A program made the translations under genes and the position numbers. Below, in pieces: positions 1 to 64,000 of a DNA stretch of 64,000 nt. The DNA lies in assembly GCA_963776275.1 (NCBI GenBank), contig CAVZMI010000015.1:1-64000 (forward strand). Reading direction: 5' to 3'. Every line of letters starts with the position of its first letter. Position 1 is the first letter of the stretch. Source of the DNA: Ignavibacteriota bacterium. Its GTDB lineage: Bacteria > Bacteroidota > Ignavibacteria > UBA10030 > CAVZMI01. The notes below the pieces were generated by a model. The model saw nothing but the letters and a program-made list of their open reading frames with translations, made no database searches and had not been told where the DNA came from.

Positions 1-33
1 GAAACCGTTAGGCGGCATGCGCAAGGAGGTTTT

Positions 34-918
34 ATGAAACCTATCCATCTGTTTTTGCTCATTGTCATTCTGTCTGGTTCTCTTGTTGCTCAGGAGAATG
101 CAGATCTAAAAAAATGCATCGCATTTGTCTTCATCAACGCAGCGAATCAACAACTGCTACCAAATGGGACAGGCTTCTTTGTTGGTGTAAATAGCGAGAT
201 TGATACATCTGAGCTTTTCATCTACTTCGTCACGGCAAAACACGTTCTTCGAGACCAGAAAGGGAAATTTTTCAAGGAGATCCACCTACGAATGAACACA
301 CGCTCTGGTAACACTACAACATTATCAGTCCCTCTATTCACACAAGGACAAATTCGTTTTCTTGTTCCAAGCGATTCTACAGTTGACCTTGCAGTCATAC
401 CTCTATTGCCAGATGTTGAACGGTTTGATTTCCTTTGTCTTCCTATCGAGATGATTGCATCTAAGGATGTCATAAAAAAGAAACAGATACGTGAAGGAGA
501 CGATGTTTTCTTCTGTGGATTGTTTCAGAATTATTATGGCGAGCTTAGGAACTATCCTATATTTCGTTTCGGCAAGGTTGCTCTTTTGACAGATGAGAGA
601 GTACTCTTCGAAAATGAACTCTCGGAGCTGTACATTCTAGAAACAACTTCATTTGGAGGAAACAGCGGCTCACCTGTGTTCTTCAAGCTTGGCTCAATGC
701 GCGAACCGAAGAGAATAGCTATCGGCGGATCACAGTATTTTCTGGCTGGTGTAATGAGAGGGTACTTTGGGGCTCTAATTGACACAGCAGTAGTTGAGAC
801 GAAAAGAACCTTATCCGTCCCGTTTCAAAATGCGGGCATTGCTGGCGTTGTGCCTGCGTACCTTCTACTCGATCTCTTGAATTCACCAGTACTGAAACAA
901 CAAAGACAGGCAAAATGA
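34..918 (+). CDS. Secreted trypsin-like (S1) serine protease
   Basis: Signal peptide; GTGFFV, VTAKHV (His), DLAV (Asp) and GGNSGSP (Ser) triad motifs; AAGGAGG RBS at 23-29. Confidence 0.85.
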   Translation: MKPIHLFLLIVILSGSLVAQENADLKKCIAFVFINAANQQLLPNGTGFFVGVNSEIDTSELFIYFVTAKHVLRDQKGKFFKEIHLRMNTRSGNTTTLSVPLFTQGQIRFLVPSDSTVDLAVIPLLPDVERFDFLCLPIEMIASKDVIKKKQIREGDDVFFCGLFQNYYGELRNYPIFRFGKVALLTDERVLFENELSELYILETTSFGGNSGSPVFFKLGSMREPKRIAIGGSQYFLAGVMRGYFGALIDTAVVETKRTLSVPFQNAGIAGVVPAYLLLDLLNSPVLKQQRQAK

Positions 919-966
919 TATCATCGGCCACGGCGCAACACGGTAAACGTTAACCGCAGACCCCCT

Positions 967-3843
967 ATGTTAACCCCAGAACAACAATCCGCCATCAATC
1001 ATGTAAACGGTCCATTGCTCGTAATCGCAGGGCCGGGCGCAGGGAAGACCCGTGTCATTGTTGAAAAATGCGTGTATCTCATCAATGAAACAGGTAAAAA
1101 GCCGGAAAACCTTCTCGTCACCACGTTCACTAACAAGGCGCGGGACGAGCTGTATGACCGGCTTTACGTCAAGCTTGGAAATGACGCGCAGAAGATCACC
1201 ATTTCGACCATACATTCATTCTGCCAGACGCTGTTGACAGCGTACCCCGCACAGAACCCTCTCGGCGCACATTTCGAGGTCCTTGACGGTGAAGAACAAT
1301 TTCTGCTCGTATACGACAATCTGAAGCAACTGGGTCTTGCGGCATTTCCCAAAAAAAGGGTCGCGGATTTCATCCATTCCATTATTACCACATTCAATCT
1401 CTGTACTGAAGAGTGCGTCGACCCGGACCGGTTCATTGAGGAGGCAAAAAAGAACGGCAAGGAGCTTCTCGGCCTGAAAGCGACCACAGACGATGCAATT
1501 GAGGAATATTGTGCAGTGACCGAAGCGTATAAGAAATATAAAAAGTTGCTGTTTGACGAGCGGCTTGTGGATTTCCCGACCCTGCAGGAGACCGCCTATA
1601 AAATGGTCAAGGGGAAAGCGGAAGTCAGAAAAGAGCTAGCGGCAAAATATCATTATATTCTCATCGACGAGTATCAGGATACCAACCGTTTGCAGGTCCT
1701 GATATTCAAGGAAATTGCCGAACCCGAATATAATCTATGTGCGGTCGGCGACGACGATCAATCAATCTACCGGTTCAGGGGAGCGAACGTAAAAAGTTTC
1801 CTGAACTTTAAAAATGACTTTCCGAAGGCCAAAGAGATAACTTTGACGGCCAATTTCCGTTCCACACCAATCATCGTTGAAGCTACATCCAGCCTCATTG
1901 AGAAGAACGTACCGGAGCACAAGACGAAAGAATTAATATCTTATCGTAAGTGTTGTTCAGTCGCCCCGGTAAATTTTCACGAGCCTACTGCTCCAGAAGA
2001 AGCAGCGGCCATCGTAAGTGCACTTGATATCTGGAAGAAGAAAAAAATCATAAAATCATGGAATGAAGTCGCAATCCTTTTACGGAGCGTTAAAAGCTAT
2101 TCAGAGCCTTATATTACCGAATTGAAGAAATGGAAAATACCGTTTATGGCTTTCGGGGAAGGAGCATTTTTTGAACGTGAAGATATCAGCGGAATACGCG
2201 ATCTTCTACTGTTTTGCGGTTATAAGAATAAATGCCCGGTTAGCGGAATCCGGCCGCCCTTATTTGAAATCAGCAGGAAAACTTTAAAAATCCTTGAAGA
2301 GTGGAAAGACGATCCCGTATCTTGGTCAAAAGCTGATACGCTGGAAGCGCTCCATATTCCGAAAAATGATCGAGTTGTTCTCAATCAGCTCAGCCATCTC
2401 CGGCAGCGCAGCCTTGACGGAGAATACCGGCACTATCTTCTGGGGCTTTTTTACGACATGTTGGATATTTCTGGGTATTTCCGGAGAGTATTAAAAGAGT
2501 ATGTCGAACAACAAAATGAATATGCCGATGCCGCACTATATAATCTATCCGTGTTTTCAAATCTTATCGGCCAGTTTCAGAAAAGAGTACGCAGCGGCAG
2601 TCTTTATAAACTGAACGAATATTTTTACTTCATTCAAGATAAGGTTGTCGATGCTATTGCAGTCGAGCCATGCGGAGAAGCGGTCCGGATAATGACCGTG
2701 CATCAGGCAAAGGGGCTGGAATTCCCGGTTGTGGTCATCGGTGGGGCAATGGAAAAACGATTTCCTTCAGGTTTCAGAACCCCAAAATATCCAGTGCCTG
2801 CAGAATTAAAAATTTCAAAGAATAGGGATGATGAGGAAATCCATATAAGGGACGAACGCCGGTTGTTCTACGTAGGTATGACCCGCGCCGAAGATATTCT
2901 TTTTATCGGTTCTGCTGACAAGGTAAATGTTAGAGGTAGTGGCCCCTCCCGGTTTATTGAAGAAATTAAAAAAGACAAAATAATTCAGTCGGTAAAAGAT
3001 ATAAAGGATCGGCCGTGTAGGGATGAAGAAAAGACCAGGGCGCCGGAACGGAAAAGGATTTCGTATTCAGGCCTTCATACTTATCTTTTGTGTCCCCTGC
3101 AATATAAACTGATTTACGAATGTGATTTTGCTGTGCCGCAGGTCTACTGGGCCTATTTCGGCGGGGCCGTACATAGCCTCCTTGAGCATATCCATAAGAA
3201 GGCGTTAGAAGGGCATATTCTCCAAACCAAGGAATTGCCCGAGCTATGGAAGACAATGTGGAAACCGCCGGAAAGCTGGGATGAAAAGCGGAGAGATACT
3301 ATGGGTAAGACCGGACTTGCGTATCTCGAAAGGTATGTTTCCAATTATGCGGAACGCCTCAAACGCGTATACTGGGTTGAGCAACAAATTGAAATACCGA
3401 TAATGGAAACAAACCTTCTTCTTACCGGCCGGCTGGATTTAGCGTGTAAGAGTGACGGAGGTATCGAGATTATTGATTTCAAAATCCGCAAGCGCACCGG
3501 CCTTGAGGTCATGCGCGAGGGGTTGCAGGTGCAGATTTACGCTCTTGCGGCCGCAACGATACGGATGGAAAACGTAAATGGCGTTACCCTGCACCTTCTG
3601 GGCGAAGATAGAGGTAATGAGATTCAGAAATATCCATGGAATGATTCGGTAAAAGAAAGTGTCCAAAAGACGATACAGTTGGCAGGCGAAGGCATTACAA
3701 AAAGGAAATTTGATGCACAGCCCGGCATCCACTGCCGGTTCTGTGATTTCCGTTCGCTCTGCCCGTTTTCAATAGCACCGGCAAAAAAAGAGGAGCTTGA
3801 CGATGAAATCGCTCTTGGTACTGAAGCTCAAAAGGTCGGTTGA
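967..3843 (+). CDS. UvrD/REP SF1A helicase fused to C-terminal PD-(D/E)XK nuclease with 4-Cys Fe-S motif (AdnB/AddB-like)
   Basis: AGPGAGKT Walker A, IDEYQD, VGDDDQSIYRFRGA, NFRS, TVHQAKGLEF, RRLFYVGMTRA; nuclease GRLD...IIDFK, QxxxY, CPLQY and HCRFCDFRSLCP. Confidence 0.9.
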   Translation: MLTPEQQSAINHVNGPLLVIAGPGAGKTRVIVEKCVYLINETGKKPENLLVTTFTNKARDELYDRLYVKLGNDAQKITISTIHSFCQTLLTAYPAQNPLGAHFEVLDGEEQFLLVYDNLKQLGLAAFPKKRVADFIHSIITTFNLCTEECVDPDRFIEEAKKNGKELLGLKATTDDAIEEYCAVTEAYKKYKKLLFDERLVDFPTLQETAYKMVKGKAEVRKELAAKYHYILIDEYQDTNRLQVLIFKEIAEPEYNLCAVGDDDQSIYRFRGANVKSFLNFKNDFPKAKEITLTANFRSTPIIVEATSSLIEKNVPEHKTKELISYRKCCSVAPVNFHEPTAPEEAAAIVSALDIWKKKKIIKSWNEVAILLRSVKSYSEPYITELKKWKIPFMAFGEGAFFEREDISGIRDLLLFCGYKNKCPVSGIRPPLFEISRKTLKILEEWKDDPVSWSKADTLEALHIPKNDRVVLNQLSHLRQRSLDGEYRHYLLGLFYDMLDISGYFRRVLKEYVEQQNEYADAALYNLSVFSNLIGQFQKRVRSGSLYKLNEYFYFIQDKVVDAIAVEPCGEAVRIMTVHQAKGLEFPVVVIGGAMEKRFPSGFRTPKYPVPAELKISKNRDDEEIHIRDERRLFYVGMTRAEDILFIGSADKVNVRGSGPSRFIEEIKKDKIIQSVKDIKDRPCRDEEKTRAPERKRISYSGLHTYLLCPLQYKLIYECDFAVPQVYWAYFGGAVHSLLEHIHKKALEGHILQTKELPELWKTMWKPPESWDEKRRDTMGKTGLAYLERYVSNYAERLKRVYWVEQQIEIPIMETNLLLTGRLDLACKSDGGIEIIDFKIRKRTGLEVMREGLQVQIYALAAATIRMENVNGVTLHLLGEDRGNEIQKYPWNDSVKESVQKTIQLAGEGITKRKFDAQPGIHCRFCDFRSLCPFSIAPAKKEELDDEIALGTEAQKVG

Positions 3844-4594
3844 CAGGTTTTTTAGGCGTCCGGCAGTGGACGCCGCCGTGATGGTCGTTATTCTCCTGAG
3901 CGTAATACTTATACTCATCGAGTTTTATCACGCTCTTGATGAGCAGAAACTACGGCACGTAATGCTGGCGAACGATATCATCATGGGTATTTTCATCGTG
4001 GAATTGTCCTTGCGCTGGTTTGCGGCGCCCTCCACGAAGGCACATTGGAGGGAATACTGGATAGACTGGATCAGCGTTGTGCCGGTTTTCCGGCCAGTGC
4101 GGATACTGCGGTTTCTCAGAGCACTAAGGCTCCTGCGAATTTTCAGATTTGGTTTTCTTGTGCACCGTTTCGCGCGCACATTCGAGCCGCGCCAGTATGC
4201 CAGCGCGCTACGGGAAGATGTCGCGCATTATGCCGGCCCGCATGCGGAATTCATTCTTCTTATGCCGCAATTATTTGATATGCTGTCCAATCTTCTGGAT
4301 GACGGTCGGGTTTCAAAAGAGGCCCGACAAAAGATTTGTCAGGCAATGGCGTATTTTATCACCCCTTTCGACGTGCTGCCTGAAGAGGTTTATGGAGTAG
4401 AGGGATACGTCGACCAGTGTTACGTGGTTTTATATGTATTGAAAGAACTTCAAACCCTGCTCCCGGATTTTGTCCTTAAGGAGGCGTGGGAAGGGGAGGG
4501 AACGTTCAAGGAGATCATTTCGATGTTACCGAGTCTGGAAAAAGAGATGCTCATGGAGAACATTCAGAAGATACAACGTTATTTGGGGTTATAG
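3803..4594 (+). CDS. Voltage-sensor (S1-S4 ion-transport-like) domain fused to DUF1232/YkvA-like domain
   Basis: S2 IFIVELSLR, S3 WIDWISVVP, S4 RPVRILRFLRALRLLRIFR; C-terminal AYFITPFDVLPE...GYVD. ATG at 3803 follows an AGAGGAG RBS and overlaps the helicase 3' end. Confidence 0.75.
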   Translation: MKSLLVLKLKRSVDRFFRRPAVDAAVMVVILLSVILILIEFYHALDEQKLRHVMLANDIIMGIFIVELSLRWFAAPSTKAHWREYWIDWISVVPVFRPVRILRFLRALRLLRIFRFGFLVHRFARTFEPRQYASALREDVAHYAGPHAEFILLMPQLFDMLSNLLDDGRVSKEARQKICQAMAYFITPFDVLPEEVYGVEGYVDQCYVVLYVLKELQTLLPDFVLKEAWEGEGTFKEIISMLPSLEKEMLMENIQKIQRYLGL

Positions 4595-4769
4595 AAAAAC
4601 AGAATTCATTGGACCTATTAATATGGACAACTACTACGGCTGACATTCACCTTAGTTATTTAGCTGGCAAAAAAATCCTGCACCATTGCACATAATCTCT
4701 GAAAATTCTTTCTTTTTGAATTTTTTTCTTTTAGATTTCATCAATTCCCAAATCTACTCGAGGCGACCC

Positions 4770-6476
4770 ATGAAAAAAGATATCCCTCTCTATGATGTTC
4801 CACATATTGATACCATTCAGGATATGGTACTACAGTCTTCCCGGAAATACGAATACAAAATTGCTCTTGAAGATCTCAACACAACCCCGATCCATGAAGT
4901 GAGTTATCATACACTTCTTAAAAATATTTTGAAATTCGGAGTTTCACTTCAAAAACTCGGCATCAGGGAACGAAGTCATATTGCAGTTATCAGTGAAAAC
5001 CGGGTGCAATGGGGAATTACATATCTTACTGCAATGTGTTTTAATTATGTCATTGTGCCGATCGATAAAAATCTTGGGATCAATGAATGTTTAAACGTTA
5101 TCCATGAATCGGATTCCGTCGCTATTGTTTTTTCAGAGGCCTTTGAATCGATATTACGTGAACGCCGCTCGTCGTTAAAAAACATGAAACACTATATTAG
5201 CATGGATCTCGTATCGGAGACCGATGAGATTTATTCAATGACTGAACTGATTCAAAACAGTCCGGGATGTGAGATCGAAGACCTTCCACATATTGATCCC
5301 GACGCAATGTCTGTAATTATTTTTACCTCCGGAACACTCGGCCGTGCAAAGGGGGTGATGCTGTCGCAGAAAAATCTTGCCGCAAATTTAATGAGTATGG
5401 TAAGCATGTTCTTAATCGTGCCTGAAGACCGTTTTCTTTCCGTACTGCCAATCCACCATACGTACGAATGCACATGCGGATTTCTATGCCCACTATATGC
5501 CGGTGCATCTGTATCATATGCCCGGTCGCTCAAAACCGTTGTCGATGATCTCAAACAGGTGAAAGCTACCATACTGCTCGCCGTGCCGCTTCTATACGAT
5601 AAAATGTTCAAACGCATCTATAAAGCCATACAGGAGAGCCCGTTAAAGGCGGCAATCGTCCCACCGATGATCAAAGCCGGTAATATACTGGAGTCTTTCG
5701 GGTGGAAGGATTTCCGGAAACTGATTTTTAAAGAAATCCATCACAAATTCGGCGGCTCTATCCGGTGCTTTATTGCCGGTGGAGCAGCTCCCGACCCGCT
5801 GGTTGCAAAGGGTTTACGCGAGTTCGGATTCAATTTTATACAGGGATATGGACTGACCGAGACGGCACCGATCCTGACGCTTAACAGGCTAGGCAATTTC
5901 AAAGACGATGCTGCCGGACTTCCCCTTCCTCTTGTTCAGATTAGAATTAATAACCCTGATTCCGATGGCATTGGTGAAGTGTGGGCGAAATGACCGAACA
6001 TTATGTTGGGGTATTATAAAAATGAAGAAGCAACACAAGCGGCATTTGAAAATGACTGGTTCAAGACGGGCGACCTGGGTATATTTGATGAAGATGGCTT
6101 CCTGCACATTTGCGGTCGTAAGAAAAATGTCATCATCTCAAAAAGCGGTAAGAATGTATTCCCGGAAGAGATTGAGGATATTTTGAATCGGAGTCCGTAT
6201 ATCCTCGAGTCGCTCGTCTATGGCGAGAAGGACGAAAAGCATCTGGAAATTATCGCAGTGAAGATTGTCGTTGATGCCGAAGCATTTATCGAGCTGTCCG
6301 AATCCCGCAGTATCCCAATTACCCAAGAGCTGTTGAAAACAGTCGTCGGTCAGGAAGTTCAAAAAGTAAACAAAGAACTCCCGCCATATAAACAGATTAA
6401 AAAATATGGTATCCGCGATCAGGAATTCCAGAAAACAACAACACAGAAAATAAAACGACACCTCGCCCATGCATAG
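4770..6476 (+). pseudogene. Long-chain acyl-CoA synthetase (AMP-binding) interrupted by in-frame TGA at 5991-5993 (nonsense mutation or sequence error)
   Basis: FTSGTLGRAKG, QGYGLTET and WFKTGDLG motifs; WAK*PNIMLGYY where the family has (K/R)GPN.MxGYY; both halves in the same frame. Confidence 0.8.
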
Positions 6477-6557
6477 TCGCAAAGGACCGTATCAACATGA
6501 GGGCGACGCAATAGATAAACCCCTTTCACACCGCATCAAGAAGGAACAATAGACCTT

Positions 6558-8075
6558 ATGCCCTTAAAAATCGGATTCGACAATGAACGGTACCTCACCG
6601 AGCAGACCTCAGCAATTTTAAACAGAGTCAAGAAATTTGAAAATAAGCTTTACCTTGAGTTCGGCGGAAAATTACTATATGACTATCACGCCGCCCGTGT
6701 CCTGCCCGGATTCGATCCCAATGTGAAAATGCTACTACTGCAAAAACTCGGTGAAAATTCGGACGTCATTCTCTGCATCTACGCCGGTGATATCGAGCGG
6801 AAAAAAGTCCGTGCCGACTTCGGCATCACTTACGATTCCGATGCATTAAAATTAATCGACGATCTCCGTGAATGGGGAATTACCGTCACCGCTGTCGTAA
6901 TCACACGGTATGAACATCAGCCTTCTGCAACAATGTTTAAGAATAAACTGGAACGGCGCGGTGTACGTGTCTATACACATAAAGCGACAAAAGGCTATCC
7001 CACCGATGTCGATATGATTGTCAGCGACGAAGGGTACGGCTCGAACGAGTATATCGAAACCGCCAAACCGATTGTTGTCGTCACGGGGCCCGGACCGGGA
7101 AGCGGAAAACTGGCTACCTGTCTGTCACAATTCTACCATGAATATCGGCGGGGCGTCCACGCCGGTTATGCGAAATTCGAGACATTCCCGATCTGGAATC
7201 TGCCTCTGAAACACCCTGTCAATATCGCCTATGAAGCGGCAACTGCCGATCTGCGCGATTTCAACCTGATTGATCCATTCCATCTTGAAGCCTATGGCGA
7301 AAAAGCAATTAATTATAATCGCGATGTCGATGCCTTTCCACTATTGAAACGCATAATTGAAAAAATCACCGGTGAAAAATCATTCTATCAATCACCGACA
7401 GATATGGGTGTAAACCGCGCAGGATACGGAATTATCGACGATGATGCGGTGAAAGCTGCCGCTGTCCAGGAAATCATCCGTCGTTATTTTCGGTATGCAT
7501 GTGAATATGCCATAGGCTTTACCGATAAAGAAACTGTCCAACGGGTTGAATTACTGCTCGAGGAGCTCGGTACAAAACCGGAGGATCGTTCTGTCGTCGC
7601 ATCGGCACAGAATGCAGCACTCGACGCCGAGAAAAAAGGAAAGGGATTTGACGGATTCTACTGCGGGGCGGCTCTTGAGCTTGCCGACGGAACAATCATC
7701 ACCGGAAAAAATTCGCCGCTGATGCATGCATCGTCAGCTCTTGTCCTAAACGCCATCAAGCACCTGGCCAATCTACCAGATTCGATGCATCTCCTGCCGC
7801 CGATGATTACTGAATCGCTGAGTCATTTTAAAAAGGATGTACTCCAGGGAAAAGTGATGAGTCTTGATCTTGAAGAGACTCTTATTGCACTGAGCATCAG
7901 CGCAGCGATGAATCCGGCGGCTCATATGGTGCTCGAGAAGCTTAAAGAACTTCGGGGGTGCGAAGTGCACTTAACCCATATCCCGACACCGGGCGATGAA
8001 GCGGGCCTGCGTAAGCTCGGTGTGAACCTGACAAGCAATCCCGATTTTGCTACGAAGCATTTGTTCGTAAGTTAA
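6558..8075 (+). CDS. DUF1846 (UPF0371) family P-loop protein
   Basis: [54 protein letters not shown] and [10 protein letters not shown] signatures. Confidence 0.88.
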
Positions 8076-8133
8076 TGCCACAACAACGGAATTATGAGTA
8101 AATTCTCATAGACATCCGGTTTCAGCTTCGCAT

Positions 8134-8170
8134 AAAAAAAAGTCCCACCAGAATTCCTGGTGGGACTTTA
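8134..8170. terminator. Bidirectional intrinsic terminator
   Basis: A-run-AGTCCCACCAG-aattc-CTGGTGGGACTTT between convergent genes. Confidence 0.85.
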
Positions 8171-8191
8171 TACTTTTAAGAGGAAGAGAAA

Positions 8192-8791
8192 TTATAGTAT
8201 AACACCTACAGTAATTAAAAAAACATCTATTTTCTGCTTAGACTTCATATTTTTACCGTAATCAAATTCGGGCTCTCCAGAGAGATAACGTGCGCAGAGA
8301 TAGACAGGACCTATGTTCCCGCCCACACCGGCTGAAATACCTAATGCTGCTGCCGGATCGGCTGATTGAGTATAGCTTGCCGCCCCAACTGATTTTGTTG
8401 TATACTCTGGGGCTTTGGCCACCACAGCACCGATCTGGAGTTGTACAAAAAGCGGGAAAGACGGAATACTTAATCGTAAACCTGTCATCGGCCATCCAAC
8501 AATCCATGCTGTATAGTCGACTCCTTTTGCATTTCCTATATCAGGATTATTATAGGTTGCCGAAAGACTTGTTAACCAACCCACTGGAAAAGCGGAAAAA
8601 GTTACATTATACTCAAGTCCAGCACCGAAGCCCAATAATGCTCTTCCGGCGCCTTCTTTTGCATCGGTCGAACTAAAATCACCCATGGGCAAAGCTACTC
8701 CGCCATAAATTCCAAACTGTGCTTTTACTGGAGCCTGGAAAAGAACAAGCGTAACGACAATAACACAGAACACCATAGCCATACGTTTCAT
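8192..8791 (-). CDS. Outer-membrane beta-barrel-like secreted protein
   Basis: Signal peptide ending VKA-Q, GxxxPxGDF motif, alternating amphipathic strands, C-terminal strand ITVGVIL. Confidence 0.65.
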   Translation of the reverse strand: MKRMAMVFCVIVVTLVLFQAPVKAQFGIYGGVALPMGDFSSTDAKEGAGRALLGFGAGLEYNVTFSAFPVGWLTSLSATYNNPDIGNAKGVDYTAWIVGWPMTGLRLSIPSFPLFVQLQIGAVVAKAPEYTTKSVGAASYTQSADPAAALGISAGVGGNIGPVYLCARYLSGEPEFDYGKNMKSKQKIDVFLITVGVIL

Positions 8792-8992
8792 AGGAACCTC
8801 CTCATTAAATAAATGATTCTTGGGTTTATTTAATTATCGTCATACAACGGTGTTTTCTTTACATCGTGAAAATACAAATTTCTCTATAAAAATAAAAGTC
8901 ATTTTATCTCCCTTTTTTAAAAAATTTTGAGAATTTCCAGTATTTTATGGATTATTCAATTGGAATTATCTTATTGACCTTCATTCCCGGTT

Positions 8993-11632
8993 CTATTTTT
9001 TCTTTTTTTGAGTTGAGATTTCCTGTTTTTTCTCTTTTTCGTTCTTTTGACTTTTTGTCACCTTTTTTTCTACTTTCTTCGATTTAATGGTTTCAGCAGA
9101 TTTTGTCTTTCCTTCGTCGACCGGCATCTGTTTTTTCTCCGATCTTTGTAATGGCTGCTCGCTCTGTTTTGCGCTTACCTGCTCATCGATGAGCGTGTCC
9201 TCATGTTCTTCGGCCACAGCCGCGGCAACATCGGCAATAGCGTCTCCGCTGGAAAGACGGATCAATCTTACCCCCTGCGTATTTCTTCCGGCGATTCGGA
9301 TATCCGATGCATGCTGACGGATAACCATTCCCTGCTCGGTCACAATTACTATATCGTCACTATCGACAACTTCTTTTATGGCAATCATTTTACCCGTTTT
9401 CTGAGTTGTTTTTACGGTAATAATGCCTTTTCCACCTCGATGACTTGTGCGATACTCATCCGTCTCGCTCCGCTTCCCGAATCCCTGCTCCGTGGCTACA
9501 AGGATTGTCGTTCCGCTTCGCTTAAAAGCCACCGCACCAACAACCTTATCGCCCTTACGCAACCGTATTCCCCGAACGCCTGCTGCACTGCGTCCCATAT
9601 CTCTTATCTCTTTTTCATGGAACCGGATTGCCATACCTTCATGAGTACCGATGATGATGTCCTGTTTTCCATCGGTGAGTTTTACATCACGCAGATGATC
9701 ACTTCCCTTAAGGCTGATGGCAACGATACCTCCCTTTCGTGGATTGCTGAATTCCGATAACATCGTCTTCTTCACCAGACCCTTGTGGGTTACCATAAGA
9801 ATTGAATTGTCGGTCTCGAAGTTCTGTACGGCTACATAAGACATAATATTTTCTTCCGGCGCTTTGCCTATAAGGTGATTAATAAGTTTACCTTTGGCGG
9901 TTCGCCCCCCCTCCGGAATCTCAAATACTTTCAGCCAGTAACATCTCCCCCGATCTGTGAAGAAAAGTATGTAATTATGCGTACTGGCAATGAACATGTG
10001 CTCGATAAAATCATCCTCTTTTGTCGCGGCACCGGTCACGCCCTTCCCTCCACGCGATTGCCGGCGATATCCGGACACCGGGAACCGCTTGATAAATCCG
10101 TTGTGGCTGATTGTGATGACCACATCTTCTTCGGCGATCATATCCTCAATACGAAATTCTTCAAAGTCGTACACAATTTCCGTCCGTCGTTTATCGCCGT
10201 ATTTTTCTTTTAATGCGATTAGTTCATCACGGATAATTTGCATCTGAAGATCTTTGCTTTTCAAAATCGTATCGAGTTTTTCAATGAGTTTGATGGTCTC
10301 TCTGTATTCCTCTTCGATCTTTTGCCGTTCCAGTCCGGTCAACCGCTGTAATTTCATATCAAGAATTGCTTTTGCCTGGATCTCCGAGAGCTTGAACTTT
10401 TTCATCAACCCTATTTTTGCGGATTCAACGTCTTTCGATTTCTTGATGAGCCTGATGACGGCATCGATATCGTCGAGTGCTATAATGTATCCTTCCAGAA
10501 TATGCGCCCGCTTTTCGGCTTCATCCAGCTCATGTTTCGATCGCCTCACAACTACTTCATTGCGATGAGCAATGAATTTCTCCATCAATTCCTTCAATGT
10601 TAGGATCCTGGGACGCCCGTCAACCAGTGCAAGCATGATCACGCCGAAGGTTGTCTGCATTTGTGTATGCTTATAGAGGTTATTCAGCACTACCTCGGCG
10701 GTGGCTTCGCGCTTCAGTTCTACAACGACCCGCATGCCGTCACGATCCGATTCATCCCGGATATCCGAAATATCCTCTATCTTTTTCTCACGAACCAGCT
10801 CGGCGATTTTTTCTATCAGGCCCGCTTTATTCACCTGATAAGGAATTTCCGTGATGATGATATTCTGGCGGTCGCTCTTCGTTGTTTCAATTGTCGCCCG
10901 CGCACGAACAATAATCCGCCCACGGCCGGTTCTGTATGCATCCTTGACGCCATCATACCCGTAGATAATCCCGCCTGTCGGGAAATCCGGAGCCTTGACA
11001 AATCTCATTAATTTATCGTTCGTGATTTCCGGATCTTTAATCAATGCTATCAGACCGTCTATCACCTCGGCAAGATTGTGGGGAGGAATATTCGTTGTCA
11101 TCCCGACTGCAATACCGCTGGTACCGTTGACGATAAGATTCGGCAAGAGCGACGGAAGAACCGTGGGCTCTTTCAGCGTTTCATCGAAGTTCGGAGTGAA
11201 ATCAACTGTGTTCTTCTCAAGGTCTTTCAGCATCTCCTCAGCGATGCGCGAAAGCCGTGCTTCCGTATATCTCATTGCAGCCGGTGAATCACCGTCTACC
11301 GAGCCGAAGTTCCCCTGTCCGTCTACAAGTGGGTAACGAAGCGAGAATTCCTGCGCCATACGGACCATCGTATCGTATACTGCAGTATCGCCGTGGGGAT
11401 GGTATTTCCCGAGCACTTCTCCGACAATGCGCGCACTTTTTTTATAGGCGCGGTTGCTGGCGAGTCCAAGATCATTCATTCCATACAGAACGCGGCGGTG
11501 AACCGGTTTGAGTCCATCGCGTACATCCGGAAGCGCACGTGCCACAATGACCGACATCGAGTAATCGATGTACGATCCCTTCATTTCATCTTCTATATCG
11601 ACGGGTATTATTTTTTCATTCACAGTCGCCAT
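8993..11632 (-). CDS. gyrA: DNA gyrase subunit A
   Basis: [28 protein letters not shown], GyrA-box QSRGGKG and beta-pinwheel repeats. Confidence 0.98.
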
Positions 11633-11663
11633 ACAGGGTACGTCTTTCTGCTCCGGTGATTTT

Positions 11664-11848
11664 TCAATTCTTATTAATTTCTTTAAAAATTGCCGTTAAA
11701 TCATGCCCGACCGTTCCTGAAAAAGCATCGAGGCATTGTACAACCAATTTTTTATCAATAACAGTATTTCTATTCAATATTCCTTTCACGTCTTCTATGT
11801 CGCGTGGCCGTCCAGCGACTATTTAAGGATTGATTGTAATGTTTGCAT
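11664..11848 (-). pseudogene. Internally deleted nucleotidyltransferase (DUF6036-like) remnant
   Basis: Manual translation: MQTLQSILK, then a frame change to [61 protein letters not shown] is typical of the C-terminus of this family. Confidence 0.6.
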
Positions 11849-12035
11849 TTAGTATCCGGGTTAATTTTATATCATGCTCGATGCCATCGAGCAACCGCTC
11901 AGAAGTGAAAAGACCGAATTGCCGTGCAAGCTGGTACATAGATTCCAGCAGCTCAAACTTTTGCTCCAGAGTCAATGGATGCGTACGATTAAATTCCCTC
12001 TCGATTTATTCTACTTCCTCCCGGTTTTTTATCAT
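11823..12035 (-). pseudogene. Small putative partner (antitoxin-like) gene of the nucleotidyltransferase, with premature TAA at 12006-12008
   Basis: Manual translation MIKNREEVE*IEREFNRTHPLTLEQKFELLESMYQLARQFGLFTSERLLDGIEHDIKLTRILNANITINP*; overlaps the start of the downstream remnant. Confidence 0.6.
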
Positions 12036-12044
12036 TGTCTGCCT

Positions 12045-14348
<2,304 letters not shown>

Positions 14349-14362
<14 letters not shown>

Positions 14363-15476
14363 AGGATGCTGTTCCATTTATAACATTTATTTTTGTAATA
14401 TGACGCCCGACCAAGTCCCAACGTTCTATAAATGAATTCTCGGTCGTTGTAATAAATGTCTGTCCGAGTGTGGTAATCTGATCCATGAGACGTCTTGTTC
14501 GTTCTCCGTCAAGCTCGCTAAACACATCGTCCAGAAGCACAATCGGGGTTTCCCGGCACATATCTTTTAAAGAGCAGAATTCTGCCATTTTTAAGGCAAT
14601 CAGGAAGGTTTTGTGCTGCCCCTGTGAAGCATATTTCCGTATTTCCTGGCCGTTTAGCGTAAATCGTATTTCATCCCTCTGTGGCCCCACAAGTGTAGTT
14701 CCAATTCGCATCTCATCATCCAGCTTTTCATAAAGCTCCTTTTCAAGATGTGAACGGATCTCTTCAACGGATTTTCCATCACTGTGCGATATATACTCAA
14801 TCCGGGGAGTCTCTTCTGTACCGGTGAGTGTTTGATACGCCGTTACGACTCGTGTTGAGAACTGTTCAAGGAACAGTCTCCTGCGATGGATAATCCTGCT
14901 TGCATATTGTAAAAGAGACTCATTCCATACTTCTATATTTCCCGATACGGTGATATTCTGAGCTCGAGTATCGGCAAGGACTGCATTTCGTTGACGGATG
15001 ACTTTTCGATATTCCAAAATATCATTTAGATAGAGGTTGCTTGTCTGTGCAATTGCCAGATCAATGAATCGTCGTCTCTCAACAGGTCCTCCAAATGTTA
15101 TTACGGCGTGTTCAGGAGACAGAACGACAAGTGGAAATTGTCCTATGTGATTTGACTTTCTATCTATATGTACATTATTAACCGTCACATTTTTTTCATT
15201 TGTCACAGTTGTAAACTCAGCTCGGACGGTTGATTTATGGCCATTTTCTAACGTAAATATTCCCTGCACCGAAAACGACGTCTCCCCTATCATTATTATT
15301 GTAGTATCGCGGGCACCAAAAAAACTTTTTGTCAGGCACAGGTATGAAATCGCTTCGAGGATATTGGTTTTTCCCTCACCATTTTTACCAATAAGAATAT
15401 TACTCAGATGACAAAATTCTATTTCCGTGTCTCTATGGTTTCGAAAACACCTGAGGTGGATTGTCTCGGCCGTCAT
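14349..15476 (-). CDS. recF: DNA replication/repair protein RecF
   Basis: FRNH, GKNGEGKTNILEAI, GPQRDE, ASQGQ and LLDDVFSELD motifs. Confidence 0.96.
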
Positions 15477-15486
15477 GCGTTAACCG

Positions 15487-16602
15487 CTAGCTGTTCAATC
15501 GTATCGGCATGACCAGCATAAGAATGTCCTCCGACTCACGTTGTGTCAATGGTTGAACAATTGCGGCTCGTGTCGGGTTGCTGAATGTGAAAAGAACCTC
15601 ATCGCTGTCAGTGTGTGCAAGTAAATCAATTATATAATTCGCGTTAAATCCTATTTCCATTTCATCAGCCGAGTAATCGCACGGAATTTTTTCGTTTGCC
15701 TCACCGCCGAAGTCAATATCCTCTGCCGATATTCTTAGGTCTTCTTTACGTACCTGGAATCGAATCTGATGCGTTGTAGAACTTGAATAAAGTGCTACTC
15801 GACGTACCGATGCTATCAATCGTTCTTTTTCAACAACGAGTTTTTTATCGTTTTCCAGGGGTATGACGCTCTCATAATTTGGATACTTTTCCTGAACAAT
15901 TCTTGAAATTAGAACTGTATTCTCAAATGAAAAACATATATGCGACTCATTTAAAGAAATCGATGTCGTCCCATCTTCTGCAAATTTTGCAATGAGGTTT
16001 AACGCTTTTATCGGTATAATAACCTCTCTTGCTTGTTTCCCACCTGAAATTTTCTTTGTTATCATACGAACCAGTCGATGTCCATCTGTCGCTGCTGCAC
16101 ATACCTCCTGAGGTTTAATTTGCAGTAAAACACCCATCATTGCAGGCCGTAGTTCGTCTCCACTAACAGCAAATACCGTTTTTTGAATTAGCCGGCGAAA
16201 CATCTGATTTTCAAATATGATATGTTCACCCTCTTTAAATTCTGGTATTGTTGGAAATTCACTACTTACCTCACCTGTAAGTTTATATTCACCCGTTGAT
16301 GTAATCATTTTTACTTTATTGTTTGCAATCTCTGCAGTAAAGAGAATGGGGGTTTCAGATAGTGATCGTACTGTTTCCATTAATCTCTTTGCCGGAACGG
16401 CAATTTTTCCATCAATGTTTCCTTTAACCGAAATAGACACCGACATTGATACCTCGAGGTCGGTTGCTGTTACCTTTAATGTGTTTTCTGTTAATTCAAA
16501 TAAAACATTTTCGAGGATTGGAAGAGTAGATTTTGATGGAACAACATTATTGGTACGTAACAGCGCTTTCAAGAGATCCCCGGTTTCGACAGTGAATTTC
16601 AT
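15487..16602 (-). CDS. dnaN: DNA polymerase III beta clamp
   Basis: STLPILEN, ATDLE, ATDGHRL, YPNYESVIP and LVMPIRL motifs; ATG at 16602 with a GGAGG RBS. Confidence 0.97.
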   Translation of the reverse strand: MKFTVETGDLLKALLRTNNVVPSKSTLPILENVLFELTENTLKVTATDLEVSMSVSISVKGNIDGKIAVPAKRLMETVRSLSETPILFTAEIANNKVKMITSTGEYKLTGEVSSEFPTIPEFKEGEHIIFENQMFRRLIQKTVFAVSGDELRPAMMGVLLQIKPQEVCAAATDGHRLVRMITKKISGGKQAREVIIPIKALNLIAKFAEDGTTSISLNESHICFSFENTVLISRIVQEKYPNYESVIPLENDKKLVVEKERLIASVRRVALYSSSTTHQIRFQVRKEDLRISAEDIDFGGEANEKIPCDYSADEMEIGFNANYIIDLLAHTDSDEVLFTFSNPTRAAIVQPLTQRESEDILMLVMPIRLNS

Positions 16603-16699
16603 TCTATCCTCCACAGAGTAGGGTGGTGCGATTATCAATACAATATACAAAAATATAGAGGTATATTCAAGATGTGGGTTTTAGGTGATTTGATGTCTG

Positions 16700-16770
16700 G
16701 GTTATTAATTATAATTATTTATTTATATAAGTAGAATAATAATAATAAGGGTGTGAATATATTGAAAACA
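16700..16770 (-). promoter_or_regulatory. Candidate oriC DNA-unwinding element (DnaA box, GC spacer, DnaA-trio-like array, AT-rich tract)
   Basis: Minus strand reads ATATTCACA-CCC-TTATTATTATTATTCTACTTATATAAAT in the dnaA-dnaN spacer. Confidence 0.7.
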
Positions 16771-16960
16771 AAAAGTAAAGTGGTTGTAAAACCATAAAAA
16801 TGAATAGTTTAAGGGTCTAAAAAGCTAAATCATAATAGGAATAAGCAGTTAGTAAAACAGAAAAAACATGGATAACTTCTAAAAGAGGATAAGAATTACA
16901 GAGGAGAGAAGACATATACACATGGAAATAACTACAACGAACAGGATATCTACAAAGATA

Positions 16961-18400
16961 TTAACGTCCAACAAGTTCAATTTTCTTTTTTATCTGTTGA
17001 ATATGTGTCCTAAATTTTACATCTCCAGACATTTGGTCCTCTACGGTTTGATATGCATGAATTACCGTGCTGTGATCACGTCCACCAAAATGAAGGCCAA
17101 TTGTTTTTAGGGAAGAGTTTGTGAGTTCTTTTGATAGGTACATAGCAATCTGACGGGCATTTACTATTTCCTGCTTTCGAGTCTTTGCCCGGATAAGATC
17201 TTCTGCGATATCATAATATTCACAAACGACTCGCTGTATTTCTTCGATAGAAATATGCGTTTTAATTTCACCAACGACAATTTTTAATACATCACGTGCA
17301 AGATCAATATTAATCTCTTTATTTTCGAGCGATGACTTTGCAAGCAGACTAATAAGACATCCTTCTAGTTCCCGAATGTTTGATGTGACGTTAATTGCAA
17401 TAAATTCAATAACATCCTGGGGAAGCTCTATTCCATCATCTTCACTTTTTCTTTTAAGTATAGCAATTCGGGTTTCAAGATCCGGCGGCTGAATATCAGC
17501 GGTTAAACCCCATTGAAACCGGGATATTAATCTTTCATCAAGACCCTTTAATTCCTTGGGAGGTCGATCACTTGAAAGAATAATCTGTTTTCCAAGTTGG
17601 TGAAGAGCGTTAAAAGTATGAAAGAAACTATCCTGCGTTTTTTCTTTTCCGGTGAAAAATTGGATATCATCGACAATTAGAAGATCCATACTACGGTAAA
17701 AATTCGAAAATTCACTAATTTTATCGCTCTGAATTGCATCAACGAATTCGATGGTGAATTTCTCGCTTGAAACATATATAGTCCTCTGAGCCTTTTTGTT
17801 AATAAGGGCGTGATTTCCAATTGCCTGGATAAGATGTGTTTTACCTAGTCCGACACCGCCATAAATCATGAGAGGATTAAAAGATGTGCCACCGGGGTTA
17901 TTTGCAACAGCTAAGGCAGCGGCACGAGCCAGCTGATTGCTATCACCTTTGATGAAGTTATCGAAAAGATAACGCGGATTAAGGTAGCTCTGAAAAGGCG
18001 GCAGTTGATGTACACTGTTGATGGATGTAATCGTCTGTGGTGGTGATATCGATGGTATCGTTGGGACCTGAACCGGCCGAGTTTCCTCGAAGGTTATTGA
18101 TTTTTCAGGTTCTATTGTATAGATAAGCTTGATTGTAGTTCCAACAATATCTGTAAGTGATTTACTGATGAGCGAATAATAATGTTCTTCAAGCCATTCA
18201 TAAAAGAATTGACTTGGAACTCTAACAACAAGTTGGTTACCATCGAAATTTATAGGAGCAATCGGTTCGAACCACGTCTTGTAACTTTGACTGTTTACAT
18301 TGTTTCTAATGATCGACAGACATTCACTCCAGACTTTATCGGCAGCACTTATCTCGCGCTTGTTGTCCACATCGGTACGTGCAGAAGTCTCGGATTCCAT
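16961..18400 (-). CDS. dnaA: Chromosomal replication initiator DnaA
   Basis: NPLMIYGGVGLGKTHL, DDIQF, RLISRFQWGL, NIRELEG and FGGRDHSTVIHA motifs. Confidence 0.98.
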   Translation of the reverse strand: MESETSARTDVDNKREISAADKVWSECLSIIRNNVNSQSYKTWFEPIAPINFDGNQLVVRVPSQFFYEWLEEHYYSLISKSLTDIVGTTIKLIYTIEPEKSITFEETRPVQVPTIPSISPPQTITSINSVHQLPPFQSYLNPRYLFDNFIKGDSNQLARAAALAVANNPGGTSFNPLMIYGGVGLGKTHLIQAIGNHALINKKAQRTIYVSSEKFTIEFVDAIQSDKISEFSNFYRSMDLLIVDDIQFFTGKEKTQDSFFHTFNALHQLGKQIILSSDRPPKELKGLDERLISRFQWGLTADIQPPDLETRIAILKRKSEDDGIELPQDVIEFIAINVTSNIRELEGCLISLLAKSSLENKEINIDLARDVLKIVVGEIKTHISIEEIQRVVCEYYDIAEDLIRAKTRKQEIVNARQIAMYLSKELTNSSLKTIGLHFGGRDHSTVIHAYQTVEDQMSGDVKFRTHIQQIKKKIELVGR

Positions 18401-18419
18401 GTAAATTAAATAGGGAGAA

Positions 18420-18680
18420 TAAAAGTTATCAACAATAATTAACAGGTTTTTAACAATGTTACAAACTATCGCCCCGATTCCGAAGAAAAAACTTATGCGG
18501 TCATTGAGAAATGTTCACATGAGCACCTAGGGGATAAGTGCTTAAAAATCATAGTAAATAATATATATATAAGGGTCTGTTCACACATTTTCCACAATGG
18601 AATTATTGCGACAAAAATGTACAAAAATAATAAAAATTGAAATATCGTAATAGAAAAACTTGTCAACACATTATCAACAC
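18420..18680. promoter_or_regulatory. DnaA-box cluster upstream of dnaA (oriC1 / autoregulation)
   Basis: TTATCAACA at 18426 and 18671, TTTTCCACA at 18588, TTGTCAACA at 18660, CTGTTCACA at 18577, ATGTTCACA at 18511. Confidence 0.75.
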
Positions 18681-18850
18681 CCCGATTTCTATTTCTGCCT
18701 TGTATTATAATACAAAAAATTGCTGAGAGCAAGTGAAAAGATAAAAAGGTTTAAGAATTTTTTCTTGTCTTTAAGTATATATTTTTATAATTTAGTACAA
18801 CAGGGGAAAAATTAATGATATTGTAAAAAAGTCGAAGTATCGGAGTGTAT

Positions 18851-18997
18851 ATGAAGCGAACGTTTCAACCCAGCGGAAGAAAGAGAAGGAACAAGCACGG
18901 TTTTCGGGAAAGAATGAAGACAAAGAATGGTAAAAAAGTTCTAAACCGTCGAAGAGCAAAAGGCCGGCATAAACTTACCGTCAGCGACGAGAAATAA
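18851..18997 (+). CDS. rpmH: 50S ribosomal protein L34 (not in ORF track)
   Basis: Manual translation [48 protein letters not shown]. Confidence 0.98.
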
Positions 18998-19004
18998 ACG
19001 TGTA

Positions 19005-19415
19005 TTGATTGAAGTAACAGTGCGCCAGACATTAAAGAAATGTGAAATTCTTCGGGGACATGGTGCGTACAGAGATGTGCTTATGCGGGGTAATGTATAC
19101 ACGGGAAGTATATTAAAAATTTTTACTCTTCATGTGACAAACAAGGGAGAATATAGACACCAACCCCTGGTAGGATTTAGTGTCAGCAGAGCCCGATCGG
19201 CTATAGTACGAAACAGGATAAAGCGCTTAATGCGCGAAATTGTTCGAAGAAATAAAGAGTTCTTCTACCAATGTTGCAAACATGCTGATGTATCCCATCT
19301 TATCCTGATGTACTCTTCATCATCAAACCGTTCGGTAAATCGATCAGATCTCAGTTATCAGGAATTAGATAAAGAATTTCATATGCTTATGAAACAGTTA
19401 TCTCATCGGCAGTGA
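19005..19415 (+). CDS. rnpA: Ribonuclease P protein component
   Basis: VGFSVS...SAIVRNRIKRLMRE (RNR motif); rpmH-rnpA-yidD synteny; start codon uncertain. Confidence 0.88.
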   Translation: MIEVTVRQTLKKCEILRGHGAYRDVLMRGNVYTGSILKIFTLHVTNKGEYRHQPLVGFSVSRARSAIVRNRIKRLMREIVRRNKEFFYQCCKHADVSHLILMYSSSSNRSVNRSDLSYQELDKEFHMLMKQLSHRQ

Positions 19416-19425
19416 AACGCGAATT

Positions 19426-19635
19426 ATGAAAATCATCATGACAGATGTTATTAAACTGTATCAAAGATTTATTTCTCCGCTTTTTCCCGGCCGATGTCGT
19501 TTCTATCCTTCATGTTCCCAGTATGCACAACAGGCATATGAACATTACGGATTCTTCAGAGCGACTTATCTTGCCAGCATGCGAATTATTCGATGTCATC
19601 CTCTACATCTTGGTGGTTATGATCCACTTCCATAA
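19426..19635 (+). CDS. yidD: Membrane protein insertion efficiency factor
   Basis: YQRFISP, CRFYPSCSQY and RCHP...GGYDP motifs. Confidence 0.95.
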   Translation: MKIIMTDVIKLYQRFISPLFPGRCRFYPSCSQYAQQAYEHYGFFRATYLASMRIIRCHPLHLGGYDPLP

Positions 19636-19666
19636 ATCGATAGAATAAAAAGTCTAAGGAGATTGC

Positions 19667-21463
19667 ATGGATAAACAAGCAACAATCGGTTTTATTCTTA
19701 TCGGTTTAGTATTAATATTATGGATGTGGTTGGCAGTACCGCCACCTGTCCCGCAGCAGCAACAGCAGCAAAAAAAGACAGATTCAACAGGTCCGGTCTC
19801 ACCTCAACAATCCCAGATTACCAAATTACCTCAAGAAATACCGGTGAAAAAGGCTAATATTGATACTCTTGGAAAGTGGTTTTCCGATCTTCCATCAGGC
19901 AAAGAGTCATTAATCACCATAGAAACCGACCTTTATAGAGCAGTATTTTCGTCAAAAGGAGCCCTCCTTAAAGAGTGGACTTTAAAAAACTATAAAACAT
20001 GGAATGGCTATCCTGTTCAACTGATCGAATACAACACAGGAGGCGATTTAAGTCTTCTTTTCACAACGATGGATGGAAAGCTGTTGAATACCCGCTCGTT
20101 CTCATTCAGTATTGCAGGTGGTCCACGATCAATAACACTCTCAGATAATGAAGAATATACATTTGAGATGGTACTACAATTAAAAGGTGGACGAACAATC
20201 ACGAAAATATTCCATTGCAAAAATGGCTTGTATTCGTTCGATACAGATTTTCGATTGAACGGAATGAGCGATGTTATTTCGAATTTTGAGTATCAAATCG
20301 TATGGGAAAACGGATTGCGGCTGACAGAAGGTAATTCGGTTGACGAGGCCAACTATGCAGCATCGTATGCATTTATCGGCGGTGAACTAGTTGAAGTTAA
20401 TGCGACAGATTTTGACAAGGAGCATAAATCCGATCTTACCGGTTCATCAGATTGGGTCAGCATGCGGAACAAATACTTTGCATTGGCTATAATTCCCCGG
20501 AGCCTAAAGGGAACGGGAAGTTATCTTTACGGGACACGGACCCACGAACCAAATAATGGTGTAAAAGAAAAATATTCAATTGCACTTAAGTTACCTTACA
20601 GAGGGACGACGCAGGAAACTGTTACGGTTACGGTTTTTCTCGGACCGCTGGATTACAATTTGGTAAAAAGTTTTGGTGTCGAGCTGCAGAGAATCATGAG
20701 CTTCGGAATCGAATGGCTTGTCCGTCCTATATCGATTTACTTCATGCTTCCACTATTTAATTTCCTGAGGAGCTTCATACCTAATTACGGACTGGTAATC
20801 ATTGTTTTTACCCTGATTATCAGAATTCTTTTATATCCATTGATGCGGACTAGCATGAAATCGATGAAAAAAATGCAGCAGCTCCAGCCTTTGATGGAGG
20901 AAATTAAGACAAAGTATAAAGAAGAACCCGAGAAAATGAATCGGGAGGTTATGAAACTTTATAAAGACTATGGCGTTAATCCTGCCAGCGGTTGTCTTCC
21001 GTTATTGCTACAGCTTCCGATTCTTTATGCACTCTGGGCTGTTTTTAGCACAGCCATCAGTCTACGGCAGGCATCCTTTATCTGGTGGATAACAGATCTC
21101 TCAATTCCGGACGTAATCATGACTCTTCCTTTTACCATTCCGATTTTTGGTGGTAATCATATCAGCGGACTTGCCCTCTTTATGGGGATATCGATGTTCG
21201 TGCAGCAAAAGATGACAACAAAGGATCCAAGACAAAAAACCATGATATGGTTATTTCCAATTATGATGACGTTGATGTTTAATAATCTTCCATCCGGACT
21301 AAATCTTTACTACTCTGTCTTTAATGTTACCGCAATTATTCAACAATACTGGACAACCCATAAAGATGGTGAAGAGCCTTTGAGAAAAGTTGAATTAAAA
21401 AAGAAACGAGGAGGAATTTTTGCAAAACTTTCAAGTAATATACCATCGCCAAAGAATAAATAA
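19667..21463 (+). CDS. yidC: Membrane protein insertase YidC
   Basis: NYGLVII...IRILLYPL, SMKKMQ.LQP, GVNPASGCLP.LLQ.P, WITDLS.PD and PSGLNLYY motifs. Confidence 0.96.
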   Translation: MDKQATIGFILIGLVLILWMWLAVPPPVPQQQQQQKKTDSTGPVSPQQSQITKLPQEIPVKKANIDTLGKWFSDLPSGKESLITIETDLYRAVFSSKGALLKEWTLKNYKTWNGYPVQLIEYNTGGDLSLLFTTMDGKLLNTRSFSFSIAGGPRSITLSDNEEYTFEMVLQLKGGRTITKIFHCKNGLYSFDTDFRLNGMSDVISNFEYQIVWENGLRLTEGNSVDEANYAASYAFIGGELVEVNATDFDKEHKSDLTGSSDWVSMRNKYFALAIIPRSLKGTGSYLYGTRTHEPNNGVKEKYSIALKLPYRGTTQETVTVTVFLGPLDYNLVKSFGVELQRIMSFGIEWLVRPISIYFMLPLFNFLRSFIPNYGLVIIVFTLIIRILLYPLMRTSMKSMKKMQQLQPLMEEIKTKYKEEPEKMNREVMKLYKDYGVNPASGCLPLLLQLPILYALWAVFSTAISLRQASFIWWITDLSIPDVIMTLPFTIPIFGGNHISGLALFMGISMFVQQKMTTKDPRQKTMIWLFPIMMTLMFNNLPSGLNLYYSVFNVTAIIQQYWTTHKDGEEPLRKVELKKKRGGIFAKLSSNIPSPKNK

Positions 21464-21501
21464 TGTTATGAAATAATAAAGAATAGAGCCAAAGGTTCGG
21501 G

Positions 21502-21539
21502 AAAAGCTGCCCGCTTTCATTGCGAGGCAGTTTTTTTTT
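21502..21539 (+). terminator. Intrinsic terminator after yidC
   Basis: AAGCTGCC-CGC...GCG-A-GGCAGTT followed by a T-run. Confidence 0.75.
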
Positions 21540-21591
21540 CGTAGATTGTACGGGCATCTGAAAGAAAAGGCCAAATTAAGGAAGAAAAATT

Positions 21592-22977
21592 GTGAGCAGT
21601 TCAAGCGATGATATTATAGCGGCAATTGCTACGCCGATCGGAGAGGGGGGGATTTCTGTAATCCGTGTCAGTGGGAAGGGGGCTTGCGGAGCCGTCGACC
21701 GTATTTTTAAGGGGAGACATACTCTTGAATCAGCAGCCACACATACCGCGCATTTTGGGACAATTTCAGGCAACGATGGTAAGGTAATAGATCAAGTTGT
21801 CGCAACAGTCTTTCATAGCCCCCACTCGTATACAGGCGAGGAAACAGTTGAGCTTGGCTGTCATGGCGGAGTTTATATTACTCGTCAGATATTGAATGCC
21901 GTTATTGATAAAGGATGCCGTCACGCGCAACCGGGGGAATTTACAAAACGTGCGTTTCTAAATGGCCGGATAGATCTTGTACAGGCAGAAGCTATTGCAG
22001 ATCTTATACATGCCGGAAGTGAAGCGGCGAGGAAAAACTCTATCGAGCAATTAGAGGGAAGGCTATCACGGGAACTCCGTGAGTTACGTGAGGAACTGAT
22101 AAGAATTACAGGGCTCCTTGAACTGGAACTTGACTTTGTGGAAGAAGATATAGAGATCATATCAAAGTCGAAAATCGGAAAATTTATCGGGCAAGAAATA
22201 CAAAGAATCGAAAAGCTTATTGACTCATATCAAAATGGGAGAATTTATCGTGACGGTGTTAAGTCCGTTATTGTAGGACGGCCGAATTCCGGAAAATCAA
22301 GTCTTCTCAATGCACTTCTAAGACACGATCGTGCAATAGTAAGTAATGTTCCTGGGACAACACGCGATACAATTGAAGAAAATATCATAATCAATGGAAT
22401 TCTCTTTCGCATCACAGATACAGCAGGTCTGAGGCAGGCTATTGATTATGTGGAACAGGAAGGAATTGCTAGAGCTGAAAAAGAAATACAGAAAGCAGAT
22501 ATTATAATACTTGTTGCAGATTTAACATTAACAATAACGGAAATAAATGAAAGCATCAATGATTTTATAGAAAAAACTGCAGTGATAGTTGCATTAAACA
22601 AGAAGGATCTGCTCGAAGAAAAAGAAATAGAAATGATACTTAAAACGCTGAAAAATCAGTATAAACTCTCTATCGTCCCAGTATCGGCAAAAATGGGACT
22701 CGGGATCGATGAATTAGAGAAACAAATGACATCATATATTCACCTTGTTTCAAGTGAAGGCTCAATTACTCTTACAAATGCACGACATAGGGATGCTCTT
22801 GTCCGTGGCCGCAAAAGCCTGAAGCTTGCCCTACAGTCCACAGAATCACATTTAGGCGACGAGCTTATTGTCGTCGATCTTCGAGCTGCACTAAATAGTA
22901 TAGGAGAAATAATTGGTGAAACAACTACAGATGATATTCTTAATAAAATCTTTTCAAGTTTTTGTATCGGTAAATAA
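21592..22977 (+). CDS. mnmE: tRNA modification GTPase MnmE
   Basis: SYTGEE, GEFTKRAFLNG, GRPNSGKSSL, GTTRD, DTAGLR, NKKD and FCIGK motifs. Confidence 0.97.
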   Translation: MSSSSDDIIAAIATPIGEGGISVIRVSGKGACGAVDRIFKGRHTLESAATHTAHFGTISGNDGKVIDQVVATVFHSPHSYTGEETVELGCHGGVYITRQILNAVIDKGCRHAQPGEFTKRAFLNGRIDLVQAEAIADLIHAGSEAARKNSIEQLEGRLSRELRELREELIRITGLLELELDFVEEDIEIISKSKIGKFIGQEIQRIEKLIDSYQNGRIYRDGVKSVIVGRPNSGKSSLLNALLRHDRAIVSNVPGTTRDTIEENIIINGILFRITDTAGLRQAIDYVEQEGIARAEKEIQKADIIILVADLTLTITEINESINDFIEKTAVIVALNKKDLLEEKEIEMILKTLKNQYKLSIVPVSAKMGLGIDELEKQMTSYIHLVSSEGSITLTNARHRDALVRGRKSLKLALQSTESHLGDELIVVDLRAALNSIGEIIGETTTDDILNKIFSSFCIGK

Positions 22978-22981
22978 TGTA

Positions 22982-22997
22982 TGTTTCACGTGAAACG
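22982..22997. promoter_or_regulatory. parS site
   Basis: TGTTTCACGTGAAACG, 15/16 match to the consensus TGTTTCACGTGAAACA. Confidence 0.85.
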
Positions 22998-23010
22998 TGA
23001 AAGAGAAAAA

Positions 23011-24881
23011 ATGTCTTTCAGAAGTAAATATGAGGTAATTGTCGTTGGCGGTGGACATGCTGGAATCGAAGCAGCGATGGTCACTAGTCGGCTCGGTTTC
23101 TCTACTCTTTTGATAACAATGGAGAAAAAGGCCATCGGCCGGATGTCATGTAATCCAGCTATAGGAGGTACGGCAAAAGGACATCTGGTCAGAGAAATTG
23201 ATGCACTCGGTGGTGTCATGGGAAAAATTGCTGATGCGACCGGAATTCACTTCAGAATGCTGAACACATCAAAAGGTGTGGCTGTCTGGTCGCCTCGATC
23301 GCAAAACGACCGTGATCTATATTCACAAGAAGCATTAAGAGTTGTAGACAATCAGGTAGGATTGGATATACTTGAAGATAGTCTCGTTGAAATTCTAATT
23401 GACAGTCGTACTATTCATAGCATCAAGACTGTGAGTGGACAGGAATTCAAGTGTAAAATATTGATTTTATGTACTGGTACATTCTTGAATGGAATAATGT
23501 ACACCGGTTTGATAAAGAAAGTGGGTGGAAGATATGGTGAGAAATCAGCATATGGAGTGACCGAGTCTTTGGCAAAGGCTGGCTTTAAATGGAGGCGGCT
23601 AAAAACTGGTACTCCGCCAAGGATTGATTTTCAGAGTATCGATTTTGAAAAAACAGAAATACAGTACGGCGATGATCCGCCAAGGCCATTCTCATATCAG
23701 ACCTCGAAGATTTCACAAAAACAAATACCAATGTATCTCACATACACTAACAAGAAAACTCATCAGGTGTTACGAAAGGGATTTGATCGTTCGCCAATGT
23801 TTACAGGTAGAATAAAAGGTATCGGTCGCGATATTGTCCATCCATAGAAGATAAAATTAACCGGTTTGCACAACGGGATCGGCATCATATCTTTCTGGAA
23901 CCGGAAGGATATCAAACGAATGTTGTATATGTCAATGGATTTGCTACTAGTTTACCAGAAGATATCCAATTTGAGGGATTGAGGACAATACCGGGACTTG
24001 AGCATGTTGAAATGTTACGGCCTGGTTATGCTGTAGAATATGATTTCTTTCCACCAGATCAAATTACTCTTACACTTGAGACAAAACTCGTTAATGGATT
24101 ATTCTTTGCCGGCCAAATAAATGGAACATCAGGATACGAAGAAGCGGCGGCTCAGGGCTTGATTGCCGGTATTAACGCAACCAAGAAATTAAAAGGTGAA
24201 GAACCGTTCATATTAAAAAGGTCAGAAGCATATATTGGTGTCTTAATTGATGACCTGGTGAGTAAAGGGACAGAAGAACCATATCGTATGTTTACTTCGA
24301 GAGCTGAATATCGTCTTGTCTTGCGTCAGGATAATGCCGATCGGAGGCTAATGCATTATGGGAAAAAATTTGGTTTAATTCCAGATTGGTTGTATGAAAG
24401 GCTGAAAGTAAAAGAGAAAGCAATTGATTCTGCGTTGGATTTAATAAAGCGTGTTACAGTGTCACCAGAAAAGGTCAACAGTTTCCTAAACTCTATTGGC
24501 AGTACAAGCATAAATGAGAATGAAACTCTTGAAAAGCTTATTCGCAGACCGGAAATTAAGCTTAAAGATCTTATTAAAACAGTCGATTTCAACGGTGGCT
24601 TGAAGGGAGTTCTTAGTGATAATGACGTTATAGAACAAGTTGAGATAGAAGTGAAATATGAAGGGTATATCAAGAGACAGCATGATCAGATTACAGATTT
24701 TGAGAAGCAAGAATCGATACGTATTCCTAAGAATTTTGACTATGACCGTGTAAATTCTATAAGTAATGAAGGGAGAGAGAGGCTGAGGTTATTAAAGCCC
24801 GAATCGATAGGGCAAGCATCGCGTATTTCAGGTGTTACTCCATCGGATGTATCGGTACTAATGATTTATTTAAAGTCCTAA
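23011..24881 (+). CDS. mnmG: tRNA uridine modification enzyme MnmG (GidA); apparent 1-nt deletion near 23827
   Basis: [25 protein letters not shown] and [16 protein letters not shown] motifs; adding one C at GGT-C[C]G-CGA restores [11 protein letters not shown]. Confidence 0.93.
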
Positions 24882-24884
24882 AAA

Positions 24885-24900
24885 TGTTCCACGTGAAACT
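24885..24900. promoter_or_regulatory. parS site
   Basis: TGTTCCACGTGAAACT in the mnmG-rsmG spacer. Confidence 0.8.
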
Positions 24901-24911
24901 GTCGATATAGT

Positions 24912-25655
24912 ATGGAAAAAGGGGCGGCATGGTTTAGGGCAATACTAGCTGCGAATGGATTATCCATAGATGATTCACAGTGTGATGTTTTAGATAGGTA
25001 CTGTGCATTGTTGTTGGATTGGAATAGAAAAATAAATTTAATTTCACGCCGTAGTGAGGATATGGTCTGGGAGGAGCAGATACTTCAAAGCGTTTCATTC
25101 CTTACGAGGATCAAGCTTAAGGACTCTGCTTCCGTTATTGATATTGGTACAGGAGGTGGATTACCTGGTATACCTCTAAAAATACTTATGCCTGGATTGT
25201 CGCTAACACTTGTTGATTCAATTGGGAAGAAAATAAATGCTGTTCAATCGATCATTCAATCGTTGGGAATCGGTGGTATTGAAGCTGTGTGGTCGAGAGC
25301 GGAGGATTTCAATAGAAATAGAAATGTCAAAGAAAGGAAGTCCTTTGATTATGTAATATGCCGTGCTGTTGGTCAGCTTGAAATTCTATGGAAATATGGA
25401 TATCCGTTATTGTATGTCACCTCTTCAATTCAAGGTTCAACATCGATGAGGTTTCAGACACAGAGTACAGATAGAGTATATGTTGAAACGGGAGCAATCC
25501 TTGCGCTTAAAGGGGGAGATATACAGGGGGAAATTGTCGAGCTGGGACGAAGGAGGAAGAAAATAGCAATAACGGTGATAGATATATCACTGAGAACAGT
25601 AGAAGAATTAGAAAATAATAAAAAGAAGATCGTTATAATGCGTCCAGTAAAATAA
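24912..25655 (+). CDS. rsmG: 16S rRNA m7G527 methyltransferase RsmG (GidB)
   Basis: WN.KINLISR, DIGTGGGLPGIPL, RAE, CRAV and LKG motifs. Confidence 0.93.
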   Translation: MEKGAAWFRAILAANGLSIDDSQCDVLDRYCALLLDWNRKINLISRRSEDMVWEEQILQSVSFLTRIKLKDSASVIDIGTGGGLPGIPLKILMPGLSLTLVDSIGKKINAVQSIIQSLGIGGIEAVWSRAEDFNRNRNVKERKSFDYVICRAVGQLEILWKYGYPLLYVTSSIQGSTSMRFQTQSTDRVYVETGAILALKGGDIQGEIVELGRRRKKIAITVIDISLRTVEELENNKKKIVIMRPVK

Positions 25656-25666
25656 CGGGTGATAAA

Positions 25667-26599
25667 ATGACAAATACCCACCTGTTCGATCAACTTGGAA
25701 AACTGATAACCGAGCAAAGAAACCTCAGCAGCATGGATATTGACTCACGCTCGATCGAGGAAATTCTCCGTATAATTAATGCGGAGGATAAACAAATTGC
25801 GGATGTCGTTGAACATGAGATTCCCTATATCGCAAGAGGCGTCGAAATTATCGTTCATGCATTACGACATAAAGGAAGACTGATTTATATCGGGGCAGGA
25901 ACAAGCGGGAGACTCGGTGTTCTTGATGCAGTAGAGTGTCCGCCAACTTTCGGGACGTCACATAGTATGGTGACAGGAATGATTGCCGGTGGCGAAAAGG
26001 CAATGTTTCGGGCACAGGAAGGAGCGGAAGATAAAGCAGAAAATGGTGCAAAGGATCTGGAAGAGATCGGCCTAAATCACAAAGATGTAGTATGCGGTAT
26101 AGCAGCCAGCCGCTGTACTCCATATGTAAACGGTGCGATAAGGTATGCAAGGACAATGGGTGCAAAGACTCTCTATGTGACAACAAATCCCCGATCTGAA
26201 TTTGACCTTGAGGTCGATGTGGCAATCTGCCCTGAGGTCGGTCCGGAAGTCATAATGGGCTCTACAAGGATGAAATCTGGAACCGCCCAGAAAATGGTTC
26301 TTAATATGCTGACAACAGCTGCAATGATACGCCTTGGGAAAGTGTACGAGAACATGATGATAGATCTGCAGATGACCAGCCGCAAACTAACTGAGAGAGC
26401 AAAAAGAATACTTATGACAATAACGGATGTAAGTTATGAAGAAGCCGGTCATGCCCTTGAAGCAGCCGGCAATCATGTGAAAAAAGCGATTGTGATGATC
26501 AAGGCAAAAGTTACGATGGAGGAAGCAGAACGGCGACTAGCAGCTGCTGATGGATTTGTACGTGCTGCAATAGAGAATCGCCAGTATAAAATCGATTGA
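25667..26599 (+). CDS. murQ: N-acetylmuramic acid 6-phosphate etherase
   Basis: TEQRN, GAGTSGRLGVLDAVECPPTFG, EGAED and GPEVIMGSTRMKSGTAQK motifs. Confidence 0.96.
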   Translation: MTNTHLFDQLGKLITEQRNLSSMDIDSRSIEEILRIINAEDKQIADVVEHEIPYIARGVEIIVHALRHKGRLIYIGAGTSGRLGVLDAVECPPTFGTSHSMVTGMIAGGEKAMFRAQEGAEDKAENGAKDLEEIGLNHKDVVCGIAASRCTPYVNGAIRYARTMGAKTLYVTTNPRSEFDLEVDVAICPEVGPEVIMGSTRMKSGTAQKMVLNMLTTAAMIRLGKVYENMMIDLQMTSRKLTERAKRILMTITDVSYEEAGHALEAAGNHVKKAIVMIKAKVTMEEAERRLAAADGFVRAAIENRQYKID

Positions 26600-29500
26600 A
26601 AGCAGATGCACCTTCTATGCAGATTTCCTCAATAATACTCGACACTCTTCGTGAGTATATCTTTTCGCTTTCTCCTTGTTCCGAGGTGGTCAATGCCCTT
26701 AAAGCCGGAAAATCTCCTCGTCTACACGCTGTAGCCGGATCACTACAATCTTTTCTTGTCTCACGAATTGCCGAAGATATTAACAGTACGATAATTGTCA
26801 TTGCAGAAACACGGGATGAGGCGGAAAAGATTGCCGACGATTGTTCGCGCACTACCATAAGTACTCCTGTTGTTTTTTTCCCTGAAACAACACATCACCT
26901 GCATGCACTTGATATATCAGGCAACTCTCAGCAAGTAGAAGCTTTGAAAGCCCTGCTGGCGAAAAAACCGGTGATCTTTTGTACATATTCCACAGCGCTA
27001 GCAACAAAACTCCCCCAACCGACCCTCTTCTTATCCAGAATAATCGAGATTCAAAGATCAACATCGGTCGACTTTCAAAACCTAATTGATACATTACTTA
27101 AATTCGGGTTTGAAAGAAAGGATTTTGTTGAGAGACCTGGAGACTTTTCACATCGAGGAGGGATCATTGACGTTTATCCTTCTGTCGGAGATAATCCTCT
27201 TCGACTTGAATTCTGGGGTGACACACTTGAATCAATCAGAGAATTCGACCCCCTGTCGCAACGCTCAATCCGTGAACTGACTGCAGCCACGATTATCCCT
27301 GATGTTTTTTCGGGTCCGTCTGCTCTTGACCAGAATGCGTCAATATTTAACTATCTTCAATCGCCCACCCTTATTATGCTTCCGGAAGATGTGCTCCTAG
27401 AACGATCAATTACCGAATTGCTTCGTGAAGGATCCGAAAACACGCTGTCCTGGGAGGAAATAAAGGCGAATCTAAACAATCACCGGTTGATCCGTATTCT
27501 TTCCCTTTCATCCATTCAGGAGGATGAAATAGATTTTAGCAGCCGGTCACAACCGTCGTTTAATGGCAGTATTCACTTGTTAAAAGAACATCTCGCCCAA
27601 CTGGCACAGGAACAGTATAAAGTCTGTTTTTCCTGTGAATCAAATACTGAGGCTGAACGCCTCGCCGATCTTTTGAGCGAAATTGATGATAACATAAAGC
27701 TTCCTACGATGCAGTTTTGTACCGAGGCGCTCCATAGCGGTTTTGTTATTTCTAGGGAACACTTTGCCCTCTTTACCGAGCACGAAATCTTCGGCCGCTT
27801 GAGACGACGCGGATCAATAAAAAAGCGCAGATTTCGGGGTATTTCACAAAAGGAACTCCTTCAGCTCCAGAGAGGAGACTATGTTGTCCATGTTGACCAT
27901 GGTATTGGTAAATTTGACGGACTCCGAAAAATCAAAATACGGGAGACTGAACAGGAAGTAGTTCGCCTGCTCTATTCCGACGATGACGTCCTTTATGTCA
28001 ATCTTAATTACATAAGCCGGATTCAAAAATATTCATCGCGGGAAGGGCACATACCGATTCTTAATAAGCTTGGGGCTCCGGACTGGGATCGTATCAAACA
28101 GCGGACAAAACGAAAAATTAAGGACATCGCCAGAGATCTTATTAAACTATATGCAAGGCGAAAAATAGACCCGGGTTTTGCCTTTTCGGAAGATACTCCC
28201 TGGCAAAAGGAGCTTGAAGCGTCATTTATGTATGAAGATACTCCCGATCAGGCAACGGCAACGATAGATATCAAAAAAGATATGGAAGCAGCTCACCCAA
28301 TGGATCGCCTTATCTGCGGTGATGTGGGATTCGGAAAAACCGAAGTTGCTATTCGTGCTGCATTTAAGGCGGTAATGAGTGGTAAACAAACCGGAGTACT
28401 GGTTCCAACAACGATTCTCGCACAGCAGCATTATAACACTTTTGCAGACCGCCTTCAGCGGTATGCGGTTCGTGTCGAGGTATTATCCCGGTTTCGATCA
28501 AGGAAAGAACAAACCGAAATTCTACGACGCCTCGCATCGGGCGAGATTGATATCCTAATCGGTACGCACCGGCTCCTCTCACGCGATGTGGTTTTTAAGA
28601 ACCTCGGGCTGTTGATAATAGACGAGGAACACCGGTTTGGTGTAACGGCAAAAGAAAAATTACGTCTGAAGAAGGAGACCGTTGATACACTGACGCTGAC
28701 AGCAACACCTATCCCGCGTACACTCCATTTTTCACTAATGGGTGCGAGGGATCTATCGCTTATTACAACTCCGCCAAGAAACAGGCTACCAGTGATTACT
28801 GAAATTGCACAGCTGGAACCGTTGTTGGTTCGTGAAGCAATTCTCAAGGAAATCAGTCGTGGCGGACAGATCTTTTTTGTCCATGACAGGATAGAAAAAA
28901 TTGCGGCTATTGCGGATTACATTCAACGCAATATCCCGGAGGCGCGTATCCGTATTGCGCACGGTCAGATAAAGGGGAGTGAACTCGAAAAGGTCATGAT
29001 GAATTTTCTGGAACGGAAGTTTGATGTGCTTGTAGCGACGAAGATTATCGAATCGGGATTGGATATTCCTAATGTTAATACGATCATTATTAATCGTGCT
29101 GATAAATTCGGGCTGGCTGAATTGTATCAGCTTCGCGGACGTGTAGGTCGATCGAATGTCCAGGCATATGCATATCTTCTCACTCCGCCTTTGTCGTCAT
29201 TGCCCCACCATTCACTCAGGAGATTGCAGGCTATTGAGGAATTCACCGAGCTGGGCTCCGGCTTTAATCTGGCTATGCGCGATCTTGAAATCCGCGGCGC
29301 TGGCAACCTTCTCGGTGCAGAACAAAGCGGGTATATTATGGAAATGGGATTTGAAATGTATACACGAATCCTTGAAGATGCAGTGCTCGAGTTGAAAAAA
29401 GAGGAATTTGAGGAAATCTTTGGGAAAACAGTACAACTTCAACGCCCCACAGAAACAATTATTGAGACTGATATTGATGCGCTAATCCCCGATATATATG

Positions 29501-29955
29501 TAGAACACGATTCAGAAAGGCTCGACGTGTATCGAAGATTGTATGCGGCGTCCGACAGTGCTGCTATCGATGAAATCCGGAGTGAATTACGCGATCGGTT
29601 CGGCGAGTATCCGGATGAGGTAGCGCACCTCATTTGTATCGTTGAAATAAAGGTAATTGCAGCAAAAATCGGATTCTTGAAAATTGAGATTACAGATACA
29701 ACACTCAACCTTACATTCCCGTCTTCAGATCAAAAAGCATTTTTTGAGGCTGCTGAAGGGGAGGCATCTCTATTTCAGAAAATCATCGATTCGCTTCCCC
29801 GATTGGTCGATTTTCAGCCGCGATTAAACCAGAGTAAAGCTCAGCTTGAATTAAAAGCGACTATCCGAGGGAAAATTCCACAAGAAAGGCTCGATTCTGC
29901 ATTGAAGTTTATGCATGGATTAGCAGAAATAGTATCTGATAACAAGGAATATTAA
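26596..29955 (+). CDS. mfd: Transcription-repair coupling factor
   Basis: RGGIIDVY, GDYVVHVDHGIG, CGDVGFGKTEVA, DEEHRFG, QLRGRVGR and RDLEIRGAGNLLG motifs. Confidence 0.97.
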   Translation: MKADAPSMQISSIILDTLREYIFSLSPCSEVVNALKAGKSPRLHAVAGSLQSFLVSRIAEDINSTIIVIAETRDEAEKIADDCSRTTISTPVVFFPETTHHLHALDISGNSQQVEALKALLAKKPVIFCTYSTALATKLPQPTLFLSRIIEIQRSTSVDFQNLIDTLLKFGFERKDFVERPGDFSHRGGIIDVYPSVGDNPLRLEFWGDTLESIREFDPLSQRSIRELTAATIIPDVFSGPSALDQNASIFNYLQSPTLIMLPEDVLLERSITELLREGSENTLSWEEIKANLNNHRLIRILSLSSIQEDEIDFSSRSQPSFNGSIHLLKEHLAQLAQEQYKVCFSCESNTEAERLADLLSEIDDNIKLPTMQFCTEALHSGFVISREHFALFTEHEIFGRLRRRGSIKKRRFRGISQKELLQLQRGDYVVHVDHGIGKFDGLRKIKIRETEQEVVRLLYSDDDVLYVNLNYISRIQKYSSREGHIPILNKLGAPDWDRIKQRTKRKIKDIARDLIKLYARRKIDPGFAFSEDTPWQKELEASFMYEDTPDQATATIDIKKDMEAAHPMDRLICGDVGFGKTEVAIRAAFKAVMSGKQTGVLVPTTILAQQHYNTFADRLQRYAVRVEVLSRFRSRKEQTEILRRLASGEIDILIGTHRLLSRDVVFKNLGLLIIDEEHRFGVTAKEKLRLKKETVDTLTLTATPIPRTLHFSLMGARDLSLITTPPRNRLPVITEIAQLEPLLVREAILKEISRGGQIFFVHDRIEKIAAIADYIQRNIPEARIRIAHGQIKGSELEKVMMNFLERKFDVLVATKIIESGLDIPNVNTIIINRADKFGLAELYQLRGRVGRSNVQAYAYLLTPPLSSLPHHSLRRLQAIEEFTELGSGFNLAMRDLEIRGAGNLLGAEQSGYIMEMGFEMYTRILEDAVLELKKEEFEEIFGKTVQLQRPTETIIETDIDALIPDIYVEHDSERLDVYRRLYAASDSAAIDEIRSELRDRFGEYPDEVAHLICIVEIKVIAAKIGFLKIEITDTTLNLTFPSSDQKAFFEAAEGEASLFQKIIDSLPRLVDFQPRLNQSKAQLELKATIRGKIPQERLDSALKFMHGLAEIVSDNKEY

Positions 29956-29956
29956 G

Positions 29957-30613
29957 ATGAAAATTGTCGCAATCAGCGATATTCATGCAGCGTATGATAA
30001 TCTTTATAAAATTATTCAGAAAGAGGAAAATGCGGATGTCATTCTAATTGTTGGTGATATCACAACTCATGGAACTGTCGCGGATATAAGAAATGCCGTG
30101 GGAAGTATACTTACACTCGGGAAATCTGTTCTAGCCATTGCAGGGAATATGGATATTCCGGAAAGCGACGATGAACTTTTTAGATTAGATATCTCACTGA
30201 ATGCCCGGGGTGTCCGCATTGGCGATGTCGGTTTCTTTGGTGTCTCTGCTGCAGCACTATCGCGCCTACATACTCCCTATGAATTGACCGAGGAAGAGAT
30301 CGGCTGTCGGATTGAATCGGGCTTTTCTATGGTGCGCGATGCGCCGATAAAAGTGTTCGTACCACATTCTCCTCCGTTTCGTACTAAGCTTGACCGGATT
30401 TTTTTAGGAACGCACGTCGGCAGTACGGCAATACGTAAATTTATCGAGCATGAACAACCCGATGTTGTCGTCTGCGGTCATATTCATGAAGCCCGCGGAC
30501 AGGATATATTGGGAAAAACCAAAATGGTTAATTGCGGAGCGGCACAGCGTGGTTTCTATGCACGGATTACTATAGAGAATGAGATACTGATCGAGAATTT
30601 GCAATTGGATTAA
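29957..30613 (+). CDS. Calcineurin-like metallophosphoesterase
   Basis: SDIH, GDIT, GNMD, HSPP, HVGS and CGHIHE motifs. Confidence 0.9.
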   Translation: MKIVAISDIHAAYDNLYKIIQKEENADVILIVGDITTHGTVADIRNAVGSILTLGKSVLAIAGNMDIPESDDELFRLDISLNARGVRIGDVGFFGVSAAALSRLHTPYELTEEEIGCRIESGFSMVRDAPIKVFVPHSPPFRTKLDRIFLGTHVGSTAIRKFIEHEQPDVVVCGHIHEARGQDILGKTKMVNCGAAQRGFYARITIENEILIENLQLD

Positions 30614-30725
30614 ACTCTGTGTCCTTACAGGTCGTAGACCTCTGCGAGGGATAGATTTATTTATGTTCTCTGTGGACTCCGTGTTTATATTTTCGGTATA
30701 GGAAATATATTATATGAGGTATTAT

Positions 30726-31619
30726 ATGAAACCAATAATCGGATTTATTGGATTGGGAACGATGGGGCTGCCGATGGCGGAACGGCTTCTTCAATCGGGA
30801 TTCCCACTGGTCGTCTATAATAGAACTGAATCCAAGACTAATGAGATTGTGCAGCGGGGAGCCCATAAAGCTATAACATGTGCTGAGGTCGGACGGACAG
30901 CAGATATTTGCATTACGATGGTCTCGGATCCCAAGGCGCTTGAGAAGATTGTATTTTCTCAAAATGGACTCGATGAAGGATTATCGACTGATAAAATTCA
31001 TATTGATATGAGTACAGTATCGCCGGCAATTATCGAACGATTGTTAAAACACTATTCGGGAAAAAAGGTCGGATTTTTACACGTTCCCGTTCTTGGAAGT
31101 GTTCCCCAAGCAACCGATGGTTCGCTTCTTCTCTTCGTTGGCGGTGATCCGACAGTGATCGATCGTGTTCGTGATGTGCTGAATGTTCTTGGAACATGGC
31201 AGTGGTATTTTCCAGAGGCGGCGAAGGCAACTCATTTAAAACTTATCTGTAATATGTTCATTGCGAGTATGAGTGCTTCACTTGTTCAAGGACTTGTGTT
31301 CGGGGTAAAAGTGGGGATTCCACCCTCGACGCTTCTTGATGTGTTGAGTCATTCTTCTCTTAATGCACCGATGTACCAGACAAAGGGAAGATCGATTACA
31401 CAACGCCAATTCACACCGGCGCGTTTCTGTACAGAACATCTTTTGAAAGACATCAATCTTGCACTTGATGCAGGAAAAAATGCGGGTGTGTCCTTACAGG
31501 CACTTGAACCGATTCGGGAGCTTTACATTGCAGCAACGTCAATGGGATTCGGCAGGGAAGATTATTCGGCTGTGGTTAAGGTATTGGAAACCATGGCTGG
31601 GGTAAAAGTAACAGAATAA
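30726..31619 (+). CDS. NAD(P)-dependent beta-hydroxyacid dehydrogenase (3-hydroxyisobutyrate DH family)
   Basis: IGFIGLGTMG, YNRT, DMSTVSP, PVLGS, KLICN and KDI.LA motifs. Confidence 0.9.
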   Translation: MKPIIGFIGLGTMGLPMAERLLQSGFPLVVYNRTESKTNEIVQRGAHKAITCAEVGRTADICITMVSDPKALEKIVFSQNGLDEGLSTDKIHIDMSTVSPAIIERLLKHYSGKKVGFLHVPVLGSVPQATDGSLLLFVGGDPTVIDRVRDVLNVLGTWQWYFPEAAKATHLKLICNMFIASMSASLVQGLVFGVKVGIPPSTLLDVLSHSSLNAPMYQTKGRSITQRQFTPARFCTEHLLKDINLALDAGKNAGVSLQALEPIRELYIAATSMGFGREDYSAVVKVLETMAGVKVTE

Positions 31620-31888
31620 AAGTGTAGAATAACGGAAATAGAACAGAAAAAGAGATCTCAAATTACTCCAAAATATTGGTCCATCTTTATATAGCATTCT
31701 ATCTGGCATATCAATTTTAAAGCAAGATATTTTTGTTTTCTTCGTTTTTTCGGGGGTTTTATTGAATTTTCATGTTTTTCTCCCCATCTCTTGATGTCCC
31801 GATTTTGGCAGGCATCTCTTTCTCATGTCGGTAATAATTCCCCATCTTTCACCCCCTTAAAAATAGGCTTATTTTGTACACTTTTTAC

Positions 31889-31955
31889 TTGACTTTATAA
31901 ATCAAAAGATTAAATTTCCAGTCTATAGGTGGGTAAAAGTGGGTAAGAAGTAGGG
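31889..31955 (+). promoter_or_regulatory. dcw promoter with MraZ-binding direct repeats
   Basis: TTGACT(31889)-N16-TAAATT, followed by GTGGG(31929), GTGGG(31939) and GTAGG(31950) at about 10-bp spacing. Confidence 0.75.
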
Positions 31956-31974
31956 AATGTTTATAGGGGTTTTT

Positions 31975-32424
31975 ATGTCTGCCTTTAAAGGCCGGTTCAC
32001 GTATTCAGTTGATAGCAAAGGGCGGATTAATATTCCGGCAAAGCTTCGAAAAAATGTTTCGCCGGAAGCAAACGATACTTTTGTTATCACGCGGGGATTT
32101 GAGCAATGCTTATTTGTTTACCCACTTGATGAATGGAATAAACTGGAGCAGTCGATTAGAGGATTATCCCCTTCGAACTCTCAGCATAGATTTTTTGTAC
32201 GCACACTCCTTCAATGGGCTACTGAATCGCAACTCGACGGTCAGGCTCGTATCATCATTCCGCAAGAACTGTTAAAATTTGCCGGTATCGAAAACGAGGT
32301 TATTATTATCGGCGTGTTGGAACGTATTGAAGCATGGAATCCGACATTGTTCAACGAGTATATGAATAACCAGGCATCTTCCTACGAAAACGTTGCAGAA
32401 TTAGTTTTCAGACCAAAGGAGTAA
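31975..32424 (+). CDS. mraZ: Division/cell-wall cluster repressor MraZ
   Basis: DSKGRINIPAKLR, LDGQARIIIP and IGVLERIEAWN motifs. Confidence 0.96.
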   Translation: MSAFKGRFTYSVDSKGRINIPAKLRKNVSPEANDTFVITRGFEQCLFVYPLDEWNKLEQSIRGLSPSNSQHRFFVRTLLQWATESQLDGQARIIIPQELLKFAGIENEVIIIGVLERIEAWNPTLFNEYMNNQASSYENVAELVFRPKE

Positions 32425-32429
32425 CACAC

Positions 32430-32582
32430 ATGAAGGAATTCGCCGGAGAGAGTTCCTCTTCCGTGCGCGGTTTACAGAAACGGCGATGCTCGCGTATTGG
32501 CTCGACGGGTATTGTTGTCCGGATACATTCTGTTTTGTCGGGACTATCCGGCATAATAGTTGAACGGTTCGACTCCGGGTAA
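32430..32582 (+). other. Structured mraZ-rsmH spacer containing a 50-codon sORF
   Basis: ATG 32430 to TAA 32582 after an AAGGAG RBS; hairpins GGAATTC/GAGTTCC and CCGGATA/TATCCGG. Confidence 0.4.
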
Positions 32583-32585
32583 GTC

Positions 32586-33530
32586 ATGGATACCGCTGAA
32601 GTTTCCCGGGCGTTTCATATTCCGGTTCTTGTTCATGAAGTCGTCGATGCTCTTGTGACAGATCCCGACGGAGTGTATGTTGATGCGACGCTTGGTGGTG
32701 GAGGGCACACAGAGGCAATTCTGAAAAAGTTGTCTTCGCAGGGATCTATCATTGCACTTGATGTCGATGAAGAGGCACTCGTACATGCGCACAATCGTTT
32801 TATAACCGAACACTATAGAATTAAATTATTCCGAGAAAATTTTTGTAATCTTAATCAGACTTTAAAGGATCTGAAAATATTACAGGTCAGTGGGATCATC
32901 GTTGATCTTGGAATCTCGTCGCACCAGATCGATGAACCGCGGCGGGGATTCAGTTTTCAAGGCGACGATCGTCTCGATATGCGGATGGATATGCGAACGC
33001 AGAATAATGCCTGGAACGTCATCAACTACTACGATGAAAAGCAACTGGCCGACATATTTCAGCACTACGGTGAAGAACGGCGTTCTCATCAGGTTGCGCG
33101 GACGATTGTACGCAAGAGGATGAAAAATCCGATCGATACTACCGCACAGCTTGCAGCAATTGTATCGGGGATTGTCGGAGAACGGTTTGCAAAAAAAACA
33201 CTGGCACGAATATTCCAGGCAATTCGGATTGAAGTCAACCGAGAACTGCAAAATCTGGAAGTTTTTCTTCGGCAGGTACCGGAAATACTTGCACCAACCG
33301 GCAGAATTGGAGTGATCTCCTATCATTCACTTGAAGATCGAATAGTTAAGAAATTTTTTCGGGAAGAAGCAATGACAATCATTCCCTCGGGACATAAACT
33401 GGTACCAGATAAACCGATAACGCCGCGACTGAAAATTATTACAAAGAATCCCATCACCCCCGGAGACAACGAATGTCGGAGAAATCCACGCGCACGGAGT
33501 GCAAAGTTTCGTGTGGCCGAGCGGATATAA
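32586..33530 (+). CDS. rsmH: 16S rRNA m4C1402 methyltransferase RsmH (MraW)
   Basis: HIPVL, DATLGGGGH, DLGISS.Q, LDMRM, FQAIRIEVN, SYHSLEDR and NPRARSAK motifs. Confidence 0.97.
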   Translation: MDTAEVSRAFHIPVLVHEVVDALVTDPDGVYVDATLGGGGHTEAILKKLSSQGSIIALDVDEEALVHAHNRFITEHYRIKLFRENFCNLNQTLKDLKILQVSGIIVDLGISSHQIDEPRRGFSFQGDDRLDMRMDMRTQNNAWNVINYYDEKQLADIFQHYGEERRSHQVARTIVRKRMKNPIDTTAQLAAIVSGIVGERFAKKTLARIFQAIRIEVNRELQNLEVFLRQVPEILAPTGRIGVISYHSLEDRIVKKFFREEAMTIIPSGHKLVPDKPITPRLKIITKNPITPGDNECRRNPRARSAKFRVAERI

Positions 33531-33531
33531 T

Positions 33532-34023
33532 ATGAACGATAAAAGCGGGAAAATACTTGCTGTAAGGACGCTCTCGGAAGAACTCCACGATGAACAACGG
33601 GGGCGTATCTATAACGGTGATATAGGCGGCACATCAGGGAACGATGTTCCTGCTTCCATCGGGACGCAGTCATCAGTTCGAGGCCGGAAACGGCGGGTAA
33701 AAAAACGTCTTTCAATCTTTAATGTACTCTTAACACTTGCCGTCGGAAGTACAATTGTTCTTTTATATATATACAACACGATTCGTGTCGGCGAACTTCT
33801 GCATGAAATAGGAGATCTCGATAGTGCGGCACAAAAGCTCTCAAGCATCAATGAAGTATTGAGAGCTGAGATCAACCGGAAATCGGCGCTTGAGCGAATC
33901 GGCACTATAGCACAGACCGAGCTTCACCTGCACAATCCAACGCAACAGCCGATTTGGTTTTCGCTTGATTCCGAAGCGGTGCAGCATTCGGCTTTTATCC
34001 GTGAACGTGAAGGGGCACGGTAA
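33532..34023 (+). CDS. ftsL: FtsL-like cell division protein
   Basis: Basic N-terminus, single TM, coiled coil with LERI..IA...L.L motif; lies between rsmH and ftsI. Confidence 0.7.
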   Translation: MNDKSGKILAVRTLSEELHDEQRGRIYNGDIGGTSGNDVPASIGTQSSVRGRKRRVKKRLSIFNVLLTLAVGSTIVLLYIYNTIRVGELLHEIGDLDSAAQKLSSINEVLRAEINRKSALERIGTIAQTELHLHNPTQQPIWFSLDSEAVQHSAFIREREGAR

Positions 34024-36185
34024 TGATCGACGAATCTCAGATACTTTCACCGGCGATACAATCTGAAAAACCGAAGTACTGGGGGCGTGTTCTACTGCTC
34101 AAGATAATACTGCTGGTATTCCTGGTGATCGTGCTTGCACGACTGGTGAAAATCCAGGTGCTTGATTCCTCAAAATATCAAGAGATTGCAAAACGGCAAT
34201 ATGAGGTAAAAGTATCAATTCCGGCAACTCGCGGCGGTATCTATGACCGAAACGGTAATGTTCTCGTTTCAAATACGCGCATGGTTTCTTATGCTGCGGA
34301 TCCTAAAATCATTGGCGATGACATCAACCATGTGGCAGAAGTTTTTGCCGGAGTTTTCCAAAAACCGGCGAGCGTATATATTAACAAACTACAAACACCA
34401 AAACGTTTTGTTTGGTTGGAGCGCCGTGTGCCGCCCAATCAGGCTCGACGAATTGCCATAGATGAAATCGAGGGAGTCGTCGAACTTGATGAACCTCAGC
34501 GGTTATGCCATTATGACGATCTAGCCGGCCAGGTCTTGGGGGTTACTAATATCGATAACGTTGGTCTCAGTGGTATCGAGCTGCAATTCGATAAGGTATT
34601 GAGCGGGACTGATGGATTTGTGATCATGCAGCGCGATGGTCTTGGCCGGAAAAGGCCTTCGGTAGATTATCCGCGGATTGATCCCATAGATGGGAACAAT
34701 GTGACACTGACAATCGATTTTACATTTCAATCGGTTGTCCAGGAAGAACTCAAACATGGAGTCGAAGCGAATAATGCATGCGGCGGAATCGCAGTAATGC
34801 TTCAACCGAAAACCGGCGAGGTGCTTGCGATGGCGACGTATCCGGCAGTAAACCCTAATGATATTTTAGAGGAGGATACGAACAAGATCCGTAACCGTCC
34901 GCTCACCGATATGTTCGAGCCAGGGAGCACGTTCAAGATCGTTGTCGCTTCAGCAGCGCTTGAGGAAAAGCTTCACCGGCCTACTGATAAGATTTATGCA
35001 GAAGGCGGTGTCTATAAGGCACAAGGGCGGACGATACGCGACACACATGGGTTCAGAATATTAACATTCCAGGAAGCAATGGAGTACTCCAGCAATATCG
35101 TGATGGCAAAAATCTCGAATGATGTTGGGTGTGAAAAATTATTCCGGTATGCACGGGACTTCGGATTTGGAATACCCACCGGGATTGAGCTCCCTGGAGA
35201 AATCGGCGGGCAGTTAAAAAAGCCGGCGCTGTGGTCCAGAACGACACTGAACACAATGGCATATGGGTACGAAGTAGGAGTGACACCGATTCAGATTGCA
35301 TCGGCATATGCAGCGGTTGCTAATGGCGGAGAATTGATGAAACCTTTCATTATCCGGAAGGCAACTGATAGAAATGGTAACGTCCTGTTCGAACGTACTC
35401 CGGAAAAAATCAGGAAAGTAATATCACGAGAGACCGCGCAGACACTGACTTCCTTTTTTGAAGGAGTCGTCGAGCGTGGCACCGGAAAAGATGTGAAGAT
35501 AAACGGTGTGAGAATAGCAGGGAAAACAGGAACGGCTTCGAAACTCGGACCAGGGGGATATTCAAAGGATGATTATGTTGCATCATTCGTCGGTTTTTTC
35601 CCCGTTGAAGATCCGCAGGTTGTGTTGTTGGTCATGATTGATGGACCGCGTTCAGGACAATATTATGGTGGAATGGTCAGCGGACCGGTATTTCGTGCAA
35701 TTGCGGAACGGATTATCAACCTTTCCGATCCACAACCGCATCCGGAAATTTATAAGCACTATACTCGGCAGCAATCGAATGGGGAGCGGGTTACGGTGCC
35801 CGACGTACGATACCTGGGAATTGATCTGGCGAGTTCTATGTGTCGCAATGCCGGTCTGGCAGTTCAGTACACAGGAAGTGGAAATATCGTAGTGAGCCAA
35901 AGTCCGGCCGCGGATGTAGAAGCAGCTCGAAATGACAAGGTTCAATTGGTACTTGCTGAGTCACAGAGAGTGACAAGTAAAAAAATTATACACACACCGG
36001 ATCTGAGGGGTCTGAGCATTCGTCGTGCGGTGAATGCGTTGAAACTTGAAGGTCTCGATGCGGTTGTGAACGGGAACGGTATTGTCATCCGCCAGGCACC
36101 AACCCCGGGAGAAATAATCCGTCAAGGAAATCATGTTCAGTTCTGGTGTGAACCGCGAGGTTTTTCAACCGTCGTTGTTAATTAG
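34023..36185 (+). CDS. ftsI: Class B penicillin-binding protein with two PASTA domains (FtsI)
   Basis: RG.IYDRNG, EPGSTFK, SSN and KTGT motifs; C-terminal VPDV/TPDL PASTA repeats. Confidence 0.92.
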   Translation: MIDESQILSPAIQSEKPKYWGRVLLLKIILLVFLVIVLARLVKIQVLDSSKYQEIAKRQYEVKVSIPATRGGIYDRNGNVLVSNTRMVSYAADPKIIGDDINHVAEVFAGVFQKPASVYINKLQTPKRFVWLERRVPPNQARRIAIDEIEGVVELDEPQRLCHYDDLAGQVLGVTNIDNVGLSGIELQFDKVLSGTDGFVIMQRDGLGRKRPSVDYPRIDPIDGNNVTLTIDFTFQSVVQEELKHGVEANNACGGIAVMLQPKTGEVLAMATYPAVNPNDILEEDTNKIRNRPLTDMFEPGSTFKIVVASAALEEKLHRPTDKIYAEGGVYKAQGRTIRDTHGFRILTFQEAMEYSSNIVMAKISNDVGCEKLFRYARDFGFGIPTGIELPGEIGGQLKKPALWSRTTLNTMAYGYEVGVTPIQIASAYAAVANGGELMKPFIIRKATDRNGNVLFERTPEKIRKVISRETAQTLTSFFEGVVERGTGKDVKINGVRIAGKTGTASKLGPGGYSKDDYVASFVGFFPVEDPQVVLLVMIDGPRSGQYYGGMVSGPVFRAIAERIINLSDPQPHPEIYKHYTRQQSNGERVTVPDVRYLGIDLASSMCRNAGLAVQYTGSGNIVVSQSPAADVEAARNDKVQLVLAESQRVTSKKIIHTPDLRGLSIRRAVNALKLEGLDAVVNGNGIVIRQAPTPGEIIRQGNHVQFWCEPRGFSTVVVN

Positions 36186-36197
36186 AGTAATCGTACT

Positions 36198-37718
36198 ATG
36201 CTTCTAAGTGAATTGCTGAAAGATGTTCCGGTGTCCAAGATGTTTCAAACCGTCTTCGGTCAAATGGTACAGACACACGAAGTACATATCAGTAAAATCG
36301 AATATGATTCCCGGAAAATCGAGCGGGGAGATCTGTTTGTGGCAATCCGAGGAACATCAATCGATGGACATCAACACATCAAACAGGCGATCAGCAAAGG
36401 GGCAAAGGCAATTGTACTCGAGGATGACGAAGTATTGGCGGATGCATACTTCATGCATGAAGGTGTTGTAAAAATTGTAGTTGGAAATACACGGCGTGCC
36501 CTGGCGGTCATGGCGCGAAATTATTTTGGTAATCCGGCTTCAAAACTAAAACTTATCGGAGTGACCGGCACAAATGGAAAGACAACAACATCGCACCTTA
36601 TAAAAGCAATCCTTGAAGCAAACGGTGAGAAAGTCGGTTTAATTGGTACCATCGCTTACATAATCGGTAAGAAAGAGATACCGGCGACTCATACAACACC
36701 CGAATCGCTTGAACTCGATCAATATCTTGCCGGCATGGTTCAACAGGGATGCACTTCTGCCGTCATGGAAGTCTCATCACACTCACTTGTACAGTATCGT
36801 GTGTATGGAATACAATTTCATGCCGGTGTATTCACCAATCTGACGCAGGATCATCTTGATTTTCATCGAACAATGGAACAATACGCAACGGCAAAGAAAA
36901 GGCTCTTTGATTCACTTGATACGTCGGCAATCGCCGTTGTCAATGCCGATGATCCGGAGGCCGGCTATATGGTATCTTCGACACAGGCGAAAGTAATGAC
37001 CTATGGCATCGGTGAGCCGGTAGACGTCAAAGCTATTGATATTCAGCTCGGTATTGATAGAACGTTGTACACGGTAAAACTCGAACATGGATCAATTACA
37101 GTTATTTCGCCTCTTATTGGCCGATTTAATGTATCAAATACGCTTGCAGCGATTGCTACAGGAATCGGGATTGGAATTAAACCGGATGTCATCAAACGCG
37201 GAATTGAAGCTCAGCACACTATACGCGGGCGATTCGAACGTATCAGATCACCCCAAGGATGGACGGCAGTTATAGATTACGCTCATACGCCCGATGCGCT
37301 TGAGAAATGTTTACTGACTATCCATGACATCCTTCCGGAACATCGGACAAACCGTATCATTACTCTGTTTGGTGCGGGTGGAGACCGTGATCGAACAAAA
37401 CGCCCTATCATGGGGAAAATTGCAGCCGAGCTCAGTGATGTCGTCATTGTGACATCCGATAATCCGCGTACGGAAAATCGCGAGGCAATCATCGATGATA
37501 TTATGTCCGGTATTCCGCCGGGGAAAAAAGTGACTCGTGAAGCCGATCGAAAACAGGCGATTGTCACGGCTCTTTCACAGGCACATCCCGGTGATGTTGT
37601 TCTTCTTGCAGGGAAAGGACACGAAAACTATCAGGTTGTCGGCCGTGAAAAGATTCCTTTCGATGACCGGGAGGAAGTATTACAGTTCTTAAAATCATCA
37701 CAGTCGCAAAAAACATGA
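36198..37718 (+). CDS. murE: UDP-MurNAc-tripeptide synthetase (meso-DAP type)
   Basis: GVTGTNGKTT, MEVSSH, DHLDFH, DYAHTPD, DNPR and AGKGHE motifs. Confidence 0.97.
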   Translation: MLLSELLKDVPVSKMFQTVFGQMVQTHEVHISKIEYDSRKIERGDLFVAIRGTSIDGHQHIKQAISKGAKAIVLEDDEVLADAYFMHEGVVKIVVGNTRRALAVMARNYFGNPASKLKLIGVTGTNGKTTTSHLIKAILEANGEKVGLIGTIAYIIGKKEIPATHTTPESLELDQYLAGMVQQGCTSAVMEVSSHSLVQYRVYGIQFHAGVFTNLTQDHLDFHRTMEQYATAKKRLFDSLDTSAIAVVNADDPEAGYMVSSTQAKVMTYGIGEPVDVKAIDIQLGIDRTLYTVKLEHGSITVISPLIGRFNVSNTLAAIATGIGIGIKPDVIKRGIEAQHTIRGRFERIRSPQGWTAVIDYAHTPDALEKCLLTIHDILPEHRTNRIITLFGAGGDRDRTKRPIMGKIAAELSDVVIVTSDNPRTENREAIIDDIMSGIPPGKKVTREADRKQAIVTALSQAHPGDVVLLAGKGHENYQVVGREKIPFDDREEVLQFLKSSQSQKT

Positions 37719-39100
37719 TTACAATACGCAACGTGATGTCGGTGCCGCACAAGAAAGCGATGCGGTTTGAGAAACTCCGCAAAGTAAAAATTTCAGGGGT
37801 GTCGATTGATACACGGACAGTACAACCACGGAATATTTTTTTTGCAATTCGTGGTGAGCGGTTAGATGGTCATTCGTTTATCGACTCAGCGATCCAACGC
37901 GGTGCATCATGCATCGTGGTTGATGAAAGATGGTATCAGGAGAAAGACCGATCCCAATATTTGATCCCGCTGCTTGTCGTTGAGAATACCATCGGCGCAC
38001 TGGGTCGGATTGCTAATATACATCGGAGAAAATTCCGTATTCCGGTTATTGTGATTGCAGGGAGCAACGGAAAAACAACTACTAAAGACATGATTGCAAC
38101 GGTTCTTTCAACACGGTACTCCGTGCTGAAGACGGAAGGAAATCTCAATAATCAGATCGGTGTTCCAATGACACTGCTCCGCCTGAGTCCAAAACAACAG
38201 ATTGCGATTATTGAGCATGGTACGAATCACCCGGGTGAGCTTGAATCGCTTGTGAAAATTTCAGAACCGACCCATGCTCTGATAACAACAATTGGACGGG
38301 AACACCTGGAATTCTTTACCACACTTGACGGAGTTGCCGCAGAAGAAGGAACAGTATTTCGGTATAGCCGCTTTGGTTTTGTCTATGCCGATGATCCATT
38401 GATTGTTGCCCGGGCTCGAGGATTGAGGAGCACGCTGCGGTATGGTTTTAAGGGGTCGCGTTCCCATGTTCGTGGAAAAATCGTCGGTGTAGATATGAAT
38501 GGATGCGCACGATTACAGGTACGTGCAAAACAATTTTTACAACCGTTGGAAATAAATCTGGGTGTCCCCGGATGCCACAATGCAGTAAACGCTCTTGCTG
38601 CCGCAGCAGTTGGAATACAGTTCGGCATTGGGAAAAAGAATATTACTCATGCCGTTGAAAGTTTTACGGCTAGCTCCAAACGTATGGAAATAATGAAACT
38701 CCAGAACGTAACTATTATGAACGATTCATATAATGCAAATCCAGATTCTGTAGTTGCAGCACTTTCGACGTTTGAGTCGATTTCGATTTCAGGCAAAAAG
38801 ATTGTCGTTCTGGGCGACATGCTCGAGCTCGGTGAAAAAAGCGAACATGAACATGCAAAAATTGGACTTGAAGTAGCCAATCGCGGATTTGAATATCTTT
38901 TCACATTCGGTCCCCGCGCACGATTCATTTTCGAAGCATCAAAGCTGGGATTTGCACAGCATTTCGATGACAAAACAGCATTGATTAAGAACCTTTGCGC
39001 GACAATTTCGCCCGGGGATGCGGTACTCATAAAAGGGTCTCGTGGAATGAAGATGGAAGAAGTCATTGAAGGTGTGACAAACTATTTTAAAAAACAGTAA
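37715..39100 (+). CDS. murF: UDP-MurNAc-pentapeptide synthetase
   Basis: GSNGKTTTK, NLNNQIGVP, NDSYNANP, LGDMLELG and KGSRG motifs. Confidence 0.96.
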   Translation: MITIRNVMSVPHKKAMRFEKLRKVKISGVSIDTRTVQPRNIFFAIRGERLDGHSFIDSAIQRGASCIVVDERWYQEKDRSQYLIPLLVVENTIGALGRIANIHRRKFRIPVIVIAGSNGKTTTKDMIATVLSTRYSVLKTEGNLNNQIGVPMTLLRLSPKQQIAIIEHGTNHPGELESLVKISEPTHALITTIGREHLEFFTTLDGVAAEEGTVFRYSRFGFVYADDPLIVARARGLRSTLRYGFKGSRSHVRGKIVGVDMNGCARLQVRAKQFLQPLEINLGVPGCHNAVNALAAAAVGIQFGIGKKNITHAVESFTASSKRMEIMKLQNVTIMNDSYNANPDSVVAALSTFESISISGKKIVVLGDMLELGEKSEHEHAKIGLEVANRGFEYLFTFGPRARFIFEASKLGFAQHFDDKTALIKNLCATISPGDAVLIKGSRGMKMEEVIEGVTNYFKKQ

Positions 39101-39104
39101 AGCT

Positions 39105-40220
39105 ATGCTGTACTATTTTTTTAATTTTATTGAAAAAGTGTATGCACCACCGGGCTTCAGCCTGTTCAAGTATATCACATTTCGAGCAGCCGCCGCGGCC
39201 CTCACGGCATTGCTCATTGCGTTTGTTGCAGGACCATGGGTTATTAAAAAATTGAAGGAACATCAAATCGGTGAAACTGCAAAAATTGAAGCCCCAAAAA
39301 GTCATCTCAGTAAAGCAGGAACTCCGACAATGGGAGGACTCATTGTGCTCCTCTCCGTTCTTCTGCCGACATTGTTCTGGGGTGATCTTAAAAATATGTA
39401 TATCCTGCTCATCATTGTCGTCACCGCCGGACTCGGTGCCGTCGGTTTTATAGATGATTACCTGAAGGTTGTAAGAAAAAAGCCGAAAGGCTTAATTGGA
39501 AAATATAAAATTGTCGGGCAGATTATTATCGGGATCATCCTTGGATCCGTGCTCTATTTTTCACCGGAATTAAAATTAATCAATGCTAATACGATTACAA
39601 CAGTTCCGTTCTTTAAGAATCTCGAATTCAATTTTTCGGTTTTTTATATCCCGATGGTCATCTTTATTATTGTCGGTACATCGAATGCGGTGAATCTCAC
39701 GGACGGTCTTGATGGGCTTGCGATCGGTATCGTCGGTATCGTCTCGCTAACGCTTGCAGTGTTGGCGTATGTCAGTGGGAACATCGAATTCAGCCGGTAT
39801 CTCAATATTATCTATCTGCGAGGAAACGGTGAACTCACTGTCTACTGTGCGGCTCTTGTCGGGGCGGCGCTGGGATTCTTATGGTACAATGCTTATCCTG
39901 CCCAGGTATTTATGGGCGATACAGGTTCGCTGGCGCTTGGTGGAGCTCTTGGCGCAATTTGCGTGATGATTAAAAAAGAACTGTTACTTCCAATTCTCGG
40001 AGGAATTTTTCTGGCCGAGACACTTTCGGTAATTATTCAAAAAATGTATTTCAAATACACAAAAAGGAAATATGGTGAAGGGCGCCGTATATTCAAGATG
40101 GCCCCCCTGCATCATCATTTCGAGATGCTTGGTTGGAGTGAACCGAAGATTGTTACACGCTTCTATATTATAGCGATTTTATTAATGATTCTAAGTCTGA
40201 CAACATTTAAGGTACGGTGA
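39105..40220 (+). CDS. mraY: Phospho-N-acetylmuramoyl-pentapeptide transferase
   Basis: GTPTMGG, DDY.K, NAVNLTDGLDGL, FMGDTGS and APLHHHFE motifs. Confidence 0.98.
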   Translation: MLYYFFNFIEKVYAPPGFSLFKYITFRAAAAALTALLIAFVAGPWVIKKLKEHQIGETAKIEAPKSHLSKAGTPTMGGLIVLLSVLLPTLFWGDLKNMYILLIIVVTAGLGAVGFIDDYLKVVRKKPKGLIGKYKIVGQIIIGIILGSVLYFSPELKLINANTITTVPFFKNLEFNFSVFYIPMVIFIIVGTSNAVNLTDGLDGLAIGIVGIVSLTLAVLAYVSGNIEFSRYLNIIYLRGNGELTVYCAALVGAALGFLWYNAYPAQVFMGDTGSLALGGALGAICVMIKKELLLPILGGIFLAETLSVIIQKMYFKYTKRKYGEGRRIFKMAPLHHHFEMLGWSEPKIVTRFYIIAILLMILSLTTFKVR

Positions 40221-40227
40221 AGAACGG

Positions 40228-41601
40228 ATGAAGCACGAAGAAATTCGGGGAACAACCTTTTCTGTTGTCGGAGCCGCGGAAAGCGGGGTGAGTGTCGCGA
40301 GGCTCCTCGCATCGCGCGGCGCCAGGGTCTTTGTCAGCGATATCGGCACAGCGGAAAAGTTGCGTAAGGAAATTGATACGCTGGAACAGTGGAAAATTCC
40401 GTATGAGCTTGGACAGAACAGTGAAAAGATACTCGAAGCGCAGGTTGTTGTCGTAAGTCCGGGTGTGCCGCTTACGGCATCAATCGTACGGCAAGCACGC
40501 GAAAAAGGACTGCGTGTAGTCGGTGAAATCGAAGTGGCAAGCTGGATGTGCCCCGAAGGAGTCGGGATTGTAGCAATTACGGGAAGCAATGGGAAAACGA
40601 CAACAACAATATTGATGGGGAGGATATTCGCTGATGCAAAGAAAAAATCTGTTGTTGCGGGTAACATTGGCACGGCGTTCTCATCGGTCGTTCTGGATAT
40701 TGATGTTGAGACGACTGCTATTGTGGAGGTAAGCAGTTTCCAGCTCGATACTATCGAGTCGTTTCGGCCAAAGATTTCGGTGCTATTAAACATTACTCCC
40801 GATCATCTGAATAGGTACGACTATAAATTTGAAAATTATATCGCATCAAAATGCCGGATCTTTGAAAATCAAACTATCGATGATTATCTCGTGTACAACT
40901 ATGATGATCGGGTAACACGGGATGCCGTGGAGCACAATGCACGGTCAAAAGTGCATCTGCTCCCCTTCAGCCTGACAGAAAAATTTGACGAGGGCGCATT
41001 CATTGATGGTAAACGATTACTGGTTCGTCTGGCAGGCAGGGAATATAATGTAATAGGAATCGAAGAGATATCAATTAAAGGAGAACACAACCGGTACAAT
41101 TCTATGGCATCATCACTTGTATCTATAGCCAAAGGGGTAGGTACCGCCTCACTCCGGGCGACTCTGAGGAATTTTAAAGGTGTCGAACACAGACTTGAAT
41201 TTGTGCGCGAGGTGGAAGGAGTGAAATACGTCAACGATTCAAAAGCGACAAATGTCGATGCAGTCTGGTATGCATTGCGAAGTTTTACGGAACCGCTTGT
41301 TGTGCTTATCGGGGGACGAGATAAAGGTAACGATTATACCCGGCTGCTCGAACCGGTGAAAAATCACGTTCGTGCCATAGTAGCAATCGGTGAAAGTGCC
41401 GACAATGTGGTAACAAATTTTGTGTCGGTGGTCCCCGTTGAACGGGCCGGCACGATGGAAGAAGCCGTTGAAGTTGCACGACGGTTGGCACGACCCGGAG
41501 ACGTGGTGTTACTCTCGCCGGCCTGCGCTTCATTCGACTGGTTTAATAATTATGAACATCGGGGAAAAGTATTTAAGGATATAGTGAACGGTTTTCAATG
41601 A
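40228..41601 (+). CDS. murD: UDP-MurNAc-L-Ala:D-Glu ligase
   Basis: ITGSNGKTTT, EVSSFQL, HRLE, NDSKATN and LSPACASFD motifs. Confidence 0.97.
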   Translation: MKHEEIRGTTFSVVGAAESGVSVARLLASRGARVFVSDIGTAEKLRKEIDTLEQWKIPYELGQNSEKILEAQVVVVSPGVPLTASIVRQAREKGLRVVGEIEVASWMCPEGVGIVAITGSNGKTTTTILMGRIFADAKKKSVVAGNIGTAFSSVVLDIDVETTAIVEVSSFQLDTIESFRPKISVLLNITPDHLNRYDYKFENYIASKCRIFENQTIDDYLVYNYDDRVTRDAVEHNARSKVHLLPFSLTEKFDEGAFIDGKRLLVRLAGREYNVIGIEEISIKGEHNRYNSMASSLVSIAKGVGTASLRATLRNFKGVEHRLEFVREVEGVKYVNDSKATNVDAVWYALRSFTEPLVVLIGGRDKGNDYTRLLEPVKNHVRAIVAIGESADNVVTNFVSVVPVERAGTMEEAVEVARRLARPGDVVLLSPACASFDWFNNYEHRGKVFKDIVNGFQ

Positions 41602-42764
41602 TGCAAACGCAACGTAGTCATATCGATATTCTTCTCATCATCGCCGTTTTATTTTTACTGGCGGCGAGTCTGGGAATCGTCTACAGCGCAAGCTCCTCGG
41701 TTGCATATGAAAAGTGGAGGTCGAGCAGTCATCTCCTTACACTGCATCTGATTAAAGTCATTCTCGGCATAGGAGCGATGATTGTTGCATCGCGAATTCC
41801 CTATGCCGTCTATATAAAAGTAACCAAGCCTGTTTTATTTCTTGCCGTGTTGTTTCTTCTTGCTACACTGGCTCTTGGCGGCGAAGTGAAGGGGGCAAGC
41901 CGGTTCCTCCGTTTCGGTGGACTGGGATTTCAGCCATCAGAATTTGCACGGTTCGCATTGATCTTTCATCTCTGTACACTACTGACGCTGAAGGGTGATC
42001 GTCTTCACGATTTCAAAACCGGCGTGCTGCCGATGCTCCTATGGATCGCCGCTGTTACAACATTGGTATTTCTACAACCAAATTTCAGCACAGGTGCAAT
42101 GATACTTGTTCTCGGCATGATATTATTATTCGTAGGCGGGGCGAGGTTAAGTCATCTGGCCCTGACAGTTGCTTCACTGCTGCCGATTATTGGTATCTAT
42201 CTTGTCAGTGCGCCGTACCGTGTGCAGAGACTGATTGCCTTTTTTTCTCCATCAGCAACACCTCAGGGAAAAAGTTATCAGGTAATGCAGGCAGTTGTCG
42301 GTTTCGGAAATGGAGGTATTTTCGGTGTCGGTCCGGGTGGAAGCACTCAGCGCGACTTTTTTCTCCCAGAGTCGTATGGTGATTTTATTTTCTCGATTGT
42401 AGGCGAAGAATACGGATTACTCGGTACGGTACTGGTGCTCATCGTCTTTGCATTTATCATCTTACGGGGATTCAAGATTGCCAGGAAAGCACAGGATGAT
42501 TTCGGACGTTATCTCGGCATCGGTATTACATCGGCAATCGGTCTCTACGCGATGGTCAATGCAGGTGTGACGACACATCTGCTCCCGACGACGGGATTAC
42601 CGATGCCCTTCATCAGCTATGGAGGTTCATCATTACTCTTTACCGCATTTGCGGTTGGAGTATTGCTAAATATTTCGACTTATACGGATTTGCGTCCACG
42701 CGAACCCGCCGCGCAGCCTATAATGGCAGCCGAGCCGGCTTCACCCGTGGGGAAAGTCTATTAA
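41598..42764 (+). CDS. ftsW: SEDS peptidoglycan polymerase FtsW
   Basis: FQPSEF, QPNFST, DFIFSIVGEE and P.TG.P.PFISYGGSS motifs. Confidence 0.95.
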   Translation: MMQTQRSHIDILLIIAVLFLLAASLGIVYSASSSVAYEKWRSSSHLLTLHLIKVILGIGAMIVASRIPYAVYIKVTKPVLFLAVLFLLATLALGGEVKGASRFLRFGGLGFQPSEFARFALIFHLCTLLTLKGDRLHDFKTGVLPMLLWIAAVTTLVFLQPNFSTGAMILVLGMILLFVGGARLSHLALTVASLLPIIGIYLVSAPYRVQRLIAFFSPSATPQGKSYQVMQAVVGFGNGGIFGVGPGGSTQRDFFLPESYGDFIFSIVGEEYGLLGTVLVLIVFAFIILRGFKIARKAQDDFGRYLGIGITSAIGLYAMVNAGVTTHLLPTTGLPMPFISYGGSSLLFTAFAVGVLLNISTYTDLRPREPAAQPIMAAEPASPVGKVY

Positions 42765-42768
42765 TGTC

Positions 42769-43854
42769 GTGAAAGTAATTTTTGCCGGTGGTGGAACGGG
42801 AGGACACGTCTTCCCGGCGATAGCGATAGCAGATGAAGTTAAAAAGCTTGACCCATCGTCTGAGATATTGTTCGTCGGGACAAAGGAACGGATTGAGTCG
42901 AGGCTTGTTCCACAGAAAGGATATCCGTTCCGGACAATCTGGATCAGCGGTTTTCGCCGGAAACTCTCTCTGGATAATCTTCTGTTTCCATTGAAAGTTC
43001 TGGTCTCGCTCATGCAGTCGTTCATATTACTTAAGAGCGAGAAGCCCGATGTTGTGGTCGGCACGGGAGGATATGTCTGTGGTCCCGTGTTGTACGTTGC
43101 ATCGATTCTGGAAATCCCGACGGTTGTGCAGGAACAGAATAGTCTGCCCGGTGTAACAACACGATTGCTAAGCAGGCGCGCGACGGAGGTTCATCTTATG
43201 TTTGAGTCGGCTGTCCGGTATCTGAAACGGAGCGATAATGTAAAAATTACAGGGAATCCGACTCGTGAGATTCTTGGAAGTATTTCAAGAAAAGATGCGC
43301 TGCACTATTTCGGATTTGTTGGATCGAAAAAGACATTGCTGGTATTGGGGGGAAGCCTTGGCGCTCTTTCAATTAATAATGCAGTCGTACGGTGTCTGAA
43401 AGATTTTGGGAATGCGGGAATTCAAATCATTTGGCAGACCGGCGAGCAGGATTATGAACGTGTCAGGTCACTGACCGGAGAATTCCCGGACGTGAAAGTG
43501 TTCAAGTTCATTGAATCAATGGAGTATGCCTATGCAGCCGCTGATCTCACGCTTTGTCGTGCCGGTGCAATCACAATTGCCGAATTGACACGGCTGGGTG
43601 TACCGACTGTGCTTATTCCGTATCCGTATGCGGCCGCAAATCATCAGGTAGAAAATGCAAAAGCTATAGTGAAAGCTCATGCTGCCGAGATGATTATGGA
43701 CCATGAAACAGATCGGAAAACATGCGAAATGGTACTCAGTCTGATCCGTGATGATGCACGATTAAAAACAATGCATGAAAACAGTTTGATGCTCGGCAAA
43801 CCGGCTGCGGCAAAAGATATTGCCCGATCAGTGGTTGCACTGGGTCATCGATGA
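42769..43854 (+). CDS. murG: Lipid II GlcNAc transferase
   Basis: GGGTGGHVFP, GGYV, EQN, GNP.R, GGSLGA, RAGA and HQ..NA motifs. Confidence 0.97.
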   Translation: MKVIFAGGGTGGHVFPAIAIADEVKKLDPSSEILFVGTKERIESRLVPQKGYPFRTIWISGFRRKLSLDNLLFPLKVLVSLMQSFILLKSEKPDVVVGTGGYVCGPVLYVASILEIPTVVQEQNSLPGVTTRLLSRRATEVHLMFESAVRYLKRSDNVKITGNPTREILGSISRKDALHYFGFVGSKKTLLVLGGSLGALSINNAVVRCLKDFGNAGIQIIWQTGEQDYERVRSLTGEFPDVKVFKFIESMEYAYAAADLTLCRAGAITIAELTRLGVPTVLIPYPYAAANHQVENAKAIVKAHAAEMIMDHETDRKTCEMVLSLIRDDARLKTMHENSLMLGKPAAAKDIARSVVALGHR

Positions 43855-44345
43855 TGGAAGAACAAAAAAACATATATCGATATAAACTCGACTTCTACTA
43901 CCAGCAGTTGATCATCTATCTCGTAACATTGATCGTCTATGCCGGAGTCCGGGGAACATTTTCTGTTGATGGTTTTACGGTAGTATGGCGTGATCCAATT
44001 CTTTATATCATTCTGATTTTCGTTCTCATTTCGTCTGTTGTACTAATTCTCAATCGTATTCGGGATAAGAAATTGATAATTGAGAATGAAGCCATGGTCT
44101 TTAAGAACCGCTTTCATGAAATGCGTGTAGAATTAAACAACATTGAATGGATGCACATCGGCCGGGAACGTCATGTCCAGACAAGCGGCCGATTTCAGGT
44201 GGTTGTGATAAAGATGAAACACCGGCGCCGCACACTGCGCATTCGTATGGGCCGGTATGAACGGGACAAGGAACTTATTATTGAAATGCAGCGGATTGCT
44301 TTGAAAGTACCCAAAGGACGCCAAAGGCGATTCGGTCTGCGTTGA
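43851..44345 (+). CDS. Hypothetical two-TM membrane protein with basic cytoplasmic beta-rich domain
   Basis: Overlaps the murG stop (ATGA) and abuts murC; two hydrophobic segments followed by an Arg/Lys-rich domain. Confidence 0.75.
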   Translation: MMEEQKNIYRYKLDFYYQQLIIYLVTLIVYAGVRGTFSVDGFTVVWRDPILYIILIFVLISSVVLILNRIRDKKLIIENEAMVFKNRFHEMRVELNNIEWMHIGRERHVQTSGRFQVVVIKMKHRRRTLRIRMGRYERDKELIIEMQRIALKVPKGRQRRFGLR

Positions 44346-44353
44346 AAGGACAT

Positions 44354-45739
44354 ATGTTTAGCAGCATTAAAAAATTGCATTTTATCGGGATCGGGGGCAT
44401 CGGGATGAGCGGCATCGCAGAGATCTTGATCGACCAGGGATTTGTTATTTCGGGGTCGGACAGAATGGCAAGCGAGGTCACTGAACATCTGAAGTCCCTC
44501 GGTGCAAAAATCTATATCGGGCATAGCCCGAAGAATGTCGACATCGACGTTGATGTTGTTGTATATTCTTCGGCTGTCACGATGGATAATCCAGAAGTGG
44601 TGGAGGCACTGCAGCGAAAAATTCCGACGGTTCGCCGTGCCGAGATGCTCGCCGAGCTGACACGGCTAAAATATAGCATCGGAGTTGCAGGAACCCATGG
44701 AAAAACAACGACTACGTCGATGATCAGCCTGGTCCTTATGTCCGGCGATCTTGATCCGACGGTTGTCGTCGGCGGAAAGCTGAGCGGACTCGGCGGAACA
44801 AATGCACGACTAGGTAAAGGAGAATTTATCGTCGTCGAAGCAGATGAATTTGATCGTTCATTCCTCTCGTTGACACCAACAATAGCAGTGCTCACAACGC
44901 TCGAGACCGATCATCTTGATTGTTACCGTGATCTCGAAGATATCAAAGGGGCATTTCTCCAGTTTGCGGAGAAAGTTCCGTTCTACGGCTTTGTAGTTCT
45001 TTGCCTCGATGAACCGGCATTACAGGATATTATGCCCCAGATTGCAAAAAAGAAAATCATCACCTATGGTATCAATCCACAGGCCGATTTGCAGGCGGTG
45101 GACATTGTTGCCAAGGGAAATACAACGACCTTTACTGTGATGCATGAATATGCAGAACTTGGTCTCGTGAAATTGCAGGTGCCGGGGCTTCATAATATCC
45201 AGAATGCACTGGCGGCGATTGCAGTAGGACTCGAACTCGGTGTGCCGTTCATGAAAGTGAAAGACGGTCTTGAAAGATTTGCCGGAGTGTATCGCCGATG
45301 GGAGTTGAAATCTGAAGCACACGGCATCAGTGTATATGACGATTACGCGCACCATCCTACCGAAATCAAAGCGACGCTTCAGGGCGTCAAAGCCGGATGG
45401 CGGCGCCGGGTCATCTGTGTGTTTCAACCGCATCTGTATTCGCGAACGCGTGATTTTGCCGAGGAATTTGGTCGCTCATTTTTCAATGCCGATATCCTTA
45501 TAGTGACCGATATTTATCCGGCCCGGGAAGAACCGATTCAGGGTGTTAGCGGTATGTCAATTACCGAAACTGCGCATCGATTCGGCCATAAAGAAGTCCA
45601 TTACGTTCCCGATAAAGCAAAAGTACCGGATTTTCTTTTGTCGATCGTGCGGAACGATGACATAGTGATTACCATGGGCGCCGGCGATATTTGGAAATAT
45701 GGTGAACAGTTCATTAAAAAACTTGCCTTGAAGCCATAA
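44354..45739 (+). CDS. murC: UDP-MurNAc:L-Ala ligase
   Basis: HFIGIGGIGMSG, GTHGKTTT, EADEFD, DDYAHHPTE, FQPH and MGAG motifs. Confidence 0.97.
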   Translation: MFSSIKKLHFIGIGGIGMSGIAEILIDQGFVISGSDRMASEVTEHLKSLGAKIYIGHSPKNVDIDVDVVVYSSAVTMDNPEVVEALQRKIPTVRRAEMLAELTRLKYSIGVAGTHGKTTTTSMISLVLMSGDLDPTVVVGGKLSGLGGTNARLGKGEFIVVEADEFDRSFLSLTPTIAVLTTLETDHLDCYRDLEDIKGAFLQFAEKVPFYGFVVLCLDEPALQDIMPQIAKKKIITYGINPQADLQAVDIVAKGNTTTFTVMHEYAELGLVKLQVPGLHNIQNALAAIAVGLELGVPFMKVKDGLERFAGVYRRWELKSEAHGISVYDDYAHHPTEIKATLQGVKAGWRRRVICVFQPHLYSRTRDFAEEFGRSFFNADILIVTDIYPAREEPIQGVSGMSITETAHRFGHKEVHYVPDKAKVPDFLLSIVRNDDIVITMGAGDIWKYGEQFIKKLALKP

Positions 45740-45764
45740 ACTTATACGCCTTTGGCGTAAAAAA

Positions 45765-46580
45765 ATGACTGAAGATATTAACAGTATACCACAAAGAAAA
45801 CAAGAGTCTCTACCGAAGACGCAGAAGAAAAAAGAAATCGCAGGATTCCTGCTTCTTGTCATCGGTATTGCGGTGATTGCCGGCGGTGAAATCGGCTGGC
45901 GCCAAGAATTAACGGTCGATACGATTGCTATCGAAGGAAATCACGTTGTCCCTGCGCATGAAATTATATCATTGGCAAATATCGTTGCCGGCTCGAAACT
46001 CTCGACAATCAAATTGACTGTAATTCGTGAGCGTATTTTGCAGAATGCATTTATCAAAGAGGTTACAATACGACGTGATCTCCCGGGAGACATTGTTATT
46101 TCTGTCGTTGAACGTACGCCGGTTGCCTTTATAAATGCCGACCAGTTGATAAGCTGCGATGCAGAGGGAATAGTTATGCCGCATATGATGTCTGCCGAAG
46201 TGGTGAATCTCCCGGTTATTTCTGGGATTCAAAATACGGAGAGATTGCAGCAGGGGAAAGCAATAGAAGATACTATTACACGCGAAGCTCTAACATTGCT
46301 GTTGTATGCAGCAGAAATCGATTCATCGGTGTTTCAAATGATATCTGAAGTTTGCGCGATTAACGGTGGTGAAATGGTAATATACACCACCGACTACGGT
46401 GTACCGGTTATGATCGGCCACGGGAGAATAGCAGAGAAAATAGCAATACTCTCATCATTCTGGAAAGAAGTAATACGTCCTGGAACTAGTCGATCACTCG
46501 AATCGATAAACGTCCGGTTTCAGGATCAGGTGGTTGTCCGTTGGGCGGATAACGCCCGGACATCAACACAACCGGGATAA
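45765..46580 (+). CDS. ftsQ: Cell division protein FtsQ/DivIB
   Basis: TM plus POTRA domain (IEGN...), ERTPVA and the C-terminal NVRFQDQVVV; lies before ftsA. Confidence 0.88.
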   Translation: MTEDINSIPQRKQESLPKTQKKKEIAGFLLLVIGIAVIAGGEIGWRQELTVDTIAIEGNHVVPAHEIISLANIVAGSKLSTIKLTVIRERILQNAFIKEVTIRRDLPGDIVISVVERTPVAFINADQLISCDAEGIVMPHMMSAEVVNLPVISGIQNTERLQQGKAIEDTITREALTLLLYAAEIDSSVFQMISEVCAINGGEMVIYTTDYGVPVMIGHGRIAEKIAILSSFWKEVIRPGTSRSLESINVRFQDQVVVRWADNARTSTQPG

Positions 46581-46601
46581 GTGTTTCATGAGGAATGAAG
46601 C

Positions 46602-47880
46602 ATGGAAGAAATTATTGTTGGACTTGACATAGGCACAACAAAAGTATGTGCAATTGTGGCATCGACCGAAGCAAGTGATGATGGAGCAGTTGCTCCGGGT
46701 GAACCGGCAAAGCACGGGCGGATTAACATTCTCGGTATCGGACGGAGTGTCTCCGACGGTCTTACACGCGGTGTCGTGACCAATATAGACAAAACGGTCC
46801 GCTCGATTCAATCTGCAGTCGCCGACGCAGAATCGCAGTCCGGCATAAAAATCAACTCGGTCACGGTGGGCATAGCAGGCGATCATATCCAAAGCTTTCA
46901 GAGCCGGGGCGTGATTGCCATCAGCGGGTCCGGAAAAAGAAATCACGCAGGCCGATGTCGATCGGTTGATCGAAGATACGAAACGTGTTGCGCTTCCGGC
47001 AGACAGGAAAATTATTCATGTAATTCCTCAGGAATTTATAATTGACGGTCAGGATGGTGTGTACGATCCGGTCGGTATGTCGGGTGTACGCATGGAAGCC
47101 AATGTGCATATTATTACCGGATTAATCACGGCGGCACAGAATATTTATAAATGTGTCCAGCGTGCGAAACTCGAAGTGAGCGACATGGTTCTTGAACCAC
47201 TTGCATCAAGTTACGCCGTGCTGGATGAAGAGGAAAAAGAAGTCGGTGTGGCACTGCTCGATATCGGAGGCGGGACGACAGATCTCGCTGTGTTTGAAGA
47301 AAAGACAATTCGCCATACTGCGGTGATCGGCATTGCCGGTAAGAAAGTGACAGATGATATCCGAAAAGGACTCGGTATTCTCGGAGAACAGGCCGAAAAA
47401 TTAAAAATTGACCACGGATTTGCATATCAACCGTCTATTATCGATAACGAAACGATCATCCTGCCCGGTATCAGCGGTCGAGCGCCGATAGAACTCGATA
47501 AACAACTACTGTGTCAGATCATCCAACCGCGGATGGAAGAAATTCTGGAAATTTCAGCAATGGAAATTAAGAGATCGGGATATTCAAAGCATCTCTCGGC
47601 CGGAGTCGTGCTTACCGGCGGCGGCTCATTGATCAAAGGAACGGCGGAGCTTGCACGTGAAGTGCTGGGGATGACGACCAAAATCGGTATTCCCCAGGGA
47701 TTCTATGCAGGATTGGTTCGCGAGATCGAGAATCCGATCTATGCGACAGGTGTAGGACTTATTCTTCATACGCTGCGAAATAAAGATCGTTCAACACTCA
47801 ATGCCCTGAAAAATGGGAAGAGCGCACGTTCGAGCAGCAATATTTTTAAGAGAATGAAAATGTGGTTTGACGAATTATAA
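46602..47880 (+). CDS. ftsA: Cell division protein FtsA; apparent +1 G insertion at 46926-46928
   Basis: [32 protein letters not shown] and the C-terminal amphipathic helix KMWFDEL; removing one G gives [13 protein letters not shown]. Confidence 0.93.
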
Positions 47881-47911
47881 ATCATCAATCAATAACAGAA
47901 GGAGAGACAAC

Positions 47912-49081
47912 GTGATCGAACTTGCTAGTCCGTATGAGCGCGGCGCGAAAATCCGGGTCGTCGGCGTTGGTGGAGGCGGAGGAAATGCTGTTAATGGGAT
48001 GATCGACAAAGGTCTCACAGGCGTCGAGTTCATCGCCATTAATTGTGACCTGCAGGCGCTTGATCGCAACAAAGCTCCAAATAAAATTCAGATCGGAAAG
48101 AATTTGACCCGTGGTTTGGGAGCCGGATCTGATCCTTCGATCGGTCATCGTGCCGTTGAAGAAGATCGTGAAGAAATCGCCAGATTTCTTAGCGGCAGCG
48201 ATATGGTCTTCGTAACCGCAGGTATGGGCGGCGGAACGGGGACAGGCGGCGCACCGCTGGTGGCAAATATCGCGAAAAGCGTCGGTGCCTTGGTCGTCAG
48301 CATTGTAACGAAACCGTTCAACTGCGAAGGGAAGAAACGCCTTCAACAATCAGAGATAGGAATTGAGGAACTGAAGAAGCAGGTCGACACGCTGATCGTT
48401 ATTCCAAATCAGAAGCTCCTGTCGATTGTTGAGCGCATGACGCCGCTGCTGGAGGCCTTTGCGGTTGCCGATCAGGTGCTGTACAATGCTACACGCGGCA
48501 TCTCAGAGCTGATAACGGTGCCGGGTTTAATCAACGTTGATTTTGCCGATGTCCGCACCATCATGCGTGAAATGGGTGACGCGATCATGGGTTCGGGTGT
48601 TGCAACCGGGGAACACCGGGCGACCGAAGCGGCGAATAATGCTATATCTAGTCCGCTGCTCGACGGAGTTTCAATTGCCGGTGCGCAGGGTGTGCTGGTC
48701 AATGTCACCGGCGGAAGGGATATGTCGCTTGCCGAGCTTGACGAAGCGACGTCGATCATCCACGATGCTGCAGGCGATGATGCTAATGTCATACTCGGTG
48801 CAGTGGTCGATGATACGTTCACAGACGAGATCATGGTGACGGTGATTGCGACAGGCTTCGGTAAGAAGGCGGCAGCAATACGTCCGCCAAAAGCTGCAAC
48901 AAAGATGCTCGACCGTATCCCGACAGGATTGCAGGAATTACAGAAGCTTGATGAGCCGACATTTATCCGGAAGGGAATTCCGCTTTCGATTAATGCATTT
49001 CAGGCGAACGAGAATGCGGGTCAGAAAATAGATAAAGCCGATCCAGAAAAGCCGGCGTTCCTGCGAAAAATTATGGATTAG
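47912..49081 (+). CDS. ftsZ: Cell division protein FtsZ
   Basis: [30 protein letters not shown] and C-terminal PAFLRK; GTG start after AAGGAG. Confidence 0.98.
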
Positions 49082-49130
49082 GTCGGAAGTAAAAAGCATC
49101 CAATAGTTGGTCAGGTGTACAGAATTTCAT

Positions 49131-49173
49131 AAGGCAAGATGTTCCTTGAATAGAGGAGCATGCTTGCCTTTTT
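49131..49173 (+). terminator. Intrinsic terminator after ftsZ
   Basis: AAGGCAAG-ATGTTCCT...AGGAGCAT-G-CTTGCCTT followed by TTT. Confidence 0.75.
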
Positions 49174-49711
49174 ATTTGACTTTCTTATACCAATCGTTTA
49201 ACTTTTTGCGAAGTGCGTATTGCAAATCACATATTACTCATATTCCGGCTCTATTTTACAATTGTATAAAGAATCTCCAGATTTTAAACAATTGTTTATC
49301 ATTCTTAAGGAAAAACCGGCTGTAGGTAATATTGCCCCTGCTGATTGGCCGGAGAAAATGTACGCGTATGATAAAAAATCTTGTTCGTTATCTCACTTAC
49401 CATTGAGTGATAATGCGTTTACAACAATTAGAAAAATGTTATGGGAAAAATAAAATCTACTTATTTCGCATCTCCTCCTTTTGAGTAACTTATTCGGCGA
49501 ATCTGGCGGGTCCTGATAATATTATGGAGATAATTCAGTTTTCCTGTCCAAGACTTTATATTAGAACTTCCGGAAAAATCTAGGATTTATTTTGCGGTTT
49601 TTTAGATAGATTTTTATACTTGAAATTCTACAATTATTTCTGTAAAGTCTCTCAAGCATATGGTTTAAGAAAGATGTCAATATTATGATTAATTCCTTAG
49701 AGAGGTGTCTT

Positions 49712-50581
49712 ATGAGAAAATATGCATTGGTTATTTTCCTTGTTACTCTCTGCATTATCATTTCGGATAATCTGCTGGCACAGAAAAAACCTAAAAATCC
49801 GACGCCACAGGCACCGGTAACTTCACCGACACTGGAACCGGCACCGGTAATACCGCAGTCGGGTATTCGTGATAAGAAAGGAAATGCGATTGAGCCCGAT
49901 ATGATTCTCATCCCGGCCGGCTCATTCATGATGGGAAGCGATAGTAATGAAACGAATGAAAAACCGGCCCACCAAGTAACCCTTAATGCCTTTTATATTG
50001 GTAAGTTTGAAATTACAAACAGACAATATAAGGCATTTATCGAATTCACAGGACTCAAACCTCCGTCAACATGGGAAGACGGAAATTTTCCGGAACAACT
50101 TGCCGATCATCCTATTACTGGAATTACATGGGAAGACGCATACGCTTACTGCGACTGGCTGAGCGATTTCGCGAAGAAAAAGTATCGACTTCCCACAGAA
50201 GCAGAATGGGAGCGTGCTGCACGTGGCGGACTAAAAGAGATGAAATTCCCGTGGGGGAATGATATCAACAAGCTCCGCGCAAATTTCGGAAAGAATTATT
50301 CCGAAGGAACGACTCCAGCAGGAAAAATTAAACCGAATGAATTCGGCGTATGCGACATGGCAGGCAATGTCGCTGAATGGACGGCTGATTGGTTCTTAGA
50401 TGAGTACTACGCGCAAAGTTCGAAAGAAAATCCAAAAGGACCCGACAATGGAAGTAAAAAAGTAGTGCGCGGCGGTTCTTGGCGTGACGATCCGGAAGAT
50501 ATAAGAGTCTCGGTGAGAAAATATGAAAGTCCGACATCGGCGAGCGAGTATATCGGGTTCCGTGTGGTAAGAGAAAAATGA
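49712..50581 (+). CDS. Secreted FGE-sulfatase (SUMF1/EgtB/PvdO-fold) domain protein lacking the catalytic cysteines
   Basis: IPAGSFMMGS, E.PAHQV, RLPTEAEWE.AARGG, DMAGNVAEW, RGGSW and GFRVV motifs; signal peptide plus Pro-rich linker. Confidence 0.9.
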   Translation: MRKYALVIFLVTLCIIISDNLLAQKKPKNPTPQAPVTSPTLEPAPVIPQSGIRDKKGNAIEPDMILIPAGSFMMGSDSNETNEKPAHQVTLNAFYIGKFEITNRQYKAFIEFTGLKPPSTWEDGNFPEQLADHPITGITWEDAYAYCDWLSDFAKKKYRLPTEAEWERAARGGLKEMKFPWGNDINKLRANFGKNYSEGTTPAGKIKPNEFGVCDMAGNVAEWTADWFLDEYYAQSSKENPKGPDNGSKKVVRGGSWRDDPEDIRVSVRKYESPTSASEYIGFRVVREK

Positions 50582-50689
50582 GGAAAAGATACTTACAATC
50601 AGATCAATGGTTAGATGCCGATATCCATCGATATGAAAATTACAATTTTTAAATCGGCTATATCGGGTTTCAAGTCGTAAGGTAGGGAT

Positions 50690-50731
50690 AAAAAAACACC
50701 CCGCGAATTTAAAATAATCGCGGGGTGTGTT
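50690..50731. terminator. Bidirectional terminator
   Basis: A-run-CACCCCGCGA...TCGCGGGGTG between convergent genes. Confidence 0.8.
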
Positions 50732-50749
50732 GTGAAAAGCATATTACAT

Positions 50750-51157
50750 TTACTCGGCAGCTTTCTTCGCTGATTTGCTTCTTTGGATGCGTTCTCCCAG
50801 CCATGCTCCTAACAAGGAGAATACAAAAATAATCAGCAATGTAAGAACTGGTTTGCTACCGGTGCCCAATGGAACTGATACAGTGAGTCCAAGCTCGGTC
50901 ATAATATATAAAAGAGCTGAAACAATAACTGCGGCAATTACAATTTCCCATATGGTTACGCCTTTGGAAAGATACCCTGCAATTGCAGCAATCAGAAAGA
51001 CACCGGCTACCGCCCAAATCCTGGCGGCTACTTCCGTGCTCAATACTCCTCCTTGCATGATTAGGAGAACGAGAACATAGAGCACGACGTACATGACAAG
51101 CGAAATCACAACCCACTTCCATTGGAACTTCTTTAATGAACCCGCTTGATCTGCCAT
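50750..51157 (-). CDS. Hypothetical 4-TM membrane protein
   Basis: Four hydrophobic segments, GAGGAGG RBS, 'S.G.TIWE' and 'GAWLGER' motifs. Confidence 0.8.
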   Translation of the reverse strand: MADQAGSLKKFQWKWVVISLVMYVVLYVLVLLIMQGGVLSTEVAARIWAVAGVFLIAAIAGYLSKGVTIWEIVIAAVIVSALLYIMTELGLTVSVPLGTGSKPVLTLLIIFVFSLLGAWLGERIQRSKSAKKAAE

Positions 51158-51548
51158 TGTGGATCCTCCTCTTAGATGTGGCTGTTCGGTTAATTAATAT
51201 CTAGAGACCCTCCAACTAAATCAATATCTAGAAAAGGTGTGTTTTTCGATGCTATAATATATTCCTAATCCAATAATTTATGTAACCCCGGATACCGAAT
51301 ATTGCTTAAACTCGCCCGATGTTAGAGTCCGATTCTATTTGAAGGCGTCTAAACCTTCAGCCTACGGCGTCGGCGATGGAGCGCTTTAACGTATATATGT
51401 TTCTAGTACAAGTGAAAAGCAAAAATAGTGTGATCGTTCTCGTCGGTTGCATCTCGGTGGTCTATGTTCTACGGTACGAAGATTTTATAAGGATTGGTCG
51501 ATGTACCATCCCACTGTATTTGATCTTGATTGGAACCGTAGTAGGGTG

Positions 51549-51577
51549 AGTATATAAAGAGTAGAGGAAAAATGCAA
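51549..51577 (-). promoter_or_regulatory. Sigma70-type promoter, copy C
   Basis: TTGCAT-ttttcctctactcttta(17)-TATACT on the minus strand. Confidence 0.65.
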
Positions 51578-51893
51578 GCAATTAAAATATGTTTGATATC
51601 TTTTTTATTTAATTTTTTGCGAACCTCTATCAACAGCCAATGGTCGCCTTAATATTATCCGGTTTCTTCGAATATTTTGAGGAATTATATGCAAAATTGA
51701 GCTTTTTTCTCCGCTATTTCTCCAAGCTCCTTTTTTCCTCGAGAACAATCAAGTTCGTAAAAGTCCCCCTTTTTCTTCAAAAAAGGGAAAAAGGGTCTTG
51801 CCGTACTTTGTTACACGTTCATATTTTGCATCACCAAAAATGATTCCCGGAATACCTTATATTCAGCTGATTGATGTTAATTATCCAGTATTC

Positions 51894-52085
51894 TCACTTC
51901 TCTTTCTCGAATATGACGACAAGTTCTTCTCTCGCAGCGCCGATGGATGGAATGGTATCGGTGGCAATTGCTATGACCTCCCATCCTTCCGCTGCGTATG
52001 CATTGAGGGCGGCTTCAAGCTTGTCAGAGTCAAACTTACCGCTGAAAAATTTGTCTTTCTGAGTCATTACTTTGTACTGTTTCAT
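51894..52085 (-). CDS. DUF4177-like small protein
   Basis: MKQYKV...FSGKFD..KLE.ALN.YA.EGW...IFEK pattern; GGAG RBS. Confidence 0.8.
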   Translation of the reverse strand: MKQYKVMTQKDKFFSGKFDSDKLEAALNAYAAEGWEVIAIATDTIPSIGAAREELVVIFEKEK

Positions 52086-52309
52086 GGTGGCTCCTTATGG
52101 AGAATGTTGAATTTATCGCTGACAACAAAGTATTGTGCTGTGTAAAGATTGTATCTCTATCCACCGTGGAAAACTCATTTGTATGTACATAATTCTTTTT
52201 TCTCTGAAAGTCAAACCGATATTTAATCGAGCGATGTCAGTTAAAAACGGTTGAAAAACGGATGGATAATTCATTTATAAAATAACATTTACCTTTAAAA
52301 ATTAGGTAC

Positions 52310-52338
52310 TTGACATTTTATTAAGTAGGATGTAATAT
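52310..52338 (+). promoter_or_regulatory. Sigma70-type promoter for the DUF3160 gene
   Basis: TTGACA-N17-TAATAT just upstream of the start at 52372. Confidence 0.55.
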
Positions 52339-52371
52339 TGAGTATAAGAGAATTTATAAGGCAGCAAAGCA

Positions 52372-54918
52372 ATGAATTCATTTTGGCGGTGCATTGTTAT
52401 TGCCCTGCTTCTACCGTCATCTCTCCTAGTGGGGCAACAAACAAACTTCGATATCGACACCTATAAAATATTTCTGACGACACATCAAGATCTGACATCA
52501 GGGCAACTTGTCTCCATGCATCCGGCAGGGGTATTCGAAGCGACATCAAATGTAAATCCACTAACAGCTCCTTACTACGACCTCATCGATGCTCGATATC
52601 ATTTTACAGAGGGTGAAAAAACGCTCCTTCAAAATCATGGCTTCTTTGTAACCGAGCGTCTGTCGTATCCATCGTTTGGTAATGCCCTCACACAAATCTA
52701 TAATTATGATTTGCCCGTATTTGTTTCGACCGATGCCATTCTCCATCCTCTTCATACGTCATACGATGCACTGCTACAGGAGGTTGAGTTCAGGGTACTT
52801 GTTCCTTCGATAGATACATTGTTAAGCCGGCTTCATAGTACTATTCCTTTCCTTGCAGAGCGTTATGCTTCATCAGATTCAATGGAAACAATGCTGAAGG
52901 ATCTCGATGTGTACCTTGCTGTCCCAAGACTCCTCCTTGGTAAAAGTATTTCGCCGTTTTATGTAGAGAATACAACAACCGTCAACGAGTTGCTGACACT
53001 CATCCAGGAATTGGCTCCGCAAAAATATGCTCTTTTCTCCTCCACTCAACGGACAATTGATTTCAGCCAGTTTCAGGTTCGTGGACATTATAGTCAGGAT
53101 CCGCTTTTAGGAAAATATTTTCAGGCGATGATCTGGCTGGGGAGAACGGAGATTTATCTCACCGCGCCGGAATCAGATGACCCTGAGAAACAAACGCAAG
53201 CGGACATCCAACGTCAGGTAATACTTGCATTGCTTGTAACGGAAGCGGCAGAATCCGCCAATACTGTTGCGCTGGTCGACAGCATCGATTCCGTACTTCG
53301 TCTTTTTGTGGGAGACCAGGATAATGTGACACTTTCCAATCTATTTTCACTTCGCACGCAACTTGGCATCCAATCTGCAAGCGAGTTGTTGGATACACTA
53401 CGGTTTCAATCATTCAGGGCACTGCTTTTGGAGCAATCGTATGCATTTCAACGTATTAATTCACAAATCCTGATGTCCGATCCAATGGATCCGGACCAGA
53501 TTCAAACGGCATCCGCATTTCTCCTTTTCGGCCAGCGATTCATTGTCGATTCGTATGTAACCTGGAATGTAGTATTTGATCGCATCATATTTAATGGACA
53601 AAAAGTGAGACGAATGCTCCCCGATCCACTCGACATTATGTTCGCGATTGGCAATAATGCTGCAGGACAATTAATGCAGACTGAAATCGATAATTATCAT
53701 TACGCACCGAACCTTGCAGCATTAAGATACCTGATCGATTCCTATGATTCTCTGTTCTGGTACAGTTCTTTCTATAATGGATGGTTGAATGCAATTCGGA
53801 CGCTTAATCCACCTGAGTACCGGACAATGCTTCCGGCTTTTATGCAGACTGCCGCATGGTGGCAGGAGAAATTGAATACGCAGCTTGCTTCCTGGGCGCA
53901 GCTGCGTCATGATAATTTACTCTACGCAAAACAATCATATTCGGGCGGTGTCATCTGTTCTTTTCCCGAAAGTTATGTCGAACCGATTCCGGAATTTTAT
54001 CATGCAATTTCACAGTTCTCATTAATGGCAGAAGAGAAGCTTGCAGGGTTCAACATTCCAACAGTTTCATCCTTCTTCCATAACTTTTCCCTCATAGCAG
54101 ACACACTTTCATGTGTTGCAGTGAAAGAATTGGCTCACACGACGTTGAGCGAGGCGGAAAAGCTGTTTCTCAAATCAATGCTTCGCCCACCGGATCCCAT
54201 GTGTGGTTCACCCTATACCGGTTGGTATACAAAACTATATTTTCAATTAAGTGCCGGTGCAAAAGATATGTTCGATCAGGATTATGTCGTGGCAGATGTC
54301 CATACAGCACCGACGGATGAATACGGTAATCCTGTCGGATGGGTGCTACATGGCGGAACAGGTCCGATCAATCTGGCAATCATCTCAGCGGAGCTTTCCG
54401 ACGGAACACCCTGCACATTTGCCGGGCCTGTGATGAGCTACTATGAACATATATCGACGAATTTTAAACGCCTAACGGATGAAGAATGGAAAACGATGTA
54501 CGCCCTCTCACCATCGCTGCGACCACCGTTTGCTTATTTATATTTAGCCGATGATTCGGGCTCTTTTACTCCGAATGCCCCCTCTTTGGTAACGACAGAT
54601 GTGAAAGACCGACCGACACAAAATCTCCCGAGTACTCTTGTATTAAGGCAAAACTATCCGAATCCTTTTAATTCCTCGACGCTGATTTCATTCGTTGTGC
54701 CTCTTTCTCTTGCTCATTCAACTGTTACTTTGAGAATATTCAATGTTCAGGGTGAGTTGGTCAGCGAGTTAATCCAGAAAGAACTACCTGCAGGTAATTA
54801 TATAACGCGATGGGAGGGCGCAACGCAAACCGGAAAAGCCGTTGCAAGTGGAGTATATTTCTATCACCTGATTGTAGGTAACCAAAGATTAAGCGGGAGA
54901 ATGATGCTGCTTAAGTAG
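52372..54918 (+). CDS. DUF3160 domain protein with C-terminal secretion (T9SS-type/FlgD-Ig) domain
   Basis: PVFVSTDAILH, DFSQF..RGHY, YFQAMIWLGR, LASWAQLRHDNLLYAKQSY, VADVHT and GPVMSYYE motifs; CTD QNYPNPFN...SGVYFY. Confidence 0.88.
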   Translation: MNSFWRCIVIALLLPSSLLVGQQTNFDIDTYKIFLTTHQDLTSGQLVSMHPAGVFEATSNVNPLTAPYYDLIDARYHFTEGEKTLLQNHGFFVTERLSYPSFGNALTQIYNYDLPVFVSTDAILHPLHTSYDALLQEVEFRVLVPSIDTLLSRLHSTIPFLAERYASSDSMETMLKDLDVYLAVPRLLLGKSISPFYVENTTTVNELLTLIQELAPQKYALFSSTQRTIDFSQFQVRGHYSQDPLLGKYFQAMIWLGRTEIYLTAPESDDPEKQTQADIQRQVILALLVTEAAESANTVALVDSIDSVLRLFVGDQDNVTLSNLFSLRTQLGIQSASELLDTLRFQSFRALLLEQSYAFQRINSQILMSDPMDPDQIQTASAFLLFGQRFIVDSYVTWNVVFDRIIFNGQKVRRMLPDPLDIMFAIGNNAAGQLMQTEIDNYHYAPNLAALRYLIDSYDSLFWYSSFYNGWLNAIRTLNPPEYRTMLPAFMQTAAWWQEKLNTQLASWAQLRHDNLLYAKQSYSGGVICSFPESYVEPIPEFYHAISQFSLMAEEKLAGFNIPTVSSFFHNFSLIADTLSCVAVKELAHTTLSEAEKLFLKSMLRPPDPMCGSPYTGWYTKLYFQLSAGAKDMFDQDYVVADVHTAPTDEYGNPVGWVLHGGTGPINLAIISAELSDGTPCTFAGPVMSYYEHISTNFKRLTDEEWKTMYALSPSLRPPFAYLYLADDSGSFTPNAPSLVTTDVKDRPTQNLPSTLVLRQNYPNPFNSSTLISFVVPLSLAHSTVTLRIFNVQGELVSELIQKELPAGNYITRWEGATQTGKAVASGVYFYHLIVGNQRLSGRMMLLK

Positions 54919-54932
54919 CCTGGTATAAATGA

Positions 54933-54981
54933 CAAAGGTTTCCGTCGCTCCGAAATAGTTCGAGACGACGGAAACCTTTTG
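54933..54981. terminator. Bidirectional terminator hairpin, copy 1
   Basis: AAAGGTTTCCGTCG...CGACGGAAACCTTTT. Confidence 0.85.
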
Positions 54982-54992
54982 CTGTTTATTTC

Positions 54993-57302
54993 TTACTTCA
55001 GTAAAACAAGTCGTCTTGTTTCGGTGAATGAGCCAGCTTGCATTCGGTAGAAATAGACACCGCTTGGAATATTCTCTGCATTCCATGTTGTACTGTAGTA
55101 ACCAGCGTTCAATTCCCCGTTCACAAGTGTTGTGATCTGCTGACCGAGGGCGTTATAGGTCTTGAGAATAACAAATTCACGTTTTGGAATCGCAAACTCA
55201 ATTGTGGTTTGCGGATTGAATGGATTCGGATAATTTTGTCCGAGAGAAAAAGTTGCCGGCATGTTGATTGATGCGTTTTTAATTCCGGTGGGTGGATAAT
55301 TAGACCCATCGTACGGAATCGGATTGGTTGCACCGGTCATGTTGTTGGTTGGAATGAATTGCAGTTTATTATCTGCCAGGAATTTCACAGTCCCGTGGTA
55401 TTTTGGTGTATTGTACACCGCGTTTGACAAAACTGCAGCCCATTGTATTGCTGCCTCTACACGGGCATAGCCGTCGTTATCGTGCTGGTTAATTGCCATA
55501 CCGAAAACATTATCGACTGCAGGTGTTATGGTTTCACCATTACTAATAATAGCGGACCATTTAATAGCAAGTTCCAGTACATATCCGTCTGAGATACTAC
55601 CGCGTATCCACTTCTTCGAGTCATCAGTAACGTTAATCAGACTATCGGCATTGACAACACCTGCGGATGCCATACCCAGAGCTGTCAGACGTGTCTCCCA
55701 TACCGAATTTGTCACACTGTCGGTCGGCTGTGGATCGATTTTGAGTTCGAGGCAATCCTCATCCCATACATTCACGGCATTTCCGGATAGTATATCATCC
55801 TTGACTTCTTCGTACAGGTAGAACCACTCGCTGTCCCACGCCGTCCAGACCTTGGCCGAAAGATCGGCATCATTGACAGGAGCGTAAGGGTCGAAATACG
55901 CGTACGATCGGATCTGGAGATAACCGTCGTTGGGTCCGGTTAATGTGCTGTAAAAGGAATCCTTCAGTCCATCGACCACAATGGGGGCTGGTTCTGACGG
56001 AACCATTTCTGAAAGTGGTCGTCTCCAGATGCCGCCGCCATCAATCCCGGCAAAGAGATTCGCGCCGGAGACGGCAAGAGCCCAGACATTAGTGTTCACG
56101 GGCAAGTCGGTACTCGCCGCAGTCCAGCTTGCGCCGTTGTTGGTGGAAAGAAAGACGCCGCCAGAAGTCCCGGCAAAGAGATTTCCCGACAAGTCGGGAG
56201 TAAGAGCATAGATATCAGTGTTCGTCAAGCCGGTATCGACCGCAGTCCAGCTTGTGCCGTTGTTGGTGGAAAGAAAGACGCCGCCAGAAGTCCCGGCAAA
56301 GAGATTGGTACCGGAAACGGCAAGAGTCCGGACATTAGTGTTTGTCAATCCTGAATTGACCTCAGTCCAGCTTGTGCCGTTGTTGGTGGAAAGAAAGACA
56401 CCGTCATTAGTCCCGGCAAGGAGATTTCCCGACAAGTCGGTAGCAAGAGCATAGATATCAGCGATCGTCAAGCCAGTATTGACCTCAGTCCAGCTTGTGC
56501 CATTGTTGGTGGAAAGAAAGACGCCGCCGCCCATAGTCCCGGCAAAGAGATTGGTACCGGAAACGGCAAGAGACCAAACATTAGTGTTTGTCAATCCTGA
56601 ATTGACTTGAATCCAGCTTGTGCCATTGTTGGTGGAAAGAAAGACACCGTCAGAAGTCCCGGCAAAGAGATTTCCCGACAAGTCGGTAGCAAGAGCATAG
56701 ATATCAGCGATCGTCAAGCCAGTATTGACCTCAGTCCAGCTTGTGCCGTTGTTGGTGGAAAGAAAGACACCGCCATTAGTACCGGCAAAGAGATTTCCCG
56801 ACAAGTCGGGAGCGAGAGCATAGACATAAGTGTTCGTCAAGCCGGTATTGACAGCAGTCCAGCTTGTGCCGTTGTTGGTAGAAACAAAGACGCCACCGCC
56901 CCAAGTACCGGCAAAGAGATTTGTGTCGGAGACGGCAAGAGCCCGGACATTAGTGTTTGTCAATCCTGAATTGACTTGAGTCCAGCTTGTGCCGTTGTTG
57001 GTGGAAAAAAAGACACCGCCGCCCATAGTCCCGGCAAAGAGATTGGTGCCGGAAACGGCAAGAGCCTGGATATAAGTGTTCGTCAAGCCGGTATTGACTG
57101 CAGTCCAGCTTGTGCCGTTGTTGGTGGAAAGAAAGACGCCGCTGCCCATAGTCCCGGCAAAGAGATTCGAGCCGGTGACGGCAAAGGTAAGAACACCGCC
57201 GCCGTAGGGGCCATTTGTTTGTATCCATTGGGCATGCAATTGAAGTGAACATACAAGAATTATGGCAATAATTAAAACGCAGCGAAGAAATGGGATCTTC
57301 AT
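54993..57302 (-). CDS. Secreted Asp-box/BNR beta-propeller plus CBM9-like sugar-binding domain plus T9SS-type CTD
   Basis: Nine STNNG(T/A)SW repeats; AWD..WFYLY.EV.DD...D..EL..D, GY.LELAI.W and NQHDND motifs; CTD QNYPNPFNP; ATG 57302 after GGAGG. Confidence 0.85.
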   Translation of the reverse strand: MKIPFLRCVLIIAIILVCSLQLHAQWIQTNGPYGGGVLTFAVTGSNLFAGTMGSGVFLSTNNGTSWTAVNTGLTNTYIQALAVSGTNLFAGTMGGGVFFSTNNGTSWTQVNSGLTNTNVRALAVSDTNLFAGTWGGGVFVSTNNGTSWTAVNTGLTNTYVYALAPDLSGNLFAGTNGGVFLSTNNGTSWTEVNTGLTIADIYALATDLSGNLFAGTSDGVFLSTNNGTSWIQVNSGLTNTNVWSLAVSGTNLFAGTMGGGVFLSTNNGTSWTEVNTGLTIADIYALATDLSGNLLAGTNDGVFLSTNNGTSWTEVNSGLTNTNVRTLAVSGTNLFAGTSGGVFLSTNNGTSWTAVDTGLTNTDIYALTPDLSGNLFAGTSGGVFLSTNNGASWTAASTDLPVNTNVWALAVSGANLFAGIDGGGIWRRPLSEMVPSEPAPIVVDGLKDSFYSTLTGPNDGYLQIRSYAYFDPYAPVNDADLSAKVWTAWDSEWFYLYEEVKDDILSGNAVNVWDEDCLELKIDPQPTDSVTNSVWETRLTALGMASAGVVNADSLINVTDDSKKWIRGSISDGYVLELAIKWSAIISNGETITPAVDNVFGMAINQHDNDGYARVEAAIQWAAVLSNAVYNTPKYHGTVKFLADNKLQFIPTNNMTGATNPIPYDGSNYPPTGIKNASINMPATFSLGQNYPNPFNPQTTIEFAIPKREFVILKTYNALGQQITTLVNGELNAGYYSTTWNAENIPSGVYFYRMQAGSFTETRRLVLLK
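56040..57180 (-). repeat. Nine near-identical ~120-bp tandem coding repeats
   Basis: Recurrent GTCCAGCTTGTGCCGTTGTTGGTGGAAAGAAAGAC...CCGGCAAAGAGATT on the + strand. Confidence 0.9.
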
Positions 57303-57518
57303 AATAATTACCTCCATGAATTAAATGGGATATGCGATACGTGGAGTTATTCTTAAGATAAGCGATGAGAAAATCAGTATATTTAAAAATTTACTAATAG
57401 ACTGAAGGATGTTATAGAAAAGATGAAATCGAGCCGAATAAAAACAGATTTATGCAGCCGTAGGACATTGCCGCATCTCGGGTGGTCAACAAAACACTGA
57501 GTAGCAGTATCGAGGCAA

Positions 57519-57547
57519 AGTATAGTAAGAGTACTGGTAAAAAGCAA
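57519..57547 (-). promoter_or_regulatory. Sigma70-type promoter, copy A
   Basis: TTGCTT-tttaccagtactcttac(17)-TATACT-TTGCC on the minus strand. Confidence 0.7.
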
Positions 57548-57637
57548 ATATAATGGAGATCAGTACAGATTGTTGGTCAGAGGCCGTTTTGTCCATATTT
57601 CCTTGAAAGATAAAGGCTTTTATCTCATGAAGACCTC

Positions 57638-59865
57638 TTATCGTTCGCTTACAACCGGAGCCAATAGGTTATCGACGGGGGCATAATCATCGGTGAGAAT
57701 CCGGTTGCCGGATTTTTCGAGTAATTGATCTAAGTCTGCTCCACTCAGCACCGATCCGCATAAACCGTACTTCGGGTCCCAATTAGTGAGATCAAGAGGT
57801 GCATCGGATCCGACTATGACGAAAGTTTCGCGTTGATAAGGTTTTCCATTCTGATTGGGGGAAAAAAGATAAATATGGTTGAACAATTTCTGGATAGTCA
57901 GGTAGGAAGAACTCAGAAATAAACCGCTCTCTAATTTATCTATAACATTAAAAAGATAGGCACCATCCGGTTTGAGATGTTTTTTTATTTTTTGTACAAA
58001 TTCCAGCGTTGTTAAATGCCAGGGAACGGTGAGATCATCGAATGCATCGCCATAAAAGAAATCATATTTTGCCGTATCCGGAAGATTATCGATGATATTT
58101 CTGGCGTCTCCGGTATAGGTGCGGATTGAAGTATTACGCGGCAGCCCGATGGCGATATGATTTGCTTCCACCACGAAAGGATCGATCTCGGCAACATCAA
58201 CCCTGGCATCGGGCCATTCATACTGCAGCCATCGCGGAAAAGTATAGCTGCCGGCACCGACGATGAAAGCCGAGATACCATCCTTGCCGGCCGAGTAGCG
58301 CCAGGTGATTTCCCGGTATATCCGCTCATATTCGTATCCCAGTTCTCCGGGATCAGCAAGATTGAAAAACCCATGGACCAGATGATCCAAACAGAGTACA
58401 CGAACGCTGCTCTGGCTTACCCGTGATTGTTCATCATACACTAAAACCGTATGATACTGGCTTTCTGCTGCGTAAATATAATTCGATTTTTTATATCGAA
58501 AACCGAGAGTTTGAATTTCATCGCCCAATTGATAATGACCTATAGTTACCGAAGGATCAATAACCGAGATATAAAAGAATCCGGCTGCCAGAAAAAACCA
58601 GCAGCAGAATACAAATCGTTTTGGTCTTTGGCTCCATCCGATACAGGCCATTACCAGGGCGGCAGCGAGAAAAATGCCTTCCGGTCCCAACGAAGTTATG
58701 AGCCAAAACCCTGCGCCGATTGTCCCGCAAATTCCACCAACGGTACTTAGAGCGCTCATCACACCGATTGTTTTTCCTGTAGTGGAAATATTTAAGACCC
58801 TTTTTACCATGACGGGTGAGATCGAGCCAAGGAAGACTGAAGGCAGAGAAAAAGCAAGCAGTGCAGAAACTGAAACCCGGACGGGGTAAGAATAGTTTTT
58901 AAACGGCGAAAGAGTGCTAAAGTAATAAATAATAACCAACGACACCAACGTGCTTATTGATGAACCGAAGCAAAGCCAGGACGTGATCTTTTTCGTCTCA
59001 AAACTGTCGGCTAAACGACCCCCCAGATAATAACCTATGCTAACCCCCGTAAGAATCACGGCAATGATTGAAGTCCACGTATAGAGTGAATTGCCGAACT
59101 GGCGGGCAATTAACCGGCCGGCGGCGATTTCAACGGCCATGAGACAGGCGGCGGTAAGAAATGCAATTACATACGCAGCCGCATGATTCGATTTCAAGGA
59201 TTCCGGTTGGAGTGCTCCGTTCTTTACAGTGAGAGATGGTTCAGTTATGCCACGCCAACTCTTTTTATCAATGAGTAAAAGTACACCGGGGAGAAAAAAA
59301 AAGTGATGAGCAAGAGAGAGTGACTAACCTTTAATGATGGAATGAGGAAAAAACCGGTGGCAAGTGTTCCCAGTATGCTGCCGACAGCACCCCAGGCATA
59401 GATTGAGCCGATCGCCAAACCTATTCTTGAGGTGCTTTCGACATGCATCTTTGCCGCAAACGGCATAAACATCCCGATGAATACGGCAGGAAGTGTGAAT
59501 ACCGCTGCAACGGTCAATAAAATCCGCAGCGGCCATTCCAGATTCTTAAGCAGTGCCGCATCACCAAAAAAATTACAGAGACCTAATGTTGAACAACATG
59601 CAACAACTGTCAGGAGTGAAAGCCACGGCAAAAAAGAAGTTGCCGTATAACGATCGGCTGCTTTTCCTCCTAAAAAATTTCCAACACTCATTCCGAATAA
59701 AATGACCGCGATAATTGCGGACCAGGTATAAATCGAACTGCCCAGATAACGACCGACAAGACGGCTGGCAATCAATTCCAACGCCATGGCTCCTGCTGAA
59801 CTTAAAAAAACCAGCAGAAAAGGGAATAGGGATTTTATTGACAGCCGCCTTTGATTAAAGTACAT
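57638..59865 (-). CDS. Fused MFS-like membrane domain / spermidine-synthase-like methyltransferase, split by a frameshift at the A9 run (59294-59302)
   Basis: Two homologous TM halves (E..A.RL..R..G.S.YTW..II.VIL.G...G..LGG..AD), then ESQYH, GAGSYTFPR, EIDP, GDAR, DAF and LTDDYAPVDNL; one extra T joins both ORFs. Confidence 0.8.
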
Positions 59866-59937
59866 TCACGTCTCGTATCCAGTCCCTATTTTGGATTGAC
59901 TAAATTTTTATATTCCCCTTTTATTTCATTTGGTGCT

Positions 59938-60423
59938 TTATTTATGATCAAATTTCATTTCAACCTTGTGTTCCCCTTCAACCTTGTGTTCCTTGTATTC
60001 TTTAGAACCAGGACTTGCGAGCCCAGGGGTTGACTTATCGATGATTTTTAGAATAAGTCGATCACCAATTTTTGGATCACTGAGACTTACGATACGAAGT
60101 TCGTATTCTCCCGGCTTAAGATCTTTCGGAACCAGGATGGAAATAGAACCTTTCCCTTTCACACCGACCGGGCATGAGGGTGACAATGTTGCAATGAGTT
60201 GATTTCCTTTCCAGAGGGTCAGTTTTACGTTGCCTTTCACATTGCCCCAATCCCAGCTGCACAGCTGATTACTACCGATCGTCCAATCATTGAGTTTTAG
60301 AAAATGGATCTTGCCTAATGGATCAGGGGGCATATTCTGTCCTTCTTTTTGGGCGTATACACTGATGGAAAAAGAGAACAGTGTTATTATTAGTAAAACA
60401 GATACCTTTTTGAGAAGATTCAT
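59938..60423 (-). CDS. Hypothetical secreted Ig-like protein
   Basis: Signal peptide, W.IGS.Q...W.W.NV.GNVKLTL.KG and PGEYELRI motifs; AAGGAG RBS; C-terminal EHKVE duplication. Confidence 0.7.
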   Translation of the reverse strand: MNLLKKVSVLLIITLFSFSISVYAQKEGQNMPPDPLGKIHFLKLNDWTIGSNQLCSWDWGNVKGNVKLTLWKGNQLIATLSPSCPVGVKGKGSISILVPKDLKPGEYELRIVSLSDPKIGDRLILKIIDKSTPGLASPGSKEYKEHKVEGEHKVEMKFDHK

Positions 60424-60579
60424 GACAGACTCCTTTCTCAGTAATATGGTATTGAATAATTCACATCTAATTTCTATAGATGTGTTTGTAGATTTGAAAG
60501 GTAAGAAACATTATGCGATCGCACGATTTTATTGCATCTCAGAAGGCCGATACTCCACAAAAAACCATTATTAAGGCAA

Positions 60580-60608
60580 AGTATAACAAGAGTGCGGATA
60601 AAAAGCAA
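60580..60608 (-). promoter_or_regulatory. Sigma70-type promoter, copy B
   Basis: TTGCTT-tttatccgcactcttgt(17)-TATACT-TTGCC on the minus strand (extended TGn). Confidence 0.7.
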
Positions 60609-60664
60609 GTATCGAGTACTGTTAAATGGTTCTCAACTCCAGGGGCGGGTTTTAGGGTAAATAA

Positions 60665-60711
60665 CAAAGGTTTCCGTCACCCGGAAATATCTTGGATGAC
60701 GGAAACCTTTT
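60665..60711 (-). terminator. Terminator hairpin, copy 2 (homologous to 54933-54981)
   Basis: AAAGGTTTCCGTCA...TGACGGAAACCTTTT. Confidence 0.85.
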
Positions 60712-60722
60712 ACTGTTCATTT

Positions 60723-63700
60723 CTACTTGAGTAAAACCAGTCGTTTGGTTTCGGTAAATGAACCTCCATATAAGCGATAGAAGTAGACACCGCTTGGTTC
60801 ACTGCCTGCATTCCACGTTGTTTTGTAGTAACCGGCGTTAAGTTCTCCATTCACGAGTGTTGTCATCTCCTGGCCAAGGGCGTTGTAGATCGTGAGAGTA
60901 ACAAACTCCCGTTTCGGAATCGCGAACTCAATTGTAGTTTGCGGATTGAACGGATTCGGGTAGTTCTGCCCTAGAGAGAACGTTTCCGGAACCTTGATCA
61001 ATGCATTTTCAATTCCGGTGGGGGTATAATTAGACCCGTCATACGGAACCGGGTTTGTTGCGCCAGTCATGTTGTTCGTCGGAATGAATTGCAGTTTATT
61101 GTCTGCCAGAAATTTCACAGTTCCATGGTATTTTGGTGTATTGTACACCGCGTCCGATAATACTGCGGCCCATTGAACCGTCGCCTGCCGGCGAGCATGG
61201 CCGTCATTGTCGTGCTGGTTGATCGCCATACCGAAAACATTACCCACCGAGGGCGAAATGGTCTCGATACCGCTCTTGATGGCCGACCATTTGATGGCCA
61301 GTTCCAGCGCATAACCGCCGGGGATTATCGCTCGGGCCCATTGCTTCAGCGAATCCGGAACACCATTCAAACTGTCCGCTTTAACAACACCAGCTGATGC
61401 CTTACCCAGCGCCGTCATACGGGTTTGCCACACCGAATTTGTCACACTATCGGTCGGTTGGGGATCGAAATTCACTTCGATTTCATCTTCCTCCCATATA
61501 TTTGTGGCGTTCCCCGAAAGTGTATCATCCATGACTTCTTCGTAGAGGTAGAACCACTCGTTGTCCCAGGCTGTCCAGATCTTTGCCGATAGATCGGCGT
61601 CATTAACAGGAGCGCCATTACCGTTATACGCATAGGATCTGATCTGCAGGTAGCCATCGTTGGGGCCAGTTAATGTTGTATAGAAAGAATCCTTCAGTCC
61701 ATCGACAATGATGGGGGCAGCGGTTGGCGGATACGAAGATCCATCGTATGGAATCGGATTGGTTCTGCCGGTCATATTATTCGTCGGAATGAACCGTAGT
61801 TTGTGACCTGCCAAAAACCTGACCGTTCCAAGATATTTCGGTGTGTTACATACACCATCATTCAATACCGCGGCCCATTGAATCGTCGCCTGCCTGCCAT
61901 GGCCGTCGTTGTCGTGCTGGTTGATTGCCATGCCAAATACATTATCGACTGCCGGCGCGATCGTTTCACTTCCATATCCACCTTGTATAGCCGGCCATTT
62001 GATGGCTAATTCCAATGCGTATCCCCCAGGGATTATTCTCCGCGCCCACTGCTTCTGGGAAGCGGACACTACATTGAGACTATCGCCGGCGAGAACGCCG
62101 GGTCCAGTTCCGAGTGCAGTCAGACGCGTATACCATACCGAATTTGTCACACTATCTGTCGGCTGTGGATCGAACATCAATTCGATCACGTCTTCCGCCC
62201 ATACTTGTGGGTCGTTTCCAGAGAGCGTGTCGTCCATGACCTCTTCGTAGAGATAGAACCACTCTTCGTCCCAGGCAGTCCATATTTTTGCCGATAGATC
62301 GGTGTCATTAACGGGAGCGCCATTTTCGTTATGCGCATACGATCTGATCTGCAGATAGCCGTCGTTGGGTCCCGTCAAAGTGGTATAGAAAGAATCCTTC
62401 AGTCCATCGACAACGATGGGGGCAGTGGTTGGCGGATACGCAGATCCATCGTATGGAATTGGATTGGTTGTCCCGGTCATATTATTTGTTGGAATGAATT
62501 GTAGTTTATTATCTACCAGGAATTTAACTGTGCCGAGATACTTTGGTGTTTCCCACGCTTCATTGAGCAGAACCGCAGCCCACTGAATCGCCGCCTGCCG
62601 GCCATGGCCGTCATTTTCTTCCTGGTGGATATCCATACCGAAAATATTATTGACTGCCGGTGTGATTGTTTCGCCCCCTTTCTGGATTGCTGACCATTTG
62701 ACGGCTAATTCCAATGCGTATCCCCCTGGGATTATTCTCCGTGCCCATTGCTTTTGAGAATCAGAGACGCCGTCCATATTATCCCATGCAGCGACCCCCG
62801 CTCCGGCCCCAAGTGCTGTGAGGCGTGTATCCCAGATTGAATTAGTAACGCTGTCTGTCGGCTGGGGATCGATTTTGAGTTCAATGCAATCATTGTTCCA
62901 TACCTCTGCGGCACTTCCCGAAACTGTATCATCCGTGACTTCTTCGTAGAGGTAGAACCACTCGTTGTCCCAGGATGTCCAGATTTTTGCCGAGAGATCG
63001 GCGTCATTAACAGGCGCGCCAACATCGTTATGAGCAAAGGATTTAATCTGCAGATAGCCGTTGCTGGGGTTGGTTAATGTATTATAAAAATCATCTTTAA
63101 ATCCATCGACAACAATCTTATTGAATGTGTAATCGGACCCATCGTATGGAATCGGATTGGTTCTGCCGGTCATATTGTTCGTCGGAATGAACTGTAGTTT
63201 GTGACCTGCCAAAAACCTGACCATTCCAAGATATTTCGGTGTGTTACATACACCATCATTCAATACCGCGGCCCATTGAATCGTCGCCTGCCTGCCATGG
63301 CCGTCGTTGTCGTGCTGGTTGATTGCCATGCCAAATACATTATCGACTGCCGGCGCGATCGTTTCACTTCCATATCCACCTTGTATAGCCGGCCATTTGA
63401 TGGCTAATTCCAATGCGTATCCCCCAGGGATTATTCTCCGCGCCCACTGCTTCTGGGAAGCGGACACTACATTGAGACTATCGCCGGCGAGAACGCCGGT
63501 CCAGTTCCGAGTGCAGTCAGACGCGTATACCATACCGAATTTGTCACACTATCTGTCGGCTGTGGATCGAACATCAATTCGATCACGTCTTCCGCCCATA
63601 CTTGTGGGTCGTTTCCAGAGAGCGTGTCGTCCATGACCTCTTCGTAGAGATAGAACCACTCTTCGTCCCAAGCTGTCCATATTTTTGCCGATAGATCGGC

Positions 63701-63901
63701 GTCATTAACGGGAGCGCCATTTTCGTTATGCGCATACGATCTGATCTGCAGATAGCCGTCGTTGGGTCCCGTCAAAGTGGTATAGAAAGAATCCTTAAAT
63801 CCATCGATCACAATGGGTGCAATCCCTTGAGCAGAAGATCGATGTTGCCATAGAAGAATTATGGTAATAATTACAACGCAGCGAAGAAACGAGGCCTTCA
63901 T
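60723..63901 (-). CDS. Secreted protein with four tandem CBM9-like domains plus T9SS-type CTD; 1-nt deletion at 63498-63499
   Basis: Signal peptide in ORF 63467-63901 and four ~230-aa repeats; repeat 3 has GGG (62100-62102) where repeat 1 has GG. Confidence 0.85.
61030..63820 (-). repeat. Four ~700-bp tandem domain repeats; units 1 and 3 nearly identical
   Basis: About 63140-63800 matches about 61740-62400 with few substitutions (identical antisense ORFs at 61803 and 63201). Confidence 0.9.
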
Positions 63902-64000
63902 AATAGTTACCTCCTTGAATTAAAGGGTGTACGCAATACGTGGAGTTGTTCTTAAGGTATTGGACGAAAAAAAATCAATATAGAAAAATATACTAATAGA

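Follow-up and report, generated by a model that had tools for sequence, protein, structure and literature searches.

The window analysed here, a 64,000-nucleotide stretch of a contig assigned to an Ignavibacteriota bacterium, carries two overlapping genes on the same strand, one for a helicase-nuclease and one for a protein (P0001) in which a voltage-sensor domain is joined to a DUF1232-type domain (Table 1). The open reading frame of P0001 runs from an ATG at 3803 to a TAG at 4592-4594. This start is preferred over a TTG at 3797 because the sequence GAGGAG stands 7 nt before the ATG, and the long form is preferred over a 237-aa gene call (P0002) because the N-terminus is conserved in 18 relatives. 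The dN/dS of P0001, calculated against L025 and L001 and with dS saturated, is 0.04-0.09 (0.07-0.09 for the sensor half), and by this measure both halves of the protein are under purifying selection.

Table 1 Features of the helicase-nuclease and voltage-sensor genes in the window
Feature	Position	Strand	Basis or remark
Partner gene, 958-aa SF1 PcrA/UvrD-like helicase with C-terminal PD-(D/E)XK nuclease and four conserved Cys	967..3843	+	Pfam, PDB match, NCBIfam
Shine-Dalgarno-like GAGGAG	3790..3795	+	7 nt before ATG 3803, within 3' end of helicase gene; read from sequence
Gene P0001, voltage-sensor/DUF1232 protein, 263 aa	3803..4594	+	Stop codon included
S0, basic N-terminal helix, residues 4-17, predicted cytoplasmic	3812..3853	+	AlphaFold2 helix; conserved RLKxxLDRFFRxP
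S1, residues 20-42; invariant S33, L36, E40	3860..3928	+	AlphaFold2, alignment, Kyte-Doolittle maximum 3.0
S2, residues 47-74; invariant F64, E67, R71, W72	3941..4024	+	AlphaFold2, alignment; aligned to Nav S2
S3, residues 78-95; invariant E84, W86, D88	4034..4087	+	AlphaFold2, alignment
S4 and cytoplasmic extension, residues 97-126	4091..4180	+	Arg pattern, AlphaFold2
All-helical C-terminal domain, residues 129-263, predicted cytoplasmic	4187..4591	+	Homologous to stand-alone DUF1232 proteins of ~140 aa
Pfam DUF1232 match, residues 181-210; AYFxxPxDxxPE...GxxGYxD	4343..4432	+	Pfam, AlphaFold2, alignment

The N-terminal half of P0001 has the makeup of a voltage sensor. Ion_trans (PF00520) matches residues 21-116 (E 7.4e-11, 42.2 bits against a cut-off of 25), the match being limited to profile positions 3-108 of 241. 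In the AlphaFold2 model (mean pLDDT 88.5), helices span residues 4-17, 20-42, 47-74, 78-95 and 100-126, with four antiparallel transmembrane helices followed after S4 by an all-helical domain (129-261). The pLDDT lies mostly at 87-94 in S1-S3 and at 69-73 in S4, around which it dips (block means of 69, 69, 73 and 56 over residues 91-130). The S2 motif F64-x-x-E67-x-x-x-R71 and D88 of S3 are invariant in all 18 aligned relatives, as is S33 of S1, the putative counterpart of Hv1 D112 in the original prediction. F64, E67 and D88 align to the matching Nav S2 and S3 positions, and we take them to form the charge-transfer centre, to which S2 contributes an aromatic and an acidic side chain and S3 an Asp. 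S4 bears seven Arg at every third residue (97, 100, 103, 106, 109, 112 and 115) plus R122 and R125; the relatives (n = 18) have 5-9 ladder Arg, and their S4 indels are multiples of three residues, with the register kept. S3 is unusually short and terminates in P94-x-F, then R97-P98, and Nav sequences align only with insertions of 4-15 residues in the S3-S4 loop. The family profile matches 46 PDB sequences (Nav, NaChBac, NavMs and KvAP, E down to 7.6e-9), all of them confined to profile positions 3-126, i.e. S0-S4. Foldseek on the sensor returned only voltage-gated channel chains, and these weakly (best E 0.015); SpSLC9C1 (8pcz_A) is likewise a weak fold match. Based on its sequence the sensor is canonical, and it would be expected to sense voltage.

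No S5-pore-S6 was detected in P0001, with no Pfam match past profile position 108 and no PDB match past profile position 126. No transmembrane segment is predicted downstream of S4, because the peak Kyte-Doolittle mean over 19 residues reaches only 1.22 after residue 125. The original prediction had described a full S1-S4 bundle fused to DUF1232, with F-x-x-E-x-x-x-R in S2, an Asp in S3, seven Arg in S4 and no S5-pore-S6. All of this was borne out by the two Pfam matches above cut-off, the modelled helices and a C-terminus that aligns to no pore in Pfam or in the 46 PDB matches. The nearest relatives of the sensor are found in bacterial 6TM-RCK channels, typically of ~477 aa (~471-554 aa; e.g. 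P0064, P0069 and P0076; loci L003-L024), whose S0-S4 is collinear with that of P0001 and 36-49% identical. The conserved S0 motif aligns in these channels as well, and both groups share a short S3-S4 turn (P-x-x-R) and at least six RxxRxx repeats, up to LRLFRxG. The similarity stops at the S4-S5 linker, where the channels go on into S5, pore loop, S6 and RCK/TrkA_N, whereas P0001 continues into a soluble DUF1232-type domain. Judging from this alignment, the sensor of P0001 evidently derives from those of 6TM-RCK channels. A 6TM voltage-gated channel subunit was rejected as an identity for P0001, as S5, pore loop and S6 are all missing and the alignment with the 6TM-RCK relatives diverges after S4.

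The DUF1232 profile (PF06803, 37 positions) matches P0001 with an E of 2.1e-6 (27.8 bits against a cut-off of 23) and spans, in the AlphaFold2 model, a loop together with the adjoining ends of the two helices that it connects. The homology extends well beyond this match, as the whole domain (129-263) aligns end to end with 46 stand-alone members at 27-47% identity. In the alignment of 47 sequences a Y, a D and a W are invariant, and a P, two G and two D are nearly so. Stand-alone YkvA/DUF1232 proteins (~134-187 aa) share AYFxxPxDxxPE...GxxGYxDD...W...YxGL with the C-terminus of P0001. Such stand-alone forms are widespread: among the best 150 representatives, 97 match the C-terminal domain only, and none of these 97 carries a voltage sensor. 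Members are labelled 'membrane protein YkvA' in sources, yet the subfamily of P0001 scores as soluble: folded alone, the domain gives a compact soluble helical bundle (pLDDT 93.5, pTM 0.87), and six of eight stand-alone proteins checked have Kyte-Doolittle maxima of 0.95-1.12 (1.6-1.7 in the other two). For this subfamily a membrane-embedded domain was rejected on the lack of a hydrophobic span and on the soluble model. The suggestion that a DUF1232 hairpin might substitute for a pore is not supported by these values or by the mostly low maxima of the stand-alone homologues. Foldseek returned no solved or viral fold relative of the domain (best E 0.62 in PDB and 1.2 in BFVD).

Elsewhere, relatives of the C-terminal domain are fused to domains connected with nucleic acids, namely to MZB plus SLFN_AlbA_2, to AlbA_2 alone, to a weak MarR-like match or to HTH_3. 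The genes beside distant stand-alone members differ from case to case (MgtC, a kinase-like gene, an oxidoreductase, MFS, EamA), and no helicase is constant among them, so the domain is not a dedicated helicase adaptor. One close stand-alone copy (77% identity, L036) also occurs without sensor or helicase. In the parts of the literature searched, DUF1232 receives passing mentions only, never in a title or abstract, and no published description of a voltage-sensor/DUF1232 protein was found, in agreement with the expectation that the architecture is uncharacterised.

In working logic, the closest analogue to P0001 is found in the voltage-sensing phosphatases. Ci-VSP/TPTE are eukaryotic proteins with a pore-less S1-S4, in which a short linker of basic residues connects S4 with a PTEN-like phosphatase in the cytoplasm. 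Identity with this group was rejected, as the Pfam search of P0001 at E up to 10 gave only Ion_trans and DUF1232 and no catalytic domain; the putative output domain is, by its Pfam content, non-enzymatic. Unlike in the phosphatases, the candidate enzyme here, the helicase-nuclease, is a separate co-transcribed protein. Hv1 and SLC9C1 also employ a voltage sensor outside a tetrameric pore, as P0001 does, the sensor of SLC9C1 being one part of a large exchanger. While Hv1 carries three Arg in S4, owes its selectivity to an Asp in S1 and ends in a coiled coil, P0001 has seven S4 Arg, Ser33 and Glu40 as invariant S1 residues and, at its C-terminus, a globular domain of helices, and no Hv1 chain occurs among the 47 (E up to 10) or 46 PDB sequence matches of the sensor.

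The partner gene encodes UvrD-helicase (residues 2-286, E 9e-71), UvrD_C (291-649) and PDDEXK_1 (697-933, E 1.3e-27) domains, and its nearest solved chain is PcrA (1pjr, E 1.1e-69). The nuclease domain is presumably Cas4/AddB-like. The scores against NCBIfam are 313 bits for PcrA (cut-off 911) and 30.7 bits for Cas4 (cut-off 65), and 12 orthologues keep the motifs of both helicase and nuclease without change. AddAB/RecBCD/AdnAB were rejected as identities (AddA, 168.6 bits against a cut-off of 707.65; RecB, 150.3 against 696.05). The helicase core also matches GajB models with E down to 7.6e-74, but Gabija was rejected since this match runs via the UvrD core, the helicase bears its own nuclease and no conserved third gene (GajA) is present. 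Beside the pair in the compared loci, neither a partner gene for AddB, RecC or GajA nor one for a second large subunit is conserved. The partner is a single-chain helicase-nuclease far below every equivalog cut-off, with the sensor protein as its sole constant partner.

The pairing of the two genes, a point absent from the original prediction, is strict. A helicase-nuclease orthologue lies directly upstream on the same strand in 16 of the 16 loci that encode a relative with both voltage sensor and C-terminal domain, over an identity range of 44-85% for the sensor protein and 35-73% for the helicase. In the window the genes overlap by 41 nt, without any promoter-like or terminator-like excess in between; in the loci measured the spacing ranges from this overlap to a gap of ~21 nt (less than ~30 nt). 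When the window and 14 loci were compared all against all, a set from which L028 and L038 were excluded as too short and in which L001/L027 and L032/L033 are near-duplicates, the helicase-nuclease and the sensor were the only two genes common to all (15/15). Every other neighbour changes, and the flanking genes are unrelated from locus to locus. A search with the nuclease domain gave 12 clusters with identities of at least 40%, the next matches reaching 31% at most, and the contigs of seven of these clusters are equal in size to sensor-bearing contigs (five sensor clusters; L002 and L030). The sensor and helicase-nuclease families thus appear to be co-extensive and about equally small. Given this constant upstream neighbour, the probable output of the sensor has to be seen differently.

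The architecture of voltage sensor and DUF1232 recurs in about 30 clusters, from two or more lineages with different labels, which excludes a chimera or deletion junction and disposes of the concern that the fusion might be unique to this assembly. Deletions do occur at the locus, as P0025 fuses the helicase in frame, at residue ~236, to the end of S4. Of 401 genomes sampled across the phylum, only that of the window contained the full-length sensor protein; in the other 400 the best helicase match is 28-33% identical and not an orthologue. Among 185,579 species genomes scanned, only two, differing in lineage label, have the full-length sensor gene. The two-gene pair is accessory and patchy. 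Some loci have mobile- or defence-type neighbours: an MNT-HEPN pair in L002, an integrase-like gene in L025, a large serine recombinase in L034, PRiA4_ORF3 in L037 and an Mrr-type endonuclease in L032. None of the defence type was found in the window or in L001; in the window the pair is flanked by housekeeping genes (acyl-CoA ligase, a PRK13663-family protein and gyrA), and the upstream context is incomplete because the window begins at a contig end. Against PADLOC-DB 2.0.0 (2023 library), P0001 matched no family at E up to 0.01, and the helicase matched generic UvrD-type models only (GajB, DRT helicase). No relative was found on IMG/VR viral contigs, and plasmids gave only a distant match to the C-terminal domain.

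The pairing hints at a control exerted by membrane voltage over DNA processing or defence. Perhaps the two genes form a self-contained module in which membrane voltage, via the DUF1232-type domain, governs the helicase-nuclease, possibly in defence; this is the reading we prefer, though tentatively. In its favour are the canonical sensor, the soluble C-terminal domain, the strict pairing of two co-extensive families, their patchy spread, the mobile- or defence-type neighbours, the nucleic-acid-related fusions and the low dN/dS. The lack of defence-type neighbours in the window and in L001, the PADLOC, IMG/VR and plasmid results and the occurrence of the C-terminal domain elsewhere with no constant helicase weigh against it. 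The first gene would supply a cytoplasmic PcrA/UvrD-like helicase with a Cas4-like nuclease of the Fe-S type. The second, presumably translationally coupled to it, would give an inner-membrane protein whose sensor was drawn from the 6TM-RCK cation/K+ channel lineage, truncated just past S4 and joined to the helical domain of ~135 aa. With a change in membrane potential the Arg-rich S4 would be expected to move, the likeliest trigger being the depolarisation that accompanies foreign DNA entry or membrane damage. A continuous S4-linker helix could relay this movement to the DUF1232-type domain, as in the model the S4 helix (100-126) enters the domain after a two-residue break. Synteny suggests that the domain may contact the helicase-nuclease, and it might bind, release or activate that enzyme at the membrane, where DNA would be unwound and cut. 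The signal would accordingly run from sensor to helicase-nuclease, and the most likely role would be the restriction of invading DNA such as phage or plasmid. That voltage may control the DUF1232 domain, as originally proposed, stays the most economical reading; the observation made at the outset is confirmed, and its interpretation is partly supported. Zorya (ZorAB with ZorC/D) and Kiwa (KwaA/KwaB) combine an inner-membrane sensor derived from an ion channel with a helicase or nuclease effector that targets DNA in the cytoplasm. If the module works as proposed, it would be a voltage-gated counterpart, in logic, of such membrane-sensor-plus-nuclease systems; the likeness is conceptual only, as the protein families are unrelated to the P0001 pair and no homology was found.

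Alternatively, the flow could be reversed, with the helicase-nuclease sensing foreign or damaged DNA and the pore-less sensor, triggered via the DUF1232-type domain, leaking protons or cations and collapsing the membrane potential in the manner of abortive infection. This would account equally for the pairing, the patchiness and the mobile-type neighbours, and membrane-disrupting effectors are common in defence systems. Hv1, too, conducts through its own sensor. An isolated Shaker voltage sensor is reported to form a voltage-gated cation channel (PMC5092046). Against this alternative, which seems unlikely, a full S4 ladder normally holds a sensor non-conducting, and here the ladder is full, with no gap at the position of F64, in all but one of the 18 relatives, the exception being P0030 with a Gly in one ladder position. 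Moreover, no Hv1 or VSP chain occurs among the 47 and 46 PDB sequence matches, and a plain leak effector needs no invariant charge-transfer apparatus.

An accessory to DNA repair, recombination or DNA uptake, in which the membrane protein tethers the helicase-nuclease and either reports the energy state of the cell (proton-motive force) to this DNA end-processing enzyme or serves as a mere anchor, seems quite unlikely. The helicase core is nearest to PcrA/UvrD, the nuclease resembles the AddB/Cas4 enzymes that process DNA ends, the flanks in the window are housekeeping genes and the sensor protein has no PADLOC match, all of which would fit such a role. Yet a housekeeping function is ill-suited to a pair present in a single genome of the phylum sample, with no orthologous helicase in the others and with unrelated flanks in every locus, and a mere anchor would not hold F64, E67, D88 and the Arg ladder invariant or keep the sensor half at so low a dN/dS.

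It is very unlikely that the two proteins are co-transcribed but act separately, P0001 serving, for instance, some channel or transporter as an accessory or regulatory subunit, or signalling to another target under the control of voltage. The many neighbours and fusion partners of the C-terminal domain family elsewhere, and the close stand-alone copy in L036, would agree with this, but the pair is kept in all 16 loci, tightly spaced wherever measured, down to 44% (sensor) and 35% (helicase) identity, and both families are about equally small and lie on the same contigs. A functionless, decaying remnant of a 6TM-RCK channel or an assembly artefact, to which the descent of the sensor from a channel clade and the deletion junction of P0025 might point, is close to refuted by the low dN/dS, by the confident structure models and by the ~30 clusters from independent assemblies that retain the architecture intact.

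Taken together, the data reveal an accessory module of two genes, which encode a cytoplasmic helicase-nuclease and a membrane protein composed of a canonical voltage sensor and a soluble domain. The original prediction, a voltage sensor without a pore fused to DUF1232, held for the membrane protein (P0001) in all the motifs it had listed. The S2 motif F64-x-x-E67-x-x-x-R71 and the S3 aspartate D88 are present in the sequence and its alignment, the seven S4 arginines stand at positions 97, 100, 103, 106, 109, 112 and 115, and Pfam places both expected domains above their curated cut-offs: Ion_trans at residues 21-116 (profile positions 3-108 of 241, the sensor half) and DUF1232 at residues 181-210. 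S5, pore and S6 are absent, as had been claimed, the highest 19-residue hydropathy mean after S4 being 1.22, which is too low to cross the membrane. Two alternatives, a TTG at 3797 and a shorter gene call of 237 aa in the protein collection (P0002), are less favoured than the start at 3803, because GAGGAG lies 7 nt ahead of the ATG and the first 26 residues are conserved among aligned relatives.

The AlphaFold2 model of P0001, built on a 68-row alignment, has a mean pLDDT of 88.5 (lowest, 56-73, in S4 and the linker), and after a two-residue break behind S4 it continues into an all-helical domain spanning residues 129-261. A family profile matched 46 solved channel sequences through S0-S4 only, and a Foldseek comparison of the whole model with solved structures returned voltage-gated channels only, weakly (best E 0.015). 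The N-terminus and the C-terminal domain are both predicted to be cytoplasmic because of the distribution of basic residues (positive-inside reasoning). P0001 belongs both to the voltage-sensor superfamily and to DUF1232. The PDB sequence searches brought up no Hv1 chain, and the proposed equivalence of Ser33 to Hv1 Asp112 is a putative one.

Features of the helicase/sensor module, its relatives and its surroundings (nucleotide positions in the window unless a locus or protein is named)
Feature	Position	Strand	Description
Sensor gene (P0001)	3803-4594	+	263-codon ORF, start ATG, stop TAG
Helices of P0001 (AlphaFold2)	residues 4-17; 20-42, 47-74, 78-95, 100-126		S0; S1-S4
Partner gene	967-3843	+	upstream ORF, 958 aa, 41-nt overlap with sensor gene
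MNT-HEPN pair	L002:5639-6360	+	nucleotidyltransferase (NTP_transf_2)/HEPN, directly downstream of helicase/sensor; then protein kinase gene
P0038	298 aa		two C-terminal-type domains in tandem
P0129	595 aa		MrfA Zn-binding domain + C-terminal-type domain + SLFN_AlbA_2
P0089	401 aa		C-terminal-type domain + AlbA_2
HTH fusion	L012:6957-8168		HTH_3 + C-terminal-type domain
Stand-alone C-terminal-type domain	L036:1134-1526	+	130 aa
Helicase N-terminus copies	L001:2047-2151; L027:2147-2251		35 codons
ORF at contig start	34-918	+	294 aa
Acyl-CoA ligase gene	4686-6476	+	ORFs 4686-5993 and 6003-6476; in-frame TGA 5991-5993

The partner protein carries UvrD-helicase, UvrD_C and PDDEXK_1 domains (Pfam); its NCBIfam scores lie below all equivalog cut-offs, and its nuclease part matches Cas4 weakly. 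At 16 of 16 loci encoding the sensor joined to the C-terminal domain, tblastn on the fetched loci placed a helicase orthologue with 35-73% identity directly upstream of the sensor gene and in the same orientation, including loci with as little as 100-260 nt of upstream DNA. The two genes overlap by 31-41 nt in some loci and stand 5 to about 21 nt apart in others. An all-against-all ORF comparison of the window and 14 loci (two very short loci excluded, two locus pairs being near-duplicates) revealed neither a third common gene nor conserved flanks. Four cysteines are conserved across 12 orthologous helicase-nucleases, as are their ATPase, helicase and nuclease motifs. With the nuclease domain as query, 12 clusters reach at least 40% identity and no further one appears until 31% or less. 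Seven of these 12 lie on contigs exactly size-matched to sensor-gene contigs; as far as seen, therefore, the helicase-nuclease and sensor-protein families have the same extent. A sister helicase-nuclease clade (P0196-P0206, about 980-997 aa) adds AAA_30 to the domains of the partner protein, its nuclease domain being 29-31% identical to that of the window. In two loci, a 35-codon copy with 77% identity to residues 2-36 of the window helicase sits about 700 nt ahead of the actual start of the helicase gene and looks like a small duplicated fragment.

The fusion had been open to the objection that it might be unique to one assembly; 31 of the 34 clusters found by a word-indexed search with P0001 are family members (E no worse than 2e-40), and 18 members were aligned. 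At least 93% of the query is covered by 23 of the 34 clusters, and the precomputed annotation gives both Pfam domains for 18 of the 34. Across the 18-member alignment (43-88% identity), there is no change in the key sensor residues or in the DUF1232 motif, and S4 differs in length by multiples of three residues only, keeping 5-9 arginines in register. An exhaustive search of 1.84 billion representatives returned 909 matches at E ≤0.001, four of them below 1e-30, and the best 150 comprised two with both domains, 51 with the sensor only and 97 with the C-terminal domain only. At 50% clustering, the fusion is therefore rare, amounting to one or two clusters, yet it is found beyond this one assembly. 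One further protein, P0025 (387 aa, seen on one contig), joins helicase residues 1 to about 236 in frame to the end of S4 and the whole C-terminal domain, without the helicase from the motif II region onward, the nuclease or S0-S3; it reflects either a deletion that arose naturally at this locus or a collapse in the assembly.

Sensor-only matches of at least 461 aa, among the best 150 of the 909, are 6TM channels with RCK/TrkA_N domains, and the 22 inspected sensor-only genomic loci all hold ORFs that measure 471-713 aa when read from their first start codon, except one cut by a contig end. The same best 150 include 22 short sensor-only representatives (110-206 aa), which could be genuine proteins or fragments. 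In a MAFFT alignment, P0001 runs collinear with the 6TM-RCK channels over the basic S0 helix and all of S1-S4, as far as 'LRLFRxG'; both have the long RxxRxx ladder and an S3-S4 turn that is unusually short. Beyond this point the channels proceed to S5, whereas the P0001 family proceeds to its soluble domain. It follows that the sensor derives from this clade of 6TM-RCK channels, having been severed at the S4-S5 linker. Six of eight aligned channels of about 477 aa (P0064, P0069, P0076, P0100, P0111 and P0142; channel loci L003-L024) contain 'AGEP' or 'ASEP', and P0083 is among those without it. This motif appears to occupy the expected position of the K+ filter, and the ion selectivity of these channels may be unusual.

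The C-terminal 135 residues of P0001 align end to end with stand-alone DUF1232 proteins of about 140 aa and, modelled alone, reach a pLDDT of 93.5 and a pTM of 0.87. The output domain thus has a high-confidence model yet no solved fold relative: Foldseek searches gave a best E of 0.62 in the PDB (Cas7-AcrIF25, UpxZ and LemA, regarded as noise) and 1.2 in BFVD, with nothing credible, and the sequence profile had no match below E 0.16 among PDB sequences. A candidate relative, 2yxy_A (GK0453), was rejected, having a sub-significant single-sequence E of 0.077 and not being recovered by profile or fold. The ESM Atlas returned DUF1232/YkvA clusters only, with scores of 0.76-0.77, below the lead threshold. 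In other proteins the domain occurs in tandem (P0038) or fused to other domains (P0129, P0089 and a protein at L012, see table), and one relative type combines it with a weak MarR-like match, which suggests that it may be a general regulatory or interaction module on nucleic-acid-binding domains. The idea that the stand-alone domain is a dedicated helicase adaptor was ruled out because its neighbours vary. The stand-alone copy at L036, with 77% identity to the domain in the window, is adjoined by neither sensor nor helicase.

Among 401 sampled genomes of the phylum, the full-length sensor protein occurs in one, that of the window itself; six others contain stand-alone C-terminal-type ORFs alone, and the best helicase matches in the other 400 (28-33% identity) are generic UvrD/PcrA. 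A set of 185,579 species with one genome each contains the full-length gene in two, labelled as a Fibrobacteres MAG and an 'Eubacteriales' MAG. Flanks are unlike in every locus, and several include mobile or defence-type genes, namely the MNT-HEPN pair at L002 and integrase-like, large serine recombinase, PRiA4_ORF3 and Mrr-type endonuclease genes; none was seen in the window, which starts at a contig end, or in L001. IMG/VR contigs yielded no viral relatives of the sensor protein, plasmids yielded none of note (one distant match to the C-terminal domain, 27% identity), and PADLOC has no model for it. For positions 2900-4700 of the window no RNA datasets were listed, and three DNA datasets had shares of 0.06-0.28.

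Judged from sequence and gene order, the most economical mechanism would be that S4, on moving with voltage, acts on the DUF1232-type domain by way of the S4-linker helix, and that this domain in turn would control the partner helicase-nuclease; this is a tentative reading with a reasonable chance of being right. Defence would be the likeliest biological role of the pair. Phage genome injection depolarises the membrane. Perhaps the potential drop upon injection or membrane attack is registered by the channel-derived sensor, and the DUF1232-type switch then arms the helicase-nuclease at the entry site, a chain of events that is possible and somewhat doubtful as a whole. Alternatively, the flow could be reversed and the sensor protein could act as a leak effector, which seems unlikely. 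The nearest solved structure to the partner protein is PcrA, and the pair could also be a repair or uptake accessory, or the sensor a plain anchor; either is distinctly unlikely. That the two proteins function independently is improbable, the genes being paired at all 16 loci. A complex model of helicase residues 288-958 and P0001 residues 118-263, run with no controls and with the 1A/1B helicase domains and the sensor excluded, scored 0.00 (mark 0.32) and carries no weight for or against contact. The sensor gene can hardly be a remnant, dN/dS being 0.04-0.09 in both halves (pairwise with two relatives, dS saturated).

The helicase/sensor pair is neither a channel, a voltage-sensing phosphatase (VSP), Gabija nor AddAB. 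It resembles voltage-sensing phosphatases in its working logic of a sensor with a cytoplasmic output, and Zorya and Kiwa at the system level, as a membrane sensor with a DNA-targeting effector; both are analogies rather than homologies. To our knowledge, voltage sensors driving non-pore outputs are known from eukaryotes only (VSP, Hv1, SLC9C1 and TMEM266). Literature searches, with most subscription journals outside their reach, gave no bacterial non-pore voltage sensor and no link between DUF1232 and voltage; DUF1232 was named in just five papers of the literature searched, once or twice in each, and never in a title or abstract. In the passages considered of a 2025 review of sensor diversity, prokaryotes are mentioned for channels only (PMC13661669). 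We regard the sensor protein as a voltage-sensor protein of the non-pore kind whose partner is unprecedented, a compact bacterial case of 263 aa combining a sensor of clear channel ancestry with one invariant genetic partner, the helicase-nuclease. If the coupling is real, bacterial membrane potential would be tied directly to DNA processing or immunity, the large DUF1232 family would gain a first functional handle, and biophysics, as well as the engineering of enzymes under voltage control, would gain a minimal sensor-effector pair. Should voltage-armed immunity prove true, this would be the first voltage-gated nucleic-acid enzyme system, with membrane voltage itself as the danger signal, and DUF1232 domains would gain a first function as conformational relays or partner-binding modules.

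Two other genes near the module deserve mention. At the contig start lies an ORF whose product has a hydrophobic N-terminus, no NCBIfam match and a 'GGNSGSP' stretch, which we take to be reminiscent of trypsin-like serine peptidases. Downstream of the sensor gene, a single in-frame TGA splits the acyl-CoA ligase gene, which may be explained by pseudogenisation, a sequencing error or read-through; both of its ORFs match long-chain-fatty-acid-CoA ligase models.
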